Shown in pieces: positions 1 through 64,000 of a DNA stretch of 64,000 nucleotides. The stretch comes from Candidatus Eiseniibacteriota bacterium (GTDB taxonomy: Bacteria > Eisenbacteria > RBG-16-71-46), in assembly GCA_963717505.1 (NCBI GenBank), contig OY970342.1, positions 2,816,001-2,880,000 on the forward strand, read 5' to 3'. Numbering within the stretch: position 1 is the first letter of the stretch; each line of letters opens with the position of its first letter. The translations under genes and the position numbers were made by a program. The notes beneath the pieces are model-generated. The model saw only the letters and a list, made by a program, of their open reading frames with translations. It made no database searches and was not told where the DNA came from.

Positions 1-213
1 ACCGGAACCGTGATGAAGGCCGGCGGCATTCTGCACATCGAGGATGGTTTGCCGGCGGCGGTGATCGACGAACTGAAGCGACGCGGCCACGTGATCGAGC
101 CCGAGCCGGTTGGCGTCTACGGCGGCTATCAGGCGATCTGGCGCGATCCGGTGACCGGGTTCTACATCGGCGCGACCGAGAGGCGGAAAGACGGCTGCGC
201 GCTGGGGTATTGA
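1..213 (+). CDS. ggt: Gamma-glutamyltransferase family protein, C-terminal end (begins before the window)
   Basis: Frame open from base 1; ends ...ELKRRGH...GGYQAIWRD...GATERRKDGCALGY*, a typical GGT small-subunit C-terminus. Confidence 0.8.
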   Translation, partial: TGTVMKAGGILHIEDGLPAAVIDELKRRGHVIEPEPVGVYGGYQAIWRDPVTGFYIGATERRKDGCALGY

Positions 214-342
214 GGCTGGACCGCGGCGTTTCGGCCGGTTTGCGGTCGATCGCCAAGATGCGAGCGAAAGGGTTTGCCGGGCTGCAGGTGGGTCCGATAA
301 CCTAGCTGCGTCCCCTCGACCCCAACCAGTGGAGTCCCCCCG

Positions 343-2490
343 ATGGCGGCCACCCGGACGACCGCGACCACCCGCAGCTCCCGCTGGCACGGGCTGACCC
401 CCGAAGACCTGATCGGCCTCTACCGCACCATGTTCACGTCGCGGAAGGCCGACGACGAGGAGATCCGGCTCAAGAAGCTGGACAAGATCTTCTTCCAGAT
501 CTCGGGCGCCGGGCACGAGGCGGTGCTGGCCGCGGCGGGGAAGGCGCTCAAGCCGGGTTACGACTGGTTCTACCCCTACTACCGCGACCGGGCGCTGTGC
601 CTCGCAGCTCGGCATGACCCCGCGGAGATGCTGCTGTCGGCGGTGGCGTCGGCCGAGGACCCGAACTCGGGCGGCCGCCAGATGCCGAGCCACTGGGGCC
701 ACAAGAAGCTCAACATCGTCTCGCAGTCGAGCCCGACCGGGACCCAGTTCCTGCAGGCGGTCGGTGCTGCCGAGGCGCTCGTCAAGTACCGCGACCTCGA
801 GGCCTCAGTACCCCGAGCTCAACGGCAAGGTGCACGGCGACGAAGTCGTGTACGTCAGCGCCGGCGACGGCACCACCAGCCAGGGCGAGTTCTGGGAGGC
901 GCTGAACTCGGCCTGCTGCCTCAAGCTCCCGGTGCTGTTCCTGGTCGAGGACAACGGCTACGCGATCTCGGTGCCGGTCGACGTCCAGACGGCGGGCGGC
1001 AACGTCGCGACCCTGGTGCGCAACTTCCCGAATCTCCACTGGGTGGGCGAGATCAACGGCAACGACCCGATCGAGTCCTACGGAATCCTGAAAGAGGCGG
1101 TCGCCTACTGCCGCGCCCGCAAGGGTCCGGCGTTCGTGCGGGCGATGGTCACGCGCCCCTACTCGCACTCGATGTCGGACGACGAGTCCAAGTACCGGAC
1201 GCAAGGCCGAGCGCGACGCCGAGGCGGAGCGCGACTGCCTGCGCACCTTCTCGCGTTACCTGGTCGATGAGGGCGTGCTCGACGCCGCCGGGCTCGAGCG
1301 TCTGCACGAAGAGGTACAGACCGACGCTGCGCGCAGGCGGCCGAGGAGGCGCTCGAGAGTCCGCAGCCGCCAGTCGCGACTGCAACCGACTACGTGTTCT
1401 CGCCCGACCGTCGATCCGACCTCGGATCGTTTCGTGGTCCGAGCCGAAGGTCGAGGACCCCGAAGCAGCCGAGACCATGCTCCAGAGCATCAACTACTGC
1501 CTGCGCGACGAGATGAAGCGCAACCCGCGCATCGTCATGTTCGGCGAGGACATCGCCGACGCCTCGCACGAGGATGTGCTGGACGAGACCAAGGGCAAGG
1601 GCGGCGTGTTCGGCGTCACCTGGGGCCTGCAGAAGCTCTACGGCGGCAAGCGCGTCTACAACTCGCCGCTCGCCGAGGCCAACATCGTCGGCCGCGCGAT
1701 CGGCCTCGCCACGCTGGGCTTGAAGCCGGTGGTCGAGATCCAGTTCTTCGACTACATCTGGCCGGCCATGATGCAGATCCGGAACGAGCTGGGCTACATG
1801 CGCTATCGCTCGAACAACGCGTTCTCGTGCCCGGTGATGATCCGCACCGCCTACGGCGGCTACCTGCGCGGCGGCGCGCCCTACCACAGCCAGTGCGGCG
1901 AGAGCATCTTCGCGCACTGCCCCGGGCATTCGCGTCGTGCTGCCGAGCAACGCCATGGACGCCGTCGGTCTGATGCGCACGGCGCTCCGCAGCGAGGACC
2001 CGGTGCTGTTCCTCGAGCACAAGCACCTGTACCGGCAGCCCTACGCCAAGTCGCCCTACCCGGGTCCCGACTACACGGTGCCGTTCGGCCGCGCGCGCGT
2101 CGTGCGCGCGGGCGACGACGTCACGGTCGTCACCTATGGCGCGCTGGTCCAGCGCACGTTTCTCGCCGCGCAGGAGCTGGCGGAAGAGGGGATCGAGGCC
2201 GAGGTGCTCGACCTGCGCACGATCCAGCCGCTCGACTTCGAGTCGATCGCGCGCTCGGTGGCAGAAGACCGGCCGCGTGATCGTCGCCCACGAGGACACG
2301 CTGTTCTGCGGCTACGGCGCCGAGGTCGCGGCGCGCGTCGCCAGCGAGTGCTTCATGGACCTCGACGCTCCGGTGCGCCGCGTCGGCGCGCTCGACACCC
2401 CGGTGGCGTACGCGCCCACAGCTCGAGGACGTGATCCTGCCGCAGAAGGACACGATGGTGCGCGCGATCCGGGAGCTGGCCGAGTACTAG
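343..2490 (+). CDS. Fused alpha/beta E1 subunit of a TPP-dependent (branched-chain) 2-oxoacid dehydrogenase; multiple frameshifts
   Basis: Alpha motifs [19 protein letters not shown] and [10 protein letters not shown]...EDNGYAIS; beta motifs [39 protein letters not shown] and [12 protein letters not shown]. These are spread over ORFs 343, 614, 1937 and 2136; terminal stop at ...ELAEY* 2490. Confidence 0.88.
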
Positions 2491-2497
2491 GGTCCGC

Positions 2498-4891
2498 CTA
2501 ACGGTGTTTCGTCAGCACCGCCGAAGACTCCTGGGCGGCCGAAATCCGTGCCCAGTCCATCAATAACGGCACGTACTGGTGGTCGGCCCACTTCTGCAGG
2601 TGGTCCCGTGAGTGAGCACTCGCTGGATCCCCGCTGTTCCCCGGCGGCAGGATCACCAGCGACGATTCGGCGACCGCCAGGTCCACGAGATGGCGCATCA
2701 CGGGAGCATGGGTGAACTCCGTGCTCCACGGCAGCCGCGACGGTCCGACGCTCGGCGTGCCGTTGTCGCCGTCGGCGGGTACCGGACTCGGCTCCATCGA
2801 TCGTGACGTGTCGCGGCTCAGCGAATGGCGGAAGCGCGCCCGGTGGCCGCGCGCCCAACGCCAGGTCGACAGATCGGGACCGAATTCGGCCTCGAGGTAG
2901 GTGAGTGCGGTGTCGAGGGCGGCCACTGCCGCGCTCGTCGGGGTCTCGCCCTTCAATGCCTCCGGCGCTCGGCCGTCGAGTGCCGCGATGGTCAGACCTT
3001 GGCGTCCGTCCAGCTCGAAGCGGCGCGACAGTGCGGCAAACCAAGAGCGGTGGAGCGTGGGACCCACGCGATCGCGCCGGGCCGACAGGTTCCATGCACG
3101 CAGACTGTCGATCGCCTGACGCGCGCGCGGATCGAGCGAGCTCGAAACCGAGTCGACCGCACGCAAGAGCCTCGGGACCATGCGCTCGGCCGGCAGCGAG
3201 TGGATGTCGTTCTGGATGCGCGCCATGTCTTCCAGCGTGTGTCGGCGTTTTGCCGACAGCAGTTGATCCAAACGCAGGGGCCGATCCTGCGGCCAGTCGT
3301 AGCGCGTCCACGTGCGCAGGTCGAGGCCGGCGGCCGGCAGATTGTTGCCGTTGACCACGTGGCCATCGGGTGGTACTCGCCACGACGGCAGCTCTGCCGA
3401 GGTCAGAACGGCGCTCCACTCGTGAGCCCCGTCGCCGGGCAGCGGGCCGAAGCCCGGTTCGAATTCGCGCATCGGCACCTGGCCCACCGGCTGGTAGATC
3501 ACGCTGCCATTGACGTCGGCGGTGACCACGTTGAGCCCAGGGGTGACCAGGGTGCGCCAGCGCTCGGCGACCTCCTCGGCGCTCTGCGATTGCTCGAGCC
3601 CGATCATTCGCGCCAGCGTGACCTTGGACTCGTCGCGCGCCCAGCCGCACGAGTACGCGATGCCTCGTTTGTTGGCGTAGACCAGCACCGGCCCATGGGG
3701 CGTGTAACGCCGCACCTGTCCAAGCGGGGGAATCAGGATGCCGCCCGGTAGCCGGAACTGCATGGTGAACGGTTCTTCGCGAATCGGCACCCACTGGCCC
3801 TTGTACCGCACGCTCTTGCCATCCGCCGACAGCGTGTCGGCCCAGACGTCGACCACGTCGGCGGCGAGCGAGGTCACGCCCCACGCGCAGCGGTCGTTTC
3901 GTCCGCTGACGATCGACGGCAGCCCGGGCACGCACGCGCCGGCGGCGCGGACCACGCCCGGGACTTCGAAGTGGACCAGGTAGAGCTGCGCGGGATTCGT
4001 GGGGCTCAGGTGCAGGTCGTTGGCGAGCATCGGACGACCGCTGGCACTCCGCCGCGGCCCGACGGCGAAGATATCGCTCGCGCGCTGGTCGGGCTCGCGC
4101 TCGAGCAGCCAATCACCGAGGGTTTCGCGCGCCCGGGCCTCGAGGTCGATGTCGGCGAGGTGTTGTCCGGTCGGCTGCCCGCGCGCAGGAGTTGGAGGGG
4201 AGGCCGGCTCACGGCTCGCCGTGGCCGGTACGTTCGCCCCGGCAGCGCCCTCCGGAATCGTGCGGTAGTCGAACTCGAGGTCCCATCGCCGGCGCGCGGC
4301 CATCCACTCGGCACCCTTTTCGTTCACCGTCGTCTCTTCGTTCAGCTCCGGCACCGCGAAGTCGAGAAGCAGGCCCATGCCCAGCAACAGGACGATCGAG
4401 TCCGCTGGTTCCCAGTCCTCCGGCGTGTGCCCGATGCGGCGGAACTCTTCAGGCCACGGACGTGCGCCCGAGCGGCATTCCTCGAGTAGCGCGTTGATGC
4501 CGTCGGTGAACCGCTCCAGCGCGCGGCGGGTCGTTGTGTCGCTCCGCTCGCGCCGCCACACCCGGTCGGCCATCGCCCCGAACTCGAGCAACTGGGCGCC
4601 ACCATCGTCGCGCAGCTTGTCGTTACCGAACCAGCGCCACAGCTCGCCGCGCCCGGCCTGGCGCGCGTAGGCGATCTGCCACAAACGATCGCGGCCCGTG
4701 ACCCAACCCCAGGCGTAGTAGAGGTCGTCGGTCGACTCCGCGCGCAGATGAGGAATCCCCCAGCGATCGGTGATGATCGTGACGTCGTGGACCGGGCCGG
4801 GGATCGGCGTGGTGCGCGGTGGAATCGGCGCCTCGGCGCAGCCGGTCGCCGCTACCACGATGGCCATGAACAGCAGGGAAGCTCGGCGCAT
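2498..4891 (-). CDS. Penicillin acylase family (S45, Ntn hydrolase) lipoprotein
   Basis: [14 protein letters not shown], beta-chain start [24 protein letters not shown], and [12 protein letters not shown]; lipobox-like AATGC; start codon uncertain. Confidence 0.88.
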
Positions 4892-5008
4892 GACCGCGCA
4901 CTGTGCCATCATGGGCTTCGCCCGTCGAGGCACGTTCGCGGCCTGTGCTTGACGTTCGTTCCGGCCGTGTCGCTGTGAGTTCACGCGGATGGATCAATGG
5001 GGAAGGAT

Positions 5009-5929
5009 ATGTCGAGCGCGATCCGAATCGGTCTGGACCTCGGTGGCACCGACCTGAAGGCCATCGCGCTCGGTCCGGAAGATAGGGTCCTGCACTTTAC
5101 GCGCGTGCCGTCGCGGGCGGGCGAGGGGGCCGAGGGGCCGATCGATGCCATGCGCGCGGCATTCGCTGAGGTGTCTGCCGCGACCGATGGCTCGGGGCGA
5201 AGTTCCAATCCACTTCGGGTTGGCCTCGGCTGCCCCGGCGCGATCGACCCCGAGACCGGCGCCCTGCGCGGACCGACGCCACACCTTCCACACTGGAACG
5301 GCTTCCCGTTGGCGTCGCGCGCACAGGCGGCGCTCGGCCATCCGGTGCACGTCGAGAATGACGCCACTTGCGCGGCATGGGCCGAACACCGACTCGGAGC
5401 GGCGCGCGACACGCGGGTTTCGATCACAGTCACGATCGGCACCGGAGTCGGGTGCGGCATCGTCATCGACGGTCGTCCGTTTCGCGGCGCCCATGGCGGC
5501 GCCGGTGAGATCGGCCATTTGCCGCTCGGTCCGGCAGGGTCCGAGTGCGCTTGCGGCGTCGAGGGCTGCGCCGAACCCTGGATGTCGGGCGACGGGCTGG
5601 CCGATGCGGCCCGCGCATCGGGACTCGGCCCCGTGACGGCGAGCGAGATCTTTGCGCTCGCGGCTCGCGGCAATCACGTCGCGCGCTCGATGGTCGAGCG
5701 TCTGGCCGACCGACTGGGAGCGGCGTTGGCGAGCGCCGTCCACATCCTGGATCCCGAGGTGATCGTGCTCGGTGGTGGCGTGTCGTCGGCCGGGCCGCCG
5801 CTGATCGACGCCGTGACCCGCGCCCTCGACCGCTACGTCATGCGTTCGCATCGCGCCGGGTTCCGCCTGGAGCTGGCGGCACTCGGCGAACGGGCGGGCG
5901 CGATCGGCGCGGCGCTGTTGACGGAATAG
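5009..5929 (+). CDS. ROK family sugar kinase (glucokinase-like)
   Basis: GLDLGGT, VENDATCAA, TIGTGVGCG, GAGEIGH and Zn motif CACGVEGCAE; GAAGGA just upstream of ATG 5009. Confidence 0.92.
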   Translation: MSSAIRIGLDLGGTDLKAIALGPEDRVLHFTRVPSRAGEGAEGPIDAMRAAFAEVSAATDGSGRSSNPLRVGLGCPGAIDPETGALRGPTPHLPHWNGFPLASRAQAALGHPVHVENDATCAAWAEHRLGAARDTRVSITVTIGTGVGCGIVIDGRPFRGAHGGAGEIGHLPLGPAGSECACGVEGCAEPWMSGDGLADAARASGLGPVTASEIFALAARGNHVARSMVERLADRLGAALASAVHILDPEVIVLGGGVSSAGPPLIDAVTRALDRYVMRSHRAGFRLELAALGERAGAIGAALLTE

Positions 5930-5965
5930 CTCGCAAGCTTTCGGCCGCGAAGAGGAAGCGAAGGC

Positions 5966-7312
5966 CTACCCGATCGTGACCAGCGCCGGTGCTGACTGCC
6001 GCGCGGCGACCGGCTCGGCCGATCAACGTCATCGACGTGGAGCCGACGACTCGCACCCGCGCGAGCGAACCCGCCGGCGTGCCGTCGTCGGGGAATACGA
6101 CGGTCTTGAACTGCCGCGATCTTGCCGAGCAGCTGACTCGCATCGCGCCGCGCCGGGCCCTCGACCAGCACTTCGACCTCGCGCCCGAGCCAGCGCGTCG
6201 TTGCGTCTCGGCCGAGATCGACTGCTGGAGGTCGATCAGCGCTTCGAGCCGCCGCGCCCTTCTCCTCCTCGCTCACCGTCTCGGGCCAGCGCCAGGCCTT
6301 GGTGTCGGGGCGCGCCGAGTACTTGAACAGGAACGCGCTGTCGAAGCGGACCTCGCGCATGTAGTCCGACCGTGCGTCTCGAAGTCGCCTCGGTCTCGCC
6401 GGGGAAGCCGACGATGATGTCGGTGCTGAGCGCCAGCTCGGGAATCGCGGCGCGCAGTCGCGCGACGACGCGCCGGTACCCGGCCATGGTGTAGGTGCGG
6501 TTCATCGCCTCGAGCACCGAGTCCGATGCCGACTGCAGCGGCAGGTGGACGTGCGGCATCACCTTCGCGCACTCGGCCATCGCCACGATCACGCGCTCGC
6601 TCATGTCGCTCGGGTGCGGCGAGGTGTAGCGGATGCGCAGGAGGCCGTCGACTGCGTCGGTCGCGCGCAGCAGATCGGCGAAGTCGTGCGTGCCGTCGTG
6701 GTACGAGTTGACCGTCTGCCCGAGGAACACGACCTCGCGGAAGCCCTGTGCGACCGCGCTGCTGCACCTGACGCGATCAGATCGGCGAGCGGCAGGCTGC
6801 GCTCGCGGCCGCGCGTGTAGGGCACGACGCAGTAGGTGCAGAACTTGTCGCAGCCGCGCTGGACGGTGACCCAGGCGCGCACGCCGGGCTCGCGCTTGGG
6901 CTCGAGGTCGCCGTAGGTCTCGTCGCGGTCGAGGCGGACGTGAGCCACCGGCTCGCCCGCCGCGCGGCGCAGCAGGTCGGGGAGGTTGCGGTAGCCGTCG
7001 GGGCCGACCACCAGGTCGAGCACCCGCGCCTGGTCGAGCAGCCGGCCCGCGCAGGTGCTGCGCCATGCAGCCCGCCACGCCGACGACCAGATCCGGGCGT
7101 TCCGCGCTTGAGGCGCGCGAACTCGCCGAGCCGCCCGAGCACGCGCTGCTCGGCGTGCTCGCGGATCGCGCAGGTGTTGAGGATCACGGCGTCCGCCTCT
7201 TCGGGCCGGTCGGTCAGGGTCATGCCCGGCGCGCTCGAGCACGCCGGCCATGACCTCGCTGTCGGCCACGTTCATCTGGCAGCCGTAGGTTTCGAGGAAG
7301 ACGCGTCTTCAT
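5966..7312 (-). CDS. miaB: tRNA-2-methylthio-N6-dimethylallyladenosine synthase MiaB; frameshifted
   Basis: FLETYGCQMN, ILNTCAIREHAE, radical-SAM motif GCDKFCTYCVVP, RYTSPHP, HLPLQSASD, TDIIVGFPGET, FKYSARP and a C-terminal TRAM domain; probable end ...ALVTIG* at 5966. Confidence 0.9.
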
Positions 7313-7483
7313 GAGGCGGCGACGATAGCACGCGCCCACCGCGCCCGGAATCGATCCCGGCGCACCGGGGCCCCGGACTCAGGGTGATCGCAACCCTGGG
7401 CCCTCCGCGCCCGTCCTACTTCCCGACCTTGACCGCCTGCGACACCCTTACGCACCATAAGGGTTCGCCCACGGAGGCCCCGG

Positions 7484-7861
7484 TTGCCCAGCCAGCCCAG
7501 CAAAGAGCTCGTCACCTTCCCGAATCCCACGCCGGGACGGGACTACGTCATCCGTCACGTTGCCCGGAGTACACGGCGATCTGCCCGGTCACCGGCCAGC
7601 CGGACTTCGGCGACGATCGTCGTGATCTACGTTCCCGACCGACTGTGCGTCGAGCTCAAGTCGCTAAAGCTCTACCTGTGGTCGTTCCGCAACGAGGGCC
7701 ACTACTTCGAGCAGGTGACCAACCAGATCCTCGACGACCTGGTGCGCGCGGTAGAGCCGCGGCGGATGACTGTGCTCGGCCGATTCAACGTGCGTGGGGG
7801 CATCGCGACCACCGTGGTCGCGCGCCACCGCCCCGAAGTCGCACCCGCGGCGCGCTCGTGA
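7484..7861 (+). CDS. queF: NADPH-dependent preQ0 reductase QueF (type I); two compensating frameshifts
   Basis: LVTFPNP, CPEYTAICPVTGQPDF (in an alternate frame), QueF motif ELKSLKLYL and FNVRGGI. Confidence 0.9.
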   Translation: MPSQPSKELVTFPNPTPGRDYVIRHVARSTRRSARSPASRTSATIVVIYVPDRLCVELKSLKLYLWSFRNEGHYFEQVTNQILDDLVRAVEPRRMTVLGRFNVRGGIATTVVARHRPEVAPAARS

Positions 7862-7883
7862 GGTCCGGGCCGCTCGGCCGCCC

Positions 7884-10178
7884 ATGAATCCGATCGTCGT
7901 CCTGAGCACCGCCCTTCTCGGGCTCGGCGGCCTGGTGCTGCTACTCGGCGTGGTGATCCTGCGCGAGAACTCCGCGCAGCGGCTCAACCGCATCGTCGCG
8001 GCGATGCTGTTCTTCGGCGGGTTCGGCGCCGTGCTCGCCGGCATCGGCTACCTTGCGGGCCGCACCGGCGCGAGCCTGACGGCGGCCACCGGGCCCGACC
8101 TGCTGCAGAGTATGGCCTACGTCTGGGAGCTGTTCTTCCCGACGTTGTTCCTGTTCGCCAGCGTGTTCCCCGAGGAACGAGGCTTCACGCGGGTGCCGCG
8201 TTTCCTGGGCGCGCGCTTCTGGAATCCCGGGTTCACCACGCTGGTCTATGCGCCGCACGTGTTCCACTTCGCGCTCATGGTCGCGATCTCGCTGGGCGCG
8301 CCGAACCTGACGCTGCAGAAGGGCCCGCTGGCGCTGCTCGAACCCCTGGTTCAAGTGGTTCGCGTGTTCGGCGGCTTGTTCCTGCTCTTCCATCAGGTCC
8401 TGTTCTCGCTGGTCAATCTGGGATTCGGGATTCTCGCAATCCTGCTCTTGTTCGACAGTCATCGGCGCTCGCGGGTGCCCCAACTGCGGCGCCAGCTGTG
8501 GGTGATCGCGGTCGGCCTCACGGCCTCGCTGGTGTTCTACTCGATGGCCACCTCGATCCCCGGACTGTTCAATCGCGAGCTGCCGCCCCAGTGGCGATCG
8601 GTGTTGACCATTGCCGCACTCACCCTCGGCTCGGGGTCGATCGCCTGGTCGATCGTCCGCTACAAGTTCCTCGACGCGAAACTGCTGGCGCGGCGCGGCA
8701 TTCTGTACGCGCTGGGTTCGGCGGTGCTGGTCGGGGCCTACCTGCTGGTCGTCAGCCAGATGAATCGCTACCTCGCCGGCATCGGCGGGACCGGGGCTCA
8801 GGTTCTGCAGCCGGTGCTGCTGATCATCGCGCTCGCGCTGTTCCAGCCGGCGATCGCCCGGCTCGAGCAACTGGTGGACCAGATGTTCCTGCGCGATCCG
8901 ACTGACTATCGAAACGTGCTACGCCAACTCGGCCGCGAGCTGCAGACCACCATCGACCTCGAGTTGTTGCTCGGGCGCACGATCCAGACCGTCGCCGAAA
9001 CGCTGATCCTCGACCGGGCACACATCATCGGCTTCGCGCGTCAGGGCGCGGTCGCGCACACCGGAGCTGGAACGCCGCTGGCGGCGACCGACCTGGCATG
9101 GCTCCAGCAGATCCTGCCGCGAGTGTCGGCCCATCAGCAGAGCTACCGCCTGACCGAGCGGGTCGAGGGCCTGGCGCTCGAGGAGCAGGAGGTTCTGGTG
9201 AATCGCCTGGGCCTCGGCCTGCTGGTACCCATGCGCTGGCGCGGTGACGTGGTCGGCGCCCTGTTGCTCGGTCAGAAGATGGTCGGCACCGGCTACACGC
9301 CCGAGGACATCACCCTGCTGACCACGCTGGCCCAGCAGGTGTCGGTGTCTCTCCAGAACGCGCTCTTGCTCCGCGACCGTGTCTCGGTCGCGCGCTTCGA
9401 GGAAGAGCTGAACCTGGCTCGGCAGATCCAGCGCAATTCACTGCTGTCGGAGTTCCCGCCCATGCCCGGGGCCGAGGTCCATGCCGTGTACATCCCGTCG
9501 CGCCAGGTCGGTGGTGACTTCTACGATGTGGTGCCGACTGGGGATGGCTCGTTTCTGGTCGCGATCGCCGACGTGTCCGGGAAAGGAGTGCCCGCGGCGC
9601 TCCTGTCGTCGATGCTCCAGGCTTCGTTGCGCACCCAGGCCGATGGCACGCGTCCACTGGCCGAGATCCTGCGCACGATCAACGCGCTCATGTACCGGAG
9701 CACGGCGACCCAGCAGTTCGCGACCTTCTTTCTGGCGCGCATCGACACCACGGCGCGCACCCTGACCTTCTCGAACGCGGGTCACAACTATCCGATCGTG
9801 ATCCGGAAAGGCGGTACCCGGCGGACGCTCGAGCGCGGCGGCACGATCCTCGGCATCATCGAGCACGTCGAGTTCGAGGAGGATCAGGTGATCCTGGCGC
9901 CCGGGGACCTGGTCGTGCTCTACACCGACGGGGTCAGCGAGGCGATGAACGACGAGGGCGAGCAGTTCGGCGAGGAGCGGCTGCACGCCTGCCTGGGCGG
10001 GCTGCCCACCGGGCTGCCGGCACGCGAGGTCACCGATCGGCTGCTGGCGGAGGTGCGCACGTTCCTGGACGGCGCCGAACCCCAGGACGACGTCACGCTC
10101 CTGGTGCTGCGGATGACGGAGTCGGTGCCGGCGGCGGCCAGCGGCGAGCGGACGCGGGAGACCGTCGAGGCGCTGTGA
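7884..10178 (+). CDS. Multi-TM sensor with GAF-like and SpoIIE (PP2C) phosphatase domains
   Basis: Hydrophobic N-terminal half, GAF-like middle, and VGGDFYD, IADVSGKG, NAGH, LYTDG and QDDVT. Confidence 0.9.
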   Translation: MNPIVVLSTALLGLGGLVLLLGVVILRENSAQRLNRIVAAMLFFGGFGAVLAGIGYLAGRTGASLTAATGPDLLQSMAYVWELFFPTLFLFASVFPEERGFTRVPRFLGARFWNPGFTTLVYAPHVFHFALMVAISLGAPNLTLQKGPLALLEPLVQVVRVFGGLFLLFHQVLFSLVNLGFGILAILLLFDSHRRSRVPQLRRQLWVIAVGLTASLVFYSMATSIPGLFNRELPPQWRSVLTIAALTLGSGSIAWSIVRYKFLDAKLLARRGILYALGSAVLVGAYLLVVSQMNRYLAGIGGTGAQVLQPVLLIIALALFQPAIARLEQLVDQMFLRDPTDYRNVLRQLGRELQTTIDLELLLGRTIQTVAETLILDRAHIIGFARQGAVAHTGAGTPLAATDLAWLQQILPRVSAHQQSYRLTERVEGLALEEQEVLVNRLGLGLLVPMRWRGDVVGALLLGQKMVGTGYTPEDITLLTTLAQQVSVSLQNALLLRDRVSVARFEEELNLARQIQRNSLLSEFPPMPGAEVHAVYIPSRQVGGDFYDVVPTGDGSFLVAIADVSGKGVPAALLSSMLQASLRTQADGTRPLAEILRTINALMYRSTATQQFATFFLARIDTTARTLTFSNAGHNYPIVIRKGGTRRTLERGGTILGIIEHVEFEEDQVILAPGDLVVLYTDGVSEAMNDEGEQFGEERLHACLGGLPTGLPAREVTDRLLAEVRTFLDGAEPQDDVTLLVLRMTESVPAAASGERTRETVEAL

Positions 10179-10231
10179 GGTGCTCTATTCTATTGCGTGG
10201 AAGTGCGACCTGGAGTTCAATTGAAGCTCGT

Positions 10232-10816
10232 ATGAGCACGCATCGATGGTTGTGCGCCGCACTGTTCGTCCTGGCGCTCGTGCCCGCCGCGGCCACGGCG
10301 GACGAGGTCGGCGCGCCCGCGCCCGTCGATCTACTGGACGGCGCCGGCGAGATCCTCATCCCATCGGAGTGGGCAGGCGTCTGGCAGGTGTCGGACAGTA
10401 TCTACGACTGCCAGGGCTCACCACTGCGAACCGAGACGTACGAGCAAACGCTCTGCCCCGGGCGCCCGTACTCTCCTGGCTTCTATGGGGTTCCTCCTGA
10501 AATCGGCTACGCGATTCCCTTTGAATGCGACGGCACCATCAGCGACACAGACTTGAATGTGATCTGCGCCGCGCTCATCGCACTCGGTTTGGGCGGCTGC
10601 TATGTGAAATTCGATCTTCAAGTCGATGCCACGCGCAACGGGAACACCATGGAAGCCATCAAGATCTTCAACAGCCAGATCCACGGTCCATGCAACCCGG
10701 ACCCGGTCTGCCGAATCGTGCGCTCGACCGCGACGCGGATAGGGCCCGCGCCGAAGTCGTGCGGAACCCCGGTCGATCGAGCTTCGTGGGGGTCAGTGAA
10801 GGTGCGCTATCGATAG
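10232..10816 (+). CDS. Cys-rich secreted hypothetical protein with C-terminal SWGxVKxRYR tail
   Basis: Signal peptide ending AAATA, several Cys residues, ends TPVDRASWGSVKVRYR*. Confidence 0.7.
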   Translation: MSTHRWLCAALFVLALVPAAATADEVGAPAPVDLLDGAGEILIPSEWAGVWQVSDSIYDCQGSPLRTETYEQTLCPGRPYSPGFYGVPPEIGYAIPFECDGTISDTDLNVICAALIALGLGGCYVKFDLQVDATRNGNTMEAIKIFNSQIHGPCNPDPVCRIVRSTATRIGPAPKSCGTPVDRASWGSVKVRYR

Positions 10817-10828
10817 ACGGCTGTGAGG

Positions 10829-12043
10829 CTAGGAATCGCCCGGCTGATAGCCGATCCGGTAGACCTCGCCGGTGAGTGAAACCACGTAAAGTTCGCCGGC
10901 CGCGTCGACGCCGAACGCGCTCGGTTGCAACCGCTCGGTCAGCCGCCACTGCTTGTGGTCCACCACACGTCCGCGCTCGAAGCTAAAGCTGCGGATCCAG
11001 CCCTTGCAGTGGTCGGCATAGAAGTAGTGCCCCGCCAGTTCGGGATGCCGGCGGCCACGGTAGACGAAGCCGCCGATCACGGTGCAGCCGTCGCGGCTGG
11101 GGTACTCGACCACCGGCAACGTCAGTCCCTGGTGTGAGACCGTGGCGCGGCGAAACGGATGGCGGCCCTCCATCAGATTCCAGCCGTAGTTGAGGCCGCC
11201 GCGCGCTGCGGGCGCCGCATCGACTTCTTCCCACGCGTTCTGGCCGACGTCGCCGATGAACAGTGTTCCCGAGGGCGGATCGAACGAGAACTGCCAGGGG
11301 TTGCGCAGCCCCCAGGCCCAGATCTCCGGCTTGGCGCCGGCGCGGCCGACGAACGGGTTGTCGGGCGGGACGCGATAGGACTTCTCGACGTCGATGTCGA
11401 TCCGCAGCAGCTTGCCGAGCAGCGTGCCCAGATTCTGGCCGTTGCGGTGCGGATCGCCACCCGAGCCGCCGTCGCCGAGTCCGACGTAGAGCATGCCGTC
11501 GGGACCGAACGCGATCAGACCGCCGTTGTGGTTGGCGTACGGCTGCTTCTGCGCCAGCACCAGCTCGGCACTCGTTGGGTCGGCGACGTCGGGGTTGTCG
11601 CCGACGCGCCAGCGCTCGATTCGCGTGTCGCCCTCTTTGTCGGTGTACGACACGAACAGCTGGCGGTTCTCCGCGAAGCGCGGATGGAACGCGATCGACA
11701 AGAGGCCGCGCTCGTAGCCGGTCGAGATCTGGCGGCCGATGTCGAGGAAGGGGCGGGCGAGCAGAGAGCCCTGCTTCCAGATCTTGACCTTGCCGTGCTG
11801 CTCGACGATGAACAGCCGGGAGTCGCCGGCGGGAGACAGGACCTGGACCGGGTTCTCGAGGCGATCGGTGACCAGGTCGAGCGTCAGGCCGGACGCCAAC
11901 TCGATCGGGGCTTCGCTCTCGGAGCGCGCGAGGTCGCGAATCACCACGAAGCCCGCAACCACGAGCGTCACCACCGCCGCGATCAGGAACGCGGGACGCA
12001 CCGGCGGCTGGCGCGGTGCCGGGGTCGTCGTCGTGTCGTCCAT
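10829..12043 (-). CDS. PQQ-dependent sugar (glucose/sorbosone) dehydrogenase family
   Basis: ERGLLSIAFHP, NHNGGLIAFGPDGMLY, GKLLRID, GLRNPW, GDVGQ and NYGW; N-terminal TM anchor. Confidence 0.92.
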   Translation of the reverse strand: MDDTTTTPAPRQPPVRPAFLIAAVVTLVVAGFVVIRDLARSESEAPIELASGLTLDLVTDRLENPVQVLSPAGDSRLFIVEQHGKVKIWKQGSLLARPFLDIGRQISTGYERGLLSIAFHPRFAENRQLFVSYTDKEGDTRIERWRVGDNPDVADPTSAELVLAQKQPYANHNGGLIAFGPDGMLYVGLGDGGSGGDPHRNGQNLGTLLGKLLRIDIDVEKSYRVPPDNPFVGRAGAKPEIWAWGLRNPWQFSFDPPSGTLFIGDVGQNAWEEVDAAPAARGGLNYGWNLMEGRHPFRRATVSHQGLTLPVVEYPSRDGCTVIGGFVYRGRRHPELAGHYFYADHCKGWIRSFSFERGRVVDHKQWRLTERLQPSAFGVDAAGELYVVSLTGEVYRIGYQPGDS

Positions 12044-12047
12044 GTTG

Positions 12048-13586
12048 TTAGCTCCCGGGCAATCCGCCGTGCGCGCGGACCAACGAATCCAGGTAGCTCG
12101 GAGTCGCCACCGCGAGCGAGCCGTCGATCCGATAGACGGCGTAGAGCGCTCGGTCGTTAACGTCCAGGGCTCGGACGAACGTCACACTGTCCACGGCTGG
12201 AAACAGAACCCGAACACCCAACCCGTCGAGCAGCGCGGCGCGTACGTTCCGCTCCCAGTACGTCTCACGCATTTGGGCGACGTCCGGATGCTGTTGGGTT
12301 TCGATCTGGATGGCCGTCGGGGACCAGAAGCGCAGCACCGTGCCCGCGGGCAAACCGGCGTCGCGAAGATCACGCCAGACATTCCGAGCGATGATCGCCC
12401 GGTCCACAGACGGGTCGGACCGCAGCACGCCATAGAACGGCATGGTCTCGATCTTGCGGATCACGAAGATGCCGTTGACGAAGAAGGTTGCCGCGAACGC
12501 GAGACCGCCGGCAGCCACCAGGCGACGAGCCCGGATCGGCGCTCGCTCCTTCAGGTGGTCCCAGGTCATCGCCAGCACCAGGCTGACGCCGATCAGTGGA
12601 CCGTAGAGATAGTAGTGGTAGGTGTGGTTGGGCAGCAGCGCCACTGGCGCGATCAGCGCCAGGAACCACACGGCGCCCAGCCACCAGGGGCGCCGTCGCA
12701 AGTCGGCGGAGAGGAAGCCGAGCGCCCACGCGGCGGCCGCGATCGCGCCGGCGACCACCGCACCGGGTTCGACCTGGTCGGCGAACCCGATCATGGTCAC
12801 GTACCAGCTGTTCACGCTCCAGCCAAGGTATGTCGCTAGGTTCGCGAGGGCGTGAGGTCCGAGTGAAATGTGATAGGCCGCATCGGCGCCGCGCTCGGTG
12901 CCGAGACCGATCGCCCTCGAGCCGGCGATGCCGACCGCGAACAGCACCGCGACGCCGCCCATCGCGTACAGCACGGGATCCCGCAGGGTTCGGCGTTGCG
13001 CCACGCGCAGCGCTGCGATCACCAGGGGCAAGCCGATCGAGGTCTCCTTGGACAGCAGCGACAGTCCGAACAGCGGCAGGGCCAGCCAGCGCGCGATCCC
13101 GGGCGTGCGCTCGACCAGGATCGCCCCGAGCGCGAACGCGATCGACAGGATCGAGCTGACCGTGGCGATCCAGTAGAGCGTCGTGTGCAACGCCGGATGC
13201 GCGGCGAAGAAGGTCGCGCCGAGCACCGCCGCCGGCAGTGAAGCGAAAGGGAGGAGCACGAACAGGACCAGAACCGACGTCGTGGCGTGGAGCAGCAGGC
13301 TCGCCATCCGGTAGGGGAATGGATCGAGCCCGGCGACCGCGCCCATCGCGTCGTAGTAGTACTGGTTGCCGATCAGCCGCCAGATGCCGTCGAGCCGGGG
13401 CAAGAGCCCGCGCGCGCGCGCCAGCCCCTCGAAGTCGTCCTGCGCGAAGAAATAGGGCAGCACCCCGCGGAACACGACGATCGCGACCAAGGCGACCCAG
13501 ACCGCGCCGAGCGCGGGCATCCAGGATGCGATCTCGGGGCGCCGCGCGCGAGGTTGTTGGGGTCGGGTCCTCCTCCGATCCGGCAT
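12048..13586 (-). CDS. Polytopic membrane protein, possibly a GT-C type glycosyltransferase
   Basis: TM1 followed by FFAQDDF; FFAAHP, LLSKE and YYLYGP; soluble C-terminal region; promoter-like element just upstream of ATG 13586. Confidence 0.6.
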
Positions 13587-13606
13587 GGGGAGGACCCTAG
13601 CAGACC

Positions 13607-14892
<1,286 letters not shown>

Positions 14893-14950
14893 GTCCTCGT
14901 TCCTCGTGGTCGCGCGGACGCGGGCCGCGCAGCGTTCAGTGGGTTCCGGT

Positions 14951-16503
14951 TCACACCGGATCGAACCAGCCGTTGTCGATCATGGCCTCGCTCAGCCGGC
15001 ACGCCTCGCCGAGGCTTGCCGCGTTGCCGGCGTCCTTGCCGCGCGGGAGCTCGCTCGACCAGGCGCTCCAGCTCCTCGTCGAACAAGCGGGTGATGAACT
15101 CCTGAGTGTGGGGCACGGCGCGTCCGTCGCTCGTCGAGGATCGGCGCCCGTCGCGGTGACGCATGCGCTGGGCGATCATCAGCCGGTAGATGCGGTCGGT
15201 CGCGAGGTCCTCCATGTAGCCGTCGAGCAGGCTCGCGCCCTTGCCGTTGAGCACGCCGTTCCGGTAGCGGATCACGGTGCGCACCGCGGCGCGCGTGCCG
15301 GCGACAGTGCGCTGGCCGACGCCGGTCGGCGCGCGGGCGCAGGTCCGGGTAGCGGTCTCGACGCCCGGCGGCCGCGTCCGGATCTGGTTGGGCGCCGGGA
15401 ACTGTGCCGACCGCGATCGCGTTCTGGTCGGGATGCCCGGTCCAGGCGCCGTCCATGAAGCACGCCGCTTCGTTCCGCTTGTCCTGCTCGAGCACCGCCA
15501 GGGCGCGCGCGTTCAGCTCCGGCGTCCTCGCGGCTCGGGATAGAGCGCGGTCATGCCGCCGATCGCGAGCGCGCCGCGCCGGTGGCAGATGTCGACCAGC
15601 AGGTGGCGCAGGCTCTGGAAGAACGGCACGTCGTGGGGAATCGTGTTGCGGTCGGGCAGCACCCAGTCGGGTTCGGCGAGGTTGAAGTGGATCAGGCTCG
15701 CCATGTAGTCCCAGCGACCCAGGTTCAGGCCGACGATGTGATCGCGCAGGTGGTGGAGGAACTCCTCCATCTGGAACGCCAGCGGGTGCGACTCGACCAG
15801 CGCCATGCAGCGGATCGCGTCGGGCGGCCAGCCGCGCGCGCGCGCCAGGGCCCGGAACACGTCGCGCCACCACAGCGCCTCGTCGGCCGACTCGGACTTG
15901 GGGATGTAGAAGCACAGCGGGTGGCGCAGCGCGCGCGGCAGTCGACCTGGTAGGCGATCAGCGCCAGGTCGAACAGCGAGGCCGACGTCGGTTCGTCGAA
16001 GATCAGCCCGGCCTGGCACAGGTGCAGGCCGCGCACGCGGCTCCAGATCACGGTCGACGACGGCTTGATGTCGACGTGGCGTCCGCGCTTGCGGTCGTCG
16101 TAGCTGAGCTCGCCGCGCAGCGCCGCGAGGATGTTGCGAACCCCGGTCATCAGGTTGGGCCACTGGTTGGCCATCGAGTCTTCGAGGTCGAGCATCACGC
16201 CCGGGAGCGCCCGAGTTGAGCATCTTGACCACCAGCTCGGCGTCGTCGGCGGGCCCGGTCATCTGATTGCGCTGATCGGCGACACCACTCCGGCACGTCG
16301 ATCCGCCACTCGCCGGTCGTAGCGTCCGAGGCCGGCAGGTGCTCCGGACGGTGGCCCTCGTGGGCGGCCGCGAGCGCGTCCCGCCGGGCGAGCATCAAGG
16401 AGCGCTGGCGCGGGGTGAACTCGCGGTGCAGCGGCACATAGAACTCCATGAAGCCATCCGGGAGATCGCGCGCGGCGTTGAACTCCGGCGGCGTATGGTT
16501 CAT
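14951..16503 (-). CDS. aceB: Malate synthase (type A-like); frameshifted
   Basis: TGPADDAELVVKMLNSGA, MLDLEDS, FYIPKSES, GLNLGRWDYMAS, ALAIGGMTALYP, DGAWTGHP and MEDLATDRIYR; immediately upstream of aceA. Confidence 0.88.
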
Positions 16504-16681
16504 ACGGGCGTCGACGGCGGGCATGGAAAAGGCTCCTGCGGCCCCCGGCGCGGGGTTGGGATTGGGGCCGGTTACGGTCGGGCGGGATGTGGGAATGTTA
16601 TCGGCACGCGCTTCCAGGCTCAACACCAAAGGCTGAAGGCTGTTCCCCGGGTGGCCGGTCCCTCTAGAATTGCCCCCCGAC

Positions 16682-17722
16682 ATGGACCCCCTCCGCCTAC
16701 CCAGCCACGAGCTCGAGCCGTTCGCCCGCATGGCGCTCGCTTCCGTGACCCGCGAATACCCGAGTCACGTCAGCCACCTGATGCGCGGCGACCACGACGC
16801 CCGCCCGCCACGCGAGCTGACCCCCGCGTTCTTCGGCTCCTTCGACTGGCACTCGTCGGTGCACGGCCATTGGTGCCTGGCGCGCGCGCTGCGCTGCGGT
16901 CTCGGCGGCGAGGTCGCCGATCGGGCCCGCTCCGTGTTGGTGGGCCATCTGACCCAGGAGCGGATGGCAGGCGAAGTCGAATACCTGTCAGCCGCCGAGA
17001 GGGGCGGGTTCGAGCGCCCCTACGGCCTGGCCTGGCTGCTCCAGCTCGCGGCCGAGCTGCGCGAGTGGGGGAGTCCCGCGACCGAGTGGCTCGAGGCCCT
17101 GCGCCCGCTCGAAGACTTGGTGGCCGAACGGATGGCATCATGGCTGCCGCGACTCCGGCAGCCGATTCGCTCCGGCGAACACAGTCAGACCGCGTTCGCC
17201 ATGGGACTGGCGTTGGATTGGGCGCGCGCAAAAAGGGACGAGGCTTTCGAGCGATTGGTCGTCCGGCGCGCCCGGGAGTTCCACGAGTCCGATCGCCGTG
17301 CCCCGATCGGCTACGAGCCCTCCGGGCACGACTTTCTGTCGCCGGTCCTCGGGGAAGCCGACCTCATGCGTCGCGTGCTGTCGCCGGACGGATTCGCCGC
17401 CTGGCTCGCGGAGTTCCTTCCGGACTTGGACGGCCCGCCGGCCCAGGAATGGCTCACGCCAGTCGAAACCACGGACCGGGCCGACGGCAAGCTCGCGCAT
17501 CTGGACGGCCTCAATCTGAGCCGCGCATGGATGCTCGAAGGCATCGTGTCGGCGCTTGCGCCCACGGCTGCATTCCACGCGGTCTTCGACCGCGCCGCCG
17601 CGGCGCACCGTCGTGTCGGGCTCGACGCCGCGCGTCACTCGACCGAGTACGCGGGTGGGCACTGGTTGGGCTCGTTCGCTTTGTACGTCGTCACCCGGCG
17701 CGGACTGGCGATCGATCCGTGA
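16682..17722 (+). CDS. DUF2891 family protein
   Basis: REYP, PAFFGSFDWHSSVHGHW, FERPYGLAWLLQL, IRSGEHSQTAF, HLDGLNLSRAWML and YAGGHWLGSFA. Confidence 0.88.
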   Translation: MDPLRLPSHELEPFARMALASVTREYPSHVSHLMRGDHDARPPRELTPAFFGSFDWHSSVHGHWCLARALRCGLGGEVADRARSVLVGHLTQERMAGEVEYLSAAERGGFERPYGLAWLLQLAAELREWGSPATEWLEALRPLEDLVAERMASWLPRLRQPIRSGEHSQTAFAMGLALDWARAKRDEAFERLVVRRAREFHESDRRAPIGYEPSGHDFLSPVLGEADLMRRVLSPDGFAAWLAEFLPDLDGPPAQEWLTPVETTDRADGKLAHLDGLNLSRAWMLEGIVSALAPTAAFHAVFDRAAAAHRRVGLDAARHSTEYAGGHWLGSFALYVVTRRGLAIDP

Positions 17723-17757
17723 CCGGGACTGGGGCTCTCGGGTACACTCATCGCCAC

Positions 17758-19596
17758 ATGAATCCAGCGTCGGCCCTTGCATCCGTGACCCGACGACGTT
17801 CGATCCGGCTGGCCGCGCTGGGGGGCGTCTTGCTTGTTGGCGTGGCCGCGGCCGCTCCCGGCCCTGCGCTGAACCCGAACCCCAAGCTCGAACCCGCACT
17901 CGCGCGCCTGGTCGAGCGGCAGCCCGAGAGTCCGGTCGTCGCATGGGTCTACTTCAGCGATCGCGCGGGGGCCGAGCAGGATCCCGGCGCCATCGCCAAA
18001 GTGCGCGCGTCGTGGCCCGAGCGGACATTTGCGCGCCGGGCGAACCGCGGCCTGAAGGTCGGCGTCCAGGCGTCGGACCTGCCGGTTCACGCTCCCTACC
18101 TGCGGGCACTCGAAGCCCGCGGCGCGCACCTCCGTGGCGCCAGTCGCTGGCTCAATGCCGCCAGCGTCACGCTTCCGGCGAAGGTCGTTCCTGAAATCGC
18201 GCGGCTGCCGTTCGTTTCGCGGGTCGAGCGCGTGCCGGTCGGAGCGCCAAGGCGCGAGCAGAGCTACCTGGTCGGAGTCCCGGAAGAAGTTTCGCCTTCG
18301 TCGCCCACGCCGGCCGCCGCCGCCGCGGTCCCCGGCGACGCCGCCTACTACGGTGGCGCGTTCCGGCAACTATCCATCATGCAAGCGCCTCAGCTCCATG
18401 CGGACGGAATCAACGGTGCCGGGGTCCTGGTGTGCGTGCTCGACACCGGCTTCAAGCTCGACCACCAGATTTTCGCGGGCATCAACGTGATGGCAACCCG
18501 CGACTTCATCAATGGCGACTCGAATGTCGCGTTCGACCCGCTGCAGGACGCCGCGAGCCAGCCGAACCACGGTACGCTGGTGCTCGGCACGATGGCCGGG
18601 AATCTGCCGGGGACGTTCGTCGGCGGCGCCTACGGCGCCACCTACGCGTTGGGAAAGACCGAGAACGTCGCGAGCGAGACCCCGGTCGAAATGGACTTCT
18701 GGCAGTTCGGCGCCGAGTGGGCCGACAGTCTGGGCGCGGACGTCATCTCCTCGAGTCTCGGGTACTCGGTGTTCGACGATTCGCTCGACAGCTACGCCTA
18801 CGCCGACATGGACGGCCGAACGACCGTCGTCACCCTGGCGGCCGTCGAGGCGGTGAGTCGCGGCATCACGGTGCTGACCGCCGCGGGCAACGAGGGCGGG
18901 ACGCCTTGGGAGCACCTGATCGCGCCTTCTGACGCCGACACGCTGATCGGCATAGGCGCGGTCGACTCGTTCAATGTCGCTCAGGCGTTCTCGTCGCGCG
19001 GACCGACCGCGGATCAGCGGATCAAGCCCGACGTCACCGCCATGGGGCGAAGCGTGCTGACGGGTTCGACCAGCAGTACGACAACCTACGTTCGAGTCAG
19101 CGGCACGTCGCTCTCGACCCCGCTGGCCGGCTCGGTCGCCGCGCTCCTGCTCCAGGCGCATCCGACCTGGGGACCGTATGAGGTTCGAGCCGCCATGCGT
19201 TCGAGCGCGCTCAACAGCGCGAACCCAGACACGGTCATTGGCTGGGGGCTGATCCAGGCGATGGCGGCGAACTCGTGGAACGGTACGACCGATGTTCGTC
19301 CGTCGCCGCGCGCCGGTCGCATCGGACTGTCGATCGGGCCGAACCCGATCCGGTCCGGTGCCGAAGCCCGGATTCGACTGTCCGCTCCCGGTGTCCAACG
19401 CGTCACCGTGGATGTGCTCGACTTGGCGGGTCGCCGCCAGAGCCGATTGTTCGATGACGTCGTCGATGGTGTGCGCGAGATTCGTTGGAGCGGCACGGCG
19501 GCCGACGGTCACCGGCTCCCCGCCGGCATCTATTGGATGCGCGCGGCGACCGCGGGCGTGAATGCTTCGATCGCCCGCATTGTCCTCCTGCCCTGA
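17758..19596 (+). CDS. Secreted S8 subtilase with C-terminal FlgD-Ig/T9SS-like domain
   Basis: Intact triad VLDTG / NHGT / SGTSLS, oxyanion AAGNEG, propeptide, and C-terminal PNP...DLAGRR...W.G...LPAGIY. Confidence 0.92.
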   Translation: MNPASALASVTRRRSIRLAALGGVLLVGVAAAAPGPALNPNPKLEPALARLVERQPESPVVAWVYFSDRAGAEQDPGAIAKVRASWPERTFARRANRGLKVGVQASDLPVHAPYLRALEARGAHLRGASRWLNAASVTLPAKVVPEIARLPFVSRVERVPVGAPRREQSYLVGVPEEVSPSSPTPAAAAAVPGDAAYYGGAFRQLSIMQAPQLHADGINGAGVLVCVLDTGFKLDHQIFAGINVMATRDFINGDSNVAFDPLQDAASQPNHGTLVLGTMAGNLPGTFVGGAYGATYALGKTENVASETPVEMDFWQFGAEWADSLGADVISSSLGYSVFDDSLDSYAYADMDGRTTVVTLAAVEAVSRGITVLTAAGNEGGTPWEHLIAPSDADTLIGIGAVDSFNVAQAFSSRGPTADQRIKPDVTAMGRSVLTGSTSSTTTYVRVSGTSLSTPLAGSVAALLLQAHPTWGPYEVRAAMRSSALNSANPDTVIGWGLIQAMAANSWNGTTDVRPSPRAGRIGLSIGPNPIRSGAEARIRLSAPGVQRVTVDVLDLAGRRQSRLFDDVVDGVREIRWSGTAADGHRLPAGIYWMRAATAGVNASIARIVLLP

Positions 19597-19677
19597 GGCT
19601 GCTGCGCGCGCCGGCGTTGCCCGGCCCGCGGTCCGCGACTAGATTCCTGGCTGCCCCGTCCTGGCGGAGCCCAACGC

Positions 19678-22458
19678 ATGAACCAGCCCCCGACGTCTCC
19701 TGATTCACGTTCGCCCGCGTTTCGACGCGGGGTGATCGTGCTGGTTTCCATCGTCGTTCTGGTGGGCGCCACGATTCCGTCGTGGATCGGCAGCCGTGCG
19801 CCCGATCGCAACGCCGCGGCCGGCATGCTGATCAACGGCCGGCGGGCTCCGGGGCGTCCGGTCCGGATCGGGCAGGTCACGCCGCACGGTCCCGCGTCAC
19901 GCGCCGGCCTGCGTGCGGGCGACACGCTGATCACGATTCAAGGGATCGACGTCGGAGAGTCGGCGCGGTTGCGCGAGCTCGCCGGCCGGGTCCAGGCAGG
20001 GGATTCGCTCCGCTATGAAATCCGGCGCAAGGGCGAGGTGAAGTTCGTTTCCGTTGGGCTCGAGGCGATGCCCGAGCGCGGCGCCGTGCGCTCGGCCATG
20101 TTCCTGGTGGTCGGAGCCGTGTTCATCGTGATCGCCGGCTTCGTGGCCTGGCGCATGCCGTTCGACCCGCGCGCGCTGCTGTTCTTCGGGATCGGCCTGG
20201 CCACCGCGGCCTCGTTGTGGACGACACCGGGGATCCGCATGGCGGAACTGTCGCGCGGCATCGTCCCCGACGAGTTCCTGAGTTCGTCCTCGCTCGCCGC
20301 CGCCATCGTCAGCGCGATCTCCGGAGTCGCGTTCCTCGCGCTCCTCCTGCACTTCGCACTGATCTTCCCGCGCCGAGCCCCGGTGCTGGCGTCACGGCCG
20401 AATTTGATGAGCTGGGCCTACGCCTTCCCGGTCGCGTGCCTGGCTGTGTTTTGCACGCTCATCCTGGTCGGCATGTTCCGGCTGCCCAAGTGGAGCCTGA
20501 TCCCAGCGATGATCGCCGGTGTCGTCGCCGTCGCGGTCAGCGTATGGCAGATCCGATCGGCGGTCGGTCCCTGGTGGAACAGAATCCTCGCGCGGCCCTG
20601 GTGGGTTGTGGCGGCCGCGGTCGGGCTGACCGCGGCCGTGGGCGTCGCGGTTCAGCTGGTCCCGCGCACGTTGACCTTCAGCCGTCCCTTGCGGCTCGCC
20701 TACGGCCTGACCGCCTCCGGAGGCTCCGCCGTCGGCTTCGGGCTGTTCGCGCTCGCGGTTCCGATCCTGGTCACCTGGCTTCTGCTCCAGAGCTATCGAG
20801 CGGCTGGCTTCGAGGAGCGCCAGCAAATCCGGTGGCCGTTGTGGAGCATCATCATCTCCGCAGTCGGCGGCCTGCTCATTTCTGGGTGCTTCGCACTCCT
20901 GGGCCTGTTCGGCGTTCATGCTCTTCAGTACGTTTGGCTCAGCGACCTGGTGACGCTGCCCCTCACCTTGCTGATCCCGATCGGCTTCGCGGTCGGTATC
21001 CTGCGCTACCGGCTGATGGACCTCGACCTCGTCATCCGGCGCACCGCGATCTACGGCGTGGTCACCGCGGTCATGGTCATCCTCTACCTGGGCGTGGTCG
21101 CCGGGATCGGCGGCTGGTTGGCGCAGACCTTTGCCGTGCGCAGCCAATGGATCACGGTCGTCGGCACGCTCGCGGTCGCTGCCGCGTTCGTTCCGGTCCG
21201 GCGTCGCATGCAGGTCGAGATCGATCGCCGGTTCTATCGCACGCGCTACGAGGCGGCCGAGGCCCTGCGCCGCCTCGGCGAGCGGCTGTCCCAGGGCGGC
21301 GACGCGCCGACCCTGGCGCGGGTCGCATGCGAGGAACTGCACCATACGCTCGCGGTGCGCGGCGCTGCGGTCCTGCTGCGCGAGGGCGAGACCCGAACGC
21401 TCGCGGTCGCCGGCATGCTCGGCATCGCCGAAGAAGCGCGCCCGCGACTCACGATGCGCATCGATGGCGATTTCGAGTCGACTCTCGCACGGTCGCGCGT
21501 GATCCCCGCAACCGATATGCGGGGGGAGCCACAGGCCGCGGTACGGGCCGCCCACGCCCGACTCGTCGTCTCGATCCGGCGACCCAGTGGCATCGTCGGC
21601 GTGATCCTGGTCGGGGCGCGTCTCTCGGACGGCGACTTCGAGGAAGCGGATCGCGACTATCTCGAGTCTCTGGCCAACCAGCTGGCGATGGCGATCACCA
21701 ATCTGGGAAGCCCGGCGCGGCGTCGCGAGTTCGAGGAAGCGCGCCAGATTCAGACGCGGCTGCTTCCGCAGACCCTGCCGCGGGTTCCGGGCCTCGAGAT
21801 CGCCGCGCACTGGCAGCCGGCCCAGGAGGTCGCCGGCGACTACTACGACGTGTTGCTGCTCGGCGAGGACCAGGTCGCCCTGTGCATCGCCGACGTCACC
21901 GGCAAGGGCATGCCCGCGGCCCTACTCATGTCGAACTTGCAGGCAAGCGTCAAGACCTTTGCCGGACCAGGGGTTACGCCGCAGGCCCTCTGCGAGCGGA
22001 TCAATCGGGTCATGTCGGACGCAGTCGGTCCGGGCCGGTTCGTGACCTTGTTCTTCGGCGTGTTCGACCTGGTGAGCCGCGAGCTGTGCTACACGAACGC
22101 CGGCCACAATCCGCCGCTCGTGTTGCGAGCCAGTGGGGTCGTCGAAAGCCTCGACGTCGGCGGCACGCTGATGGGTCCATTCGCCAATGCCACCTTTACC
22201 CAGGCTCAAGTGGTGCTGGCGCCCGGCGATCGGCTGGTGCTCTACACCGATGGCGTCACCGAAGCCATGGATCGCAGCGGCGAGTTGTTCGGCGAGGAAC
22301 GCCTGCGCCGTGTCGGACTCGAGGCGGTTGCCGGCGGCGCGCTTCACGTGCAGCAACGCGTGCTGGAGCGGGTCACCGAGTTCTGCGGCGGGGTGTTTCA
22401 GGACGACGCGACGATCCTGGTGGTGGCGGTGGAGGAGCGGGAAGGACCGGTCTCCTGA
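19678..22458 (+). CDS. PDZ + multi-TM + GAF-like + SpoIIE (PP2C) phosphatase
   Basis: PDZ motif GPASRAGLRAGD after the first TM; many TMs; VAGDYYD, IADVTGKG, NAGH, LYTDG and QDDAT. Confidence 0.9.
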   Translation: MNQPPTSPDSRSPAFRRGVIVLVSIVVLVGATIPSWIGSRAPDRNAAAGMLINGRRAPGRPVRIGQVTPHGPASRAGLRAGDTLITIQGIDVGESARLRELAGRVQAGDSLRYEIRRKGEVKFVSVGLEAMPERGAVRSAMFLVVGAVFIVIAGFVAWRMPFDPRALLFFGIGLATAASLWTTPGIRMAELSRGIVPDEFLSSSSLAAAIVSAISGVAFLALLLHFALIFPRRAPVLASRPNLMSWAYAFPVACLAVFCTLILVGMFRLPKWSLIPAMIAGVVAVAVSVWQIRSAVGPWWNRILARPWWVVAAAVGLTAAVGVAVQLVPRTLTFSRPLRLAYGLTASGGSAVGFGLFALAVPILVTWLLLQSYRAAGFEERQQIRWPLWSIIISAVGGLLISGCFALLGLFGVHALQYVWLSDLVTLPLTLLIPIGFAVGILRYRLMDLDLVIRRTAIYGVVTAVMVILYLGVVAGIGGWLAQTFAVRSQWITVVGTLAVAAAFVPVRRRMQVEIDRRFYRTRYEAAEALRRLGERLSQGGDAPTLARVACEELHHTLAVRGAAVLLREGETRTLAVAGMLGIAEEARPRLTMRIDGDFESTLARSRVIPATDMRGEPQAAVRAAHARLVVSIRRPSGIVGVILVGARLSDGDFEEADRDYLESLANQLAMAITNLGSPARRREFEEARQIQTRLLPQTLPRVPGLEIAAHWQPAQEVAGDYYDVLLLGEDQVALCIADVTGKGMPAALLMSNLQASVKTFAGPGVTPQALCERINRVMSDAVGPGRFVTLFFGVFDLVSRELCYTNAGHNPPLVLRASGVVESLDVGGTLMGPFANATFTQAQVVLAPGDRLVLYTDGVTEAMDRSGELFGEERLRRVGLEAVAGGALHVQQRVLERVTEFCGGVFQDDATILVVAVEEREGPVS

Positions 22459-24044
22459 TCGCGAACGGCGATCGACCCGCCGCGGCGGCCGGGTCGTCGC
22501 CGCCGCCGAGGTCCGGCGGATGGCGATTGGGGATCGCGGCCGTGGCGCTCGTGGCGCTCGCCTGGTGGCTGGCCCGCGGCAATGCGCCCCCCGGGCCGGG
22601 GTCGGCCGACGATCGGCATGCGCTCTACGACGAACTGGTGCAGAAGACTCTGGCCTGGCAGGCGTTCGCCCCGATCAAGGATCGCGCGCTGGGTATCGAC
22701 TTCGCCCGCGATGCCGAATCGCTGGAGGAAGAGTTCCTGCTCGCGGACACCAACGAGCGGCTGGTTCGCGCCCTGATCAAACTGAGCAATCTGCGGCGCG
22801 ATCGTCACCTGCGCGTCGAACCCGCGCCGGGGGGCATCCTGATCGGCGACGAGACCATGGAGGCGCCGATCCGGTTCCTGCCGGACTACGGCGACTCGAA
22901 CCAGACGCGGTATTTCGTTTCGACGGTCGGGAGCGAGCTCGAACTGTTCGTGGACGTCGAGGTGGCGCCCGGTGATCTCCTGGTGTCGGTGGCCGGCATG
23001 CCGGTGAGCGAGTACCGGCGGCGGATGGACCCCTACCTTCGCTACTCGACGCGCGCCCAGGGCGACTGGGAGTTCGCGCTCGCGCTCAACACCGACGAGT
23101 CGGTCTTCGGCCCCGAGCTGGAACTGGCAGGTGAAGTCACGTACGGACTCGAACATCCGGGCGGAACGGAATACGAGATCACCGTTCCATTCCTCGAGCC
23201 CGATTCGCTGGCCTGGCCGTCTCCGACGCCGCGCCGCTTCCGTGGCTTTCGCCCGGTGTTCGAAACCACGTGCTACCGGCTCTACGAGCCCGACGACGGC
23301 CGTCCGATCGTGCTGATCGACTGGCGTCAGTTCGACATGGTGATGATCCGCACCGATCTCGATTCATTGACCGCATGGGCCACCCGTCACGGCCGGCTCG
23401 GGCACGACGTCATCGTCGACGCCACGCAAAGCGAGGGCGGCGCCTACGCGGACCTGCTGGTGCGCACGTTGGTCGATCGACCGTTCCGCGGAATGATGTG
23501 CAATCTTCGAATCAGCGATCTGCGCGACGAATTGACCCAGAAGGCGATTCGTCACTATGGCGATCCTTCACCACAGGTCGAGTGGTACCGGAACGACGTC
23601 GCCCGCGCCGCGGCCGAGGGCCTTGCGTACACGCCCCCGGCGCCGCTCCGGCTGCACGGTTCGCGCGATGGAATCGTGCAGCCGGCGCCGGTTCACTTCC
23701 GTGGCCGACTCGTGTGCCTGCTCGCCCCGCCCGGTGGCTCGAGCCTGGATCAGTTCGCGTCCCTGGTGATCGACAACCAGCTCGGACACGCGATCGGCAT
23801 GCCGACCTCGGGCTACAGCAATGCCTGGGAGTGGGACGAAGTCGTCCGGTTCCCGACCAACGGACGTCCGGTCGCGCGCTGCTCGTGGTCGGTCGGCTAC
23901 TCGATCCGCCCGAACGGCGAGATCCTCGAGGGCAATCCCGCGCTGCCCCAGGAACGTGTACCCCTGACTCGAGCCAATTTCGCGACCTATCACGACGACC
24001 TGCTCGAGCGCGCCCTCACGTACTTGGCGCGACCGCCCGGCTAG
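22455..24044 (+). CDS. Membrane-anchored S41-like peptidase (start uncertain)
   Basis: N-terminal TM, PDZ-like PGDLLVSVAG, IVDATQSEGG, GGSSLDQFAS and AIGMPTSG, resembling S41 motifs; start may be CTG 22455, TTG 22527 or GTG 22542. Confidence 0.6.
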   Translation: MIANGDRPAAAAGSSPPPRSGGWRLGIAAVALVALAWWLARGNAPPGPGSADDRHALYDELVQKTLAWQAFAPIKDRALGIDFARDAESLEEEFLLADTNERLVRALIKLSNLRRDRHLRVEPAPGGILIGDETMEAPIRFLPDYGDSNQTRYFVSTVGSELELFVDVEVAPGDLLVSVAGMPVSEYRRRMDPYLRYSTRAQGDWEFALALNTDESVFGPELELAGEVTYGLEHPGGTEYEITVPFLEPDSLAWPSPTPRRFRGFRPVFETTCYRLYEPDDGRPIVLIDWRQFDMVMIRTDLDSLTAWATRHGRLGHDVIVDATQSEGGAYADLLVRTLVDRPFRGMMCNLRISDLRDELTQKAIRHYGDPSPQVEWYRNDVARAAAEGLAYTPPAPLRLHGSRDGIVQPAPVHFRGRLVCLLAPPGGSSLDQFASLVIDNQLGHAIGMPTSGYSNAWEWDEVVRFPTNGRPVARCSWSVGYSIRPNGEILEGNPALPQERVPLTRANFATYHDDLLERALTYLARPPG

Positions 24045-24670
24045 GCCTCCTGCATGCCGAACACGCTGGCGGCGACCAGACCGCCGGCAAGTGGACCGAC
24101 CAGATAGATCCACACGTGCGCCAGGCTGCCGCCACCGGTCACCAGGTGCACCAACGTCGGGCCGAGTCCGACGGCGGGATTGAAGGCGCCGCCTGAGAAC
24201 GGTCCGCCGGCAAAGGCCGCCGTGCACACGGTGAACCCGATCGCCAGGCCATAGAAGGAATTGCCGTGGGTGCGCTGCGACACCGCAACGTTGAGCACCA
24301 CCAGCGCGAGCGCGAAGGTGAACAGGAACTCGACCAGCAGGGCCGCCAGCGGCGAGACACCGGGTCCGGGCGCGGGCGAGAAGCCGGCGCCGGTGACGAA
24401 CGCCGAAACCGCGGCCGCCGCGATCGCGCCCAGGAGCTGCACCGCCACATAGCCGCCGAATTCGCTCGGCGTCAGCTTGCCCCGCATCAGGAGCGCAAGA
24501 GACACCGCCGGGTTGTAGTGGGCGCCCGAGATGTGTCCGCCCATGTAGACCATGATCATGAGCGCCGAGCCAATGGCCAGGGCGGCGAGCGGTGTGCCGT
24601 TCGCGACCACGAGCCCGATCGTCAGGACCAGGAAGAATGTGCCGATGAACTCGGTGAGGTAGCGTTTCAT
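24041..24670 (-). CDS. MIP/aquaporin family channel
   Basis: EFIGTFFLV, SGAHYNPAVS and GGAFNPAV (two NPA motifs); GGAGG RBS. Confidence 0.93.
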   Translation of the reverse strand: MKRYLTEFIGTFFLVLTIGLVVANGTPLAALAIGSALMIMVYMGGHISGAHYNPAVSLALLMRGKLTPSEFGGYVAVQLLGAIAAAAVSAFVTGAGFSPAPGPGVSPLAALLVEFLFTFALALVVLNVAVSQRTHGNSFYGLAIGFTVCTAAFAGGPFSGGAFNPAVGLGPTLVHLVTGGGSLAHVWIYLVGPLAGGLVAASVFGMQEA

Positions 24671-24808
24671 GAGGCCTCCGGGTCGAGCGCGGCGTACCCG
24701 CGCGTCGGAGAAGACCCGGCTCGCACCGGGCCGCGCATGGCCGGGCACGATACTCGACGGGGAATGGTTCGGCGAGCGACCCCGGGCCCCACCGGCGGCA
24801 ATCAGGGA

Positions 24809-24837
24809 TTGACGGTGCAGGGGGCGAGTTCTAGCCT
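24809..24837 (+). promoter_or_regulatory. Sigma70-type promoter upstream of the pseudo-subtilase gene
   Basis: TTGACG (24809-24814), 17-nt spacer, TAGCCT (24832-24837). Confidence 0.55.
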
Positions 24838-25144
24838 CACGCGTGCGCACCGCCACCGCGGGGCGCAGAGCGGACCCCGATACCCCGCGCGCCACCACGG
24901 AATGCGGTCCCGGCGATCCGTTCGCGATTCCATGGGGCCGCCCGTGTATCGCAGGCCGTTTCACCTCGAGTGGTTTCGATGCCGCTCGGTCCGCTGGCCG
25001 GATCCCCCGCCGCCCACGAGGACCTCCGCCTCGGTGTGCCTCGGCGCCATGAGCGCTCTTCCCTTCGCGAATCGTTTTCGTGGCCCGGACGTGAAAGGCG
25101 ACTGGGCCGGCAGCATCGGATCTCCTTTCAATGAGAGTGACACC

Positions 25145-26938
25145 ATGAGCCACTTCAAGCATTGGCACCAGGTTCTAGCCGGAGCGCTCGCCATGGGCAC
25201 GATCCTGAGCGGAGTGCTAGCCCCGGCAGCATTGGCTCAGAGCGGACGCCAGAGACTCCCTGCGGACGAAATCACCTACGTCCTCACCGCGGCCGCGTGG
25301 GGCGAGGCGCAGGAAGCGGCGATCGGCGCGGCCGGTGGTTCGGTCCGCACGCGTCACGCCAGCGGTGTTGCCATCGTCACCAGCGAGTCGACCGACTTTC
25401 TCGCTCGAGTAATGAGCAGCGGCGCATTCACCGGAGGTGGTCATAGCTTTGCGTTCACCGCTCCGTCCGGCGACGTGGTGTCCAGCACCGCCGAGGCGGC
25501 CAGCGGACCGATGCTCGATGCCGTCCTGCCGGGCGACGAGTTCTTGATCAACATGCAGTGGTCCCTGACGGCGATCGGCGCTTCGACCGCGTGGGCCGGC
25601 GGCTGGGACGGAACCGGAGTGCGGGTTGCGGTGATCGACGGCGGCATCTACCCCGCTCACGCGGATCTCGATGCCAATCTCGACCTCGCCGCATCGCGCT
25701 CATTCGTGTCGGGCCGCAACATCGGACAGGACAACGTGGGATTCCGGCGCGCGTGTCATCTGGCCGGGATCATTGCCGCCGAGGACAACGCCCTCGGAAC
25801 CGTGGGCGTTGCGCCCCACGCCACGATCATCGTCTGCAAGGTGCTCGACAATGGTCTCGGGACGTTCGACGCGCTGATCGAGGCGATCCTCTACGCCGCG
25901 GACCCGGTTTCAGAGGGGGGCGGCGGCGCCGACATCATCCTGATCGGTTTCGCCAACCCGGTGGATCCGAACACGCCCGAGGGGGACGACCTCAAGGATG
26001 CGTTCAAGCAGGCCGTGCGCCACGCCGCGGACCGCAACGTGCTCGTGATCGGCGGCGTTGGGGATCATGGGCTCGACCTGGACGATCGGGAGAACCCGAT
26101 CTACTTGCCGGGTGAAACTCCGCGCGTGATCGGGGTCTCGGCGACGGCGCCCTCGGGCTTCGCGGTCGGCTATCCCAACGGCAATGCCGACTTCGCGCGT
26201 CCTGCGATCTACACCAACTTCGGTCGCAAGGCCGTGGATCTCGCGGGTCCGGGCGGAGACGACTCGGCGCCGTTCGAGGGTGTCTGTCAGATCCCGCGCG
26301 TGCCGCTGGGGACTCAGACCCTGCCCTGCCCGGTGTTCGACATGGTGGTCGCTCCGGGATTCGTGTCGGGATCGACGCCGGTGTTCAGCTGGTCGCTGGG
26401 AACCGGGGCGGCCGCCGCCCACGTTGCGGCAGTCGCGGCTTTGGTCCGCCAGAAGTATCCGAGTATCCATGTGAACGAATTGCGCGCGCATCTCCTGCGA
26501 ACGGCGGTGGGAGGGCCCGGAAATCTCGAAACTGTCGGCAACGATCCGTACATCGGTCGTGGCCTGGTCCACGCCGGCAACGCGCTGACGGTGCCATTGG
26601 AGGATGCCGCCCCGATCGCAGCTCCCGGAATCCAATCGGTCGCGGCCGGCCGGGTGGGGCCAGCACTTCTCGAGCTCGCGATCGCGCCGCAGCCGGTTCG
26701 GGGGACGACCACCTTCACATTGGTGCTGCCAGAAGCCGGCAGGGCACGGCTCGAGGTGATCGACCTCGCCGGGCGTAATATCGCGGTGGTGTTCGAGGGC
26801 GAGGTGTCCGCGGGTCGCAGGAACGTGACCTGGAATGGGGCGGGCCGCAGCGGTCGCCTGCCGCCGGGTGCCTATTTCGCAAGTCTGTCAGTCGGCGGCG
26901 CGCGCGCGGTGCGGCGTCTGGTGGTGGTCGGCGAGTAA
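25145..26938 (+). CDS. Secreted S8-fold protein with degenerate catalytic residues and FlgD-Ig/T9SS-like CTD
   Basis: Signal peptide and GVRVAVIDGG; HGTHVAG appears as RACHLAG, AAGN as GVGD, and GTSMA as GTGAA; CTD PQP...DLAGR...W.G...LPPGAY. Confidence 0.85.
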   Translation: MSHFKHWHQVLAGALAMGTILSGVLAPAALAQSGRQRLPADEITYVLTAAAWGEAQEAAIGAAGGSVRTRHASGVAIVTSESTDFLARVMSSGAFTGGGHSFAFTAPSGDVVSSTAEAASGPMLDAVLPGDEFLINMQWSLTAIGASTAWAGGWDGTGVRVAVIDGGIYPAHADLDANLDLAASRSFVSGRNIGQDNVGFRRACHLAGIIAAEDNALGTVGVAPHATIIVCKVLDNGLGTFDALIEAILYAADPVSEGGGGADIILIGFANPVDPNTPEGDDLKDAFKQAVRHAADRNVLVIGGVGDHGLDLDDRENPIYLPGETPRVIGVSATAPSGFAVGYPNGNADFARPAIYTNFGRKAVDLAGPGGDDSAPFEGVCQIPRVPLGTQTLPCPVFDMVVAPGFVSGSTPVFSWSLGTGAAAAHVAAVAALVRQKYPSIHVNELRAHLLRTAVGGPGNLETVGNDPYIGRGLVHAGNALTVPLEDAAPIAAPGIQSVAAGRVGPALLELAIAPQPVRGTTTFTLVLPEAGRARLEVIDLAGRNIAVVFEGEVSAGRRNVTWNGAGRSGRLPPGAYFASLSVGGARAVRRLVVVGE

Positions 26939-26950
26939 CTCACGGCGCCG

Positions 26951-26983
26951 AAAATACGGGCCGGGCGGGGACGCCCGGCCCGT
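26951..26983 (-). terminator. Intrinsic terminator between convergent genes (possibly bidirectional)
   Basis: Perfect 12-bp stem ACGGGCCGGGCG/CGCCCGGCCCGT (26956-26983) with a 4-nt loop; short ATTTT tract after it on the minus strand. Confidence 0.7.
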
Positions 26984-27009
26984 GCTTCATGAGAACGAGG
27001 TTGACGATG

Positions 27010-28212
27010 CTAGCGGTTGGCCGAGGTGCCGGGCACCGAGAGATCGGTGATCGCCGCCGGTGGCGTCGTGTCGGGGGTGGGGCCACCGCCACCACCACCG
27101 ACTGTGCGCGGGTCCCAGGTCGTGTCGATGACCAGGCCCATGGCGTTGGCCACGTGCTGCCAGGGAATGTACTTGTGGTTGGACGCCGAGCCGCCGGAAT
27201 TCGATGAATCGTGCACCACCAGGAGTCCCTGTGGGAATCCGGAACCCATCGGGAAGTTGGTCACGTCGAGGCCGTCGGTGCCGCTCACCGCGTCGATGCT
27301 CCCGTTGGCGACGACGTTGAAGCTCCCGATGTACGCGTTGGCGTTCTGGCGATGGTAGACGTAGAAGCGACTGTTGCCCTGGCTCGAGACCACGAGATAG
27401 CCGTTGCCGTTGCTGGTGTAGTAGAGGCCCAGGCCTTCGACGTCGGCCACCAGGTTGCCGCCCGATCCGGTGCGGTCGACCTGGACACGGGTCGAGCCAT
27501 CGCCCGGCTCGGCGCCGTAGCGGTAGACGCCGACCGCCTCCTCGCCAATGAAGAACTGGGCGTGGACGTCGTCGGCCACTGAACCCTCGGTCTGACCGCC
27601 GACGTCGAACGACCGTACCATGGTTCCGCTGACGTTGCCGCCGCCCGCGTCCTGCAGCTCGTACTGCTGGCAGACGCCGGACTTGGCGTTGGCGAAGTAG
27701 TAGTACTTGCCCGTGGTCGGGCTGACGTACATGCAGCCGCCGTAGGGTTCGAGGCTGGCCGCCGTGGTGATGCTGCCCGCCGGCTCGAGCTGCCGCGTCG
27801 TGGGATTGACCTTGAAGCAGTCGAGCTGTCGGTTGATCTCGTCGTTGACCACTACCAGGGCGACTCGCGTGTGCGCGCCACCGCCACCGCTGAAGTTGCC
27901 GGCCAGCGGGAAGTTGTACCGCAGATCGAGGTTGTTGTAGTTCGTGCCCTCGATGTACTGAAGTTCGACGCCGTCGAGCCCATAGACCATCAAGCCGCCG
28001 CCCTTGTCGTCGCCGATCACCAGACTGAGCGACGGGTCGGTCGGATGGATCCAGATCGAGCTGTCGTCGGCGTTGTCGCCGGAATGGTGCGCGGGTCCGG
28101 TTTCGACCGTCGGCTGAACCGAAGCATCCTGTGCGAAAGCGACGCCGTGTAGGCCGCCCGAGAGGCCGGCGACCACCAGGAAGGCAAGAAGCCAGGTTCG
28201 GTGGCGTCGCAT
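27010..28212 (-). CDS. Beta-propeller phytase (3-phytase), secreted
   Basis: ADDSSIWIHPTDP, DKGGGLMVYGLDG, NNLDLRYNF, QTEGSVADD, ADVEGL, VSSQGNS, TDGLDV and FPQGLLVVHD; signal peptide; AGAGGA RBS. Confidence 0.92.
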   Translation of the reverse strand: MRRHRTWLLAFLVVAGLSGGLHGVAFAQDASVQPTVETGPAHHSGDNADDSSIWIHPTDPSLSLVIGDDKGGGLMVYGLDGVELQYIEGTNYNNLDLRYNFPLAGNFSGGGGAHTRVALVVVNDEINRQLDCFKVNPTTRQLEPAGSITTAASLEPYGGCMYVSPTTGKYYYFANAKSGVCQQYELQDAGGGNVSGTMVRSFDVGGQTEGSVADDVHAQFFIGEEAVGVYRYGAEPGDGSTRVQVDRTGSGGNLVADVEGLGLYYTSNGNGYLVVSSQGNSRFYVYHRQNANAYIGSFNVVANGSIDAVSGTDGLDVTNFPMGSGFPQGLLVVHDSSNSGGSASNHKYIPWQHVANAMGLVIDTTWDPRTVGGGGGGPTPDTTPPAAITDLSVPGTSANR

Positions 28213-28238
28213 CGTGTCGTTCCTCTTGGGCCTGATGG

Positions 28239-30329
28239 TCACTTGCGGGGTGAGCTGGAAGTCGGGCTGGGCGCCGGGGCGCTGCGTACCGTGAGATCGG
28301 TGATCGCGGCCGGCGGGGTGACATCGATCGCGCTGCCGCCGCCCTTGATCATGGTGAAATGGTCGCGAACCGCACCGGTGTCGTCGAGGAAGACCGCGTC
28401 CATTCGATTGCCATTGAGGTCGAGGACCATCGAGCCCAGCGCGTTGACGGAATAGAACATGGCGGGATGATTGAGCGATCCGCCGCTGCGCTGGCCCGAA
28501 CTGCCGGCCACCGTGTAGACCGCTCCCTGGTGCGGCCCGGTGCCCAGGCTCGCCTTGGCGTAGGCGCCATCACCGTCCTCGCGGCCGTCCCCGCCATCGA
28601 CCTTCATCGCGGGGGTCAGCGTGCTCGAAACGTCGTAGTGGCCGTCGAGCAGGAACGACCTCTCGTAGGCATGACTGTGGCCGGTGAGCACCAGGTCGAC
28701 GCCGGCGGCTTCGAGGATGGGCACCAGGTACCGGCGCATGTCGCCCATGCGGCCACCGCTATCGCCTGAGTTGTCCGAGTCGTGCGAACCCTTGGTGTAG
28801 GGCGGATGGTGCCAGTAGGCGATCACCCAGTCGCGGGTCGTCGCGGCCAGGTCGTTCTCGAGCCAGGTGGCCATGGCACCGGTGGCGGTGCGCGGCGTGC
28901 CCTCGGAATCGAGACAGATGAAGTGGATGTTGCCGTAGTCGAACGAGTAGTAGGCCTCGGTGCCCGAAGCCAGGCCTCCCGCCTCGCCCGCGGTCGGCAT
29001 GCTGAAGAACTCGTAGTAGTCGTTGGCCGCGCCCGAGCGCACCCCGTCGTGGTTGCCACGCGTCGGCCACAACACCGTGGTCTTGAGCGTCGCCTCGTAG
29101 GGGTCGAAAACGCCACCCTGGTATTCGGAGTCGGTTCCCGAGTCGTAGGCATTGTCGCCGAGCATGAGCCAGACGTCGATGTTGCGCGTGCCGTTGTAGT
29201 CGAGGAACGCATCACGCACACGAGTCTGCTCCGAGGTGCCGGTGCCCGCGTCGCCCAGGATCCACACCCGAGTCGGTTTGGGCGTCCCGGGGGTCGGGGC
29301 GGTCACGAAGCTGTGCTGGGCGTCGTCGCCTTCCAGGTCGAGCGCATCGGTTCCGATCGCGTAGTAGTAGCGCGTGTTGGGCGCGAGGCCCGTGATCTGG
29401 ATCTCGTGCTCGGTGGCGGCGGTCGCGTCGAATGCGTTCGAAGTCAGTGCGCCGATCGAGGTGCCGTAGCGAACACGGGTCGGGGCCGCGACGTCGGTCC
29501 GCCAGCGCACCACCACGCTGGTCGGCGTTCCAATCTGGAGGAACGGGCCCCGCGTGACCACCGGATCGGCCAATAGCTGAGCCGGAACGGTACTCGCCGC
29601 CGGTGCCGCGGGAATCCGCGCAGCCGCCGGAGCCGGAGCAGCGCCGGCCTGTATTCGGGCGGTCATGCGTTCACGCCGCGCGGTAGCGGCTTCGGTCATG
29701 CCGGCCCGTTGCTCGGCGTCGGCGATCGCCAGCTCGAGGGTCACCACCGGGCCCAGGCGCTTGCTCCCGGCCTGGAGTGAGGCGAGCGCCTGATCGGGCG
29801 ATCCGGCTTCGGTCAGGAGTCGGGCGTGCTCGATGTAGAGATCAGGGCCGATGTGTCGGGCGAACTCGATCACGCGAGCCAGGTCCGCCGCGGCGGCTTC
29901 CGGCTTCTTCTGCGCTTCGTGGATCCGGGCCCGCAGCTTCCACGCCGCGACGTCGCGCGGCTCGCGCTCCAAGTGGTGATCGATCGTGGTCAGCGCCGCC
30001 GCATGCTGGCGTTCGCCGAGCAGCAGGGCCGCGCGGCAGAGTTCGAGACCTGGCAGGTCAGGATCGAGCCGAGCTGCCAGCTCGAGGTCGGCGCGTGCGG
30101 CGACCAGGTTGCCGGCGATCAAATGCAGTTCGCCCCGCATGAGCAACTCGTGCGCGGGGCTGTCGGCTTGCGAGATTCGTTGGTCGGCGCGGGCGATGTC
30201 GTCCGCGAGTGGCTGGTGGGCGAGAGCCGGCGCGGCCAGCGCCGAGAGCAATGCGACCACGACGCCTGCGATCCGGCGGGGATCGCGGTGGCTCGGGAAA
30301 CGATCGAGACGCGGGATTCCGGAGGTCAT
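28239..30329 (-). CDS. TPR + FN3-like + purple acid phosphatase (metallophosphoesterase), secreted
   Basis: Signal peptide, TPR-like helical N-terminus, TRGPFLQ...GLAPNTRYYY, and all five PAP motifs (GDAG, GDNAY, GNHD, WHHP, GHSH). Confidence 0.9.
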   Translation of the reverse strand: MTSGIPRLDRFPSHRDPRRIAGVVVALLSALAAPALAHQPLADDIARADQRISQADSPAHELLMRGELHLIAGNLVAARADLELAARLDPDLPGLELCRAALLLGERQHAAALTTIDHHLEREPRDVAAWKLRARIHEAQKKPEAAAADLARVIEFARHIGPDLYIEHARLLTEAGSPDQALASLQAGSKRLGPVVTLELAIADAEQRAGMTEAATARRERMTARIQAGAAPAPAAARIPAAPAASTVPAQLLADPVVTRGPFLQIGTPTSVVVRWRTDVAAPTRVRYGTSIGALTSNAFDATAATEHEIQITGLAPNTRYYYAIGTDALDLEGDDAQHSFVTAPTPGTPKPTRVWILGDAGTGTSEQTRVRDAFLDYNGTRNIDVWLMLGDNAYDSGTDSEYQGGVFDPYEATLKTTVLWPTRGNHDGVRSGAANDYYEFFSMPTAGEAGGLASGTEAYYSFDYGNIHFICLDSEGTPRTATGAMATWLENDLAATTRDWVIAYWHHPPYTKGSHDSDNSGDSGGRMGDMRRYLVPILEAAGVDLVLTGHSHAYERSFLLDGHYDVSSTLTPAMKVDGGDGREDGDGAYAKASLGTGPHQGAVYTVAGSSGQRSGGSLNHPAMFYSVNALGSMVLDLNGNRMDAVFLDDTGAVRDHFTMIKGGGSAIDVTPPAAITDLTVRSAPAPSPTSSSPRK

Positions 30330-30389
30330 GGAGTACCTCGGCGAAGGTGGCGCTTCCGGGATGATCCCTCTGAAAGCGGTGGTGGATCG

Positions 30390-30404
30390 GCAAAATGCGT
30401 GCCC
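30390..30404 (-). promoter_or_regulatory. Candidate sigma54 -24/-12 promoter of the phosphatase-phytase operon
   Basis: Minus strand reads GGGCACG-CATT-TTGC versus consensus TGGCACG-N4-TTGC; about 60 nt upstream of ATG 30329. Confidence 0.65.
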
Positions 30405-30495
30405 AGCGGTTCGCGCCAGGCTCAACTCGCGATCCGCATGCCCGCGTGCCCGTTATCGTCCAGCGGCCGGGTCTTCCTGAACTTGAAAAAGATCC

Positions 30496-30520
30496 TTCTG
30501 CACGATGTCAGATTGCAGAA
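30496..30520. promoter_or_regulatory. Inverted repeat, candidate enhancer-binding-protein site
   Basis: TTCTGCA-N11-TGCAGAA about 90-115 nt upstream of the sigma54 element, next to an AT-rich tract. Confidence 0.45.
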
Positions 30521-30587
30521 CGAGTGGCTCGGACCTGGGGGTGTTCGGGACCCGAAGCCCGCCGGGAGGGTATCATCACCAACGAAC

Positions 30588-31979
30588 ATGTCACCCCCCA
30601 GGTCGCAGATTTCACCCGAGCTTCACTTGAGTCAGGCTGTGGGTTCACGGGTCCTGGCTCTCGCGACACTCGTCGCGCTCGCCGCAGGGCCGGCACGGGC
30701 TGCCGAAGTCCTGGTTCCCTTCGATACGCGCGGCAAGGTCCTGGTGATCGACGCCCAGCTCGCCGATCGCATTGGGCTTTTTACCGCCGAGCATCCGGGC
30801 TTCTCCGAGGCAAGGCTCTTCCAACTCGCAGATTCGACGTTCGTGCTCGAGATCTCGCGCCGTGTCGGCGGCTCGCAGGTGCGCGACCGAATTCCACTCG
30901 ACTCGGCGGGCGCCGACTCCGTGAGAACGCTGGTGAACAGCCGAATCGTCGACCGTGCACCCTCCGCGCACTACGACCAGGAGGCGCGTCCGTTGCTCCT
31001 GGCAACCTCCGCGGTCATGGGATTCGGTTTCTATGGATGGGCGGCCACCGACCTGTTCGGCACCACCGACGAAGCAGCATTCGCGACCTACATGCTGACC
31101 ACCGCCGGTGCGATCCTGATCCCGAGCATTCTGACTCAACGGAGCAATGTGTCGTATCCGCAGGTCACGCTCAGTTTCTACGGCGCGACGCGCGGCATCG
31201 TTCACGGCGCGCTGATCGCCAATGCGGTGGATCCTGAAGGCGAGTCCGACTCCGACGACGACCTCGCGATCGCGCTCGGAGTGAGCGTGGGCGAGGCGCT
31301 ATTGGGCTATGCCGCCGGAACCGGGCTGACTCCTGGGCAATCCGCGGCGATCGGCCTCGGCGGGGACCTGGGATTGGGCTATGGCTTCGGAGGCGCCGAA
31401 CTGGCTGGGCGGGAGGACGAGGAACGAGACCTGATCGTTCTGGGCTCGGCTGCCGTCGGGCTGGCGGGCGGCTACGCGCTCGGTCAGTGGCGCGACTACA
31501 GCTACGGCGACGTGGGCATCATGCGCACCGGTGGATTCCTCGGCGCTTTCACCGGCTGGGCGCTCACCAACCACGACGGCGAGACCGATGACGAAGCGGT
31601 CATCGCGGCCAGCATGGCGGGCGCGGCGGTCGGGCTCGTGGTCGGCGACCGGATCGTCGACGGCGCCGGCTATTCGTTCGGCCAGAGCGTCAGCGTGGAT
31701 TTCGTGACGCTCTCGGGCGGGCTGATCGGCCTGAGCATCGCCGCACTCGTCGAATCGTCCAACGACGACTTCGACGAGCAGATGACCTCAACGATTACCG
31801 CGCTGGGCGCGATCGGCGGCTACGCCGGCGGCATCGCCACACAGGCGCGCGGCGGCCGCCCCGCCCGACAGTCTTCACTCCGGCTCGGCGTCGAGCCGCG
31901 CTGGGTATCGGCCCATGGCGGAAACGAAATGGTTCCGCACGTGGTCGCGCGACTCGCTTTGGGTGGCGCCGCCAGGTAG
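30588..31979 (+). CDS. Hypothetical protein with signal peptide, soluble N-domain and many glycine-zipper helices
   Basis: Repeated GxxxG hydrophobic segments separated by acidic loops; TATCAT just upstream of the ATG. Confidence 0.7.
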   Translation: MSPPRSQISPELHLSQAVGSRVLALATLVALAAGPARAAEVLVPFDTRGKVLVIDAQLADRIGLFTAEHPGFSEARLFQLADSTFVLEISRRVGGSQVRDRIPLDSAGADSVRTLVNSRIVDRAPSAHYDQEARPLLLATSAVMGFGFYGWAATDLFGTTDEAAFATYMLTTAGAILIPSILTQRSNVSYPQVTLSFYGATRGIVHGALIANAVDPEGESDSDDDLAIALGVSVGEALLGYAAGTGLTPGQSAAIGLGGDLGLGYGFGGAELAGREDEERDLIVLGSAAVGLAGGYALGQWRDYSYGDVGIMRTGGFLGAFTGWALTNHDGETDDEAVIAASMAGAAVGLVVGDRIVDGAGYSFGQSVSVDFVTLSGGLIGLSIAALVESSNDDFDEQMTSTITALGAIGGYAGGIATQARGGRPARQSSLRLGVEPRWVSAHGGNEMVPHVVARLALGGAAR

Positions 31980-32013
31980 CGTTCGACGGCGAGCAGGCGG
32001 ACGAGGCCGAACC

Positions 32014-32451
32014 ATGCGATCTCCGATTCTCGGGTTGATGCTGGCCGGGGCACTTGCCTCGTCGTGCGCCCGGGACGCGAAACCCCGAGGCCCGGATGCG
32101 GCTCCCGGGGCGTTGCGAGTCACCACCGACTCCACGTTCGCTCGCGACGTCCTGGACCCTGGCGAGCCCGCGGTGGTGGAGTTCTGGGCGCACATGTGCA
32201 TGCCGTGCTACCGGCTCGAGCCGCACTTGAAGAAGCTCAGCGCCCGGTACGCGGGACGGGTCACGTTCTGGAAGTTGAACGTGGGCTGGAATGCGAAGCC
32301 GCGATATGTGTACGACTTCCACGCGGTGCCGACGATGATCTTCTACCGCGGGGGCCGCGAGGTCGCGCGCCAGGTGGGAATGCCCTCACCGGGGACGGAT
32401 GAAGCCCTGGTTCGTTTCGTCGAGCAGGGACTCCAGACGTCGCTCGAGTGA
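32014..32451 (+). CDS. Thioredoxin-family lipoprotein
   Basis: Lipobox LASSC; VVEFWAHMCMPC; AVPTMIFY. Confidence 0.85.
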   Translation: MRSPILGLMLAGALASSCARDAKPRGPDAAPGALRVTTDSTFARDVLDPGEPAVVEFWAHMCMPCYRLEPHLKKLSARYAGRVTFWKLNVGWNAKPRYVYDFHAVPTMIFYRGGREVARQVGMPSPGTDEALVRFVEQGLQTSLE

Positions 32452-32477
32452 CGGCGATCAGCGCCTCGCTGGATCGG

Positions 32478-33857
32478 TCAGCGTCCGCCGGTATTGGCCG
32501 ACGAAACGCCGAGGTCGACGTCGTCGACCCCGTCCAACCGAACCAGGTCCTTGTGGAGCGGCTGCCAGCCACCGGCCAGCGCCCCGAAGGTCAAATCCTC
32601 GGTCGACGGCAGCTCCTCCATCATGACGAAGGCGGCGCCGGCGATCAGTCGGGCCAGCACGGCGCGGCTGTCGTCCGAGTTCTTGGCGCTGGTGCGTTTG
32701 GCTTCGAGCACCTGGACCAGCGTGGTGCCCTCGCCGACCACTTCCTGCCACTTGGCCTCGATCTGCTTCGCCCGGGTCGGGTTCGAGGATCGAGTCTCTT
32801 CGGTGACCAACGAATAGGTGTCGGGCGCGCCCTCGGGCATGTACGCGGTCCAGACCACGCGCGCCTTCATGGTGCGCGGCTCGGACCGGCGGGCGAGGGT
32901 GGCGCCGTCCTTGGTCGCGATCACTTCGTACTCCATGTCGACCTTGACCGTGCGTATGCGGGCGACGACTTCGATCGGGACCTCGATCCAGCGCGTCGTC
33001 TTGGTGCCGTCTTCGTTGCGGTCGGTCACGCGACGCACGACGCGGTCGGTGAAGAAGTGAATGCCGGACTTGGAGTCGACTTCGCCGATTGTGCCCCAGA
33101 CGACCCGCTCTGCGCCGGCCTTGCGACCGAGGCGAATGGCGTCGTCGCGGCTCATGCGGTCGAGGTCGGCGACCCGCATCGCGCGCTCGACGTCCTCCAC
33201 CGGCAGGATCCGCGTGAAGTAGGCGCCGGGGTCGGCCATGCGCTCGACCACCTCCCCGCGCCACGACGCTGCGACGTCGCGCCCCATGCGGGCGCTGCCC
33301 GAGGTCGAACGCAGGGGCAGGATGGCGACCCGGGTCAGGGCCTGTTCCAGCGCCCGGTCGGCGAGTGAAGCGGCGTCTCGATAGTTGGGGGAGAACTCTT
33401 CGGCGCGCACGAAGTAGCGATAGGCGCTCTTCGGCCGGTGCGACTTGAGGTCGGTCGTGCCGCGCGCGTAGCACGCGCGCGCCGCGCCGTCTCTCAGCGT
33501 GCGCTCCTCGCGCACCCAGCCGGGATCGACCTGGACGGTCGTGTAGCGCACCGCGCCGGCGCGGAACGCGACGAACTCCATGACCTGTTCGGCCGCCTCG
33601 AGCGAGTCGACCATCGCCATGCCGCGAATGCGGCGTTGCCAGTCGGACGCGATGGCGGTGGCGGCGGCACCCGCGGCTGCGCGCGCTTCGGCGTTGCCCG
33701 GCGCCTTGTCGAGCGCCTTGGTGGCCAGCGTCCACGCTCGCCACAGGTCGCCCTTGGCCAGCTTGTCTTCGCTCTGACGTGCGAGCTTCGAGGGCCCCGC
33801 ACAACCGAGCACCATCACCATGGCGACGAGAACCAGCAAGATCGAAGTGCGACGCAT
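32478..33857 (-). CDS. Hypothetical lipoprotein (TPR-like helices plus CsgG/TolB-N-like domain)
   Basis: MRRTSILLVLVAMVMVLGC lipobox; YRDAASL; RVAILPL; GGAGG RBS. Confidence 0.72.
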   Translation of the reverse strand: MRRTSILLVLVAMVMVLGCAGPSKLARQSEDKLAKGDLWRAWTLATKALDKAPGNAEARAAAGAAATAIASDWQRRIRGMAMVDSLEAAEQVMEFVAFRAGAVRYTTVQVDPGWVREERTLRDGAARACYARGTTDLKSHRPKSAYRYFVRAEEFSPNYRDAASLADRALEQALTRVAILPLRSTSGSARMGRDVAASWRGEVVERMADPGAYFTRILPVEDVERAMRVADLDRMSRDDAIRLGRKAGAERVVWGTIGEVDSKSGIHFFTDRVVRRVTDRNEDGTKTTRWIEVPIEVVARIRTVKVDMEYEVIATKDGATLARRSEPRTMKARVVWTAYMPEGAPDTYSLVTEETRSSNPTRAKQIEAKWQEVVGEGTTLVQVLEAKRTSAKNSDDSRAVLARLIAGAAFVMMEELPSTEDLTFGALAGGWQPLHKDLVRLDGVDDVDLGVSSANTGGR

Positions 33858-33926
33858 GATCGGCCTCCCTTTCGGCCGGTTATCGGCGGGCCCCGGGTCG
33901 GACTCCATCTCTGCTAGGGTCCCCTG

Positions 33927-35171
33927 GTGGACGTCGCGGCGACGTTTCAGACCCTCGGGATTTCCCTGGGGCTCGGGCTGCTGGTCGGGATCCAGCGCGA
34001 GCGCGTGGATGCTCCGCTTGCTGGGGTCCGGACCTTTGCGCTGATCACCCTCCTGGGCACCCTCTCGGGGATGCTGGTCCCGGCGGTCGGGCCCTGGATC
34101 GTCGCCGCCGGGGCCCTCGGGGTCGCGATCGCCACCGCTACCGGCAACCTGCTGTTCCTCAAGCACGAACGACCGGACACCGGGATCACCACCGAGATCG
34201 CAATCCTGCTGATGTACGTGCTGGGGGCGTATCTCGTGTTCGGCCATCGCCAGGTCGCGGTCGTGATCGGCGCGGGCGTCGCCGTGCTCCTCCACGCCAA
34301 GCCGGTCATGCACGGGTTCGTCAAGCGCCTGGGCGAGACCGACATGCGCGTCATGATGCAGTTCGTGCTCATCACGCTGGTCATCTTGCCGGTGCTGCCC
34401 AACGAGACATTCGGACCCCTGGGCGTGCTCAATCCGCGCGAGATCTGGTGGATGGTGGTGCTGGTCGTGGGGCTGAGCCTCACCGGCTACATCGCGCTCA
34501 AGCTCTACGGCCAGCGAGCCGGCGTGCTGCTGGCGGGTGTGATCGGAGGCGTGGTGTCGTCGACCGCGACCACCGTGAGCTACGCGCGGCGGACCTCGGG
34601 CACCGAAGGCCAGGTCGCGGCTGCGGCCCTGGTGATCATGCTGGCGGCGACCGTGGTCTACGTGCGCGTCCTGATCGAAATCTCGATCACGGCCGGGTCG
34701 AGATTCGCGGGCATGGCGCCGCCGGTCTCGATCCTGTTGCTGGTGTCGACCGGGCTGTGCGCGATGCTGTGGTGGCGGACCCGGCGCGTCCACGTCGAGA
34801 TGCCGCAGCTCGAAAACCCGACCGAACTCAAACCCGCGATCGTGTTCGGCGTGCTGTATGCGGTGGTCCTGATCGCCGTCGCCGCCGCGCAGAACTACTT
34901 CGGTCACCGCGGGGTCTATCTGGCGGCGGGGATTTCCGGCCTCACCGACATGGATGCGATCACGCTGAGCACCTCGCGCCTCGCGGCGCGCGACGCCCTG
35001 CCGGCCGGGGTCGCGTGGCGTGCGATCGTCCTTGCCGCGCTTAGCAACCTGGTGTTCAAGGCCGGCGTGGTACTCGCGCTCGGCGGACCGGCGCTCGGCC
35101 GGCGGGTCGGCGCGCTGTTCGCGGTCAAAATCGCGGTCGGATTCCTGCTCGTCGGGCTGTGGCCGAGTTGA
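33927..35171 (+). CDS. MgtC/SapB family, DUF4010 membrane protein
   Basis: LGLLVGIQRE, AGVRTF, GITTE, LPVLPN, GGVVSSTATT and GLTDMDAI. Confidence 0.9.
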   Translation: MDVAATFQTLGISLGLGLLVGIQRERVDAPLAGVRTFALITLLGTLSGMLVPAVGPWIVAAGALGVAIATATGNLLFLKHERPDTGITTEIAILLMYVLGAYLVFGHRQVAVVIGAGVAVLLHAKPVMHGFVKRLGETDMRVMMQFVLITLVILPVLPNETFGPLGVLNPREIWWMVVLVVGLSLTGYIALKLYGQRAGVLLAGVIGGVVSSTATTVSYARRTSGTEGQVAAAALVIMLAATVVYVRVLIEISITAGSRFAGMAPPVSILLLVSTGLCAMLWWRTRRVHVEMPQLENPTELKPAIVFGVLYAVVLIAVAAAQNYFGHRGVYLAAGISGLTDMDAITLSTSRLAARDALPAGVAWRAIVLAALSNLVFKAGVVLALGGPALGRRVGALFAVKIAVGFLLVGLWPS

Positions 35172-35184
35172 GTCGTCGCGGCTC

Positions 35185-36294
35185 CTACGACGGAGCCCCC
35201 GGGAGCCAGCGCGAAGCCGAGAGGCACGAGAGAAAAACGATGAACTGAAGCGTGACCGCCGCGAGCACCACGCCACGCCCGCCCAGCCGGTTGGCGCCCG
35301 GCAGCGCCGACAGATGGCGGGTCACGCGGTGAATCGAAATCGGGCCGAGGATCGAGAGCATGACCACACTGGGCATCAGGACCCAGCTGCCGATCTCCGT
35401 GCTCTGCGTCGACAGCAGTCCGAGGACCAGGGTGGCGGCGCCCATCCACATCCAGAGGCCACCTTTTCCACGCCAAGGCTGGGTCGGCAGCGCGAGGGTC
35501 AGCACAGCCGCCAGCGTCAGCACGCCCAGCTTCCCGAGCAGGTGGTCGCCGATGTAATGGAGGAGCGAGGCGCCGTTGAAACTCAGCGTGCGCAGCGGAG
35601 CTTCCCACGCATTCAGGTTCAGCGATGGCCCGACGGCGCTCAGCAGGGCGAAGTAGCCGCCGCCGACCATGGCGACCAAAGCCCCGGCAAACGGCAGAAG
35701 CCGGTTGCGATCGTCGAGGGCGGTGGCGAATACCGCCCCGGCGATGAACCAGACCGCGTGCGGTCCACTGAAGAATGCGAAGCTGAACAACAGAGCCGAA
35801 GCCAGTGCCCCAAAGAAGCCGAACGTCACCCGCAGCACGTAGAAGGCGAGCAAGGACATCAGCAGCATCGTGGACTCGGGGCGAACGAACCCCGGGGGTT
35901 CGACCAGCAGCCCGAACCCGAGAAACACGAACCCCGCGCTCGCGGCAGCCAGCGTCCAGCTCTCGGTTTCGCGCCGGACGCTGAGCAGCACCAGGCCTGC
36001 GATCAACAACGTGGTGATCACGGTCAGGGTTCTCGGAATCCAGAGTCCGGCGCCGAACAGGCCCACCGCCGGCGAGATCGCGATGGGGACGCCCGGCATC
36101 ATCGAGGGCACAGGCGGAACGCGCTCGAGGTAGAGGGGCTGGCCATGCGCGAATCGATCCGCGTGCTCGAGCACCGACAGCTCGACCGGGTTCAGGGCGA
36201 CGATCATCATGTAGCGCGCGGTCACGTAGGCAAAGGTCAGAAGCCCCAGCGCCGAGAGCGTGAAGATCAGTCTACGGAGGATGCGAAGAGCCAT
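35185..36294 (-). CDS. Polytopic membrane protein, possibly a divergent GT-C family member
   Basis: About 10 hydrophobic segments; HGQPLY loop after TM1; VRPES. Confidence 0.6.
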   Translation of the reverse strand: MALRILRRLIFTLSALGLLTFAYVTARYMMIVALNPVELSVLEHADRFAHGQPLYLERVPPVPSMMPGVPIAISPAVGLFGAGLWIPRTLTVITTLLIAGLVLLSVRRETESWTLAAASAGFVFLGFGLLVEPPGFVRPESTMLLMSLLAFYVLRVTFGFFGALASALLFSFAFFSGPHAVWFIAGAVFATALDDRNRLLPFAGALVAMVGGGYFALLSAVGPSLNLNAWEAPLRTLSFNGASLLHYIGDHLLGKLGVLTLAAVLTLALPTQPWRGKGGLWMWMGAATLVLGLLSTQSTEIGSWVLMPSVVMLSILGPISIHRVTRHLSALPGANRLGGRGVVLAAVTLQFIVFLSCLSASRWLPGAPS

Positions 36295-36588
36295 CGTGCG
36301 TCCTTGGGATCGGGGTGGCGATGCCTCAAGTCCGTGGGTGCGACGCGGCCCATCGGTTATCGGCGGAGTCGCGGACGCGTACAGACGCGCGCCCCCGACT
36401 CACCAGGAATCCCTCCCCGGAGCGCACGGAGGCGGCAGAACGCGGCGCGGAATGCACGATGACGCGCATTCGGGCGTGCGGAACTCCGGAACGCGGTTCG
36501 CCGCTGCCGCCAATCGCAATGCTGCCGTCGCCGGCCCCAGGCCGGCTCCCCGTTGCGGTCGCGCGGCGCCGGCTGGCATTGTGCGCCG

Positions 36589-37944
36589 ATGGACCGCGCC
36601 GTGACGCCAGGTGTCGAAGGCCGCGCGACCTCGGCGTCGTCGCCGGGTCTGGTCCGCGGCGTCGGTTTGCTCGCCATGATCGCATTGATGATCAATGCCG
36701 TCATCGGCGCCGGAATCTTCGGACTCCCTTCGCGCGTCCACGCGATTGCGGGACCTTACGGGCTGCTCGCGTTCCTCGGGTGCGGCCTGGTGATCGCGCT
36801 CATTGGTCTGTGCTTCGCTGAAGTCACGAGCCGATTCAGCGAGACCGGCGGGCCCTACCTCTACACGCGGCGCGCATTCGGGCCGGTTCCCGCCTTCGCG
36901 ATCGGCTGGCTCATGTGGGTCACCCGAGTCACGGCGGTCGCCGCGATCGCGAACGTCATGATCAACTACCTCGCCGGCTTCTGGCCCGCGGGCGGCGATG
37001 GAATGGGTCGCACGCTCGTGATCGTCGCCGCCGTGCTGGCGCTGACCGCAATCATCGCCTCGGGCGTGCGCCAGTCCGCGGGTGCGGCCATGGCGTTCAC
37101 GGTCGCCAAGCTCATTCCCCTGTTCCTGTTCGTCGGGCTGGGATTGTTCGCCCTCGACGTCGAACGCTTTTCGGCTGGGACCCCTCCCGGCCCGGGCGCG
37201 TTTGGCGAGGCCGTCCTGTTGCTGGTGTTTGCGTTCGGCGGCTTCGAGGGGACGGTGGTGCTCGCCGGCGAGTCGAAGAACCCTCGGCGCGATCTGCCGC
37301 TGGCATTGTTCGCCTCGCTGACCGTGATCACCGTGCTCTACGTGCTCATCCAGGTGGTGTGCGTCGGCACGCTGCCCGGACTGGCGGAGTCGTCCCGGCC
37401 GATCGCGGACGCCAGCGCACGGTTCATGGGCGTGGCCGGCGCGGCGATGGTCACGCTCGGCGCTCTGATCTCGACCAGCGGAACCATGTTCGGCGCGATG
37501 CTCTCCGGCCCGCGCGTTCTGTACGCGATGGCGGAGCAGGGCCAGCTGCCGCCGTGGTTCGCAACCACGCACCCCCACACCAAGACGCCGCTGGTCGCGA
37601 TCGCGCTGACCTCGCTCGCGTCTCTGCTGCTCGCGACCTCGGGGACCTTTGCCGGGCTGGCCAACCTGAGTGCGATCACTCGGGTGTTGATCTACGTGGG
37701 CACCGCCGGCGCGTTGATTGCTCTCCGTCGGCGTGCCGGCGAGGCACCGGCGCAGGTGCGCCTTCCGGGCGGGGACGCCATCGCGGTCCTGGCGATCGTG
37801 GCCTGCGGGTGGTTGCTGACCCGAACCAAAGTCCGCGAGCTGCGGGACGTCGCGATCGCCGTAGGCGTCGGACTGGCGCTCTACGCCGTCCAGCGCGTCC
37901 TGGTGCGGCGGAAGGGGAACCTCGGTCCCGTGGAGGGGCAATGA
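36589..37944 (+). CDS. APC family amino acid permease
   Basis: VIGAGIFGLP, TGGPYLY, FAFGGFE, AGESKNPRRDLP and PRVLYAMA. Confidence 0.92.
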   Translation: MDRAVTPGVEGRATSASSPGLVRGVGLLAMIALMINAVIGAGIFGLPSRVHAIAGPYGLLAFLGCGLVIALIGLCFAEVTSRFSETGGPYLYTRRAFGPVPAFAIGWLMWVTRVTAVAAIANVMINYLAGFWPAGGDGMGRTLVIVAAVLALTAIIASGVRQSAGAAMAFTVAKLIPLFLFVGLGLFALDVERFSAGTPPGPGAFGEAVLLLVFAFGGFEGTVVLAGESKNPRRDLPLALFASLTVITVLYVLIQVVCVGTLPGLAESSRPIADASARFMGVAGAAMVTLGALISTSGTMFGAMLSGPRVLYAMAEQGQLPPWFATTHPHTKTPLVAIALTSLASLLLATSGTFAGLANLSAITRVLIYVGTAGALIALRRRAGEAPAQVRLPGGDAIAVLAIVACGWLLTRTKVRELRDVAIAVGVGLALYAVQRVLVRRKGNLGPVEGQ

Positions 37945-39695
37945 CCCTGACGTTGCTCGCGCTCGGCGTGCTCGCCGCACTCGCGGCCGGCTACTTCGTC
38001 TACGGTTCGTTCGTCGCGCGGCAGTTCCAGCTCGACGACGCCCGCAGCACGCCGGCGGTCGAGCGCAACGATGGCGTCGATTTCGTTCCGACGCGCCCCT
38101 TCTACCTGATGGGCCAACACTTCTCGGCGATCGCCGCCGCCGGCCCGATCGTCGGCCCGATCGCCGCGTGCATGGCGTTCGGCTGGTTGCCGTGCTTGCT
38201 CTGGATCGGGCTCGGCGTCGTGTTCATCGGCGCGGTCCACGACTTCGCGGCACTGGTCGCCTCGATTCGCCACGGCGCACATTCGATCGCCGAGGTCGCC
38301 AAGCAGAACATCGGCACGCGTGGCTATCTGGCGCTGGTCGCGTTCATCTGGCTGGCGCTGATCTACGTCATCGTCGCGTTCACCGACGTGACCGCCGCCG
38401 GATTCCTGGGCAACGATCCCGAGCTGCAGGCGATCCGGGCCGACTTCAATCGCGGGGGTGCGGTGGCCATGGCGAGCACGCTCTACCTGGCCCTGGCGCT
38501 GCTCCTCGGGCTCGTTCAGTGGCGGCTCAAGCCGCCGATGTGGCTGGTGACGCTGGTCTTCGTTCCCGCGACCCTCGGCATGGTCTGGCTCGGCACCCAG
38601 TGGTCGGGGGTGCTGCTGTTCGACGCCCGCACCTGGTATTTCGCGATCCTGCTCTACTGCTTCGTGGCTTCGATGCTGCCGCTCTGGTTGCTCCAGCAGT
38701 CACGCGGGTTCCTGGGCGGCTTCGTGCTCTACCTGTCGCTCGCCCTGGGCGTGGCGGGCCTCTTGTTCGGGGGCTTCGAGATCCAGCAGCCGATGGTCCG
38801 TCACGTCGACACCAATATCCTGTCATGGTTCGGCGCGGGCACGGAAAAGGACATGGGCGTTCTCCTGTTCCCGTTCCTGTTCGTGACGATCGCGTGCGGA
38901 GCGTGCTCGGGATTCCACGGCCTGGTATGCGGGGGCACCACCTCGCGCCAGATCGCGAAGGAATCCCACTGCAAGCCGATCGCCTTCGGATCCATGCTGC
39001 TCGAGGGTTTCGTCGCCGTGATCGCGCTCGCGACCATCATGATCGTGGCGCCGAGTGCTGCGGGTGAGAACCGCGCGCCGGGGGTGATCTACGGTGAAGG
39101 CCTGGCGCGGTTCATGACGACGCTGTTCGGCGACCGGCATCTGATCTTCGCCAAGACGTTCGGCACCATGGTCATGGCGACATTCGTGTTCGACACGCTC
39201 GACGTTTCGACCCGGCTCGGCCGCTACCTGTTGCAGGAACTGACCGGACGCAAGGGCCGGATCGCCAGCGTGGTGGCCGCGGCGGTCACCGCCGGGGTTC
39301 CACTGGCGATCCTGCTCGGAGCCGAGCCCGGGAGCTGGCGCAAGTTCTGGACGTTGTTCGGGACCAGCAATCAGCTGCTCGCCGCGCTGACGTTGCTGGG
39401 GATCACCGTTTGGCTCGCGCGCAACGGCCGGCGCTACGCCTATGTGGCGCTGCCGATGGTGTTCGTCATGGTCATCACCCTGACCGCACTGGTCGTCCAG
39501 ATCCTGGGGGCGGCGCGCACCATCGCCACGAGCGGATGGCGTCTCGACGCGACGGCATTCAATGCGATCACGAGCGTCGCCCTGTTGGTCCTGGCCCTGG
39601 TGTTCATCGTCGAGGCGCTGCGTGCCGGGCGGCGGCCCGGTCCGGCCGAGCCGCGATCCGAGCCGAGACGGGTTCTACTCGCCGCCGATCCGTAG
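37941..39695 (+). CDS. cstA: Carbon starvation protein A family transporter
   Basis: DGVDFVPT, HFSAIAAAGPIVGP, GAVHDF, FVTIACGACSGFH and LFGTSNQLLAAL; ATGA overlap with the APC gene. Confidence 0.92.
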   Translation: MTLTLLALGVLAALAAGYFVYGSFVARQFQLDDARSTPAVERNDGVDFVPTRPFYLMGQHFSAIAAAGPIVGPIAACMAFGWLPCLLWIGLGVVFIGAVHDFAALVASIRHGAHSIAEVAKQNIGTRGYLALVAFIWLALIYVIVAFTDVTAAGFLGNDPELQAIRADFNRGGAVAMASTLYLALALLLGLVQWRLKPPMWLVTLVFVPATLGMVWLGTQWSGVLLFDARTWYFAILLYCFVASMLPLWLLQQSRGFLGGFVLYLSLALGVAGLLFGGFEIQQPMVRHVDTNILSWFGAGTEKDMGVLLFPFLFVTIACGACSGFHGLVCGGTTSRQIAKESHCKPIAFGSMLLEGFVAVIALATIMIVAPSAAGENRAPGVIYGEGLARFMTTLFGDRHLIFAKTFGTMVMATFVFDTLDVSTRLGRYLLQELTGRKGRIASVVAAAVTAGVPLAILLGAEPGSWRKFWTLFGTSNQLLAALTLLGITVWLARNGRRYAYVALPMVFVMVITLTALVVQILGAARTIATSGWRLDATAFNAITSVALLVLALVFIVEALRAGRRPGPAEPRSEPRRVLLAADP

Positions 39696-42044
39696 TGCCA
39701 GAGCTTGGAACCGTGGGTCGTTCCGAAGGGACGCGAGCCGCGGATCGATCGAGAGGTAGGCGAGCACCGTCGAACGCTCCTCGTAGGAGCGCTCGAGGTA
39801 GCGCAGCGCCTGGTCGCGTTCCCCGAGTCCAGCGTGCACCAACGCGAAGTAGTAGGCCGAGACGTAGCTGTGGGCTTCGGCGTCGTGAAGTGCGCGAAGG
39901 ACATCCCGCGCCTCGACCGACCGACCCGCCATTCCATAGACATGGCCGAGTGAGGACTTGCGATTCAGACTCACGCGGCTGATCGGCTCCAGGATCCTGA
40001 TGGCGTCGTCGAGGCGACCCTGTTGCTCGGCCACCAGGGCCAGCCCCCATTGGGCCAGGACGTCCGTGGAGTCGACTTCGAGGACCTCGCGCAAACCGCT
40101 GTCGGCTTGGTCATAGTGGCCTGCGAAATAGTCGAGCAGGGCGCGGTTCGCATGCAGCAGCAGCGAAAGCGGGTCCAGCTCGACGGCGTGACCGAGCTGC
40201 GCGACGGCTTCGTCGAACCGGCGGCGTGACGCGAGGAAGCGGCTGTACGAGAAGTACGCGTCCGCATAGTTGGGTCGCAGCTCGAGGGCGCGCCGGAATT
40301 CCCGTTCGGCGGCACGGTAGTCCCAATCATAGTAGGCCCGGATGTAGGCGTTGGCGGCGTGCGCCTCGGCAAGCGTCTCGTCGAGTTCGAGGGCAAGAGC
40401 CAGAGACGCGCGGGCCTTGGGCAGCACCATGGCCGGCGATACGTCCTTGGCGAACGGAAGCGAGGTGTAGTAGTTGGCCAGGCCGACATGGGGCGGCGCC
40501 CAACCCGGCGCGATCTTGCCCGCCTGCTCGAACTGCATCCGAGCGGGCTCCAGTTCGTCGTGCTCGAGGTGGAACCGACCGCGGAGGTAGGCCTCGTAGG
40601 CGCGAGGATCGACCACCCGCGTCGCGTCGAGTCGGCTCTTCTCCTCGCCCTTGAGCTTCGTTCGGGTCGACTGGGTGATTCCGAGAGTGATCTCTCGCTG
40701 CAGCTCGGGCAACTCGCCCAAACGACGCCGGTAGTCCTTCGCAAACACGGTGGCACTGTCGGGGGCGTGAAGGAGTCTCACGCTCACCCATACCGAGTCG
40801 CCCATCCTCCCGATCGAGCCACGAACCACGCCCTTGACTCCGAGCTCGCGAGCCAGCTCGGCGAGAGATCGGGTCGGACCTTGAGCGGCCGCTCCGGCCG
40901 AGCGCGAGAGCACTCTGAGCGAGGAGATCTGAGCCAGATCGGCGATCAGCCCCTCGGTCATGCCGACGCCGAGGAACGAGCCCGTGGAATCGCTCGTCAG
41001 GTCCTCGAACGGGAGCACGGCGATCGCCGTGATTCCGCCGGACACGGCGCGAGTCGGTCCCAAAGGACGCCCCGCGACGATCCACCACGCCACCGCGCTC
41101 AGAACGCCGGCGGCGAGCGCTATCGTTGCTCCACGACCCCAACGCATTGAGTGCGGGCTCGGCGTTGCAGTGGGCGTTGCGAGGTGGACCGGCGAGGTCT
41201 CCGGTAAGTCGATCGCATCGAGGAATCCCCGCATCGAGTCGAAGCGGTCGACCGGGAGTTTGGCCATGGCTCGAAGGATCGTGTTCTCCACCGTGGTGGG
41301 CACCGCGGGACGCACGATTCGCAGGCCAGGGACGGAATCGTGCGAATGACGAGCGAGAATCATGACCGGAGTCGTCCCGGAAAACGGGGGCTGTCCGATC
41401 AGCATCTCGTACAGCACGCACGCGAGACTGTACTGATCGCTTCGACCATCGACCGCAGTGCTGCCGGCCTGCTCGGGGCTCATGTATTGCGGGGTGCCGA
41501 CGTACATGCCACTGACGGTGATCTGATCGGCGCCGGCGGCATCCACCGCTCGCGCGATCCCGAAATCGGCGACGACGGCGTGGCCGCCGGTGAGCATGAT
41601 GTTGTCCGGCTTGATGTCGCGATGAATGACGCCGTGTTCGTGGGCATAGCCCAGGGCGCTGCCGACCTCACGAACGATCTGGAGCGCGGTTTCGAGTGGC
41701 AGCTGGGGCTCGCGTGCCAGACGCTCGCGGAGGGACTCGCCCTCGACGAACGGCATCACGTAGTAGAGCAAGCCGTCGGCCTGACCCGAGTCGTACAAGG
41801 GAAGAATGTGGGGATGCTGGAGGGTCGCGGCGATCGAGATCTCGCGGAGGAACCGGTCGCTACCCACGACCGCCGCGAGTTCCGGCTTGAGCACCTTGAT
41901 GGCGACCCGCCGCTGGTGCTTGAGATCCTCGGCGAGAAAGACGATGGCCATCCCGCCGTGGCCTAGCTCCCGCTCGACGCGATAGCGGTCGCCGAGTGCG
42001 GATTTGAGTCGATCGAAGAGTTCGGCCTGACCGGAGTAGGTCAT
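39675..42044 (-). CDS. Hanks-type Ser/Thr kinase with TM, TolB-N-like and TPR domains
   Basis: LGHGGMAIV, VAIKVL, HRDIKPDN, DFG and GTPQYMSPE; IAVLPF; AYEAYLRG and TPRs. Confidence 0.93.
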   Translation of the reverse strand: MTYSGQAELFDRLKSALGDRYRVERELGHGGMAIVFLAEDLKHQRRVAIKVLKPELAAVVGSDRFLREISIAATLQHPHILPLYDSGQADGLLYYVMPFVEGESLRERLAREPQLPLETALQIVREVGSALGYAHEHGVIHRDIKPDNIMLTGGHAVVADFGIARAVDAAGADQITVSGMYVGTPQYMSPEQAGSTAVDGRSDQYSLACVLYEMLIGQPPFSGTTPVMILARHSHDSVPGLRIVRPAVPTTVENTILRAMAKLPVDRFDSMRGFLDAIDLPETSPVHLATPTATPSPHSMRWGRGATIALAAGVLSAVAWWIVAGRPLGPTRAVSGGITAIAVLPFEDLTSDSTGSFLGVGMTEGLIADLAQISSLRVLSRSAGAAAQGPTRSLAELARELGVKGVVRGSIGRMGDSVWVSVRLLHAPDSATVFAKDYRRRLGELPELQREITLGITQSTRTKLKGEEKSRLDATRVVDPRAYEAYLRGRFHLEHDELEPARMQFEQAGKIAPGWAPPHVGLANYYTSLPFAKDVSPAMVLPKARASLALALELDETLAEAHAANAYIRAYYDWDYRAAEREFRRALELRPNYADAYFSYSRFLASRRRFDEAVAQLGHAVELDPLSLLLHANRALLDYFAGHYDQADSGLREVLEVDSTDVLAQWGLALVAEQQGRLDDAIRILEPISRVSLNRKSSLGHVYGMAGRSVEARDVLRALHDAEAHSYVSAYYFALVHAGLGERDQALRYLERSYEERSTVLAYLSIDPRLASLRNDPRFQALALRIGGE

Positions 42045-42131
42045 CTGGAGACCATGATCGCGTGCCTGAAGGGCTGGTCGCAACCGATCGGAAGTGGCGC
42101 GCTCCGGGCGCGCCGCGAACCCACCTCGGGG

Positions 42132-42719
42132 CTAACGCAGGGACAGAGCCGCCTCGGTGATCCACGACAGCGTCTGTCGAGCGTCGCCGTAGCCGCGCAT
42201 GCTCACGTGCTGGCCGCTGGCCGGCGAGTAGACGACCAGGGTTGGAAAGGCCTCGACGCTGTAGCGTCGCTGGAGATCCTCGACTTCGGAGGAGTTGCGT
42301 CCTTCTTCGCGCCGGCGATCGACGATCGAAACCGGGATGACCGCCGTTTGCACCGATCGCCCGAGCGTGGGGTGGTCGAACAACTCGCGCTTGAGACTCC
42401 GGCAGGGACCGCACCACTCGGCGTTGAAGTCGATGAGCACCGGTTTGCCGTTCTCGCGCGATTCGGCGACCGCGCGCTCCATGGTGGTCCACTGCGACAC
42501 GACCTCACGGGCCTTCGCGGGCTCGGGCGCAGGTGCTGGGCGCGGGGGGGCAACCTGACTCGGGGGCGGTTCGCCCGGGTGCTCGGGATTGACGATCGCT
42601 GGCTTGGGGTTGGTGGGTGCCGGGGAATCCGAAACCTCGGCCTGGCCAATGAACCATCCCGCCGCGGGTGCCGCGACGAGAAGCAACAGGAGCAGGCCGT
42701 GCCAGGCGTTGAGTCGCAT
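42132..42719 (-). CDS. Exported thioredoxin-family protein
   Basis: Signal/TM segment, Pro-rich linker, KPVLIDFNAEWCGPC and AFPTLVV. Confidence 0.88.
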   Translation of the reverse strand: MRLNAWHGLLLLLLVAAPAAGWFIGQAEVSDSPAPTNPKPAIVNPEHPGEPPPSQVAPPRPAPAPEPAKAREVVSQWTTMERAVAESRENGKPVLIDFNAEWCGPCRSLKRELFDHPTLGRSVQTAVIPVSIVDRRREEGRNSSEVEDLQRRYSVEAFPTLVVYSPASGQHVSMRGYGDARQTLSWITEAALSLR

Positions 42720-42768
42720 GGCGGGAGTATCGGCAAGGGCGGTGACCCAGGTTCACTCGGAATCCCAG

Positions 42769-44436
42769 CTACTCGAGCCGCACGAATCTCCCCGTGGCGA
42801 CCGCGATGCCGTCGACCGAGAGGCGCGCCAGGTAGACGCCAGCCGGGGCGAGCTGACTCCGATGGTCCATCGCGTCCCAACTCGCGGAACCGGCCCCTGC
42901 GCCCAGGCGATCCGCGAGCAGGCGCCGGACCAGCCGGCCCTCGATGTCGAAGATCTCGAGGACGACGCGCCCCGGTCGAGGGAGTTCGAAGCGAAGCAAT
43001 GTCGTGCGGCTGGCCGGATTCGGCAAGGCCGGGTGCAGTCGTGCCGAGGTGGGAACCACCGCACCATTGACGGCGACCACCGGCGCCTCCACCAGCACTT
43101 CCTCGGTGAAGATGCTCTCGTTGTAGTTGTCGTCGTACGCCGACACGCTCACCTGGATCGGGAGCGAATGCGCGATGGAATCGAGCACATGCTCCTGCAC
43201 CGGCCCCGGATCCAAGCCGACGTCGCGGATGTCGAAGTAGTAGACGCTGTCTGCGGCCGTATCACGAAGAGCGACGCGGTAGCCCGCGAGGTCCGGCGAG
43301 TTCAACAGGCTCGGCCAGGTGAGCCGGATCGAGGTTGGCGACCGCGCCTGCACCGTGGGGCGCGACGGCGACTCAGGGGCGAGTGCCAGGTTCGCGATCC
43401 CCGCCAGGTTCACTTTCGCGACCCGCGCGACGTAGCCGGGATCGGTGTCGGCCGCGACATCGAGCGCGTTGTGCTGGCGCCCACTGTTCGCGCTTCCCGT
43501 GTAGTACTCGTTCGCTTCGGTCAGACGGGCAGCCGCCCAGCCGCGCGCATCGAAGGCCATGTGGTCGCCGCCGCGGTTCGGGCGATCGCGCGCCGGGATC
43601 AGGTCGACCGTGAAATCCGGCACGTAGCGGGCCGCATTGAGTTTGATCGCGCGCGCGAGCTGCCGGTGGATCGAGTGCGGCGGTCCGGCCGAGAAGTGGC
43701 GGACGCGCAGGCTGTCGATGATCGTAGCGGCACCCGCGGGGCAGGCGGGGTTTGCGCAGCCGGCGACGTTGCCGACGACGTCGTTCGAGATCATGCCGTC
43801 GATGCGCATGCCCTGCGCAGCGGCCCATGCGGCGTAGGCCTTGCTGCCGACCAGCCCCTGCTCCTCGCCGGTGAAGGCCGTGAGGATCACTCCGGCGTCG
43901 AATCGAGCCCGACTCATCACCCGCGCCAGCTCGATGGTAATCGCGGTGCCGCTGCCATCGTCGTTGGCCCCCGGAGCGAACGAAGTGTCGTCGCATGTCG
44001 ACGTCGTGCGGCTGTCCATGTGCGCACCCACGACGAACCAGCGGGCCGGACTGCCGTCGCCCGGCAAAGTGGCGACCACGTTCTTGTGCCGGCCTATTCG
44101 CCCGCAGACCGTCGAATCGAACGTGAAGAAGGTCGGCTCGATCCGCCGATCCGGATCGGCGGCGAATGCGAGGAACCGGGAGTAGATCCAGTTGCGCGCG
44201 GCGCCGATGCCGTGGGTTGCCGACGAGGTATCCGAATTTGTGTGTCGGGTATGAAACGATTCGAGAGTCTCGATCGAGGTTCGCAACTCATCGGCCGAGA
44301 TCGCATCGACCATCTGCTGGACCGTCGGATTGGGCGGGAGCGCAGCAGGCGCCGACCAGGAGGTAACCGGCCTCGATAGGGACAAGGCGAGGAGCCCCGC
44401 CGCGGCGAGCGGGTGGAAGGCCGCGAGTCGGAGCAT
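42769..44436 (-). CDS. Secreted M28 aminopeptidase with FN3-like domain and FlgD-Ig/T9SS-like CTD
   Basis: GAHMDS, PGANDDGSG, GEEQGLVGS, SNDVVG and RGGDH; CTD PNPA...DIEGRLVR...APAGVY. Confidence 0.9.
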   Translation of the reverse strand: MLRLAAFHPLAAAGLLALSLSRPVTSWSAPAALPPNPTVQQMVDAISADELRTSIETLESFHTRHTNSDTSSATHGIGAARNWIYSRFLAFAADPDRRIEPTFFTFDSTVCGRIGRHKNVVATLPGDGSPARWFVVGAHMDSRTTSTCDDTSFAPGANDDGSGTAITIELARVMSRARFDAGVILTAFTGEEQGLVGSKAYAAWAAAQGMRIDGMISNDVVGNVAGCANPACPAGAATIIDSLRVRHFSAGPPHSIHRQLARAIKLNAARYVPDFTVDLIPARDRPNRGGDHMAFDARGWAAARLTEANEYYTGSANSGRQHNALDVAADTDPGYVARVAKVNLAGIANLALAPESPSRPTVQARSPTSIRLTWPSLLNSPDLAGYRVALRDTAADSVYYFDIRDVGLDPGPVQEHVLDSIAHSLPIQVSVSAYDDNYNESIFTEEVLVEAPVVAVNGAVVPTSARLHPALPNPASRTTLLRFELPRPGRVVLEIFDIEGRLVRRLLADRLGAGAGSASWDAMDHRSQLAPAGVYLARLSVDGIAVATGRFVRLE

Positions 44437-44485
44437 GCGACCGGCAGAATCAACGATCGGGCGGCGTGGAGCAAATGAAGCCGGG

Positions 44486-44785
44486 TTACTTCGCGCGGAA
44501 CCTGCGAACCATCCCGATGAGCCGCCAGGCCTCGAGTCCGCCCCAGAACCAGTGGATGATCTGACGGGGGCGGATGGCCGCAAGCGCAACCGCGGCCACG
44601 CTGAATCCGACCGCAACAATGCCCGCGCTCCGCTTCAGACTTCGGACGAACGCCAGGCCCCAATCGACGACCTCGAGCGGTTTTTGCCAGCGCCCAAACA
44701 GGGCCGCCAGCTCATCTCGCTCGCCGGCAGCGCGTTCCACGAGGCGAGCCCGACGCGCCAGATTCTCGTTTCGACCTCCGCTCAC
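44486..44785 (-). CDS. YqjK-like protein
   Basis: Short basic protein (LARRRARLVERAAGERDELA) immediately downstream of a YqjE-like gene. Confidence 0.7.
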   Translation of the reverse strand: MSGGRNENLARRARLVERAAGERDELAALFGRWQKPLEVVDWGLAFVRSLKRSAGIVAVGFSVAAVALAAIRPRQIIHWFWGGLEAWRLIGMVRRFRAK

Positions 44786-45177
44786 GGCTTGCCCGCCAGT
44801 CGATCACGATCCTTGCGTAGTTCCGCGATGGTGGTCGCAAACATCGGCGGGCGGCTCTTGAGCCACGAGCGCAGCCAGAGGAGGCCGCCGCCGGCTGCCA
44901 GGAGCAGAACGAGAGCGGCAATGCCTATTGCGGCCAACCAGTGATCCCTGCCGATCACGAGGACGGCGAAGAGCACGGCGAGGAGGGTGCCGGCCTGGAG
45001 GAAGATGAGCACGGCGAACGCGACAACCAACGCCCGCGTGATGTTGAAGCGCTCTTCCGCGACCTCGGTCGACAGAATCTCGAGCCGGGTTTGCAGCACA
45101 CGCAGCACGCTGCCGACCAGCCGGCGCAGCGAACCCGCCAGTCCCTCGTCCGGGCGAGACTCCGAGTCCTGGCTCAT
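44782..45177 (-). CDS. YqjE-like (phage holin family) membrane protein
   Basis: TRLEILSTEVAEE, two TMs and FATTIAELRKDR. Confidence 0.82.
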   Translation of the reverse strand: MSQDSESRPDEGLAGSLRRLVGSVLRVLQTRLEILSTEVAEERFNITRALVVAFAVLIFLQAGTLLAVLFAVLVIGRDHWLAAIGIAALVLLLAAGGGLLWLRSWLKSRPPMFATTIAELRKDRDRLAGKP

Positions 45178-45183
45178 CGTTCG

Positions 45184-45489
45184 CTAGCGTCTGGAAACCA
45201 GAACTCCGACCAACAACCCGGCGACCGCGGCGATGCCGACGGCGCCCCAAGGGTGCTCGTGCACATAGTCGTCGGCGGCCTTGGCCGCGTCCTTGGCGTG
45301 GCCCACCACGTCGAGGTTGGCCAGCTTTTCTTTGGCGGCGCGCAGGGTTTCCTCGGCGCGCGCACGCGCAGCACTCGCGCGCTCGCCTGCGGCGCCGGCA
45401 GTGGCCTTCAACAGTTCTTCCGCATCGTCGATGACCGCCTTGAGGTCGGTCATGAGTTGGTCGCGGGCTTCGGCTGTGGATTGAGGCAT
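45184..45489 (-). CDS. DUF883 / ElaB-YqjD family tail-anchored ribosome-binding protein
   Basis: DLKAVIDDAEELLKATA and DDYVHEHPWGAVGIAAVAGLLVGVLVSRR. Confidence 0.9.
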   Translation of the reverse strand: MPQSTAEARDQLMTDLKAVIDDAEELLKATAGAAGERASAARARAEETLRAAKEKLANLDVVGHAKDAAKAADDYVHEHPWGAVGIAAVAGLLVGVLVSRR

Positions 45490-45683
45490 GGTCGGCGCTC
45501 CTTGGGCCGGGGTCGAACTCGGGGTTGATTGGGACCGCATGATGTCGCCGAGGGCGCCCGACCGCAAGCCGCGTTCGCGAACACCTCGCGGGCGCCGAAT
45601 TGATCCTCAGAGGTCGCGACGTTTCCGGGCTGACGGCGACGCAACGTTCCGCTCGCTGACAGCGCGCTTCTGACGAACCAGGA

Positions 45684-46775
45684 CTACCGGCGTGAGAGCG
45701 TCTCGACGCTGTCCCACACCGCGAGCGCCGGCTTGGGTACCAGGTCGTCGTCGACCAGCCCGCAGGTCGCGAACAACGGCAGGATCGACCCTGGCGGCAG
45801 GGGCACGCCGGTCAGGTCGAGATCGGTGAAGGTGAGCTGGAACACGCCGATCGCGTTCGCAGCGTCGAGCATCGCCATCTGTCGCCGAATGTATCGCGCC
45901 TGTTCCACGGGCGACGACACGATGGTGTCCAGCGTCGCGGACGACCACCCGCCTTCGGTGACCATCACCGGCGTGCCACGGCCGGTCACGAGCCGCGAGT
46001 AGTAGTCGAGCGGCAGGTTCTCCGGTTCCGCCCAGCCGGCCAGGTAGGGATAGGACGACAACCCCAGAACTTGAAGAAACGGGAAGTCAATGAAGTCCTG
46101 ATCCACACCTTGGAAGGGGGCGGGCGGCAGCCGACCCCACGCCGTCTCGACCTGCACGCTGGCGAACAGCGTCACTCCCGGATTGCGGGCGCGGACGTCG
46201 GCCGCTGCGTCGTTGGCCACCTGGCGAATCGCCGCGTAGAGCGCGGGCGACGACGCCACCCGAATCAAGTTGGTCTCGGCAACCGTTCCCAGCATGTCGG
46301 GCCTCAGGATCGAATCCGAGACCACGACGTAGCGGCGGAACAGCTGCTGGATCTCCGTCTCGGTCATGCTACGCCCGGCGTTGACCAGCGCGTCCGAGTC
46401 GCTGCCGCGGTTCAGACCGTTGCTGGGATCGATCAGCAGGACGAAGAAGTGCCCCTTGGCGCGGTAGTACTGGGCGAGCCCCAGATTCTCGCGCACCACC
46501 AGCGTTTCCGGCGGGACTCCGGCGAGCAGCGAATCCCACGGCGGCTCGTGATGCATGATGGCCTGGTCGGCGCGCAACGACCACATGTCGATCGCCGCGA
46601 TGGCCTGGAGCAGGTTGGCGCGCGGCGGGATTCCGGAGAACCCCATTCGGTAGCTCCGGCTCGGGGTGGCAGGACCGTTGGGCCCGTGCGAGGATCCGGA
46701 ACACCCGAGCGTGGCAGTTGCCAGGGCAAGGGAGAGCACTAGGAGGATTTGCGAACGGTGGGCGGCGGAGCGCAT
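45684..46775 (-). CDS. Lipoprotein, putative clan GH-A glycoside hydrolase-like TIM barrel
   Basis: Lipobox TLGC; AETN (acid/base-like), LGLSSYP and VMVTEGGW (nucleophile-like). Confidence 0.6.
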   Translation of the reverse strand: MRSAAHRSQILLVLSLALATATLGCSGSSHGPNGPATPSRSYRMGFSGIPPRANLLQAIAAIDMWSLRADQAIMHHEPPWDSLLAGVPPETLVVRENLGLAQYYRAKGHFFVLLIDPSNGLNRGSDSDALVNAGRSMTETEIQQLFRRYVVVSDSILRPDMLGTVAETNLIRVASSPALYAAIRQVANDAAADVRARNPGVTLFASVQVETAWGRLPPAPFQGVDQDFIDFPFLQVLGLSSYPYLAGWAEPENLPLDYYSRLVTGRGTPVMVTEGGWSSATLDTIVSSPVEQARYIRRQMAMLDAANAIGVFQLTFTDLDLTGVPLPPGSILPLFATCGLVDDDLVPKPALAVWDSVETLSRR

Positions 46776-48404
46776 GGCGCGATTATCGACGAAACGCGGA
46801 CGCACGTTGAGCCGCGCGTCGGCAATCGCGCTCGCCGGGGGCGGGCAACCGGGCCAGTCGCCGCTGCCTTGGCGGCGGTGGCGATGCTGCCGATCGTGAG
46901 TCACGCGCGACCTTTCGCCGCGGGCAACGCCACGCCTGCCGCAACGCGTCGCGTGGTGGTTCGCGACAGCACGTCCGCCTTCGTGGCGAACGAAATCGGA
47001 CTTCGTCTGTCCAACCTGGGATCGTTCGTCTCGATGGGAGGGGACGGGAGCGGTGGGTTCGACTGGCCACGCGGGAGCGGACGCCAGGGGATCTTCACCG
47101 CGGGACTGTGGATCGCCGGCCGGGTCACCGGCGACACGCTGGTGACCGTCGCCGAGTATTCCAATGAGTACGCCGCTGGTCCGCTGAACGCTTCAGGGCT
47201 ACCTGTGGATCCGACCGAGTCAGACCCTGCCCATCACGTGTACTCGATCCGAATCTGCGACGATGCCGCCAGCAACCCGGATTGGGCGGCGTGGCCCGCG
47301 GCGCTCGGGGCGCCCGTGGACGGTTCGGGTGCGCCCCGCCTGATGGGCGATCAAACGCTCTGGTGCGTCTACAACGACGCGGTCGCCGCCCGACACGGCA
47401 ACCCGGTGGGAGGCACGGCACCACTCGGCGTCGAGGTTCGCCAGACGGCGTTCGGGTTTCATCGGGGCGGCAATCTGGAACGCTTCGTGTACCTGACGTT
47501 CGACATCCTGAACCACGGCGCCAACCTCATCGACAGCGCTTATGTCGGGCTCTGGGTCGACGTCGAGCTGGGCGGTTTCACGGACGACCTCGTGGGCTGC
47601 GACACGACGCTCGACCTCGGCTTCGTGTACAACGCAGGCGCGAACGATCTAGTCTATGGCGCGCATCCCCCCGCATTGGGGTGCGCCGTGCTGCAAGGTC
47701 CGATCGTCGCCGGCGACACGCTGCGCATGACCAGCTTCGGGCGACTCCTCAAGAACTACAACGAGCCAATGAACCCAGGAATGGCGTACCGAAGACTCGC
47801 CCGAGGCTTGCCCGACCCGCACCTGCCGCCGCCTTTCCCCTGTGATGCGCCGAGTACCCGGTACGAGGTAAGCGGAGATCCGGTGACCGCGACCGGTTGC
47901 CGCGACACCATTCCCGCGGATCGCCGCATGATGCTCGGCTGTGGGCCGTTCGCGCTGGCCCCGGGCGACAGCCAGCGGGTGGTCGCGTTGCTGGCGGTCG
48001 GCGGACTCAACGACCAAGGTGATCGGCTTTCGAATCTGACGCTGCTGCGCGCGACCGTGAGCGAAGCGCGGGATCACTACTTCGGCGGATTCGCCGCCGT
48101 GCCGCCGGCTCCCGACTGCAGTGCGACCCTGGAGTTGCTGGCGCCTCGCCCCAACCCGGCAGGGAACGTGCAACGCTTCGACTTCGTCGTGCCGGTGGGC
48201 GTGACCCAGGTCCGCGCTGCGATCCACGACCTCGCCGGCCGCAAAGTCTGGAGTCGCAGGTTCGACGGACTGGCGCCCGGGGCCCAGTTCTTCGTCTGGG
48301 ACGGGACTTCGAACGACGGCGAGTCGCTGCCGGCGGGCGTCTACTTCGTGCGACTGGAGGACGGTCGCGGCGAGAGCACGGGTCGCACGGTGCGACTGAG
48401 ATGA
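46749..48404 (+). CDS. Secreted protein of unknown function with FlgD-Ig/T9SS-like CTD (true start probably further downstream)
   Basis: GLWIAG, GDQTLWCVYND, PLGVEVRQTAF, DDLVGCDT and DRRMMLGCGPF; CTD PNPA...DLAGRKV...WDG...LPAGVY. Confidence 0.78.
   Translation: MRTVGGGAHGAIIDETRTHVEPRVGNRARRGRATGPVAAALAAVAMLPIVSHARPFAAGNATPAATRRVVVRDSTSAFVANEIGLRLSNLGSFVSMGGDGSGGFDWPRGSGRQGIFTAGLWIAGRVTGDTLVTVAEYSNEYAAGPLNASGLPVDPTESDPAHHVYSIRICDDAASNPDWAAWPAALGAPVDGSGAPRLMGDQTLWCVYNDAVAARHGNPVGGTAPLGVEVRQTAFGFHRGGNLERFVYLTFDILNHGANLIDSAYVGLWVDVELGGFTDDLVGCDTTLDLGFVYNAGANDLVYGAHPPALGCAVLQGPIVAGDTLRMTSFGRLLKNYNEPMNPGMAYRRLARGLPDPHLPPPFPCDAPSTRYEVSGDPVTATGCRDTIPADRRMMLGCGPFALAPGDSQRVVALLAVGGLNDQGDRLSNLTLLRATVSEARDHYFGGFAAVPPAPDCSATLELLAPRPNPAGNVQRFDFVVPVGVTQVRAAIHDLAGRKVWSRRFDGLAPGAQFFVWDGTSNDGESLPAGVYFVRLEDGRGESTGRTVRLR
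46783..46810 (-). promoter_or_regulatory. Sigma28-like promoter, probably leaderless transcript
   Basis: Minus strand TCAA-N16-GTCGATAA, ending 7 nt before ATG 46775. Confidence 0.5.
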
Positions 48405-48413
48405 GGCGGGCAC

Positions 48414-50789
48414 GTGGCTGACCGGACCCAGGACAAGGCACCCAAGAGTCCGCTGCGCGCCTTCTCCAACTGGTTCAAACGCGCAGAGACGGCTCCGGAA
48501 GCCACCGCAAACCTGGTAAGGCGCATCGGCCACTACGTGGTTACCGGCAAGCTGGGGGAAGGCGGCATGGGCGTCGTCTATTCCGCCCGCGACGAACGGC
48601 TCGAGCGCACGGTCGCCCTCAAGATGATGTCGTCGCTGCGCGGCGACGAAAACGCGCGCAAGCGCTTCTGGCGCGAAGCGCGGGCGGCCGCCAGCGTGAA
48701 CCATCCGAACGTCTGTCAGCTCTACGACGTTGGTGAAGTCGACGGCGAGCCGTACATCGCGATGGAACTGCTGGAAGGGGAGGCGCTGGCCGCCCGCCTG
48801 AGTCGCGGCCCGCTGAGCGTGTCCGACGCCCTGCCCATCACCTTCGGAATCCTCGCCGCGCTTTCCGCCCTCCATGCACGCGGCATCATTCACCGCGACC
48901 TCAAGCCCTCGAACGTGTTCCTGACCCCGCACGGCGTCAAGCTGCTCGACTTCGGCCTCGCGAGGACCAGCGACCCGGACCTGACGCGATCCATCGGCTC
49001 GGTCACCAACCTGACCACCGCCGGCATCGTGCTCGGCACACCTCGCTACATGGCGCCCGAACAGGTGACGGCGGGCTCGGTCGACGGCCGCAGCGATCTG
49101 TTTGCGACCGGTGCGATTCTGTTCGAGATGCTGGCCGGCCGCCCCGCCTTCACGGGCAACAACGTGGTCGAGATCCTCCACGCCACGCTCCACGACCATC
49201 CGCCTGCACTCACCGGCTCGCCCGCGGTGGCGGCGGTCGACCGGGTGATTCGCCGCGCACTCGCCAAACGCCCGGCCGAGCGCCCGGCGACGGCCGACGC
49301 GATGGCCGAAGAGCTGCGCTCGGTGAGCGTGGACTCGAGCGAGGAGACGACGACCCTGGCTCGCGCGCTGACGCGTCTGGTGGTGTTGCCGTTCCGCGTC
49401 CTGCGCCCGGATCCCGAGACCGACTTCCTGGCCTTCAGCCTGCCGGACGCGATCGCGACGTCGTTGTCGCGCTTCAATTCGCTGATCGTGCGTTCGGCGG
49501 CGGCCGCCGCGCGGTTCGGCGGCGAGACGCCGGATCTCAAAGCGCTGGCGACCGAAGCCGATGTCGACCGGGTCGTGCTCGGCACCTTGCTGCGGTCGGG
49601 CGACCAACTACGCGCCACCGCGCAGCTGATCGAGGCGCCGGGGGGGACCTTGCTCGCGTCCCACGCCGTGACGTCGTCGCTCGGCGATTTGTTTCGGCTG
49701 CAAGACGACATCGCGCACCGCGTGGTCGACGCGATGGCGCTGCCGCTGTGGGGTGGCACGTCGGCGCCGACTCCGACCCCCGACGCCCCGCACGACGCGC
49801 GCGCGTATCAACTCTACCTGCGCGCCAACGACCTGGCGCGTTCCTACGACCGACTCAACGATGCGCGTGTGCTCTACGAGCAGTGCCTCGAATTGGATCC
49901 GCGATTCGCCCCAGCGTGGGCGCAGCTCGGTCGCTGCCATCGGGTCATCGGGAAGTTCGTCGATGATCGCGAAGGGAGCACGGCCAAGGCGGAGGACGCC
50001 TTCCGGCGCGCACTCGAGCTGAGCCCCCGTCTTTCGCTGGCGCACAAGTTCTATGCGGCGCACGAAGCGGACACCGGCCACTCGGACCGCGCGCTTACGC
50101 GCCTGCTGGACGTGGTCCGCCGTCACGGCAACGATCCCGAGCTGTTCGCGGGGCTGGTGCACTCGTGCCGCTACTGCGGGTTGCTCGATCAGTCGATTGC
50201 GGCGCATCACGAGGCGCGGCGACTCGATCCCAACGTGCCGACCAGTTTCGATCAGACCCTGCTGATGACCTGCGACTTCGACCGGCTGCTGGCCGCCGAG
50301 CAACAGCCGACCCTGGTCGGCGGTGACGAAGTCATTCGCGTGATCGCCCATGGACTTGCCGGCCGTCTGGACCAGGCCCGGCACGGACTGACCACCATGC
50401 GCCAGACGTCGCGCATTCCCGCATTTCGGCCGTGGATCGATTTCCTGCGCGCGTGGCTCGACCGGCGCCCGGAAGAGATGAGGGTGCAACGAGCAGCACT
50501 CGGCACGCTCAAGGTCATGGACGACCCCGAGGCGATCTTCCAGGAAGCCTGGCTCTTCTGCGACGCCGGTGATCACGAGCGCGGCCTGCCACTGCTCGAA
50601 AAGGCGATTGCGCGCGGTTACTTCGTGACGACGACGCTGACCCGCGGCACTGCGTTCGACGCGATCCGGGACGTTCCGGTGTTCCAGGGGGTTCTCGCGG
50701 ACGCCCAGGCGGGCCGACAACGGACGCTCGCGGCGTTCCGCGAGCACGGTGGCGAGCGCCTACTCGGCCTCGGACTCGACCGCGGATAG
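48414..50789 (+). CDS. Soluble Hanks-type Ser/Thr kinase with TolB-N-like and TPR domains
   Basis: LGEGGMGVV, VALK, HRDLKPSN, DFG and GTPRYMAPE; LVVLPF; AYQLYLRA and TPRs; no TM. Confidence 0.93.
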   Translation: MADRTQDKAPKSPLRAFSNWFKRAETAPEATANLVRRIGHYVVTGKLGEGGMGVVYSARDERLERTVALKMMSSLRGDENARKRFWREARAAASVNHPNVCQLYDVGEVDGEPYIAMELLEGEALAARLSRGPLSVSDALPITFGILAALSALHARGIIHRDLKPSNVFLTPHGVKLLDFGLARTSDPDLTRSIGSVTNLTTAGIVLGTPRYMAPEQVTAGSVDGRSDLFATGAILFEMLAGRPAFTGNNVVEILHATLHDHPPALTGSPAVAAVDRVIRRALAKRPAERPATADAMAEELRSVSVDSSEETTTLARALTRLVVLPFRVLRPDPETDFLAFSLPDAIATSLSRFNSLIVRSAAAAARFGGETPDLKALATEADVDRVVLGTLLRSGDQLRATAQLIEAPGGTLLASHAVTSSLGDLFRLQDDIAHRVVDAMALPLWGGTSAPTPTPDAPHDARAYQLYLRANDLARSYDRLNDARVLYEQCLELDPRFAPAWAQLGRCHRVIGKFVDDREGSTAKAEDAFRRALELSPRLSLAHKFYAAHEADTGHSDRALTRLLDVVRRHGNDPELFAGLVHSCRYCGLLDQSIAAHHEARRLDPNVPTSFDQTLLMTCDFDRLLAAEQQPTLVGGDEVIRVIAHGLAGRLDQARHGLTTMRQTSRIPAFRPWIDFLRAWLDRRPEEMRVQRAALGTLKVMDDPEAIFQEAWLFCDAGDHERGLPLLEKAIARGYFVTTTLTRGTAFDAIRDVPVFQGVLADAQAGRQRTLAAFREHGGERLLGLGLDRG

Positions 50790-50862
50790 GTGGTGGAGCG
50801 CAGCTCGCTCGCCGCGTATTCGCCAGTGCTGGCTAGACTTGGCAATTCCGGGGACATCCTTT

Positions 50863-50878
50863 TGTCATCCGCATGACA
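50863..50878. promoter_or_regulatory. Palindromic operator candidate
   Basis: TGTCAT-CCGC-ATGACA (TGTCA-N6-TGACA) in the intergenic region before the M15 gene. Confidence 0.45.
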
Positions 50879-50975
50879 GCTAGCCTCGAGGCCGCCGGCA
50901 TTCTCCGCACCTCCTCGTCCAAGGAGCAGACGAGCGAGCCGATTGCCCCCGTGGAGTTCTCGCGACCTCGGGCTC

Positions 50976-51917
50976 ATGCGCATCTTCGGAGGGAATCCAT
51001 TGCGTCTGTTTCGGTCCATAGTGGTCGGCAGCGCGTTCTTGATCGTGAACGCAATGCCTGCCGGAGTATCCATCCTGTCCAACGCGTCATCGTCGACACG
51101 AGACGTGGTGGCCAGGGACTGGGCTCGTTCCGCCGTGGTGCCCATGCTCGGGATCAGCGGAAAACTCCGGGCCGTGATTGGACTGCCCGAAGTCCTGACC
51201 CAGGATTCAGCGATGGGCCGGATTCTGGCTCAGCTGCCGATCGGCGCACCGGGTGTACACCCACTGGGCCTGGACACGGAGGACGGAGGCTCGCTCGTCG
51301 TCGTATCGATGGAACGCTCGACACCAGGCATGTCGGCGACCCCGACCGGCTATCGGACCGGCCGCTGGCCCTCGAGAGGATTGCCGCCGGGGCGCGATTC
51401 GGTCTATGCCCCGCCCTCGGGATTCATACTGGTGACGATCGAGAACCAGGACACACCGGTCTCGAAGCAATTCCGCCTGCGTGATTTCCTCACCCACGAC
51501 CAGCAAGACGTCTGGCCCAAGGCGCTCGTCTTGCGCACGGCTCTGGTCGACAAGCTCGAGTTGATCAGCGAGGGGCTCGAGCGGCGCGGCCTGCCCAGTG
51601 CCCTGCACGTCGAGTCGGGCTTCCGGACACCGCAGTACAACGCGATCGGGGTCGGCGACCCGGGGGCGACCCACAGTCGTCACATGTACGGCGATGCGGC
51701 CGACGTTTACGTCGATGCCGATCGTGACGGACGGATGGACGACCTGGACGGCGACGGTCGGACCACCGTGGCCGATGCGAAAGTGCTGCTCGCGGTCGCC
51801 GAGACCGTGGAAATCTCGCACCCTGAGCTCGTCGGAGGGCTCTCCGCCTATTCGACCAGCGCAGCCCACGGGGCCTATGTCCACGTGGACGCCCGGGGTG
51901 TGCGCGCGCGCTGGTAG
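50976..51917 (+). CDS. Peptidase M15A-like (D-Ala-D-Ala carboxypeptidase family) Zn metallohydrolase
   Basis: SGFRTPQYN, SRHMYGDAADV and YVHVDARG; Ca-loop-like insert DADRDGRMDDLDGDG. Confidence 0.85.
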   Translation: MRIFGGNPLRLFRSIVVGSAFLIVNAMPAGVSILSNASSSTRDVVARDWARSAVVPMLGISGKLRAVIGLPEVLTQDSAMGRILAQLPIGAPGVHPLGLDTEDGGSLVVVSMERSTPGMSATPTGYRTGRWPSRGLPPGRDSVYAPPSGFILVTIENQDTPVSKQFRLRDFLTHDQQDVWPKALVLRTALVDKLELISEGLERRGLPSALHVESGFRTPQYNAIGVGDPGATHSRHMYGDAADVYVDADRDGRMDDLDGDGRTTVADAKVLLAVAETVEISHPELVGGLSAYSTSAAHGAYVHVDARGVRARW

Positions 51918-51947
51918 GGCGCTTCGAGCGCGCCGGAACGTTCGGTT

Positions 51948-52202
51948 CTAGGCCCCGAACTGGCGCAGATGATGGTCGAAGTGCAGGTAGCCCCAGCGCA
52001 ACCACTCCGCTTCGGTCAGGGCTCCGAACAGCGGATGGGGTGGACGCGCGTTTCCTGCGGGCCCCGAGGTCACGTGCTCCAGTAGCGCCACCACCTGCGC
52101 GAGGTCGGCGGAGAACTCAACGGGCCGGGTGCCGCCGTGTTCCTGAGCGATCTCGGGCGACGAATCGATTCCAGGTGGCCAGGGAATCGGGACGAAGAAC
52201 AC
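51948..52202 (-). pseudogene. 5'-truncated DinB/DUF1569-like gene remnant
   Basis: PIPWPPG...HPLFGALTEAEWLRWGYLHFDHHLRQFG matches the C-terminal half only; no room for the N-terminal half before the upstream gene. Confidence 0.55.
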
Positions 52203-52221
52203 GGGGCGGCCGAAGCCGGCG

Positions 52222-52635
52222 TCAGCGGCGCGCGACGGGAATGACCAGCTTGAGCCCGCTCAGCCGCTCCGAGAACGCCATCACCTTGATGTCGACCAGC
52301 CCGTGCTCCAGCGCCGCGGCGCGAATCATGGTCTCGGTGATGTGCTTCTGGCCCTTCGGCCAGATCACCCAGATCGCGCCCTCGCGGCGGATGCTCTTCT
52401 GAAGCGTCGCGAGCCGGCGCAGAGCCGTCGAGTCTTCGACCGCGAACAGGATCGTGTCGGTGTTCGCGCGCGGCCGGCCCTCGGCGACGTCGTCGGTGCG
52501 GGCGCGCAACTCGCGGAGGAAGTCGGGCTCGTCCAGTCCGACCAGGGCGACGCGCGCGTCTTGCTTGATGCCCAGCTTCTCGATGCGCGGGCGCTTGGAG
52601 TAGCCGACGGTGGGCGCCTTGGATCTCGTCGTCAT
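52222..52635 (-). CDS. DUF3052-like protein
   Basis: GYSKRPRIEKLGIK, GAIWVIWPKG, GLVDIKV and SGLKLVIP. Confidence 0.8.
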   Translation of the reverse strand: MTTRSKAPTVGYSKRPRIEKLGIKQDARVALVGLDEPDFLRELRARTDDVAEGRPRANTDTILFAVEDSTALRRLATLQKSIRREGAIWVIWPKGQKHITETMIRAAALEHGLVDIKVMAFSERLSGLKLVIPVARR

Positions 52636-52713
52636 GCTCGGATGTTAATGGACGCCTGATCGCTTCCCCAAGTCACGACCGCTCGGAGGCTGGTGTATTT
52701 GGAGTGTTCGCGT

Positions 52714-53529
52714 TCAGGGCTTGGTCAGCAGCGCGGCGGTCGGGCTCGGCTCGGGGAAGTGGATCGAGTCCACGACGCGATGGAACGTGTCCAGGTTCTC
52801 CTGCCTGCCCTGGAACGTGGCCTTGAACGCGCAGCCCTTCACCGCCCAGAAGACTTCGTGATAGAGGAGCCGCTCTCCATCGGGGGTGATCAACGTGTCG
52901 TCGCTCGCGAACGCGGGCAGGCCGCCCACCAAGGTGTCGCGCTCGTAGCCGATGCGCCACCACTCGGGATGCTGCATGGTCTCGGGGCGCAGCCGGATGT
53001 GCGGCAGCAGTTCTTCGAGCGTCGGTTCGTACAGAGAGGCCTCGCGATGGGCGGTTTCGAGGTCGGCCGCGACGAAACCCATGCTTCCGGCGAGATAGCT
53101 GTCGGATGCGCCATCGAGCGCCCGATCGACTGCACGCCGGGTTGCCGCATCGCGATCCGAAATCGGTTCGTCGGACCGATAGCGAACGATCGACAGATTG
53201 TGCAGGAACTCGTCTCGGGTGAGGGAGTCGAGCCCCGAGATCAGGAAGGCGATGCCCTCGCGGCGATCGCGTTGGGCGAGCTGGCGATGGGCCGCGACGC
53301 TGATGCACTGTCCGCCGCCGCCTCGGAGGATGAACCGCACACCGACCGTTCCAGCGCCGCCGTCGCCCTGGCGCTCCCACTGGGCGGGAGGTGGCGAGAA
53401 GGCGACCGGCTGCCGGATCCATTCGAACGTCTCGGGCGGCAGCAGAGCCTCGGCACCCGAGGTCTTCCTACCGCAGCCAGGTGCAAGCGCCGTGACGGCG
53501 AGCAGGCAGATGATGGTCAGCCGGTTCAC
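52714..53529 (-). CDS. Hypothetical lipoprotein
   Basis: Lipobox-like LAPGC after a hydrophobic stretch; no recognisable domain. Confidence 0.65.
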   Translation of the reverse strand: MNRLTIICLLAVTALAPGCGRKTSGAEALLPPETFEWIRQPVAFSPPPAQWERQGDGGAGTVGVRFILRGGGGQCISVAAHRQLAQRDRREGIAFLISGLDSLTRDEFLHNLSIVRYRSDEPISDRDAATRRAVDRALDGASDSYLAGSMGFVAADLETAHREASLYEPTLEELLPHIRLRPETMQHPEWWRIGYERDTLVGGLPAFASDDTLITPDGERLLYHEVFWAVKGCAFKATFQGRQENLDTFHRVVDSIHFPEPSPTAALLTKP

Positions 53530-53537
53530 GCGGTCCG

Positions 53538-53565
53538 GTATCGGCAGTGTGGCGGCAGCGCTTGA
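53538..53565 (-). promoter_or_regulatory. Sigma28-like promoter
   Basis: Minus strand TCAAG-N15-GCCGATAC, ending 8 nt before the GTG start at 53529. Confidence 0.55.
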
Positions 53566-53583
53566 TCCGGCCGGATGCGGCGG

Positions 53584-55674
53584 TCAGTTCACGACCACGA
53601 CCGGTCGTGTGTGCTGAAACCGGCCCTGGCGGACCTTGACGAAGTAGATCCCAGGCGAAAGCCGCTCGTCTTTCCCAAGTGTGATCTCGTGTTCGCCGGT
53701 GCCATCGGCTTCTGCGCGCGCAACGCGCCTGCCGGCTGCGTCCAGTAGCTCCACCTGCACCGCCTCGACCGCCCGCGTGGTGAAGCGAACCACCAGCTCG
53801 CCACGCGACGGATTCGGGAAGACCGCATCCAGCGACAGAGTGGGCGGGAGCGACAGTCCCTGAATACCTCCGGGCCACTCGGGGTGAAGGGTCGCGACAT
53901 TGAATCCGGCGGCACAGCTGGGATGCTGCGCATGTCCGAGGCAGCGATAGACCCGGAAGTCGAGGGCATCCTGGATCGTGCCGCTGGCCAACCCCGCACA
54001 ACGTGAGGCCACCACTGCCGTGGTGGAGGGCGGCGGATTCAGGGGGCCACACTGCGATCCCAGTACGGGACAGGTGCCGAGGTCGGCCAGCTCGAGACCC
54101 AGTCGGTTGCCGGTGACGGTCGCGTCGAGCATGCCCGAGACGACGATGCCCATGTCGACTCGAGCCGAGCACGCGAGTGCCGGCCAACCCACCGAGTTGT
54201 CGACGAACGCGGCGCCCCGGCCGATGTCGGTCTGCGCGTTCCAGGCGATTGCCGCCGTTCCCACCAGCATGCCGACGTCGAAGTGGCCATCCCCGGTCCA
54301 GATCCAGTTGTTCTCGAATCGAGTACCGGTGAAATCGTACTGGCGCGACGCCGGGCCGAACATCGGGTCCGCCACCAACGCGGCCCACGCGGCGTGGCCG
54401 GCGCCGAGCACGATATTCCGGCGGGCCACGGACCGCTGCGTCGTGGATGCCGTACCCCGATAGATCACGATCCCAACGTCGGTGGCATCGACGATCTGGT
54501 TGTCCTCGATCAGGGTGTTCTCGCAGGACGTCGAGATGCCATCGACCCAAAGGTCGGGGCCGTCGCGCTTGGAATGGCAGCTGGTGTACTCGGTGATCAG
54601 GTTCTTGCGGATGCTGGTCTGCTCGCACTCGGCGCCGGCGCTCATTCCGTCGGCGAGGATGTTGGTCCAGCCGGCGCTGTGGTTGATGCGGCAGCCGGAG
54701 ACCTCGGACCCCTTGCCGCCGCTGATCGCCACGTTGAGGTCCGGCCGATTCACTTCGATCGGCCCGCGCTGGCCGTCGACCCAGACGTGCTGGAGCTGCG
54801 CGCGGCCGACCGCGACCCCGCCGAAGGCGACGCGATTGAGCAGCACCAGGGCGCCACCGAAATTGCTCCCGCGGACCAGCCGGGCCATGAGCGCGTACTT
54901 GCGGCTGGGAAACCAGGGCCACCCTCCGGATGGGGCCCGAGTTCGCAACACGACGTTGCCTGGTATCACCAGGGTCGAGTGCAGGCGAAACACGGCTTGT
55001 GGGGCCAGCTCGATCGTGGCCGTGCCACCGGGGCCAGCCCGCTGCGATGCGCAGTAGAGGGCGCTCTGCAGGGCGTCGGGGTCGGGAACGTCGGAACGAC
55101 ACTGCCCGTAACTAATGCACACCGCATGGCAGTCGATCACTTCGAACGCCGGCGCCACGAACGGCACATCGATCGCGGGGAACTGCGGTCCCCCAAACCC
55201 GTAGAAATCCTGAGTGCAGATCTTCGGGGCGAGGTTCGAGAACTCGGAGCTGTTGAGCACCCCCTCGAGCACCGCCCACCACGGTGTGGTCCGGTACTGG
55301 CGCAACCGGTCATTGAACTCGACGACCGTCGGTTCGCGGTTGAGTATCCCGCGATAAAGGGTGAGAATTCTCGCGATCGAATCGGCGGTCGTGGCCCCAT
55401 TCCCCTTGGGGTAGTTGGCCGAGTACTCCGCCGGCGGGTGCATGGGAGAGTCGTAGTACTGCCGGGCCCAGGCTCTCAGAAGGTCGGCCGAGCACTCATG
55501 GGCACGGAACATCTGCACCGAGAGTCCAAATCCCGTGGAATCCGGGGCTCGCCCGAGGGCTTCGGTGTAGGTCTTTGCGATGAACTGATGGGGGACGCTT
55601 TCGGCGAGGCAGGGCGCACGGAGGCTGGCGGAGAGCGCCACTGCGAGCATCAACACCGAGCACGATCGTCCCAC
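53584..55674 (-). CDS. Secreted protein: DUF4214-like N-domain, parallel beta-helix and T9SS-like CTD
   Basis: YTEALGRAPD and LYRGILNREP helical repeats; beta-helix strands (DGISTSCENTLIEDNQIVDATDVGIV); CTD FPNPS...LDAAGRRV...LSPGIYFV; GGGGGAG RBS before GTG. Confidence 0.75.
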   Translation of the reverse strand: MGRSCSVLMLAVALSASLRAPCLAESVPHQFIAKTYTEALGRAPDSTGFGLSVQMFRAHECSADLLRAWARQYYDSPMHPPAEYSANYPKGNGATTADSIARILTLYRGILNREPTVVEFNDRLRQYRTTPWWAVLEGVLNSSEFSNLAPKICTQDFYGFGGPQFPAIDVPFVAPAFEVIDCHAVCISYGQCRSDVPDPDALQSALYCASQRAGPGGTATIELAPQAVFRLHSTLVIPGNVVLRTRAPSGGWPWFPSRKYALMARLVRGSNFGGALVLLNRVAFGGVAVGRAQLQHVWVDGQRGPIEVNRPDLNVAISGGKGSEVSGCRINHSAGWTNILADGMSAGAECEQTSIRKNLITEYTSCHSKRDGPDLWVDGISTSCENTLIEDNQIVDATDVGIVIYRGTASTTQRSVARRNIVLGAGHAAWAALVADPMFGPASRQYDFTGTRFENNWIWTGDGHFDVGMLVGTAAIAWNAQTDIGRGAAFVDNSVGWPALACSARVDMGIVVSGMLDATVTGNRLGLELADLGTCPVLGSQCGPLNPPPSTTAVVASRCAGLASGTIQDALDFRVYRCLGHAQHPSCAAGFNVATLHPEWPGGIQGLSLPPTLSLDAVFPNPSRGELVVRFTTRAVEAVQVELLDAAGRRVARAEADGTGEHEITLGKDERLSPGIYFVKVRQGRFQHTRPVVVVN

Positions 55675-55699
55675 GCTTGCTCCCCCAGGAGATGACCCG

Positions 55700-58138
55700 G
55701 TGATGGTACCACCTGGTTTGCGCATCAGCGGGCACCGACTTCGTCGTGCGTGCGGTCTCGCACTCCTCGCGCTCGGGGCCGCTCGCGCGTCGGTCGCCCA
55801 GACCATCGATGACAAGCTGTGGGTCACCGACGGACCCGTGTACTCGGTGGTGGCGCGCGCCGGAACCATCTACCTCGGCGGTGATTTCCATCGAGTCGGC
55901 CCCGCGACCGGGACCGCCGTGCCGTTGGACGTTGCGACCGGGGCACTCGCGGCTTCGTTCCCCAAAGTCACGGGCAGGGTCTACGCGGTGGCGTCCGATG
56001 GCAAGGGCGGGTGGTTCCTCGGCGGCAGCTTCTCGCACGTCGGCGGATTCTCGCGCTCCAACCTGGCTCACGTGTCCGCGAGTCTCTCGGTATCGCCCTG
56101 GAGCCCGGGCGCCAACAACGAGGTTCGTGCTCTGGCGGTGACCGGTTCCACGCTGTACCTGGGCGGGAGATTCACCAGCGTCGGTGGACAGTCGCGCAAG
56201 TTTCTCGCGGCGGTCGACGTCACCTCGGGCGCGGTCCGCGCGTGGAACCCGAACATCGGCGGCAACAGCGTCCTGACCCTGGCCACCGGCCCATCGACCG
56301 TGTACGCAGGCGGGATCTTCACCAGTATTGGCGGACTGCCGCGCGGATGCATCGCTGCAATCGATTCGTCGACCGGGACTCCGACCGCCTGGAACCCGAC
56401 CGCCAACAGCAACGTTCTGGCTCTGGCGGTCAGCGGGTCGGCGGTCTATGCGGGAGGGAGCTTCACCCAGATCGGTGGCCAGCCACGCGACTACATCGCG
56501 GCGATCGAGGCCGCGACCGGCAACGTCACGTCGTGGAATCCCGACGCCAATCAATATGTTCATGCCCTGGCAGTGAACGGCGGCACCGTCTACGTCGGGG
56601 GTGCGTTCTCCGCGATCGGCGGACAGGCGAGGGACGGCATCGCGGCGCTCAGCTCCATTACCGGTGCGGCCAGCACCTGGAACCCCGGCGCCAGCGGGCG
56701 AGTGAATGTCCTATTGCCCTCCGGGTCGACGGTCTACGTGGGCGGCGAGTTCTCGACTATCGCCGGACAACCCCGCAGCCGCATTGCCGCCCTGAGCGCA
56801 ACCACGGGCGAGGCGATGCCGACGTGGAACCCGAGCGCCAACAATTCGGTTCTCGCGCTCGCCCTTCATGGGTCCACGTTGTACGCGGGCGGCGGGTTCA
56901 CCAGCATGGGAGGCGAGCGACGCAACTACGTGGCGGCACTCGACTCCGCGACCGGTAGTGCCAAGGCCTGGGATCCCAATGCCAGCGGCCCAGTCCACGT
57001 GCTGTCGGCGCACGGCGCGACGGTCTACGCAGGTGGGTTCTTCAGTTCGATCGGCGGCCAGCCGCGAATGAACCTCGCGGCACTCGATGCCGTCTCAGGT
57101 GCGGCGACGCCCTGGAATCCCGGTGCCAACGACAATGTCTACGCCCTGTCGGTCGTTGGCTCGCGGGTCTACGCGGGCGGCGCATTCACGCAGATCGGCG
57201 GCCAACCACGGAGCCGCATCGCGGCGCTCGACGCCACGACCGGGAGCGCGACCAGCTGGGACCCGAGCGCTGATGGCGTGGTTCTGACTCTGGCCGCGGG
57301 CGGATCGACCCTCTACGCCGGTGGCGAGTTCACGACCATCGGTGGGCACGTGCGAAACAACATCGCAGCACTCGATACCTCGAACGGGCTGGCCACGGCC
57401 TGGGATCCCGCAGCCAGCGCCCGAGTCGAAGCGCTGGCCGTGGGTGGTGTGATCGTATACGTGGGCGGGCATTTCGTGAGCATCGGCAACCAGTCGCGGA
57501 ACCGCATCGCCGCTGTCGATACCAGGACCGGAAGCGTAACGGGATGGAACCCGAATGCACATGACTATGTGCTCGCATTGGCGGTGGATGGCTCTTCGGT
57601 CTACGCCGGCGGAGTGTTCAGCGGTGTCGGGGCCGAGGTCCGCAATCGCGTCGCAGCGTTGAGTCGGGCGACCGGGCTGGCCACCGAATGGAATCCCAAC
57701 GTCGGCGGTGGCAGCCCGTTCGTGTTCACCCGGGTGAGTGCCTTCGCGGCGAGCGGGGCGACGATGTACGTCGGCGGGGACTTCACCAGCATCGGCGGCC
57801 TGCCGCAGTCGGGCATCGTCGCCATCGAGGCGGCACCCGTGGTCGGTGTGCCCGTAGTGTCGGATGCGGGGCGGATTCTGCTCGGGCTCGAGAACGCTCC
57901 CAATCCGTTTCGTATCGCGACCACCATCCGCTACGCGCTTCCGAACGCGGCTCAGGTGCGCATGGACCTGTTCGACCTGGCGGGTCGCCGGGTCGAGACC
58001 CTGGTGCGCGACGTGTGGACGCCACCCGGTGCCCACGTGGTCGAGTTTCGACCCGCGGGCCTTCCCAGCGGGGTTTATCTCTGCCGGCTCGAGGTGGGCG
58101 GCGAGATCGTGACGAAACGGATGGTGGTGGTCGACTGA
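55700..58138 (+). CDS. Secreted 14-repeat beta-propeller protein with T9SS-like CTD
   Basis: 14 repeats of about 48 aa (YAGGxFTxIGGQxRxxIAALDxxTGxAxxWNP); CTD NAPNPF...DLAGRRV...LPSGVY. Confidence 0.85.
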   Translation: MMVPPGLRISGHRLRRACGLALLALGAARASVAQTIDDKLWVTDGPVYSVVARAGTIYLGGDFHRVGPATGTAVPLDVATGALAASFPKVTGRVYAVASDGKGGWFLGGSFSHVGGFSRSNLAHVSASLSVSPWSPGANNEVRALAVTGSTLYLGGRFTSVGGQSRKFLAAVDVTSGAVRAWNPNIGGNSVLTLATGPSTVYAGGIFTSIGGLPRGCIAAIDSSTGTPTAWNPTANSNVLALAVSGSAVYAGGSFTQIGGQPRDYIAAIEAATGNVTSWNPDANQYVHALAVNGGTVYVGGAFSAIGGQARDGIAALSSITGAASTWNPGASGRVNVLLPSGSTVYVGGEFSTIAGQPRSRIAALSATTGEAMPTWNPSANNSVLALALHGSTLYAGGGFTSMGGERRNYVAALDSATGSAKAWDPNASGPVHVLSAHGATVYAGGFFSSIGGQPRMNLAALDAVSGAATPWNPGANDNVYALSVVGSRVYAGGAFTQIGGQPRSRIAALDATTGSATSWDPSADGVVLTLAAGGSTLYAGGEFTTIGGHVRNNIAALDTSNGLATAWDPAASARVEALAVGGVIVYVGGHFVSIGNQSRNRIAAVDTRTGSVTGWNPNAHDYVLALAVDGSSVYAGGVFSGVGAEVRNRVAALSRATGLATEWNPNVGGGSPFVFTRVSAFAASGATMYVGGDFTSIGGLPQSGIVAIEAAPVVGVPVVSDAGRILLGLENAPNPFRIATTIRYALPNAAQVRMDLFDLAGRRVETLVRDVWTPPGAHVVEFRPAGLPSGVYLCRLEVGGEIVTKRMVVVD

Positions 58139-58173
58139 GCCGAGAGACCCCAAGTGACCTGGTCGAACAAGGT

Positions 58174-58200
58174 TCAATCGTGCTGCGCGCGTACCGATAG
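58174..58200 (+). promoter_or_regulatory. Sigma28-like promoter
   Basis: TCAA-N15-ACCGATAG upstream of gene 58242, followed by a GGAGG RBS. Confidence 0.5.
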
Positions 58201-58241
58201 GTATCTGGACGACTTCTGGCCCGGACTTTCGGAGGTGCGGA

Positions 58242-58763
58242 GTGGCTCGGCTGGCGAAGGTGGGCATCGTGGTGGGTGGCTATGTCGCGGCTGTGATTGC
58301 CGCGGTGATCGCGGCTCAGCTCTACAACGCACGCATGGCCGCCATGCCGTACGACACTTCGGGCGGCATGTATGCCGGCGGCGAGGCGATCACCTCGCTG
58401 GCGGTGTTCCTGATGGTCGCGCTGGTGCCGACCCTGCTGGCGCTCTGGTTCCTGCGTGGCAATGAGAGATTCTGGAACACGGTGGCGGTGGCGTCGCTCG
58501 TGTTTGCCGTCGTCGGGTTCGTGGCGGTCCTCAGCCCCATGGTGCTCCAGAATGCGACTCGATCCATCGCTGGCCTGATCATGGAACTGGTGAGGGTCTC
58601 GCACCTGTTGGGGGCGCCGTTCTGGTTTGTGGCCTTCGTCCTGTTCGCCTTCCTCGCCCCCTCCCGACTGGCCCGGCGCACGCTGGTGGCGGCGATCGGC
58701 GTCGAGTTCGTGACCGGGGTCTGTGTTGCCGTGCATTGGTTCCTGCCCCGACCCCCCTGGTGA
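58242..58763 (+). CDS. Hypothetical membrane protein (about 5 TMs)
   Basis: GGAGG RBS, GTG start, hydrophobic segments and a SGGMYAGGE loop. Confidence 0.7.
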   Translation: MARLAKVGIVVGGYVAAVIAAVIAAQLYNARMAAMPYDTSGGMYAGGEAITSLAVFLMVALVPTLLALWFLRGNERFWNTVAVASLVFAVVGFVAVLSPMVLQNATRSIAGLIMELVRVSHLLGAPFWFVAFVLFAFLAPSRLARRTLVAAIGVEFVTGVCVAVHWFLPRPPW

Positions 58764-58835
58764 GGCGCAGTCCCATGGCCTCCAGTTCGCAAAAAATGAA
58801 CTTGACTTTAGGATTCGGTTATTGAAAATCGATGT

Positions 58836-59189
58836 ATGCCTCAGCAGATCGTAGGTAGACGCAGACGGCCCCTTGAAGAATCCGGGCGCTGGGCCCACCT
58901 CCTGGACGGTGAGGACCTCGCCTTCCTCAAGCGATTTCTACTGGCCTCCGGCTCGCAGAAGGACTTGGCCCAAACCTATGGTGTGAGCTATCCCACCATC
59001 CGGCTTCGGCTTACGCGTCTGATCGAAAAAGTTCGAGTGCTCGACGATCAGGAGATTGCCAGTGAGTTCGAGCGTGTGCTGCGCTCCCAGTTCGCCGAGG
59101 GAAAGCTCGACATGACCACCCTCACAACCCTGCTCACCGCTCATCGAGCGGAGCTCGAGGACCATGAGACTCCTAACCGCCCTGCTTAG
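58836..59189 (+). CDS. DUF2089 family HTH protein
   Basis: EDLAFLKRFLLASGSQKDLAQTYGVSYPTIRLRL; AT-rich upstream region with TTGACT-N16-GAAAAT. Confidence 0.85.
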   Translation: MPQQIVGRRRRPLEESGRWAHLLDGEDLAFLKRFLLASGSQKDLAQTYGVSYPTIRLRLTRLIEKVRVLDDQEIASEFERVLRSQFAEGKLDMTTLTTLLTAHRAELEDHETPNRPA

Positions 59190-60012
59190 TGCCGTCTTGC
59201 TGACGTCCACTGCCCGAGCCGAGCAGATCCTCCGCTCAGTGGAGTGGACGGAGCTGAGCCTAGCCAGCCAGTTGCAGAGCGGGCGAATCACGGCCGAAGA
59301 CGAGCTCGAACTCGAATCGGGCACGCCAACGACCCTAACTATCTTCGAACTCTCGGGTCCCGGGATTACCTCACCGGTCTTTGCCCTCATCGGGGAAGTG
59401 CGCTGCGACCAACTCGGCGGCCAGGGCTATCTCGAGATGTGGAGTCATTTCGGGGAAGAGGCCTATTTCAGCCGCACCTTGGGTCGCGGACCCGTGGCGC
59501 CGCTCGCGGGAACTTCGAACTGGAGGCCGTTCGTGGTCCCCTTCAACAATCGTCCAGAGAGTCCGCCTCCGGATCGAATATCGTTCGGTGTCCATCATCC
59601 GGGAGGGGGAAGGGTTCTGCTGCGTTCGGTGCAGCTGGTGCAGTACGCCCCAAGCGAAGATCCATTGCGCTCCAAGGGTCAGTGGTGGTCGGAGCGCCAG
59701 GCAGGATGGCTGGGCGGGACCGCGGGCTCTTTGGTCGGTGCTCTCGGCGCGCTGATCGGCGTACTCGCGAGCGCCGGAAAAGGACGCCGTGTCGCCTTCG
59801 GCGCCCTTCGCATGATGCAGGCGATCGGTGCCATCGCACTGGTGTCGGGCGTCGTGGCCGTCGTACGGGCTCAGCCCTACGCCGTGTTCTATCCACTTCT
59901 CCTGGTCGGCGTTCTCGCCTCGGTATTGCCGCTCACGCTGGCGCCGACGCTGCGAAAACGCTTCGAAGACTCCGAGCTACGCCGGATGTCCGCGCTCGAT
60001 GCGGGGAAGTGA
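59164..60012 (+). CDS. Hypothetical protein: signal peptide, jelly-roll-like domain and 3 C-terminal TMs
   Basis: Overlaps the DUF2089 gene; GYLEMWSHF and YFSRTL; ends ELRRMSALD. Confidence 0.72.
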   Translation: MRLLTALLSAVLLTSTARAEQILRSVEWTELSLASQLQSGRITAEDELELESGTPTTLTIFELSGPGITSPVFALIGEVRCDQLGGQGYLEMWSHFGEEAYFSRTLGRGPVAPLAGTSNWRPFVVPFNNRPESPPPDRISFGVHHPGGGRVLLRSVQLVQYAPSEDPLRSKGQWWSERQAGWLGGTAGSLVGALGALIGVLASAGKGRRVAFGALRMMQAIGAIALVSGVVAVVRAQPYAVFYPLLLVGVLASVLPLTLAPTLRKRFEDSELRRMSALDAGK

Positions 60013-60138
60013 GAACGCCGTCGACAAGTTGACTTGACCGAGGGTCGTCGAGGAGTAGTAGCATTTCCCACAGCCTGAGCCTCGTCGGACCGCCACGTGC
60101 GCCGCACCTCTGGCGCCGCGGCACGGGAGGACTTGCTC

Positions 60139-62697
60139 GTGCACCCTCGCTCATCGGCATCACAGGCTGGTGTTTCTCTGGGCCGGATCCTCAAGTCCCG
60201 GATTGCGGTGGCCATCGCATTGCTGGGCCTGCTGCCCGCTTGGCGCCATGCGCGGGCCTCCGATGGCTTCGGACCAAAGACGGATTTCCCGGCCGGAACG
60301 GGTCCCAATCAGGTCGGGACCGGCGACTTGAACGCCGATGGCAAGCTGGACCTGGTCGTCGCGAACAACATATCTCCCGGGGCCGTCTCGGTCCTGCTCG
60401 GCGACGGCGCCGGTGGGTTCGGCACGAATACCGCATTCGTTACTGGCGACGGATCCTCGTCGGTGGCGATCGGGGATCTGGACTTCGACGGCAAGCCCGA
60501 TCTGGCCGTGACGAATCACCTGTCCGCCAGCGTTTCGGTGTTGATCAACAACACGCCTGCCGGCGGGGCAACACCCTCGTTCACGCGGATCATCCCCGAC
60601 TTCCAGACCGGAGACGGTCCGAACGAGGTCGCCATCGGCGACATGAACCGAGACGGCAAGCCCGACCTGGTGACGGTGAATTCCTTTGCCGGGACGGTCT
60701 CGGTGCTGATCAACGCCACGCCGGTCGGAGGCCCCGCGGACTTCCTGAGATTGAACCCCGATGCCGCGGCTGCGAACGGCCCCACTTCGGTTGCGATCGG
60801 GGACCTGGACCGCAACGGCATGCTCGACCTGGCGGTCGCGAACCATTTGTCCAACGATGTTTCCGTGCTGCTGGGCAATGGGGACGGCACCTTCGGGCCG
60901 CACAGCGAGTTCGGGATTGGTCCCGAGTGCTACTCGGTCGCCATCGGCGACCTCAACCGCGACGGCATTCCGGATCTGGCGACCGCCAGTTACGCGACCC
61001 AGAGCATTTCGGTGCTGATCGGCAATGGTGACGGGACTTTCGGTGCCAGGAGCGACATCGCCACCGGTAGCCCCTCCACCGCAATCGCGATCGGGGACCT
61101 GAACCAGGACGGCAAGCTCGACCTTGCCGTGACCCACGATGTGCCCCTGGTCTCGGTGCTGCTCGGCGTCGGAAACGGCACGTTCGGATCCCACGCCGAT
61201 TTCACGACCGGGGATGTCCCCACTTGGGTCGCCGTCGGCGATGTCGACAGGGAGGGCCGGCTCGATCTCGTGGTCGCCAACGCGAGTTCCGCCACGGTCT
61301 CAGTGCTGCTCAACAACCTGTCCCAGGAAACGGGACCTCTTGCGTTCGTGAATACCGCGCCGCCCGTGGGACCAGGGAGTCTTCCGATAGACGTTGCCAT
61401 TGGCGACCTGAATCGCGATGGGAAGCTCGACCTGGCCGTCGGCAGCGCACAGTCGCGCATTGTTTCCGTGCTGCTCGGGGACGGCGAAGGCGCGTTTTCC
61501 CCGTACAGCATCTTCGGGACCGGCGGGGAATCGTACTCGGTCGCGATTGGCGACCTGAATCTCGATGGCAAGCCGGACTTGGTCACGGCGAACGCCTTCT
61601 ACAACACAGTGTCGGTTCTGCTCGGGAACGGGGACGGCACGTTCGGGCCCTATGGCGATTTTCCGGTCGGGAACTTCCCGTACTCGGTGGCCATCGGGGA
61701 CGTGAATCGTGACGGCATTCCGGATGTCGCCGTGGCCAACCAAAGCGCAAGCACCGTCTCGGTACTGCTCGGGATTGGGAGTGGCACACTGGGCTTGAAC
61801 ATCGATTACGAGACTGGAGCGTCGCCGTATGCGATCGCGATCGCGGATCTGAATGTCGACGGCAAGCCCGACTTGATGAGCGCCAACATCGAGGCGAGCA
61901 CCGTCTCGGTGCTGCTCGGGAACGGGGACGGCAGCTTCGCGCCGAAGGAGGACTTCGCGACCGGTTTCGAACCTTCCTCTGTGGCCGTCGGCGACCTGAA
62001 CGGCGACGGCCGGCCCGACTTGGCCGTGGCAAACTCCAACGCTCCGGGCATCACCTACACGCTCTCGGTACTGCTCAACACCACGCCGCCGGGAACCGCA
62101 CCCGCTACATTCTCGCCCCAGAGCGAATTGCCGAGCGAGAGGACGTATTCGGTTGCGATCGGCGACCTGAATGGCGATGGCAAGCTCGATCTCGCGACGG
62201 CGAACTTGTCCCCGTCCATTTCGGTGCTGACGGGTTTCGGAGACGGCTCGTTCGCTCTACCCAACGATTTCCCTGGCTGGAGCAGCTTCAAGACGGTCGC
62301 GCTCGGGGACCTGAACCGAGACGGCAGGCTCGACGTTGCCGCCTCGACGTTTGGCAGTGATGTGGTATCCGTTCATCTGAACACGACTCCGACGGTCGAC
62401 GCGCCCGCCGGAGCAATCCCTTCCGAGTTCGTGCTCGGACCGTTGATCCCGAACCCGAGTCATGGGGAGATACGCGTGCCGTTTGCGTTGCCGCGGGAGA
62501 TGAACGTTCGAGTCAGCGTGCTCGACGTGGCGGGCCGAAGCGTTGCGCTGTTGGCGGACGGCGTCCTTCCCGCGGGGCGACACGAGGTCGAATGGGGTGG
62601 CGCCGGGCAGGAAGGTCAGGCGCCGTCGGGAATCTACTTCGTGTGCTACCAAGGCAACGGCAAGACGTTCGTCCGCCGGTTCGTGATGGTGCGGTGA
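60139..62697 (+). CDS. Secreted FG-GAP/VCBS repeat protein (14 repeats) with FlgD-Ig/T9SS-like CTD
   Basis: 14 GDLNxDGxxDL Ca-binding repeats arranged 7+7 around a linker; CTD PNPS...DVAGRSV...PSGIY; GGAGGA RBS. Confidence 0.9.
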   Translation: MHPRSSASQAGVSLGRILKSRIAVAIALLGLLPAWRHARASDGFGPKTDFPAGTGPNQVGTGDLNADGKLDLVVANNISPGAVSVLLGDGAGGFGTNTAFVTGDGSSSVAIGDLDFDGKPDLAVTNHLSASVSVLINNTPAGGATPSFTRIIPDFQTGDGPNEVAIGDMNRDGKPDLVTVNSFAGTVSVLINATPVGGPADFLRLNPDAAAANGPTSVAIGDLDRNGMLDLAVANHLSNDVSVLLGNGDGTFGPHSEFGIGPECYSVAIGDLNRDGIPDLATASYATQSISVLIGNGDGTFGARSDIATGSPSTAIAIGDLNQDGKLDLAVTHDVPLVSVLLGVGNGTFGSHADFTTGDVPTWVAVGDVDREGRLDLVVANASSATVSVLLNNLSQETGPLAFVNTAPPVGPGSLPIDVAIGDLNRDGKLDLAVGSAQSRIVSVLLGDGEGAFSPYSIFGTGGESYSVAIGDLNLDGKPDLVTANAFYNTVSVLLGNGDGTFGPYGDFPVGNFPYSVAIGDVNRDGIPDVAVANQSASTVSVLLGIGSGTLGLNIDYETGASPYAIAIADLNVDGKPDLMSANIEASTVSVLLGNGDGSFAPKEDFATGFEPSSVAVGDLNGDGRPDLAVANSNAPGITYTLSVLLNTTPPGTAPATFSPQSELPSERTYSVAIGDLNGDGKLDLATANLSPSISVLTGFGDGSFALPNDFPGWSSFKTVALGDLNRDGRLDVAASTFGSDVVSVHLNTTPTVDAPAGAIPSEFVLGPLIPNPSHGEIRVPFALPREMNVRVSVLDVAGRSVALLADGVLPAGRHEVEWGGAGQEGQAPSGIYFVCYQGNGKTFVRRFVMVR

Positions 62698-63212
62698 CGA
62701 ACCTCACCGACACGTTGTGCACGACCTGCGGCCTGTGCTGCGACGGGTCCTTGCTGGCCGACGTCGAGCTGAAGGGCCGGGCTGAAGCCACGAAGCTCGA
62801 GGTCATGGGGCTCGACATCGAAGACGACGGAGAAGGCCGCTGGCTGATGTCCTTGCCCTGTCGTGCGCTGCAGGGGACGCGTTGCGGAATTTACGCGCAC
62901 CGCCCCGGCTGCTGCCGAACCTTCGAGTGCCGCTTGCTGCAGGACGTGCGGCACGGTGCCGTCGGCGTAGACGAAGCCAAGAGTCACATCGCGGGAGCGC
63001 TTGGACGGATCGCGCGGGTCAAGGAACTGATCCTGCAGCTGGGGCAGCGCGACTCAGGCCTTCCCTTGAGGGAGCGCTGTGCTGAGGCGCTCGCCCGAGA
63101 AGCCGGCGCAACCCCCGAGATGATCCAAAAGCGCGCCGAACTGGATGCCGAGATGTCCGCCCTGGACAAAGTGATCCGGAGGACGTTCCTGGACGAACGG
63201 GAGCCCGGGTAG
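62694..63212 (+). CDS. YkgJ family cysteine-cluster protein
   Basis: CTTCGLCCDG...PCRAL...CGIYAHRPGCCRTFEC; GTGA overlap with the upstream gene. Confidence 0.85.
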   Translation: MTNLTDTLCTTCGLCCDGSLLADVELKGRAEATKLEVMGLDIEDDGEGRWLMSLPCRALQGTRCGIYAHRPGCCRTFECRLLQDVRHGAVGVDEAKSHIAGALGRIARVKELILQLGQRDSGLPLRERCAEALAREAGATPEMIQKRAELDAEMSALDKVIRRTFLDEREPG

Positions 63213-63263
63213 GAGTATCGGGCGAGATCGTTAGCCCCGTCCGCGCTGTTTCCGCGGTACGCC

Positions 63264-63467
63264 TCAGTCCGGAGCGTTTTCGTCCGTCCCGGGGTCCTGA
63301 TCCTCTAGCCCCGCGGTGAGTTCTTCATCATTGCCCTCGTCGGATGCGCCTTCCGACTTCCGGTTTTCGCGACGCGCTTGCTTGGCGGCACGTTTCGCCA
63401 GCGCTCGGGCGGCTCGTTGCTGTTCCTTCTGACGTTTTAGAAACGTTGGAGCACCTCTACCTGCCAT
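63264..63467 (-). CDS. Small protein with basic N-terminus and acidic C-terminus
   Basis: MAGRGAPTFLKRQKEQQR...; GAGG RBS. Confidence 0.65.
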   Translation of the reverse strand: MAGRGAPTFLKRQKEQQRAARALAKRAAKQARRENRKSEGASDEGNDEELTAGLEDQDPGTDENAPD

Positions 63468-63549
63468 CTGTTTGACCTCGCCGTTGGGGTGAATGAACTC
63501 ACAAAATACAGGACTCGCCGCGGAAATGCGATAGGGCGCGGGGAGGGGC

Positions 63550-63577
63550 TTGCATCCCTAGAACTGCTATGTATACT
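63550..63577 (+). promoter_or_regulatory. Sigma70 promoter of the padR gene with an overlapping imperfect palindrome
   Basis: TTGCAT-N16-TATACT; spacer contains CCTAG-N5-CTATG. Confidence 0.55.
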
Positions 63578-63618
63578 GGGACCGGTCATTGGGCAGCACC
63601 CCACGCGAGGACGACGCC

Positions 63619-63945
63619 ATGGCGCCATCGAAAGATCTCGTCGCTGCCTCCGCGATTCCCCTGATCCTCTCGATTCTGCAGCGCGGCGACAGCTACGGCT
63701 ATGCCATCATCCAGCACGTTCGGGAACTCTCGGGTGGCGAGATGGAATGGGCCGACGGCATGCTCTACCCGATTCTTCACCGCCTGGAAAGACGCAAGCT
63801 GGTGCGTTCGTACTGGGGCGAGGCCGGGAACGGCCGCAAACGAAAGTACTACCGGCTCCACCGTTCGGGCGTGGCGGAACTCTCGGCCCAACGAGCCCAC
63901 TGGGACCGACTCCACCGCATGCTGCTCCAACTCGAAGGAGGCTGA
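63619..63945 (+). CDS. PadR family transcriptional regulator
   Basis: SYGYAIIQ, GMLYPILHRLE and RKRKYYRL. Confidence 0.93.
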   Translation: MAPSKDLVAASAIPLILSILQRGDSYGYAIIQHVRELSGGEMEWADGMLYPILHRLERRKLVRSYWGEAGNGRKRKYYRLHRSGVAELSAQRAHWDRLHRMLLQLEGG

Positions 63946-63948
63946 TCC

Positions 63949-64000
63949 ATGTTCGATCTGGAGAAAGAGGTCGCGGCCTGGGCGCGGTCGGTGCACGCCG
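63949..64000 (+). CDS. N-terminus of a PadR-associated protein (permease-prefix-like); truncated by the window end
   Basis: GGAGG RBS, then MFDLEKEVAAWARSVHA directly after padR. Confidence 0.55.
   Translation, partial: MFDLEKEVAAWARSVHA

Follow-up and report, generated by a model that had tools for sequence, protein, structure and literature searches.

A short C-terminal tail that is found on two neighbouring phosphatases suggests a new way of docking enzymes, in which the tail would act as the missing first strand of an FN3 domain on a surface scaffold. We give a probability of roughly 55% to the reading that donor-strand complementation docks enzymes without a C-terminal domain (CTD) of their own onto a scaffold anchored through the type IX secretion system (T9SS). 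The donor strand would be the tail, which consists of a Gly-rich linker, the motif D-T-x-P-P-x-x-I-x-D-L and 1-25 variable residues. Strand A and its linker would have been detached from an FN3 domain and set at the C-terminus of CTD-less secreted enzymes, and after Sec export the tail would insert into an FN3 domain whose own chain lacks strand A. The candidate acceptor domains form the mature N-terminus of three proteins, FnX, FnY and FnY2, of which FnY and FnY2 would serve as adaptors; since both of these also end in donor tails, chains running from cargo to FnY to FnX are possible. FnX has a CTD and its gene lies directly upstream of that of a PorV/PorQ-family LysM barrel, so the assembly would be held at the surface. 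The cargo in the genome studied here (G000) would be a phytase and a purple acid phosphatase (PAP), two phosphate-scavenging enzymes brought together on the surface. Conserved tails, acceptors lacking strand A, their operon, the co-occurrence of tails and acceptors and the fit of a modelled complex were all found by computation. Real binding, the acceptor that serves each tail and a benefit for phosphate acquisition are what we infer, and assembly would take place either at the surface or in the periplasm, with the partners then exported together.

The two-gene phosphatase unit and its tails

The window (the whole stretch of DNA analysed, 64,000 nucleotides) carries on its minus strand a gene for a PAP with TPR repeats (28239-30329; P0121, 696 aa) and, downstream of it on the same strand, a gene for a beta-propeller phytase (27010-28212; P0001, 400 aa), both delimited from open reading frames and Pfam matches. 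Some 26-27 nt separate the stop of the PAP gene from the phytase ATG (28213-28238, minus strand), and the sequence AAGAGGA is positioned 8 nt upstream of the ATG (28221-28227, minus strand). Sequence and folding energy reveal a GC-rich hairpin with a U-rich tract 3' of the phytase stop (26948-26983, minus strand); the stem has 12 bp (26956-26983) and the 71-nt stretch folds at -33.3 kcal/mol (z = -3.63). A simple scan for terminator patterns called no terminator there, and the hairpin and U-tract are likely the terminator of the two-gene unit. A convergent subtilase gene ends 72 nt past the phytase stop, and therefore no space is left for a lost domain.

The phytase consists of a signal peptide, a PF02333 domain (278.5 bits, Pfam cut-off 21; residues 30-379 covering profile positions 21-370 of 375) and the C-terminal tail. 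Its Gly-rich linker VGGGGGGPTP (27073-27102, minus strand), read from the open reading frame and the sequence, leads into the motif DTTPPAAITDLSV (27034-27072, minus strand), an orphan FN3 strand A by its sequence, which is followed by PGTSANR, and the chain ends as ...GGGGGPTPDTTPPAAITDLSVPGTSANR*. The PAP is composed of a signal peptide, TPR repeats, a Pur_ac_phosph_N domain (PF16656, 43 bits against a cut-off of 30), a Metallophos domain (PF00149, 59 bits against 21.5) and the tail, with the linker KGGGSAI (28326-28346, minus strand) joining the catalytic domain to the motif DVTPPAAITDLTV (28287-28325, minus strand), likewise a putative orphan strand A. The variable residues RSAPAPSPTSSSPRK and a TGA stop come after it (28239-28286, minus strand), so that the protein ends ...KGGGSAIDVTPPAAITDLTVRSAPAPSPTSSSPRK*. 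Both tails can thus be written as a Gly-rich linker, D[TV]TPPAAITDL[ST]V and then about 9 or 17 residues, and neither post-motif segment has a hydrophobic stretch. The first-pass annotation, which had described two unrelated neighbouring phosphatases with the same linker and motif, is borne out by the reading frames and positions given here. It had also stated that neither enzyme has an Ig-like CTD, and no match to FlgD_ig (PF13860, the CTD of 80-100 residues) was obtained for the phytase or the PAP, unlike for the convergent subtilase; dockerin (PF00404) likewise gave no Pfam match in either phosphatase.

The two 39-nt motifs differ at 9 nucleotides, 5 codons being changed synonymously and 2 non-synonymously, and they have an identical run of 15 nt, GCGATCACCGATCTC. 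These synonymous differences, together with the motif columns that stay conserved while the flanks vary in an alignment of 20 tails, agree with the earlier claim of selection on the peptide. We rejected the idea that insertion of the phytase gene created the two motifs as direct repeats, because a tail-bearing PAP on metagenome locus L031 has no adjoining phytase and because the phytase and PAP families carry tails independently.

Identity and distribution of the tail

Across the 20 aligned tails D11 and P15 never change, and conservation is 90% or more at P14, I18 and L21. The linkers and the residues past the motif are variable, and the motif stands 1-25 residues from the C-terminus. Of the close homologs read, 9 of 30 for the phytase (63-78% identity) and 9 of 18 for the PAP (62-88% identity) keep the tail motif; one of the latter is P0123, which is 88% identical to the PAP and ends ...TGASGSPSSSPRK. 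Its description as an 'orphan' did not survive, as the same tail occurs on close homologs of both enzymes and on unrelated proteins. Other homologs have different modules at this place. In the phytase homolog P0015 (68% identity) a CTD takes the position of the tail, and every one of the 15 PAP orthologs that we read from related genomes has an FlgD_ig-like CTD of about 100 aa directly after ...FTIxKG (14 of 14 when L015, from the unpublished genome G026, is left aside). More distant PAP homologs present an FlgD_ig/T9SS-type CTD, FN3, PKD or dockerin (PF00404, as in P0173) at this junction, which is a hot spot of module swapping with a real FN3 domain in many homologs. Judged from these alignments, the tail replaces the CTD at a junction that the homologs share. 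A metagenome scan with the PAP found the tail in 2 of 80 loci (L031 and L032), the 184-kb contig of P0123 lying outside those 80.

A six-frame scan of the whole 4.16-Mb genome with the strict pattern D..PP[AG].[IV].DL returned 4 matches, of which two are the phosphatase tails, one is a genuine FN3 start and one lies in a spurious frame. Four is far above chance expectation; the pattern is too narrow for the FnY2 tail (TAPAAVNDL), and a narrow regular expression also missed 10 FnY tails. When a tail profile was searched against 1.84 billion representatives, 192 matches were obtained at E <= 0.001, with up to 31 repeats per protein. The list is swamped by multi-repeat FN3 proteins and therefore speaks to the identity of the domain and yields no figure for C-terminal enrichment. 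The motif opens a ...LTWTAPGDDG... FN3 domain in the 4 multi-repeat proteins read, of 6 fetched, and by sequence it is the canonical linker with strand A of FN3 domains of the 'WTAPGDDG' type, much as the first-pass annotation had noted a likeness to the first FN3 strand. That annotation also had the chain stop after this strand, and indeed no complete FN3 domain (PF00041, seven strands) follows the motif in the phytase, the PAP or their homologs. The stops recur in independent contigs, namely L031, L032 and one from sequencing run X4. The X4 contig spans the phytase motif and stop with 2 synonymous changes and no indel; the contigs of the sequencing runs cover parts of the window, and the PAP stop and motif (28239-28328) fall outside them.

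The motif further occurs 1-8 residues before the stop in beta-helix proteins, GHL15 proteins with CBM and FN3-bearing proteins of six related genomes (G010, G012, G013, G019, G025 and G027), and by these sequences the tag is general. Seven of 10 genomes examined have both orphan tails and acceptors lacking strand A and the other 3 have neither, in a sample whose members are related to each other and whose acceptors come from the matches of one query.

Candidate acceptor domains, the barrel operon and the modelled complex

The first-pass annotation had proposed looking for FN3 domains without strand A, and one was found in this genome on the CTD-carrying scaffold FnX. FnX (G000:C1:92832-93824, minus strand) comprises an A-less FN3, a second FN3 and a CTD that matches FlgD_ig with 41.3 bits (cut-off 27). 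Both FnY (G000:C1:93826-94650, minus strand) and FnY2 (3291040-3291800, minus strand) have an A-less FN3, another FN3 and an orphan tail of their own. In all three proteins the signal peptide leads straight into strand B of the first FN3 domain. Pfam aligns FnX to the fn3 profile from position 14 of 84 onwards, five residues past the predicted signal-peptide cut, and FnY from position 9, whereas complete domains align from positions 2-5. The same arrangement, signal peptide and then strand B, is seen in all 28 FnX homologs read and in 29 of 30 FnX loci. In 28 of 30 loci an orphan-tailed FnY stands directly upstream of FnX, and in all 30 the next gene downstream encodes a PorV/PorQ-family barrel, which in G000 matches NF033709 with 123.9 bits (cut-off 90) and LysM (PF01476) with 44.8 bits; FnY, FnX and the PorV/PorQ-like barrel with LysM are thus a conserved operon. 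G000 also has a SprA match of 226 bits, over the curated cut-off, and 126 FlgD_ig matches. FnX is present in 78 of the 88 genomes of the family, and a tail-bearing PAP (> 66% identity) only in G000 among 206 genomes of the phylum searched; FnX is therefore not dedicated to these phosphatases. The first-pass annotation had foreseen neither a tag that extends beyond phosphatases nor a scaffold belonging to a PorV/PorQ-type operon.

Its proposal of a donor strand that completes an incomplete FN3 domain gained computational backing. When residues 35-240 of FnX were modelled together with the phytase tail, the complex scored 0.65, against 0.02 for the best of 3 controls. Among solved complexes 58 of 80 attain that mark, and among mismatched pairs 2 of 110, counts that apply here only roughly since the alignments were our own. 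At least 78% of the contacts are shared between runs, and the partner's pLDDT is 60 or higher. Tail residues 12-24 are predicted to contact FnX at 42-47 (strand B), 109-115 (strand F) and 119-129 (strand G), the phytase residues TTPPAAITDLSVP lying against these three strands of domain 1, and the contacts of lowest error are made by I18 and L21, the two most conserved hydrophobic residues. The model thus supports a fit of the phytase tail in the vacant strand-A slot of FnX. What was modelled amounts to a single FN3 domain cut in two, which the predictor may restore from the solved FN3 structures that it knows, whatever the biology, so that the score speaks for compatibility rather than specificity; it covers FnX and does not discriminate whether cargo uses FnX, FnY or FnY2. 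Domain 1 also starts with strand B in the monomer model of FnY. The tail motif there has a pLDDT of 88, yet the model does not render it as a strand and gives no clear sign of complementation in cis. The AF2 monomer of the PAP has a mean pLDDT of 82.1, and its tail residues 670-696, below 50, are disordered and would therefore be free to act in trans.

Other explanations, known systems and significance

Machinery of another kind could instead read the tail as a sorting or processing signal, in which case it would complete neither FnX nor FnY; the T9SS or a PorV-like shuttle might recognise it as a minimal export signal, for instance, or it might be a site of proteolysis or glycosylation. It does occupy the exact site of CTDs and other sorting modules in homologs, the enzymes need some outer-membrane route, and the best NCBIfam match of the phytase is a myxosortase-dependent phytase-like phosphatase (264 bits, below the cut-off of 440), which shows that C-terminal sorting tags are frequent on phytases. 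The tails themselves, however, are unlike any C-terminal sorting model (40-residue tails matched 0 NCBIfam families at E up to 10), both lack after the motif the hydrophobic helix and basic cluster of sortase-type signals (LPXTG, PEP-CTERM, GlyGly-CTERM, MYXO-CTERM), and a distance of 1-25 residues is ill suited to readers of the extreme C-terminus. We consider such a signal unlikely, since it would leave unexplained both the co-occurrence with A-less FN3 domains and the same tail on FnY beside FnX.

It is decidedly unlikely that the tails are vestigial stubs of deleted FN3 domains, with or without a CTD, kept as a harmless or floppy end. The swapping of modules at the PAP junction and the many homologs with a real FN3 would suit this explanation, as would the generic nature of the motif as an FN3 start, the degenerate motif of the phytase homolog P0022 and the long extension past the motif in P0008. 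Decay of this kind is nevertheless hard to reconcile with a motif that is conserved in two families down to 62% identity while its flanks drift, with the same truncation point in unrelated cargo of 7 genomes, with in-tail differences of the strain variant in the X4 contig that are both synonymous, and with the existence of matching A-less domains. Since PAPs of the tail-bearing clade have TPR repeats at the N-terminus, and extended C-terminal peptides are ligands of TPR domains elsewhere, the TPR region might be the receptor, joining phytase to PAP or regulating PAP. That seems very improbable, because the AF2 model does not dock the PAP tail on the TPR region, CTD-bearing PAP orthologs have TPR repeats as well, tail-bearing cargo of other genomes has no TPR partner nearby, and the PAP of L031 bears a tail and has no phytase beside it.

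Donor-strand docking onto FnX and its adaptors has likenesses to several known systems. In the type V pili (FimA/Mfa1) of Bacteroidota, strand exchange follows removal of the N-terminal strand; there, as proposed here, the mature acceptor is without its N-terminal strand, the groove is taken up by the C-terminal strand of a second polypeptide, the lineage bears a T9SS, and head-to-tail chains are possible, FnY being acceptor and donor in one. The present vacancy, in contrast, would arise from the signal-peptide cut, and neither a lipoprotein precursor nor proteolytic processing is apparent; the domains have an FN3 rather than a pilin fold, the donors include phytase, PAP, beta-helix and GHL15 proteins, and the terminal acceptor has a CTD and a gene beside a PorV/PorQ-like barrel. 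Chaperone-usher pili also complete an incomplete Ig-like sandwich in trans with a strand of another protein, but their missing strand is the C-terminal G, their donor is an N-terminal extension, and they need a periplasmic chaperone and an usher, whereas the operon here consists of FnY, FnX and the barrel only. The cohesin-dockerin system of cellulosomes resembles the proposed one in that a short C-terminal module docks diverse secreted hydrolases on a scaffold and adaptors can connect to an anchor that is fastened to the cell wall, here via LysM. A dockerin, however, is a folded Ca-binding module of ~70 residues that binds a complete cohesin, while the present tag has ~11-13 residues and is predicted to join the fold of its acceptor. 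T9SS cargo with a CTD (FlgD_ig/type A) carries it C-terminally after a linker, and tail and CTD are interchangeable at the junction; yet the CTD is a complete beta-sandwich of 80-100 residues and the tail a single strand. As for the PorQ-PorZ and PorV-PorU attachment sub-complexes of Porphyromonas gingivalis, a PorV/PorQ-family barrel gene again adjoins that of a CTD-bearing surface protein, which is probably held by the barrel. The barrel here differs in having its own LysM tail, and FnX in starting with an A-less FN3 and being preceded by the orphan-tailed FnY. We know of no strand-tag cargo for either PorZ or PorU.

A bolder and distinctly tentative extension is that this lineage, whose homologs carry the source label Candidatus Eisenbacteria, has a cellulosome-like display of enzymes built from split FN3 domains, in which the CTD of FnX carries tagged cargo through or onto the T9SS to the wall-tied PorQ-like barrel. 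Strand-A tags of 11-13 residues would then lock hydrolases, covalent-free but fold-deep, into A-less FN3 receptors; adaptors of the FnY type, with the receptor N-terminal and the tag C-terminal, could chain or polymerise and FnX would end the chain, so that the tagged cargo would hitch-hike via the T9SS by a natural pair of tag and catcher. A literature search at the level of abstracts found no precedent for joint export of a complex through the T9SS, and nothing in those abstracts on donor strands, T9SS piggyback, FN3 strand complementation or Eisenbacteria secretion describes this system.

If docking by donor strand is true, it would be a third route of surface display in type-IX-secreting bacteria, beside an own CTD and lipoprotein anchoring, with a very short tag that becomes part of the fold of its receptor, and it would offer a natural split-FN3 pair of tag and receptor for protein engineering. 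It would also give a function to the conserved operon of FnY, FnX and the PorQ/LysM barrel, explain how, in a soil phylum that is uncultured, CTD-less enzymes get to the surface or remain there, and link the scavenging of phytate and organic phosphate to a defined surface scaffold.

The tails of the two phosphatases

Two phosphatase genes lie next to each other on the minus strand of the window, which is part of a 4.16-Mb genome (G000) assembled as one contig. One encodes a purple acid phosphatase of 696 aa (PAP; 28239-30329), in which Pfam recognizes TPR repeats, Pur_ac_phosph_N and Metallophos, and the other a beta-propeller phytase of 400 aa (27010-28212; Pfam Phytase, 278.5 bits). The phytase ATG follows 27 nt from the PAP stop, with 26 nt in between, and AAGAGGA is positioned 8 nt 5' of this ATG. 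Phytase terminates in GGGGGPTPDTTPPAAITDLSVPGTSANR and PAP in KGGGSAIDVTPPAAITDLTVRSAPAPSPTSSSPRK, each being a tail that consists of a Gly-rich linker, the motif D[TV]TPPAAITDL[ST]V and a few further residues. The first-pass annotation had described both tails and stated that neither enzyme carries an Ig-like C-terminal domain (CTD), and this is borne out by the open reading frames and by the Pfam scan, where FlgD_ig is found in neither phytase nor PAP. FlgD_ig is present as the CTD of a subtilase converging on the phytase gene (25190-26938, plus strand), and since the subtilase gene ends 72 nt past the phytase stop, the space left is too small for a lost domain. A 12-bp GC hairpin and a U-tract are located 3' of the phytase stop, where a simple pattern scan called no terminator.

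Several features of the surroundings can be added. Just upstream of the subtilase, on the opposite strand, lies a putative MIP-family channel gene (24041-24750, minus strand) identified from its sequence. The phytase frame is open for 119 codons 5' of the ATG into the 3' end of the PAP gene (27010-28569, minus strand), which probably reflects just the high G+C content of 68%. By marker genes G000 is 86.68% complete although it is one 4.16-Mb contig; the marker set may be poorly suited to this lineage.

The first-pass annotation allowed for both stops being errors or recent truncations. For the genome itself the check concerns the phytase stop, which is confirmed by a contig from sequencing run X4 that spans the stop and the motif with three substitutions and no indel, both changes within the tail being synonymous. 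Stops after tails are also found in the metagenome contigs L031 and L032, and the stops are real. L031 also speaks to the idea that the tails are a scar of local rearrangement, which we rejected: its PAP bears the tail with no phytase next to it, while its other clearly matching genes are syntenic with G000 at 50–68% amino-acid identity. The tail is therefore a property of each enzyme clade in the lineage.

Identity and conservation of the motif

Scanning all of G000 in six frames gave the strict motif four times, namely in the two tails, at one true FN3 start and in one spurious frame. With a profile of 20 tails, 192 matches at E up to 0.001 were obtained among 1.84 billion representative proteins; those at the top are multi-repeat proteins in which as many as 31 stretches match. 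In four of the six matches read (P0256, P0258, P0273, P0278) the motif is the linker and strand A that open every FN3 copy, followed by the signature LTWTAPGDDGxxGxAxxYDIRYS, so that the likeness to the first FN3 strand stated in the first-pass annotation was right. P0331 is built of a signal peptide, an FN3 domain beginning at strand B, a complete FN3 domain and an orphan C-terminal motif. The FN3 arrays of P0256 and P0258 end (that of P0256 also begins) in cysteine motifs of the CxxCxxCxxxCP kind, as is typical of 4Fe-4S ferredoxin domains, an odd pairing as such FN3 domains are otherwise seen in secreted proteins.

Among close phytase homologs, 9 of the 30 read end in the same short tail (P0004, P0005, P0006, P0007, P0009, P0012, P0013, P0038, P0110; 63–78% identity), preceded by WDPRxxG and a linker that varies. 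P0022 has a degenerate copy of the motif, and in P0008 the motif is followed by a longer extension; other homologs carry a FlgD_ig CTD (P0015), PKD or Big modules with a membrane anchor, or nothing. Half of the PAP homologs read (9/18; P0123, P0136 to P0142, P0163; 62–88% identity) end in the tail directly after FTIxKG, and more distant ones have a CTD, real FN3 domains or dockerins instead. PAP orthologs in related genomes carry a CTD of about 100 residues at the same junction in 15 of 15 cases (14 of 14 without L015, which comes from the unpublished genome G026), and G000 is the only one of 206 searched genomes of the phylum in which a PAP exceeds 66% identity. This junction (window position ~28344) is a hot spot of module swapping: across about 100 PAP homologs it is followed by a FlgD_ig CTD, one to eight FN3 domains, PKD, Big, dockerin, Pro/Thr-rich linkers, CBM-like modules or nothing.

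The two 39-nt motifs of the window differ at nine positions as read from the sequence, giving five synonymous and two non-synonymous codon differences. Aligning 20 tails shows no variation at D11 and P15 and at least 90% conservation at P14, I18 and L21, while the linkers and the 1–25 residues that follow the motif vary. Conserved columns between drifting flanks point to selection on the motif itself, in support of the original proposal that the peptide is what is selected.

The search of related genomes suggested earlier yielded further C-terminal tags. In four genomes of the same family (f1) searched with the tail profile, proteins other than FnY (below) with the motif 1–3 residues from the stop number two in G013, one in G012, two in G019 and two in G010; these are right-handed beta-helix proteins or have a complete FN3 ahead of the tag. 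Five genomes that gave no FnX match at E up to 1e-40 were also examined. A GHL15-type hydrolase ending in the tag is present in both G025 and G027, as is a protein in which strand B of a WTAPGNDG domain comes directly after the signal peptide, and neither tagged proteins nor acceptors were found in G028, G033 and G038. Judging from these sequences the tag is general, extending beyond the phosphatases. Tails and acceptors thus occur together in seven and are both missing in three of ten related genomes, with acceptors taken among the matches of one query; this co-occurrence, in a small sample of related genomes, is suggestive only.

FN3 domains without strand A

G000 was searched with a WTAPGDDG signature scan and with an HMM of the tails over all six-frame ORFs. 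Four credible donors, that is proteins with an orphan strand-A tail, were obtained: phytase, PAP, FnY and FnY2. Three proteins, all encoded on the minus strand of G000, have a first FN3 that begins at strand B directly behind the signal peptide (A-less). FnX (P0391; 92832-93824) continues with a second FN3 and a FlgD_ig CTD, and FnY (93826-94650) and FnY2 (3291040-3291800) with a second FN3 and tails of their own (PDTMAPDMVRDLSVGWVHVSW and TPDQTAPAAVNDLTIGT, respectively). The Pfam fn3 match starts at profile position 14 of 84 in FnX and 9 in FnY, compared with 2–5 in complete domains, and the AF2 model of FnY (pLDDT 88.1), which matches tandem FNIII structures in the PDB, has a domain 1 starting with strand B. 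A possible fourth acceptor is a CTD protein with one WTTPGDDG FN3 domain (G000:C1:201991-202998, minus strand), whose strand B comes after about 37 low-complexity residues (SDPSNNVTNLSSNPTQ) that contain no clear strand-A motif. FnY2 is transcribed divergently from a phytase paralog (both within G000:C1:3291040-3293880) that is 47% identical to the window phytase and has an FN3-like module and its own CTD, and the pair connects the scaffold proteins with phytate use a second time.

The A-less N-terminus is found in all 28 FnX homologs read, and FnX itself in 78 of 88 other f1 genomes and in 3 of 117 genomes outside f1 (E up to 1e-40). FnY with its orphan tail lies directly upstream of FnX in 28 of 30 loci, and in all 30 the next gene after FnX is homologous to the one downstream of FnX in G000; the three genes form a conserved operon. 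In G000 the downstream gene starts 15 nt past the FnX stop and encodes a PorV/PorQ-family protein (NF033709, 123.9 bits; cut-off 90) with a C-terminal LysM. In FnY tails from 28 loci the strand-A motif is followed by a conserved aromatic stretch (G/S-F-V-W-F/L-G-W-H) that is absent from cargo tails and could be a second strand strengthening the FnY-FnX link. G000 also has 126 FlgD_ig matches and a SprA match over the curated cut-off. The SprA (TIGR04189) match at G000:C1:2397432-2401563 is in at least five pieces in different open frames, only one of which (226 bits) is over the cut-off, and the gene may be very divergent or frameshifted.

Proposed donor-strand complementation and its alternatives

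The first-pass annotation had proposed co-folding the tail with an A-less FN3, and in our model, which pairs FnX residues 35-240 with the 30-residue phytase tail (alignments of 60 and 20 rows, respectively), the tail came to lie at the place of strand A/A' in the FN3 fold. The complex scored 0.65 (runs 0.62, 0.69, 0.65) against 0.02 for the best control; of 80 solved complexes 58 reached this mark, and of 110 mismatched pairs 2 did, counts that apply only roughly here since our own alignments were used. Contact agreement between runs was at least 78% and partner pLDDT at least 60. Tail residues 12–24 (TTPPAAITDLSVP) contact FnX 42–47 (strand B), 109–115 (F) and 119–129 (G), and the contacts with the lowest error are those of the motif's conserved hydrophobic residues, I18 and L21. 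What was modelled amounts to an FN3 domain in two halves, and pairs of this sort can score well simply because they resemble solved folds. The score shows that the modelled tail fits the slot, which is distinct from binding or a preference among acceptors.

On computational evidence, donor-strand complementation is the best-supported reading of the tails and the A-less FN3 domains. As rivals, the tails could be a tag read by some different reader, or vestigial stubs. The TPR region of PAP could also be the tail receptor; against this, the AF2 model of PAP (45-row alignment) has a pLDDT of 82.1 overall and below 50 for residues 670–696, so the tail docks neither on the TPR region nor elsewhere on its own protein.

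Donor-strand complementation has its closest parallel in the type V pili of Bacteroidota, where removal of an N-terminal strand leaves a groove into which a C-terminal strand is inserted; the principle of pilus donor-strand exchange is the same, and the logic also resembles that of cohesin-dockerin scaffolds. Several points set the present case apart from these systems. The fold is that of FN3, and its gap is specified by the gene instead of being opened by a protease. Enzymes are among the donors, and the last acceptor is a CTD protein whose gene belongs to a PorQ-type operon. Full-text literature searches, within the text accessible to them, returned no published description of such a system.

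Under donor-strand complementation, enzymes that lost or never had a CTD would carry a detached FN3 strand A, to be taken up by the A-less FN3 of FnY-type adaptors and of the CTD-bearing FnX, which in turn would be tied to a PorV/PorQ-like barrel held to the wall through LysM. Binding, the pairing of donors with acceptors, whether assembly precedes export, and the physiological gain are what we infer. If this is true, the phytase and the purple acid phosphatase of the window would be held together on the cell surface.
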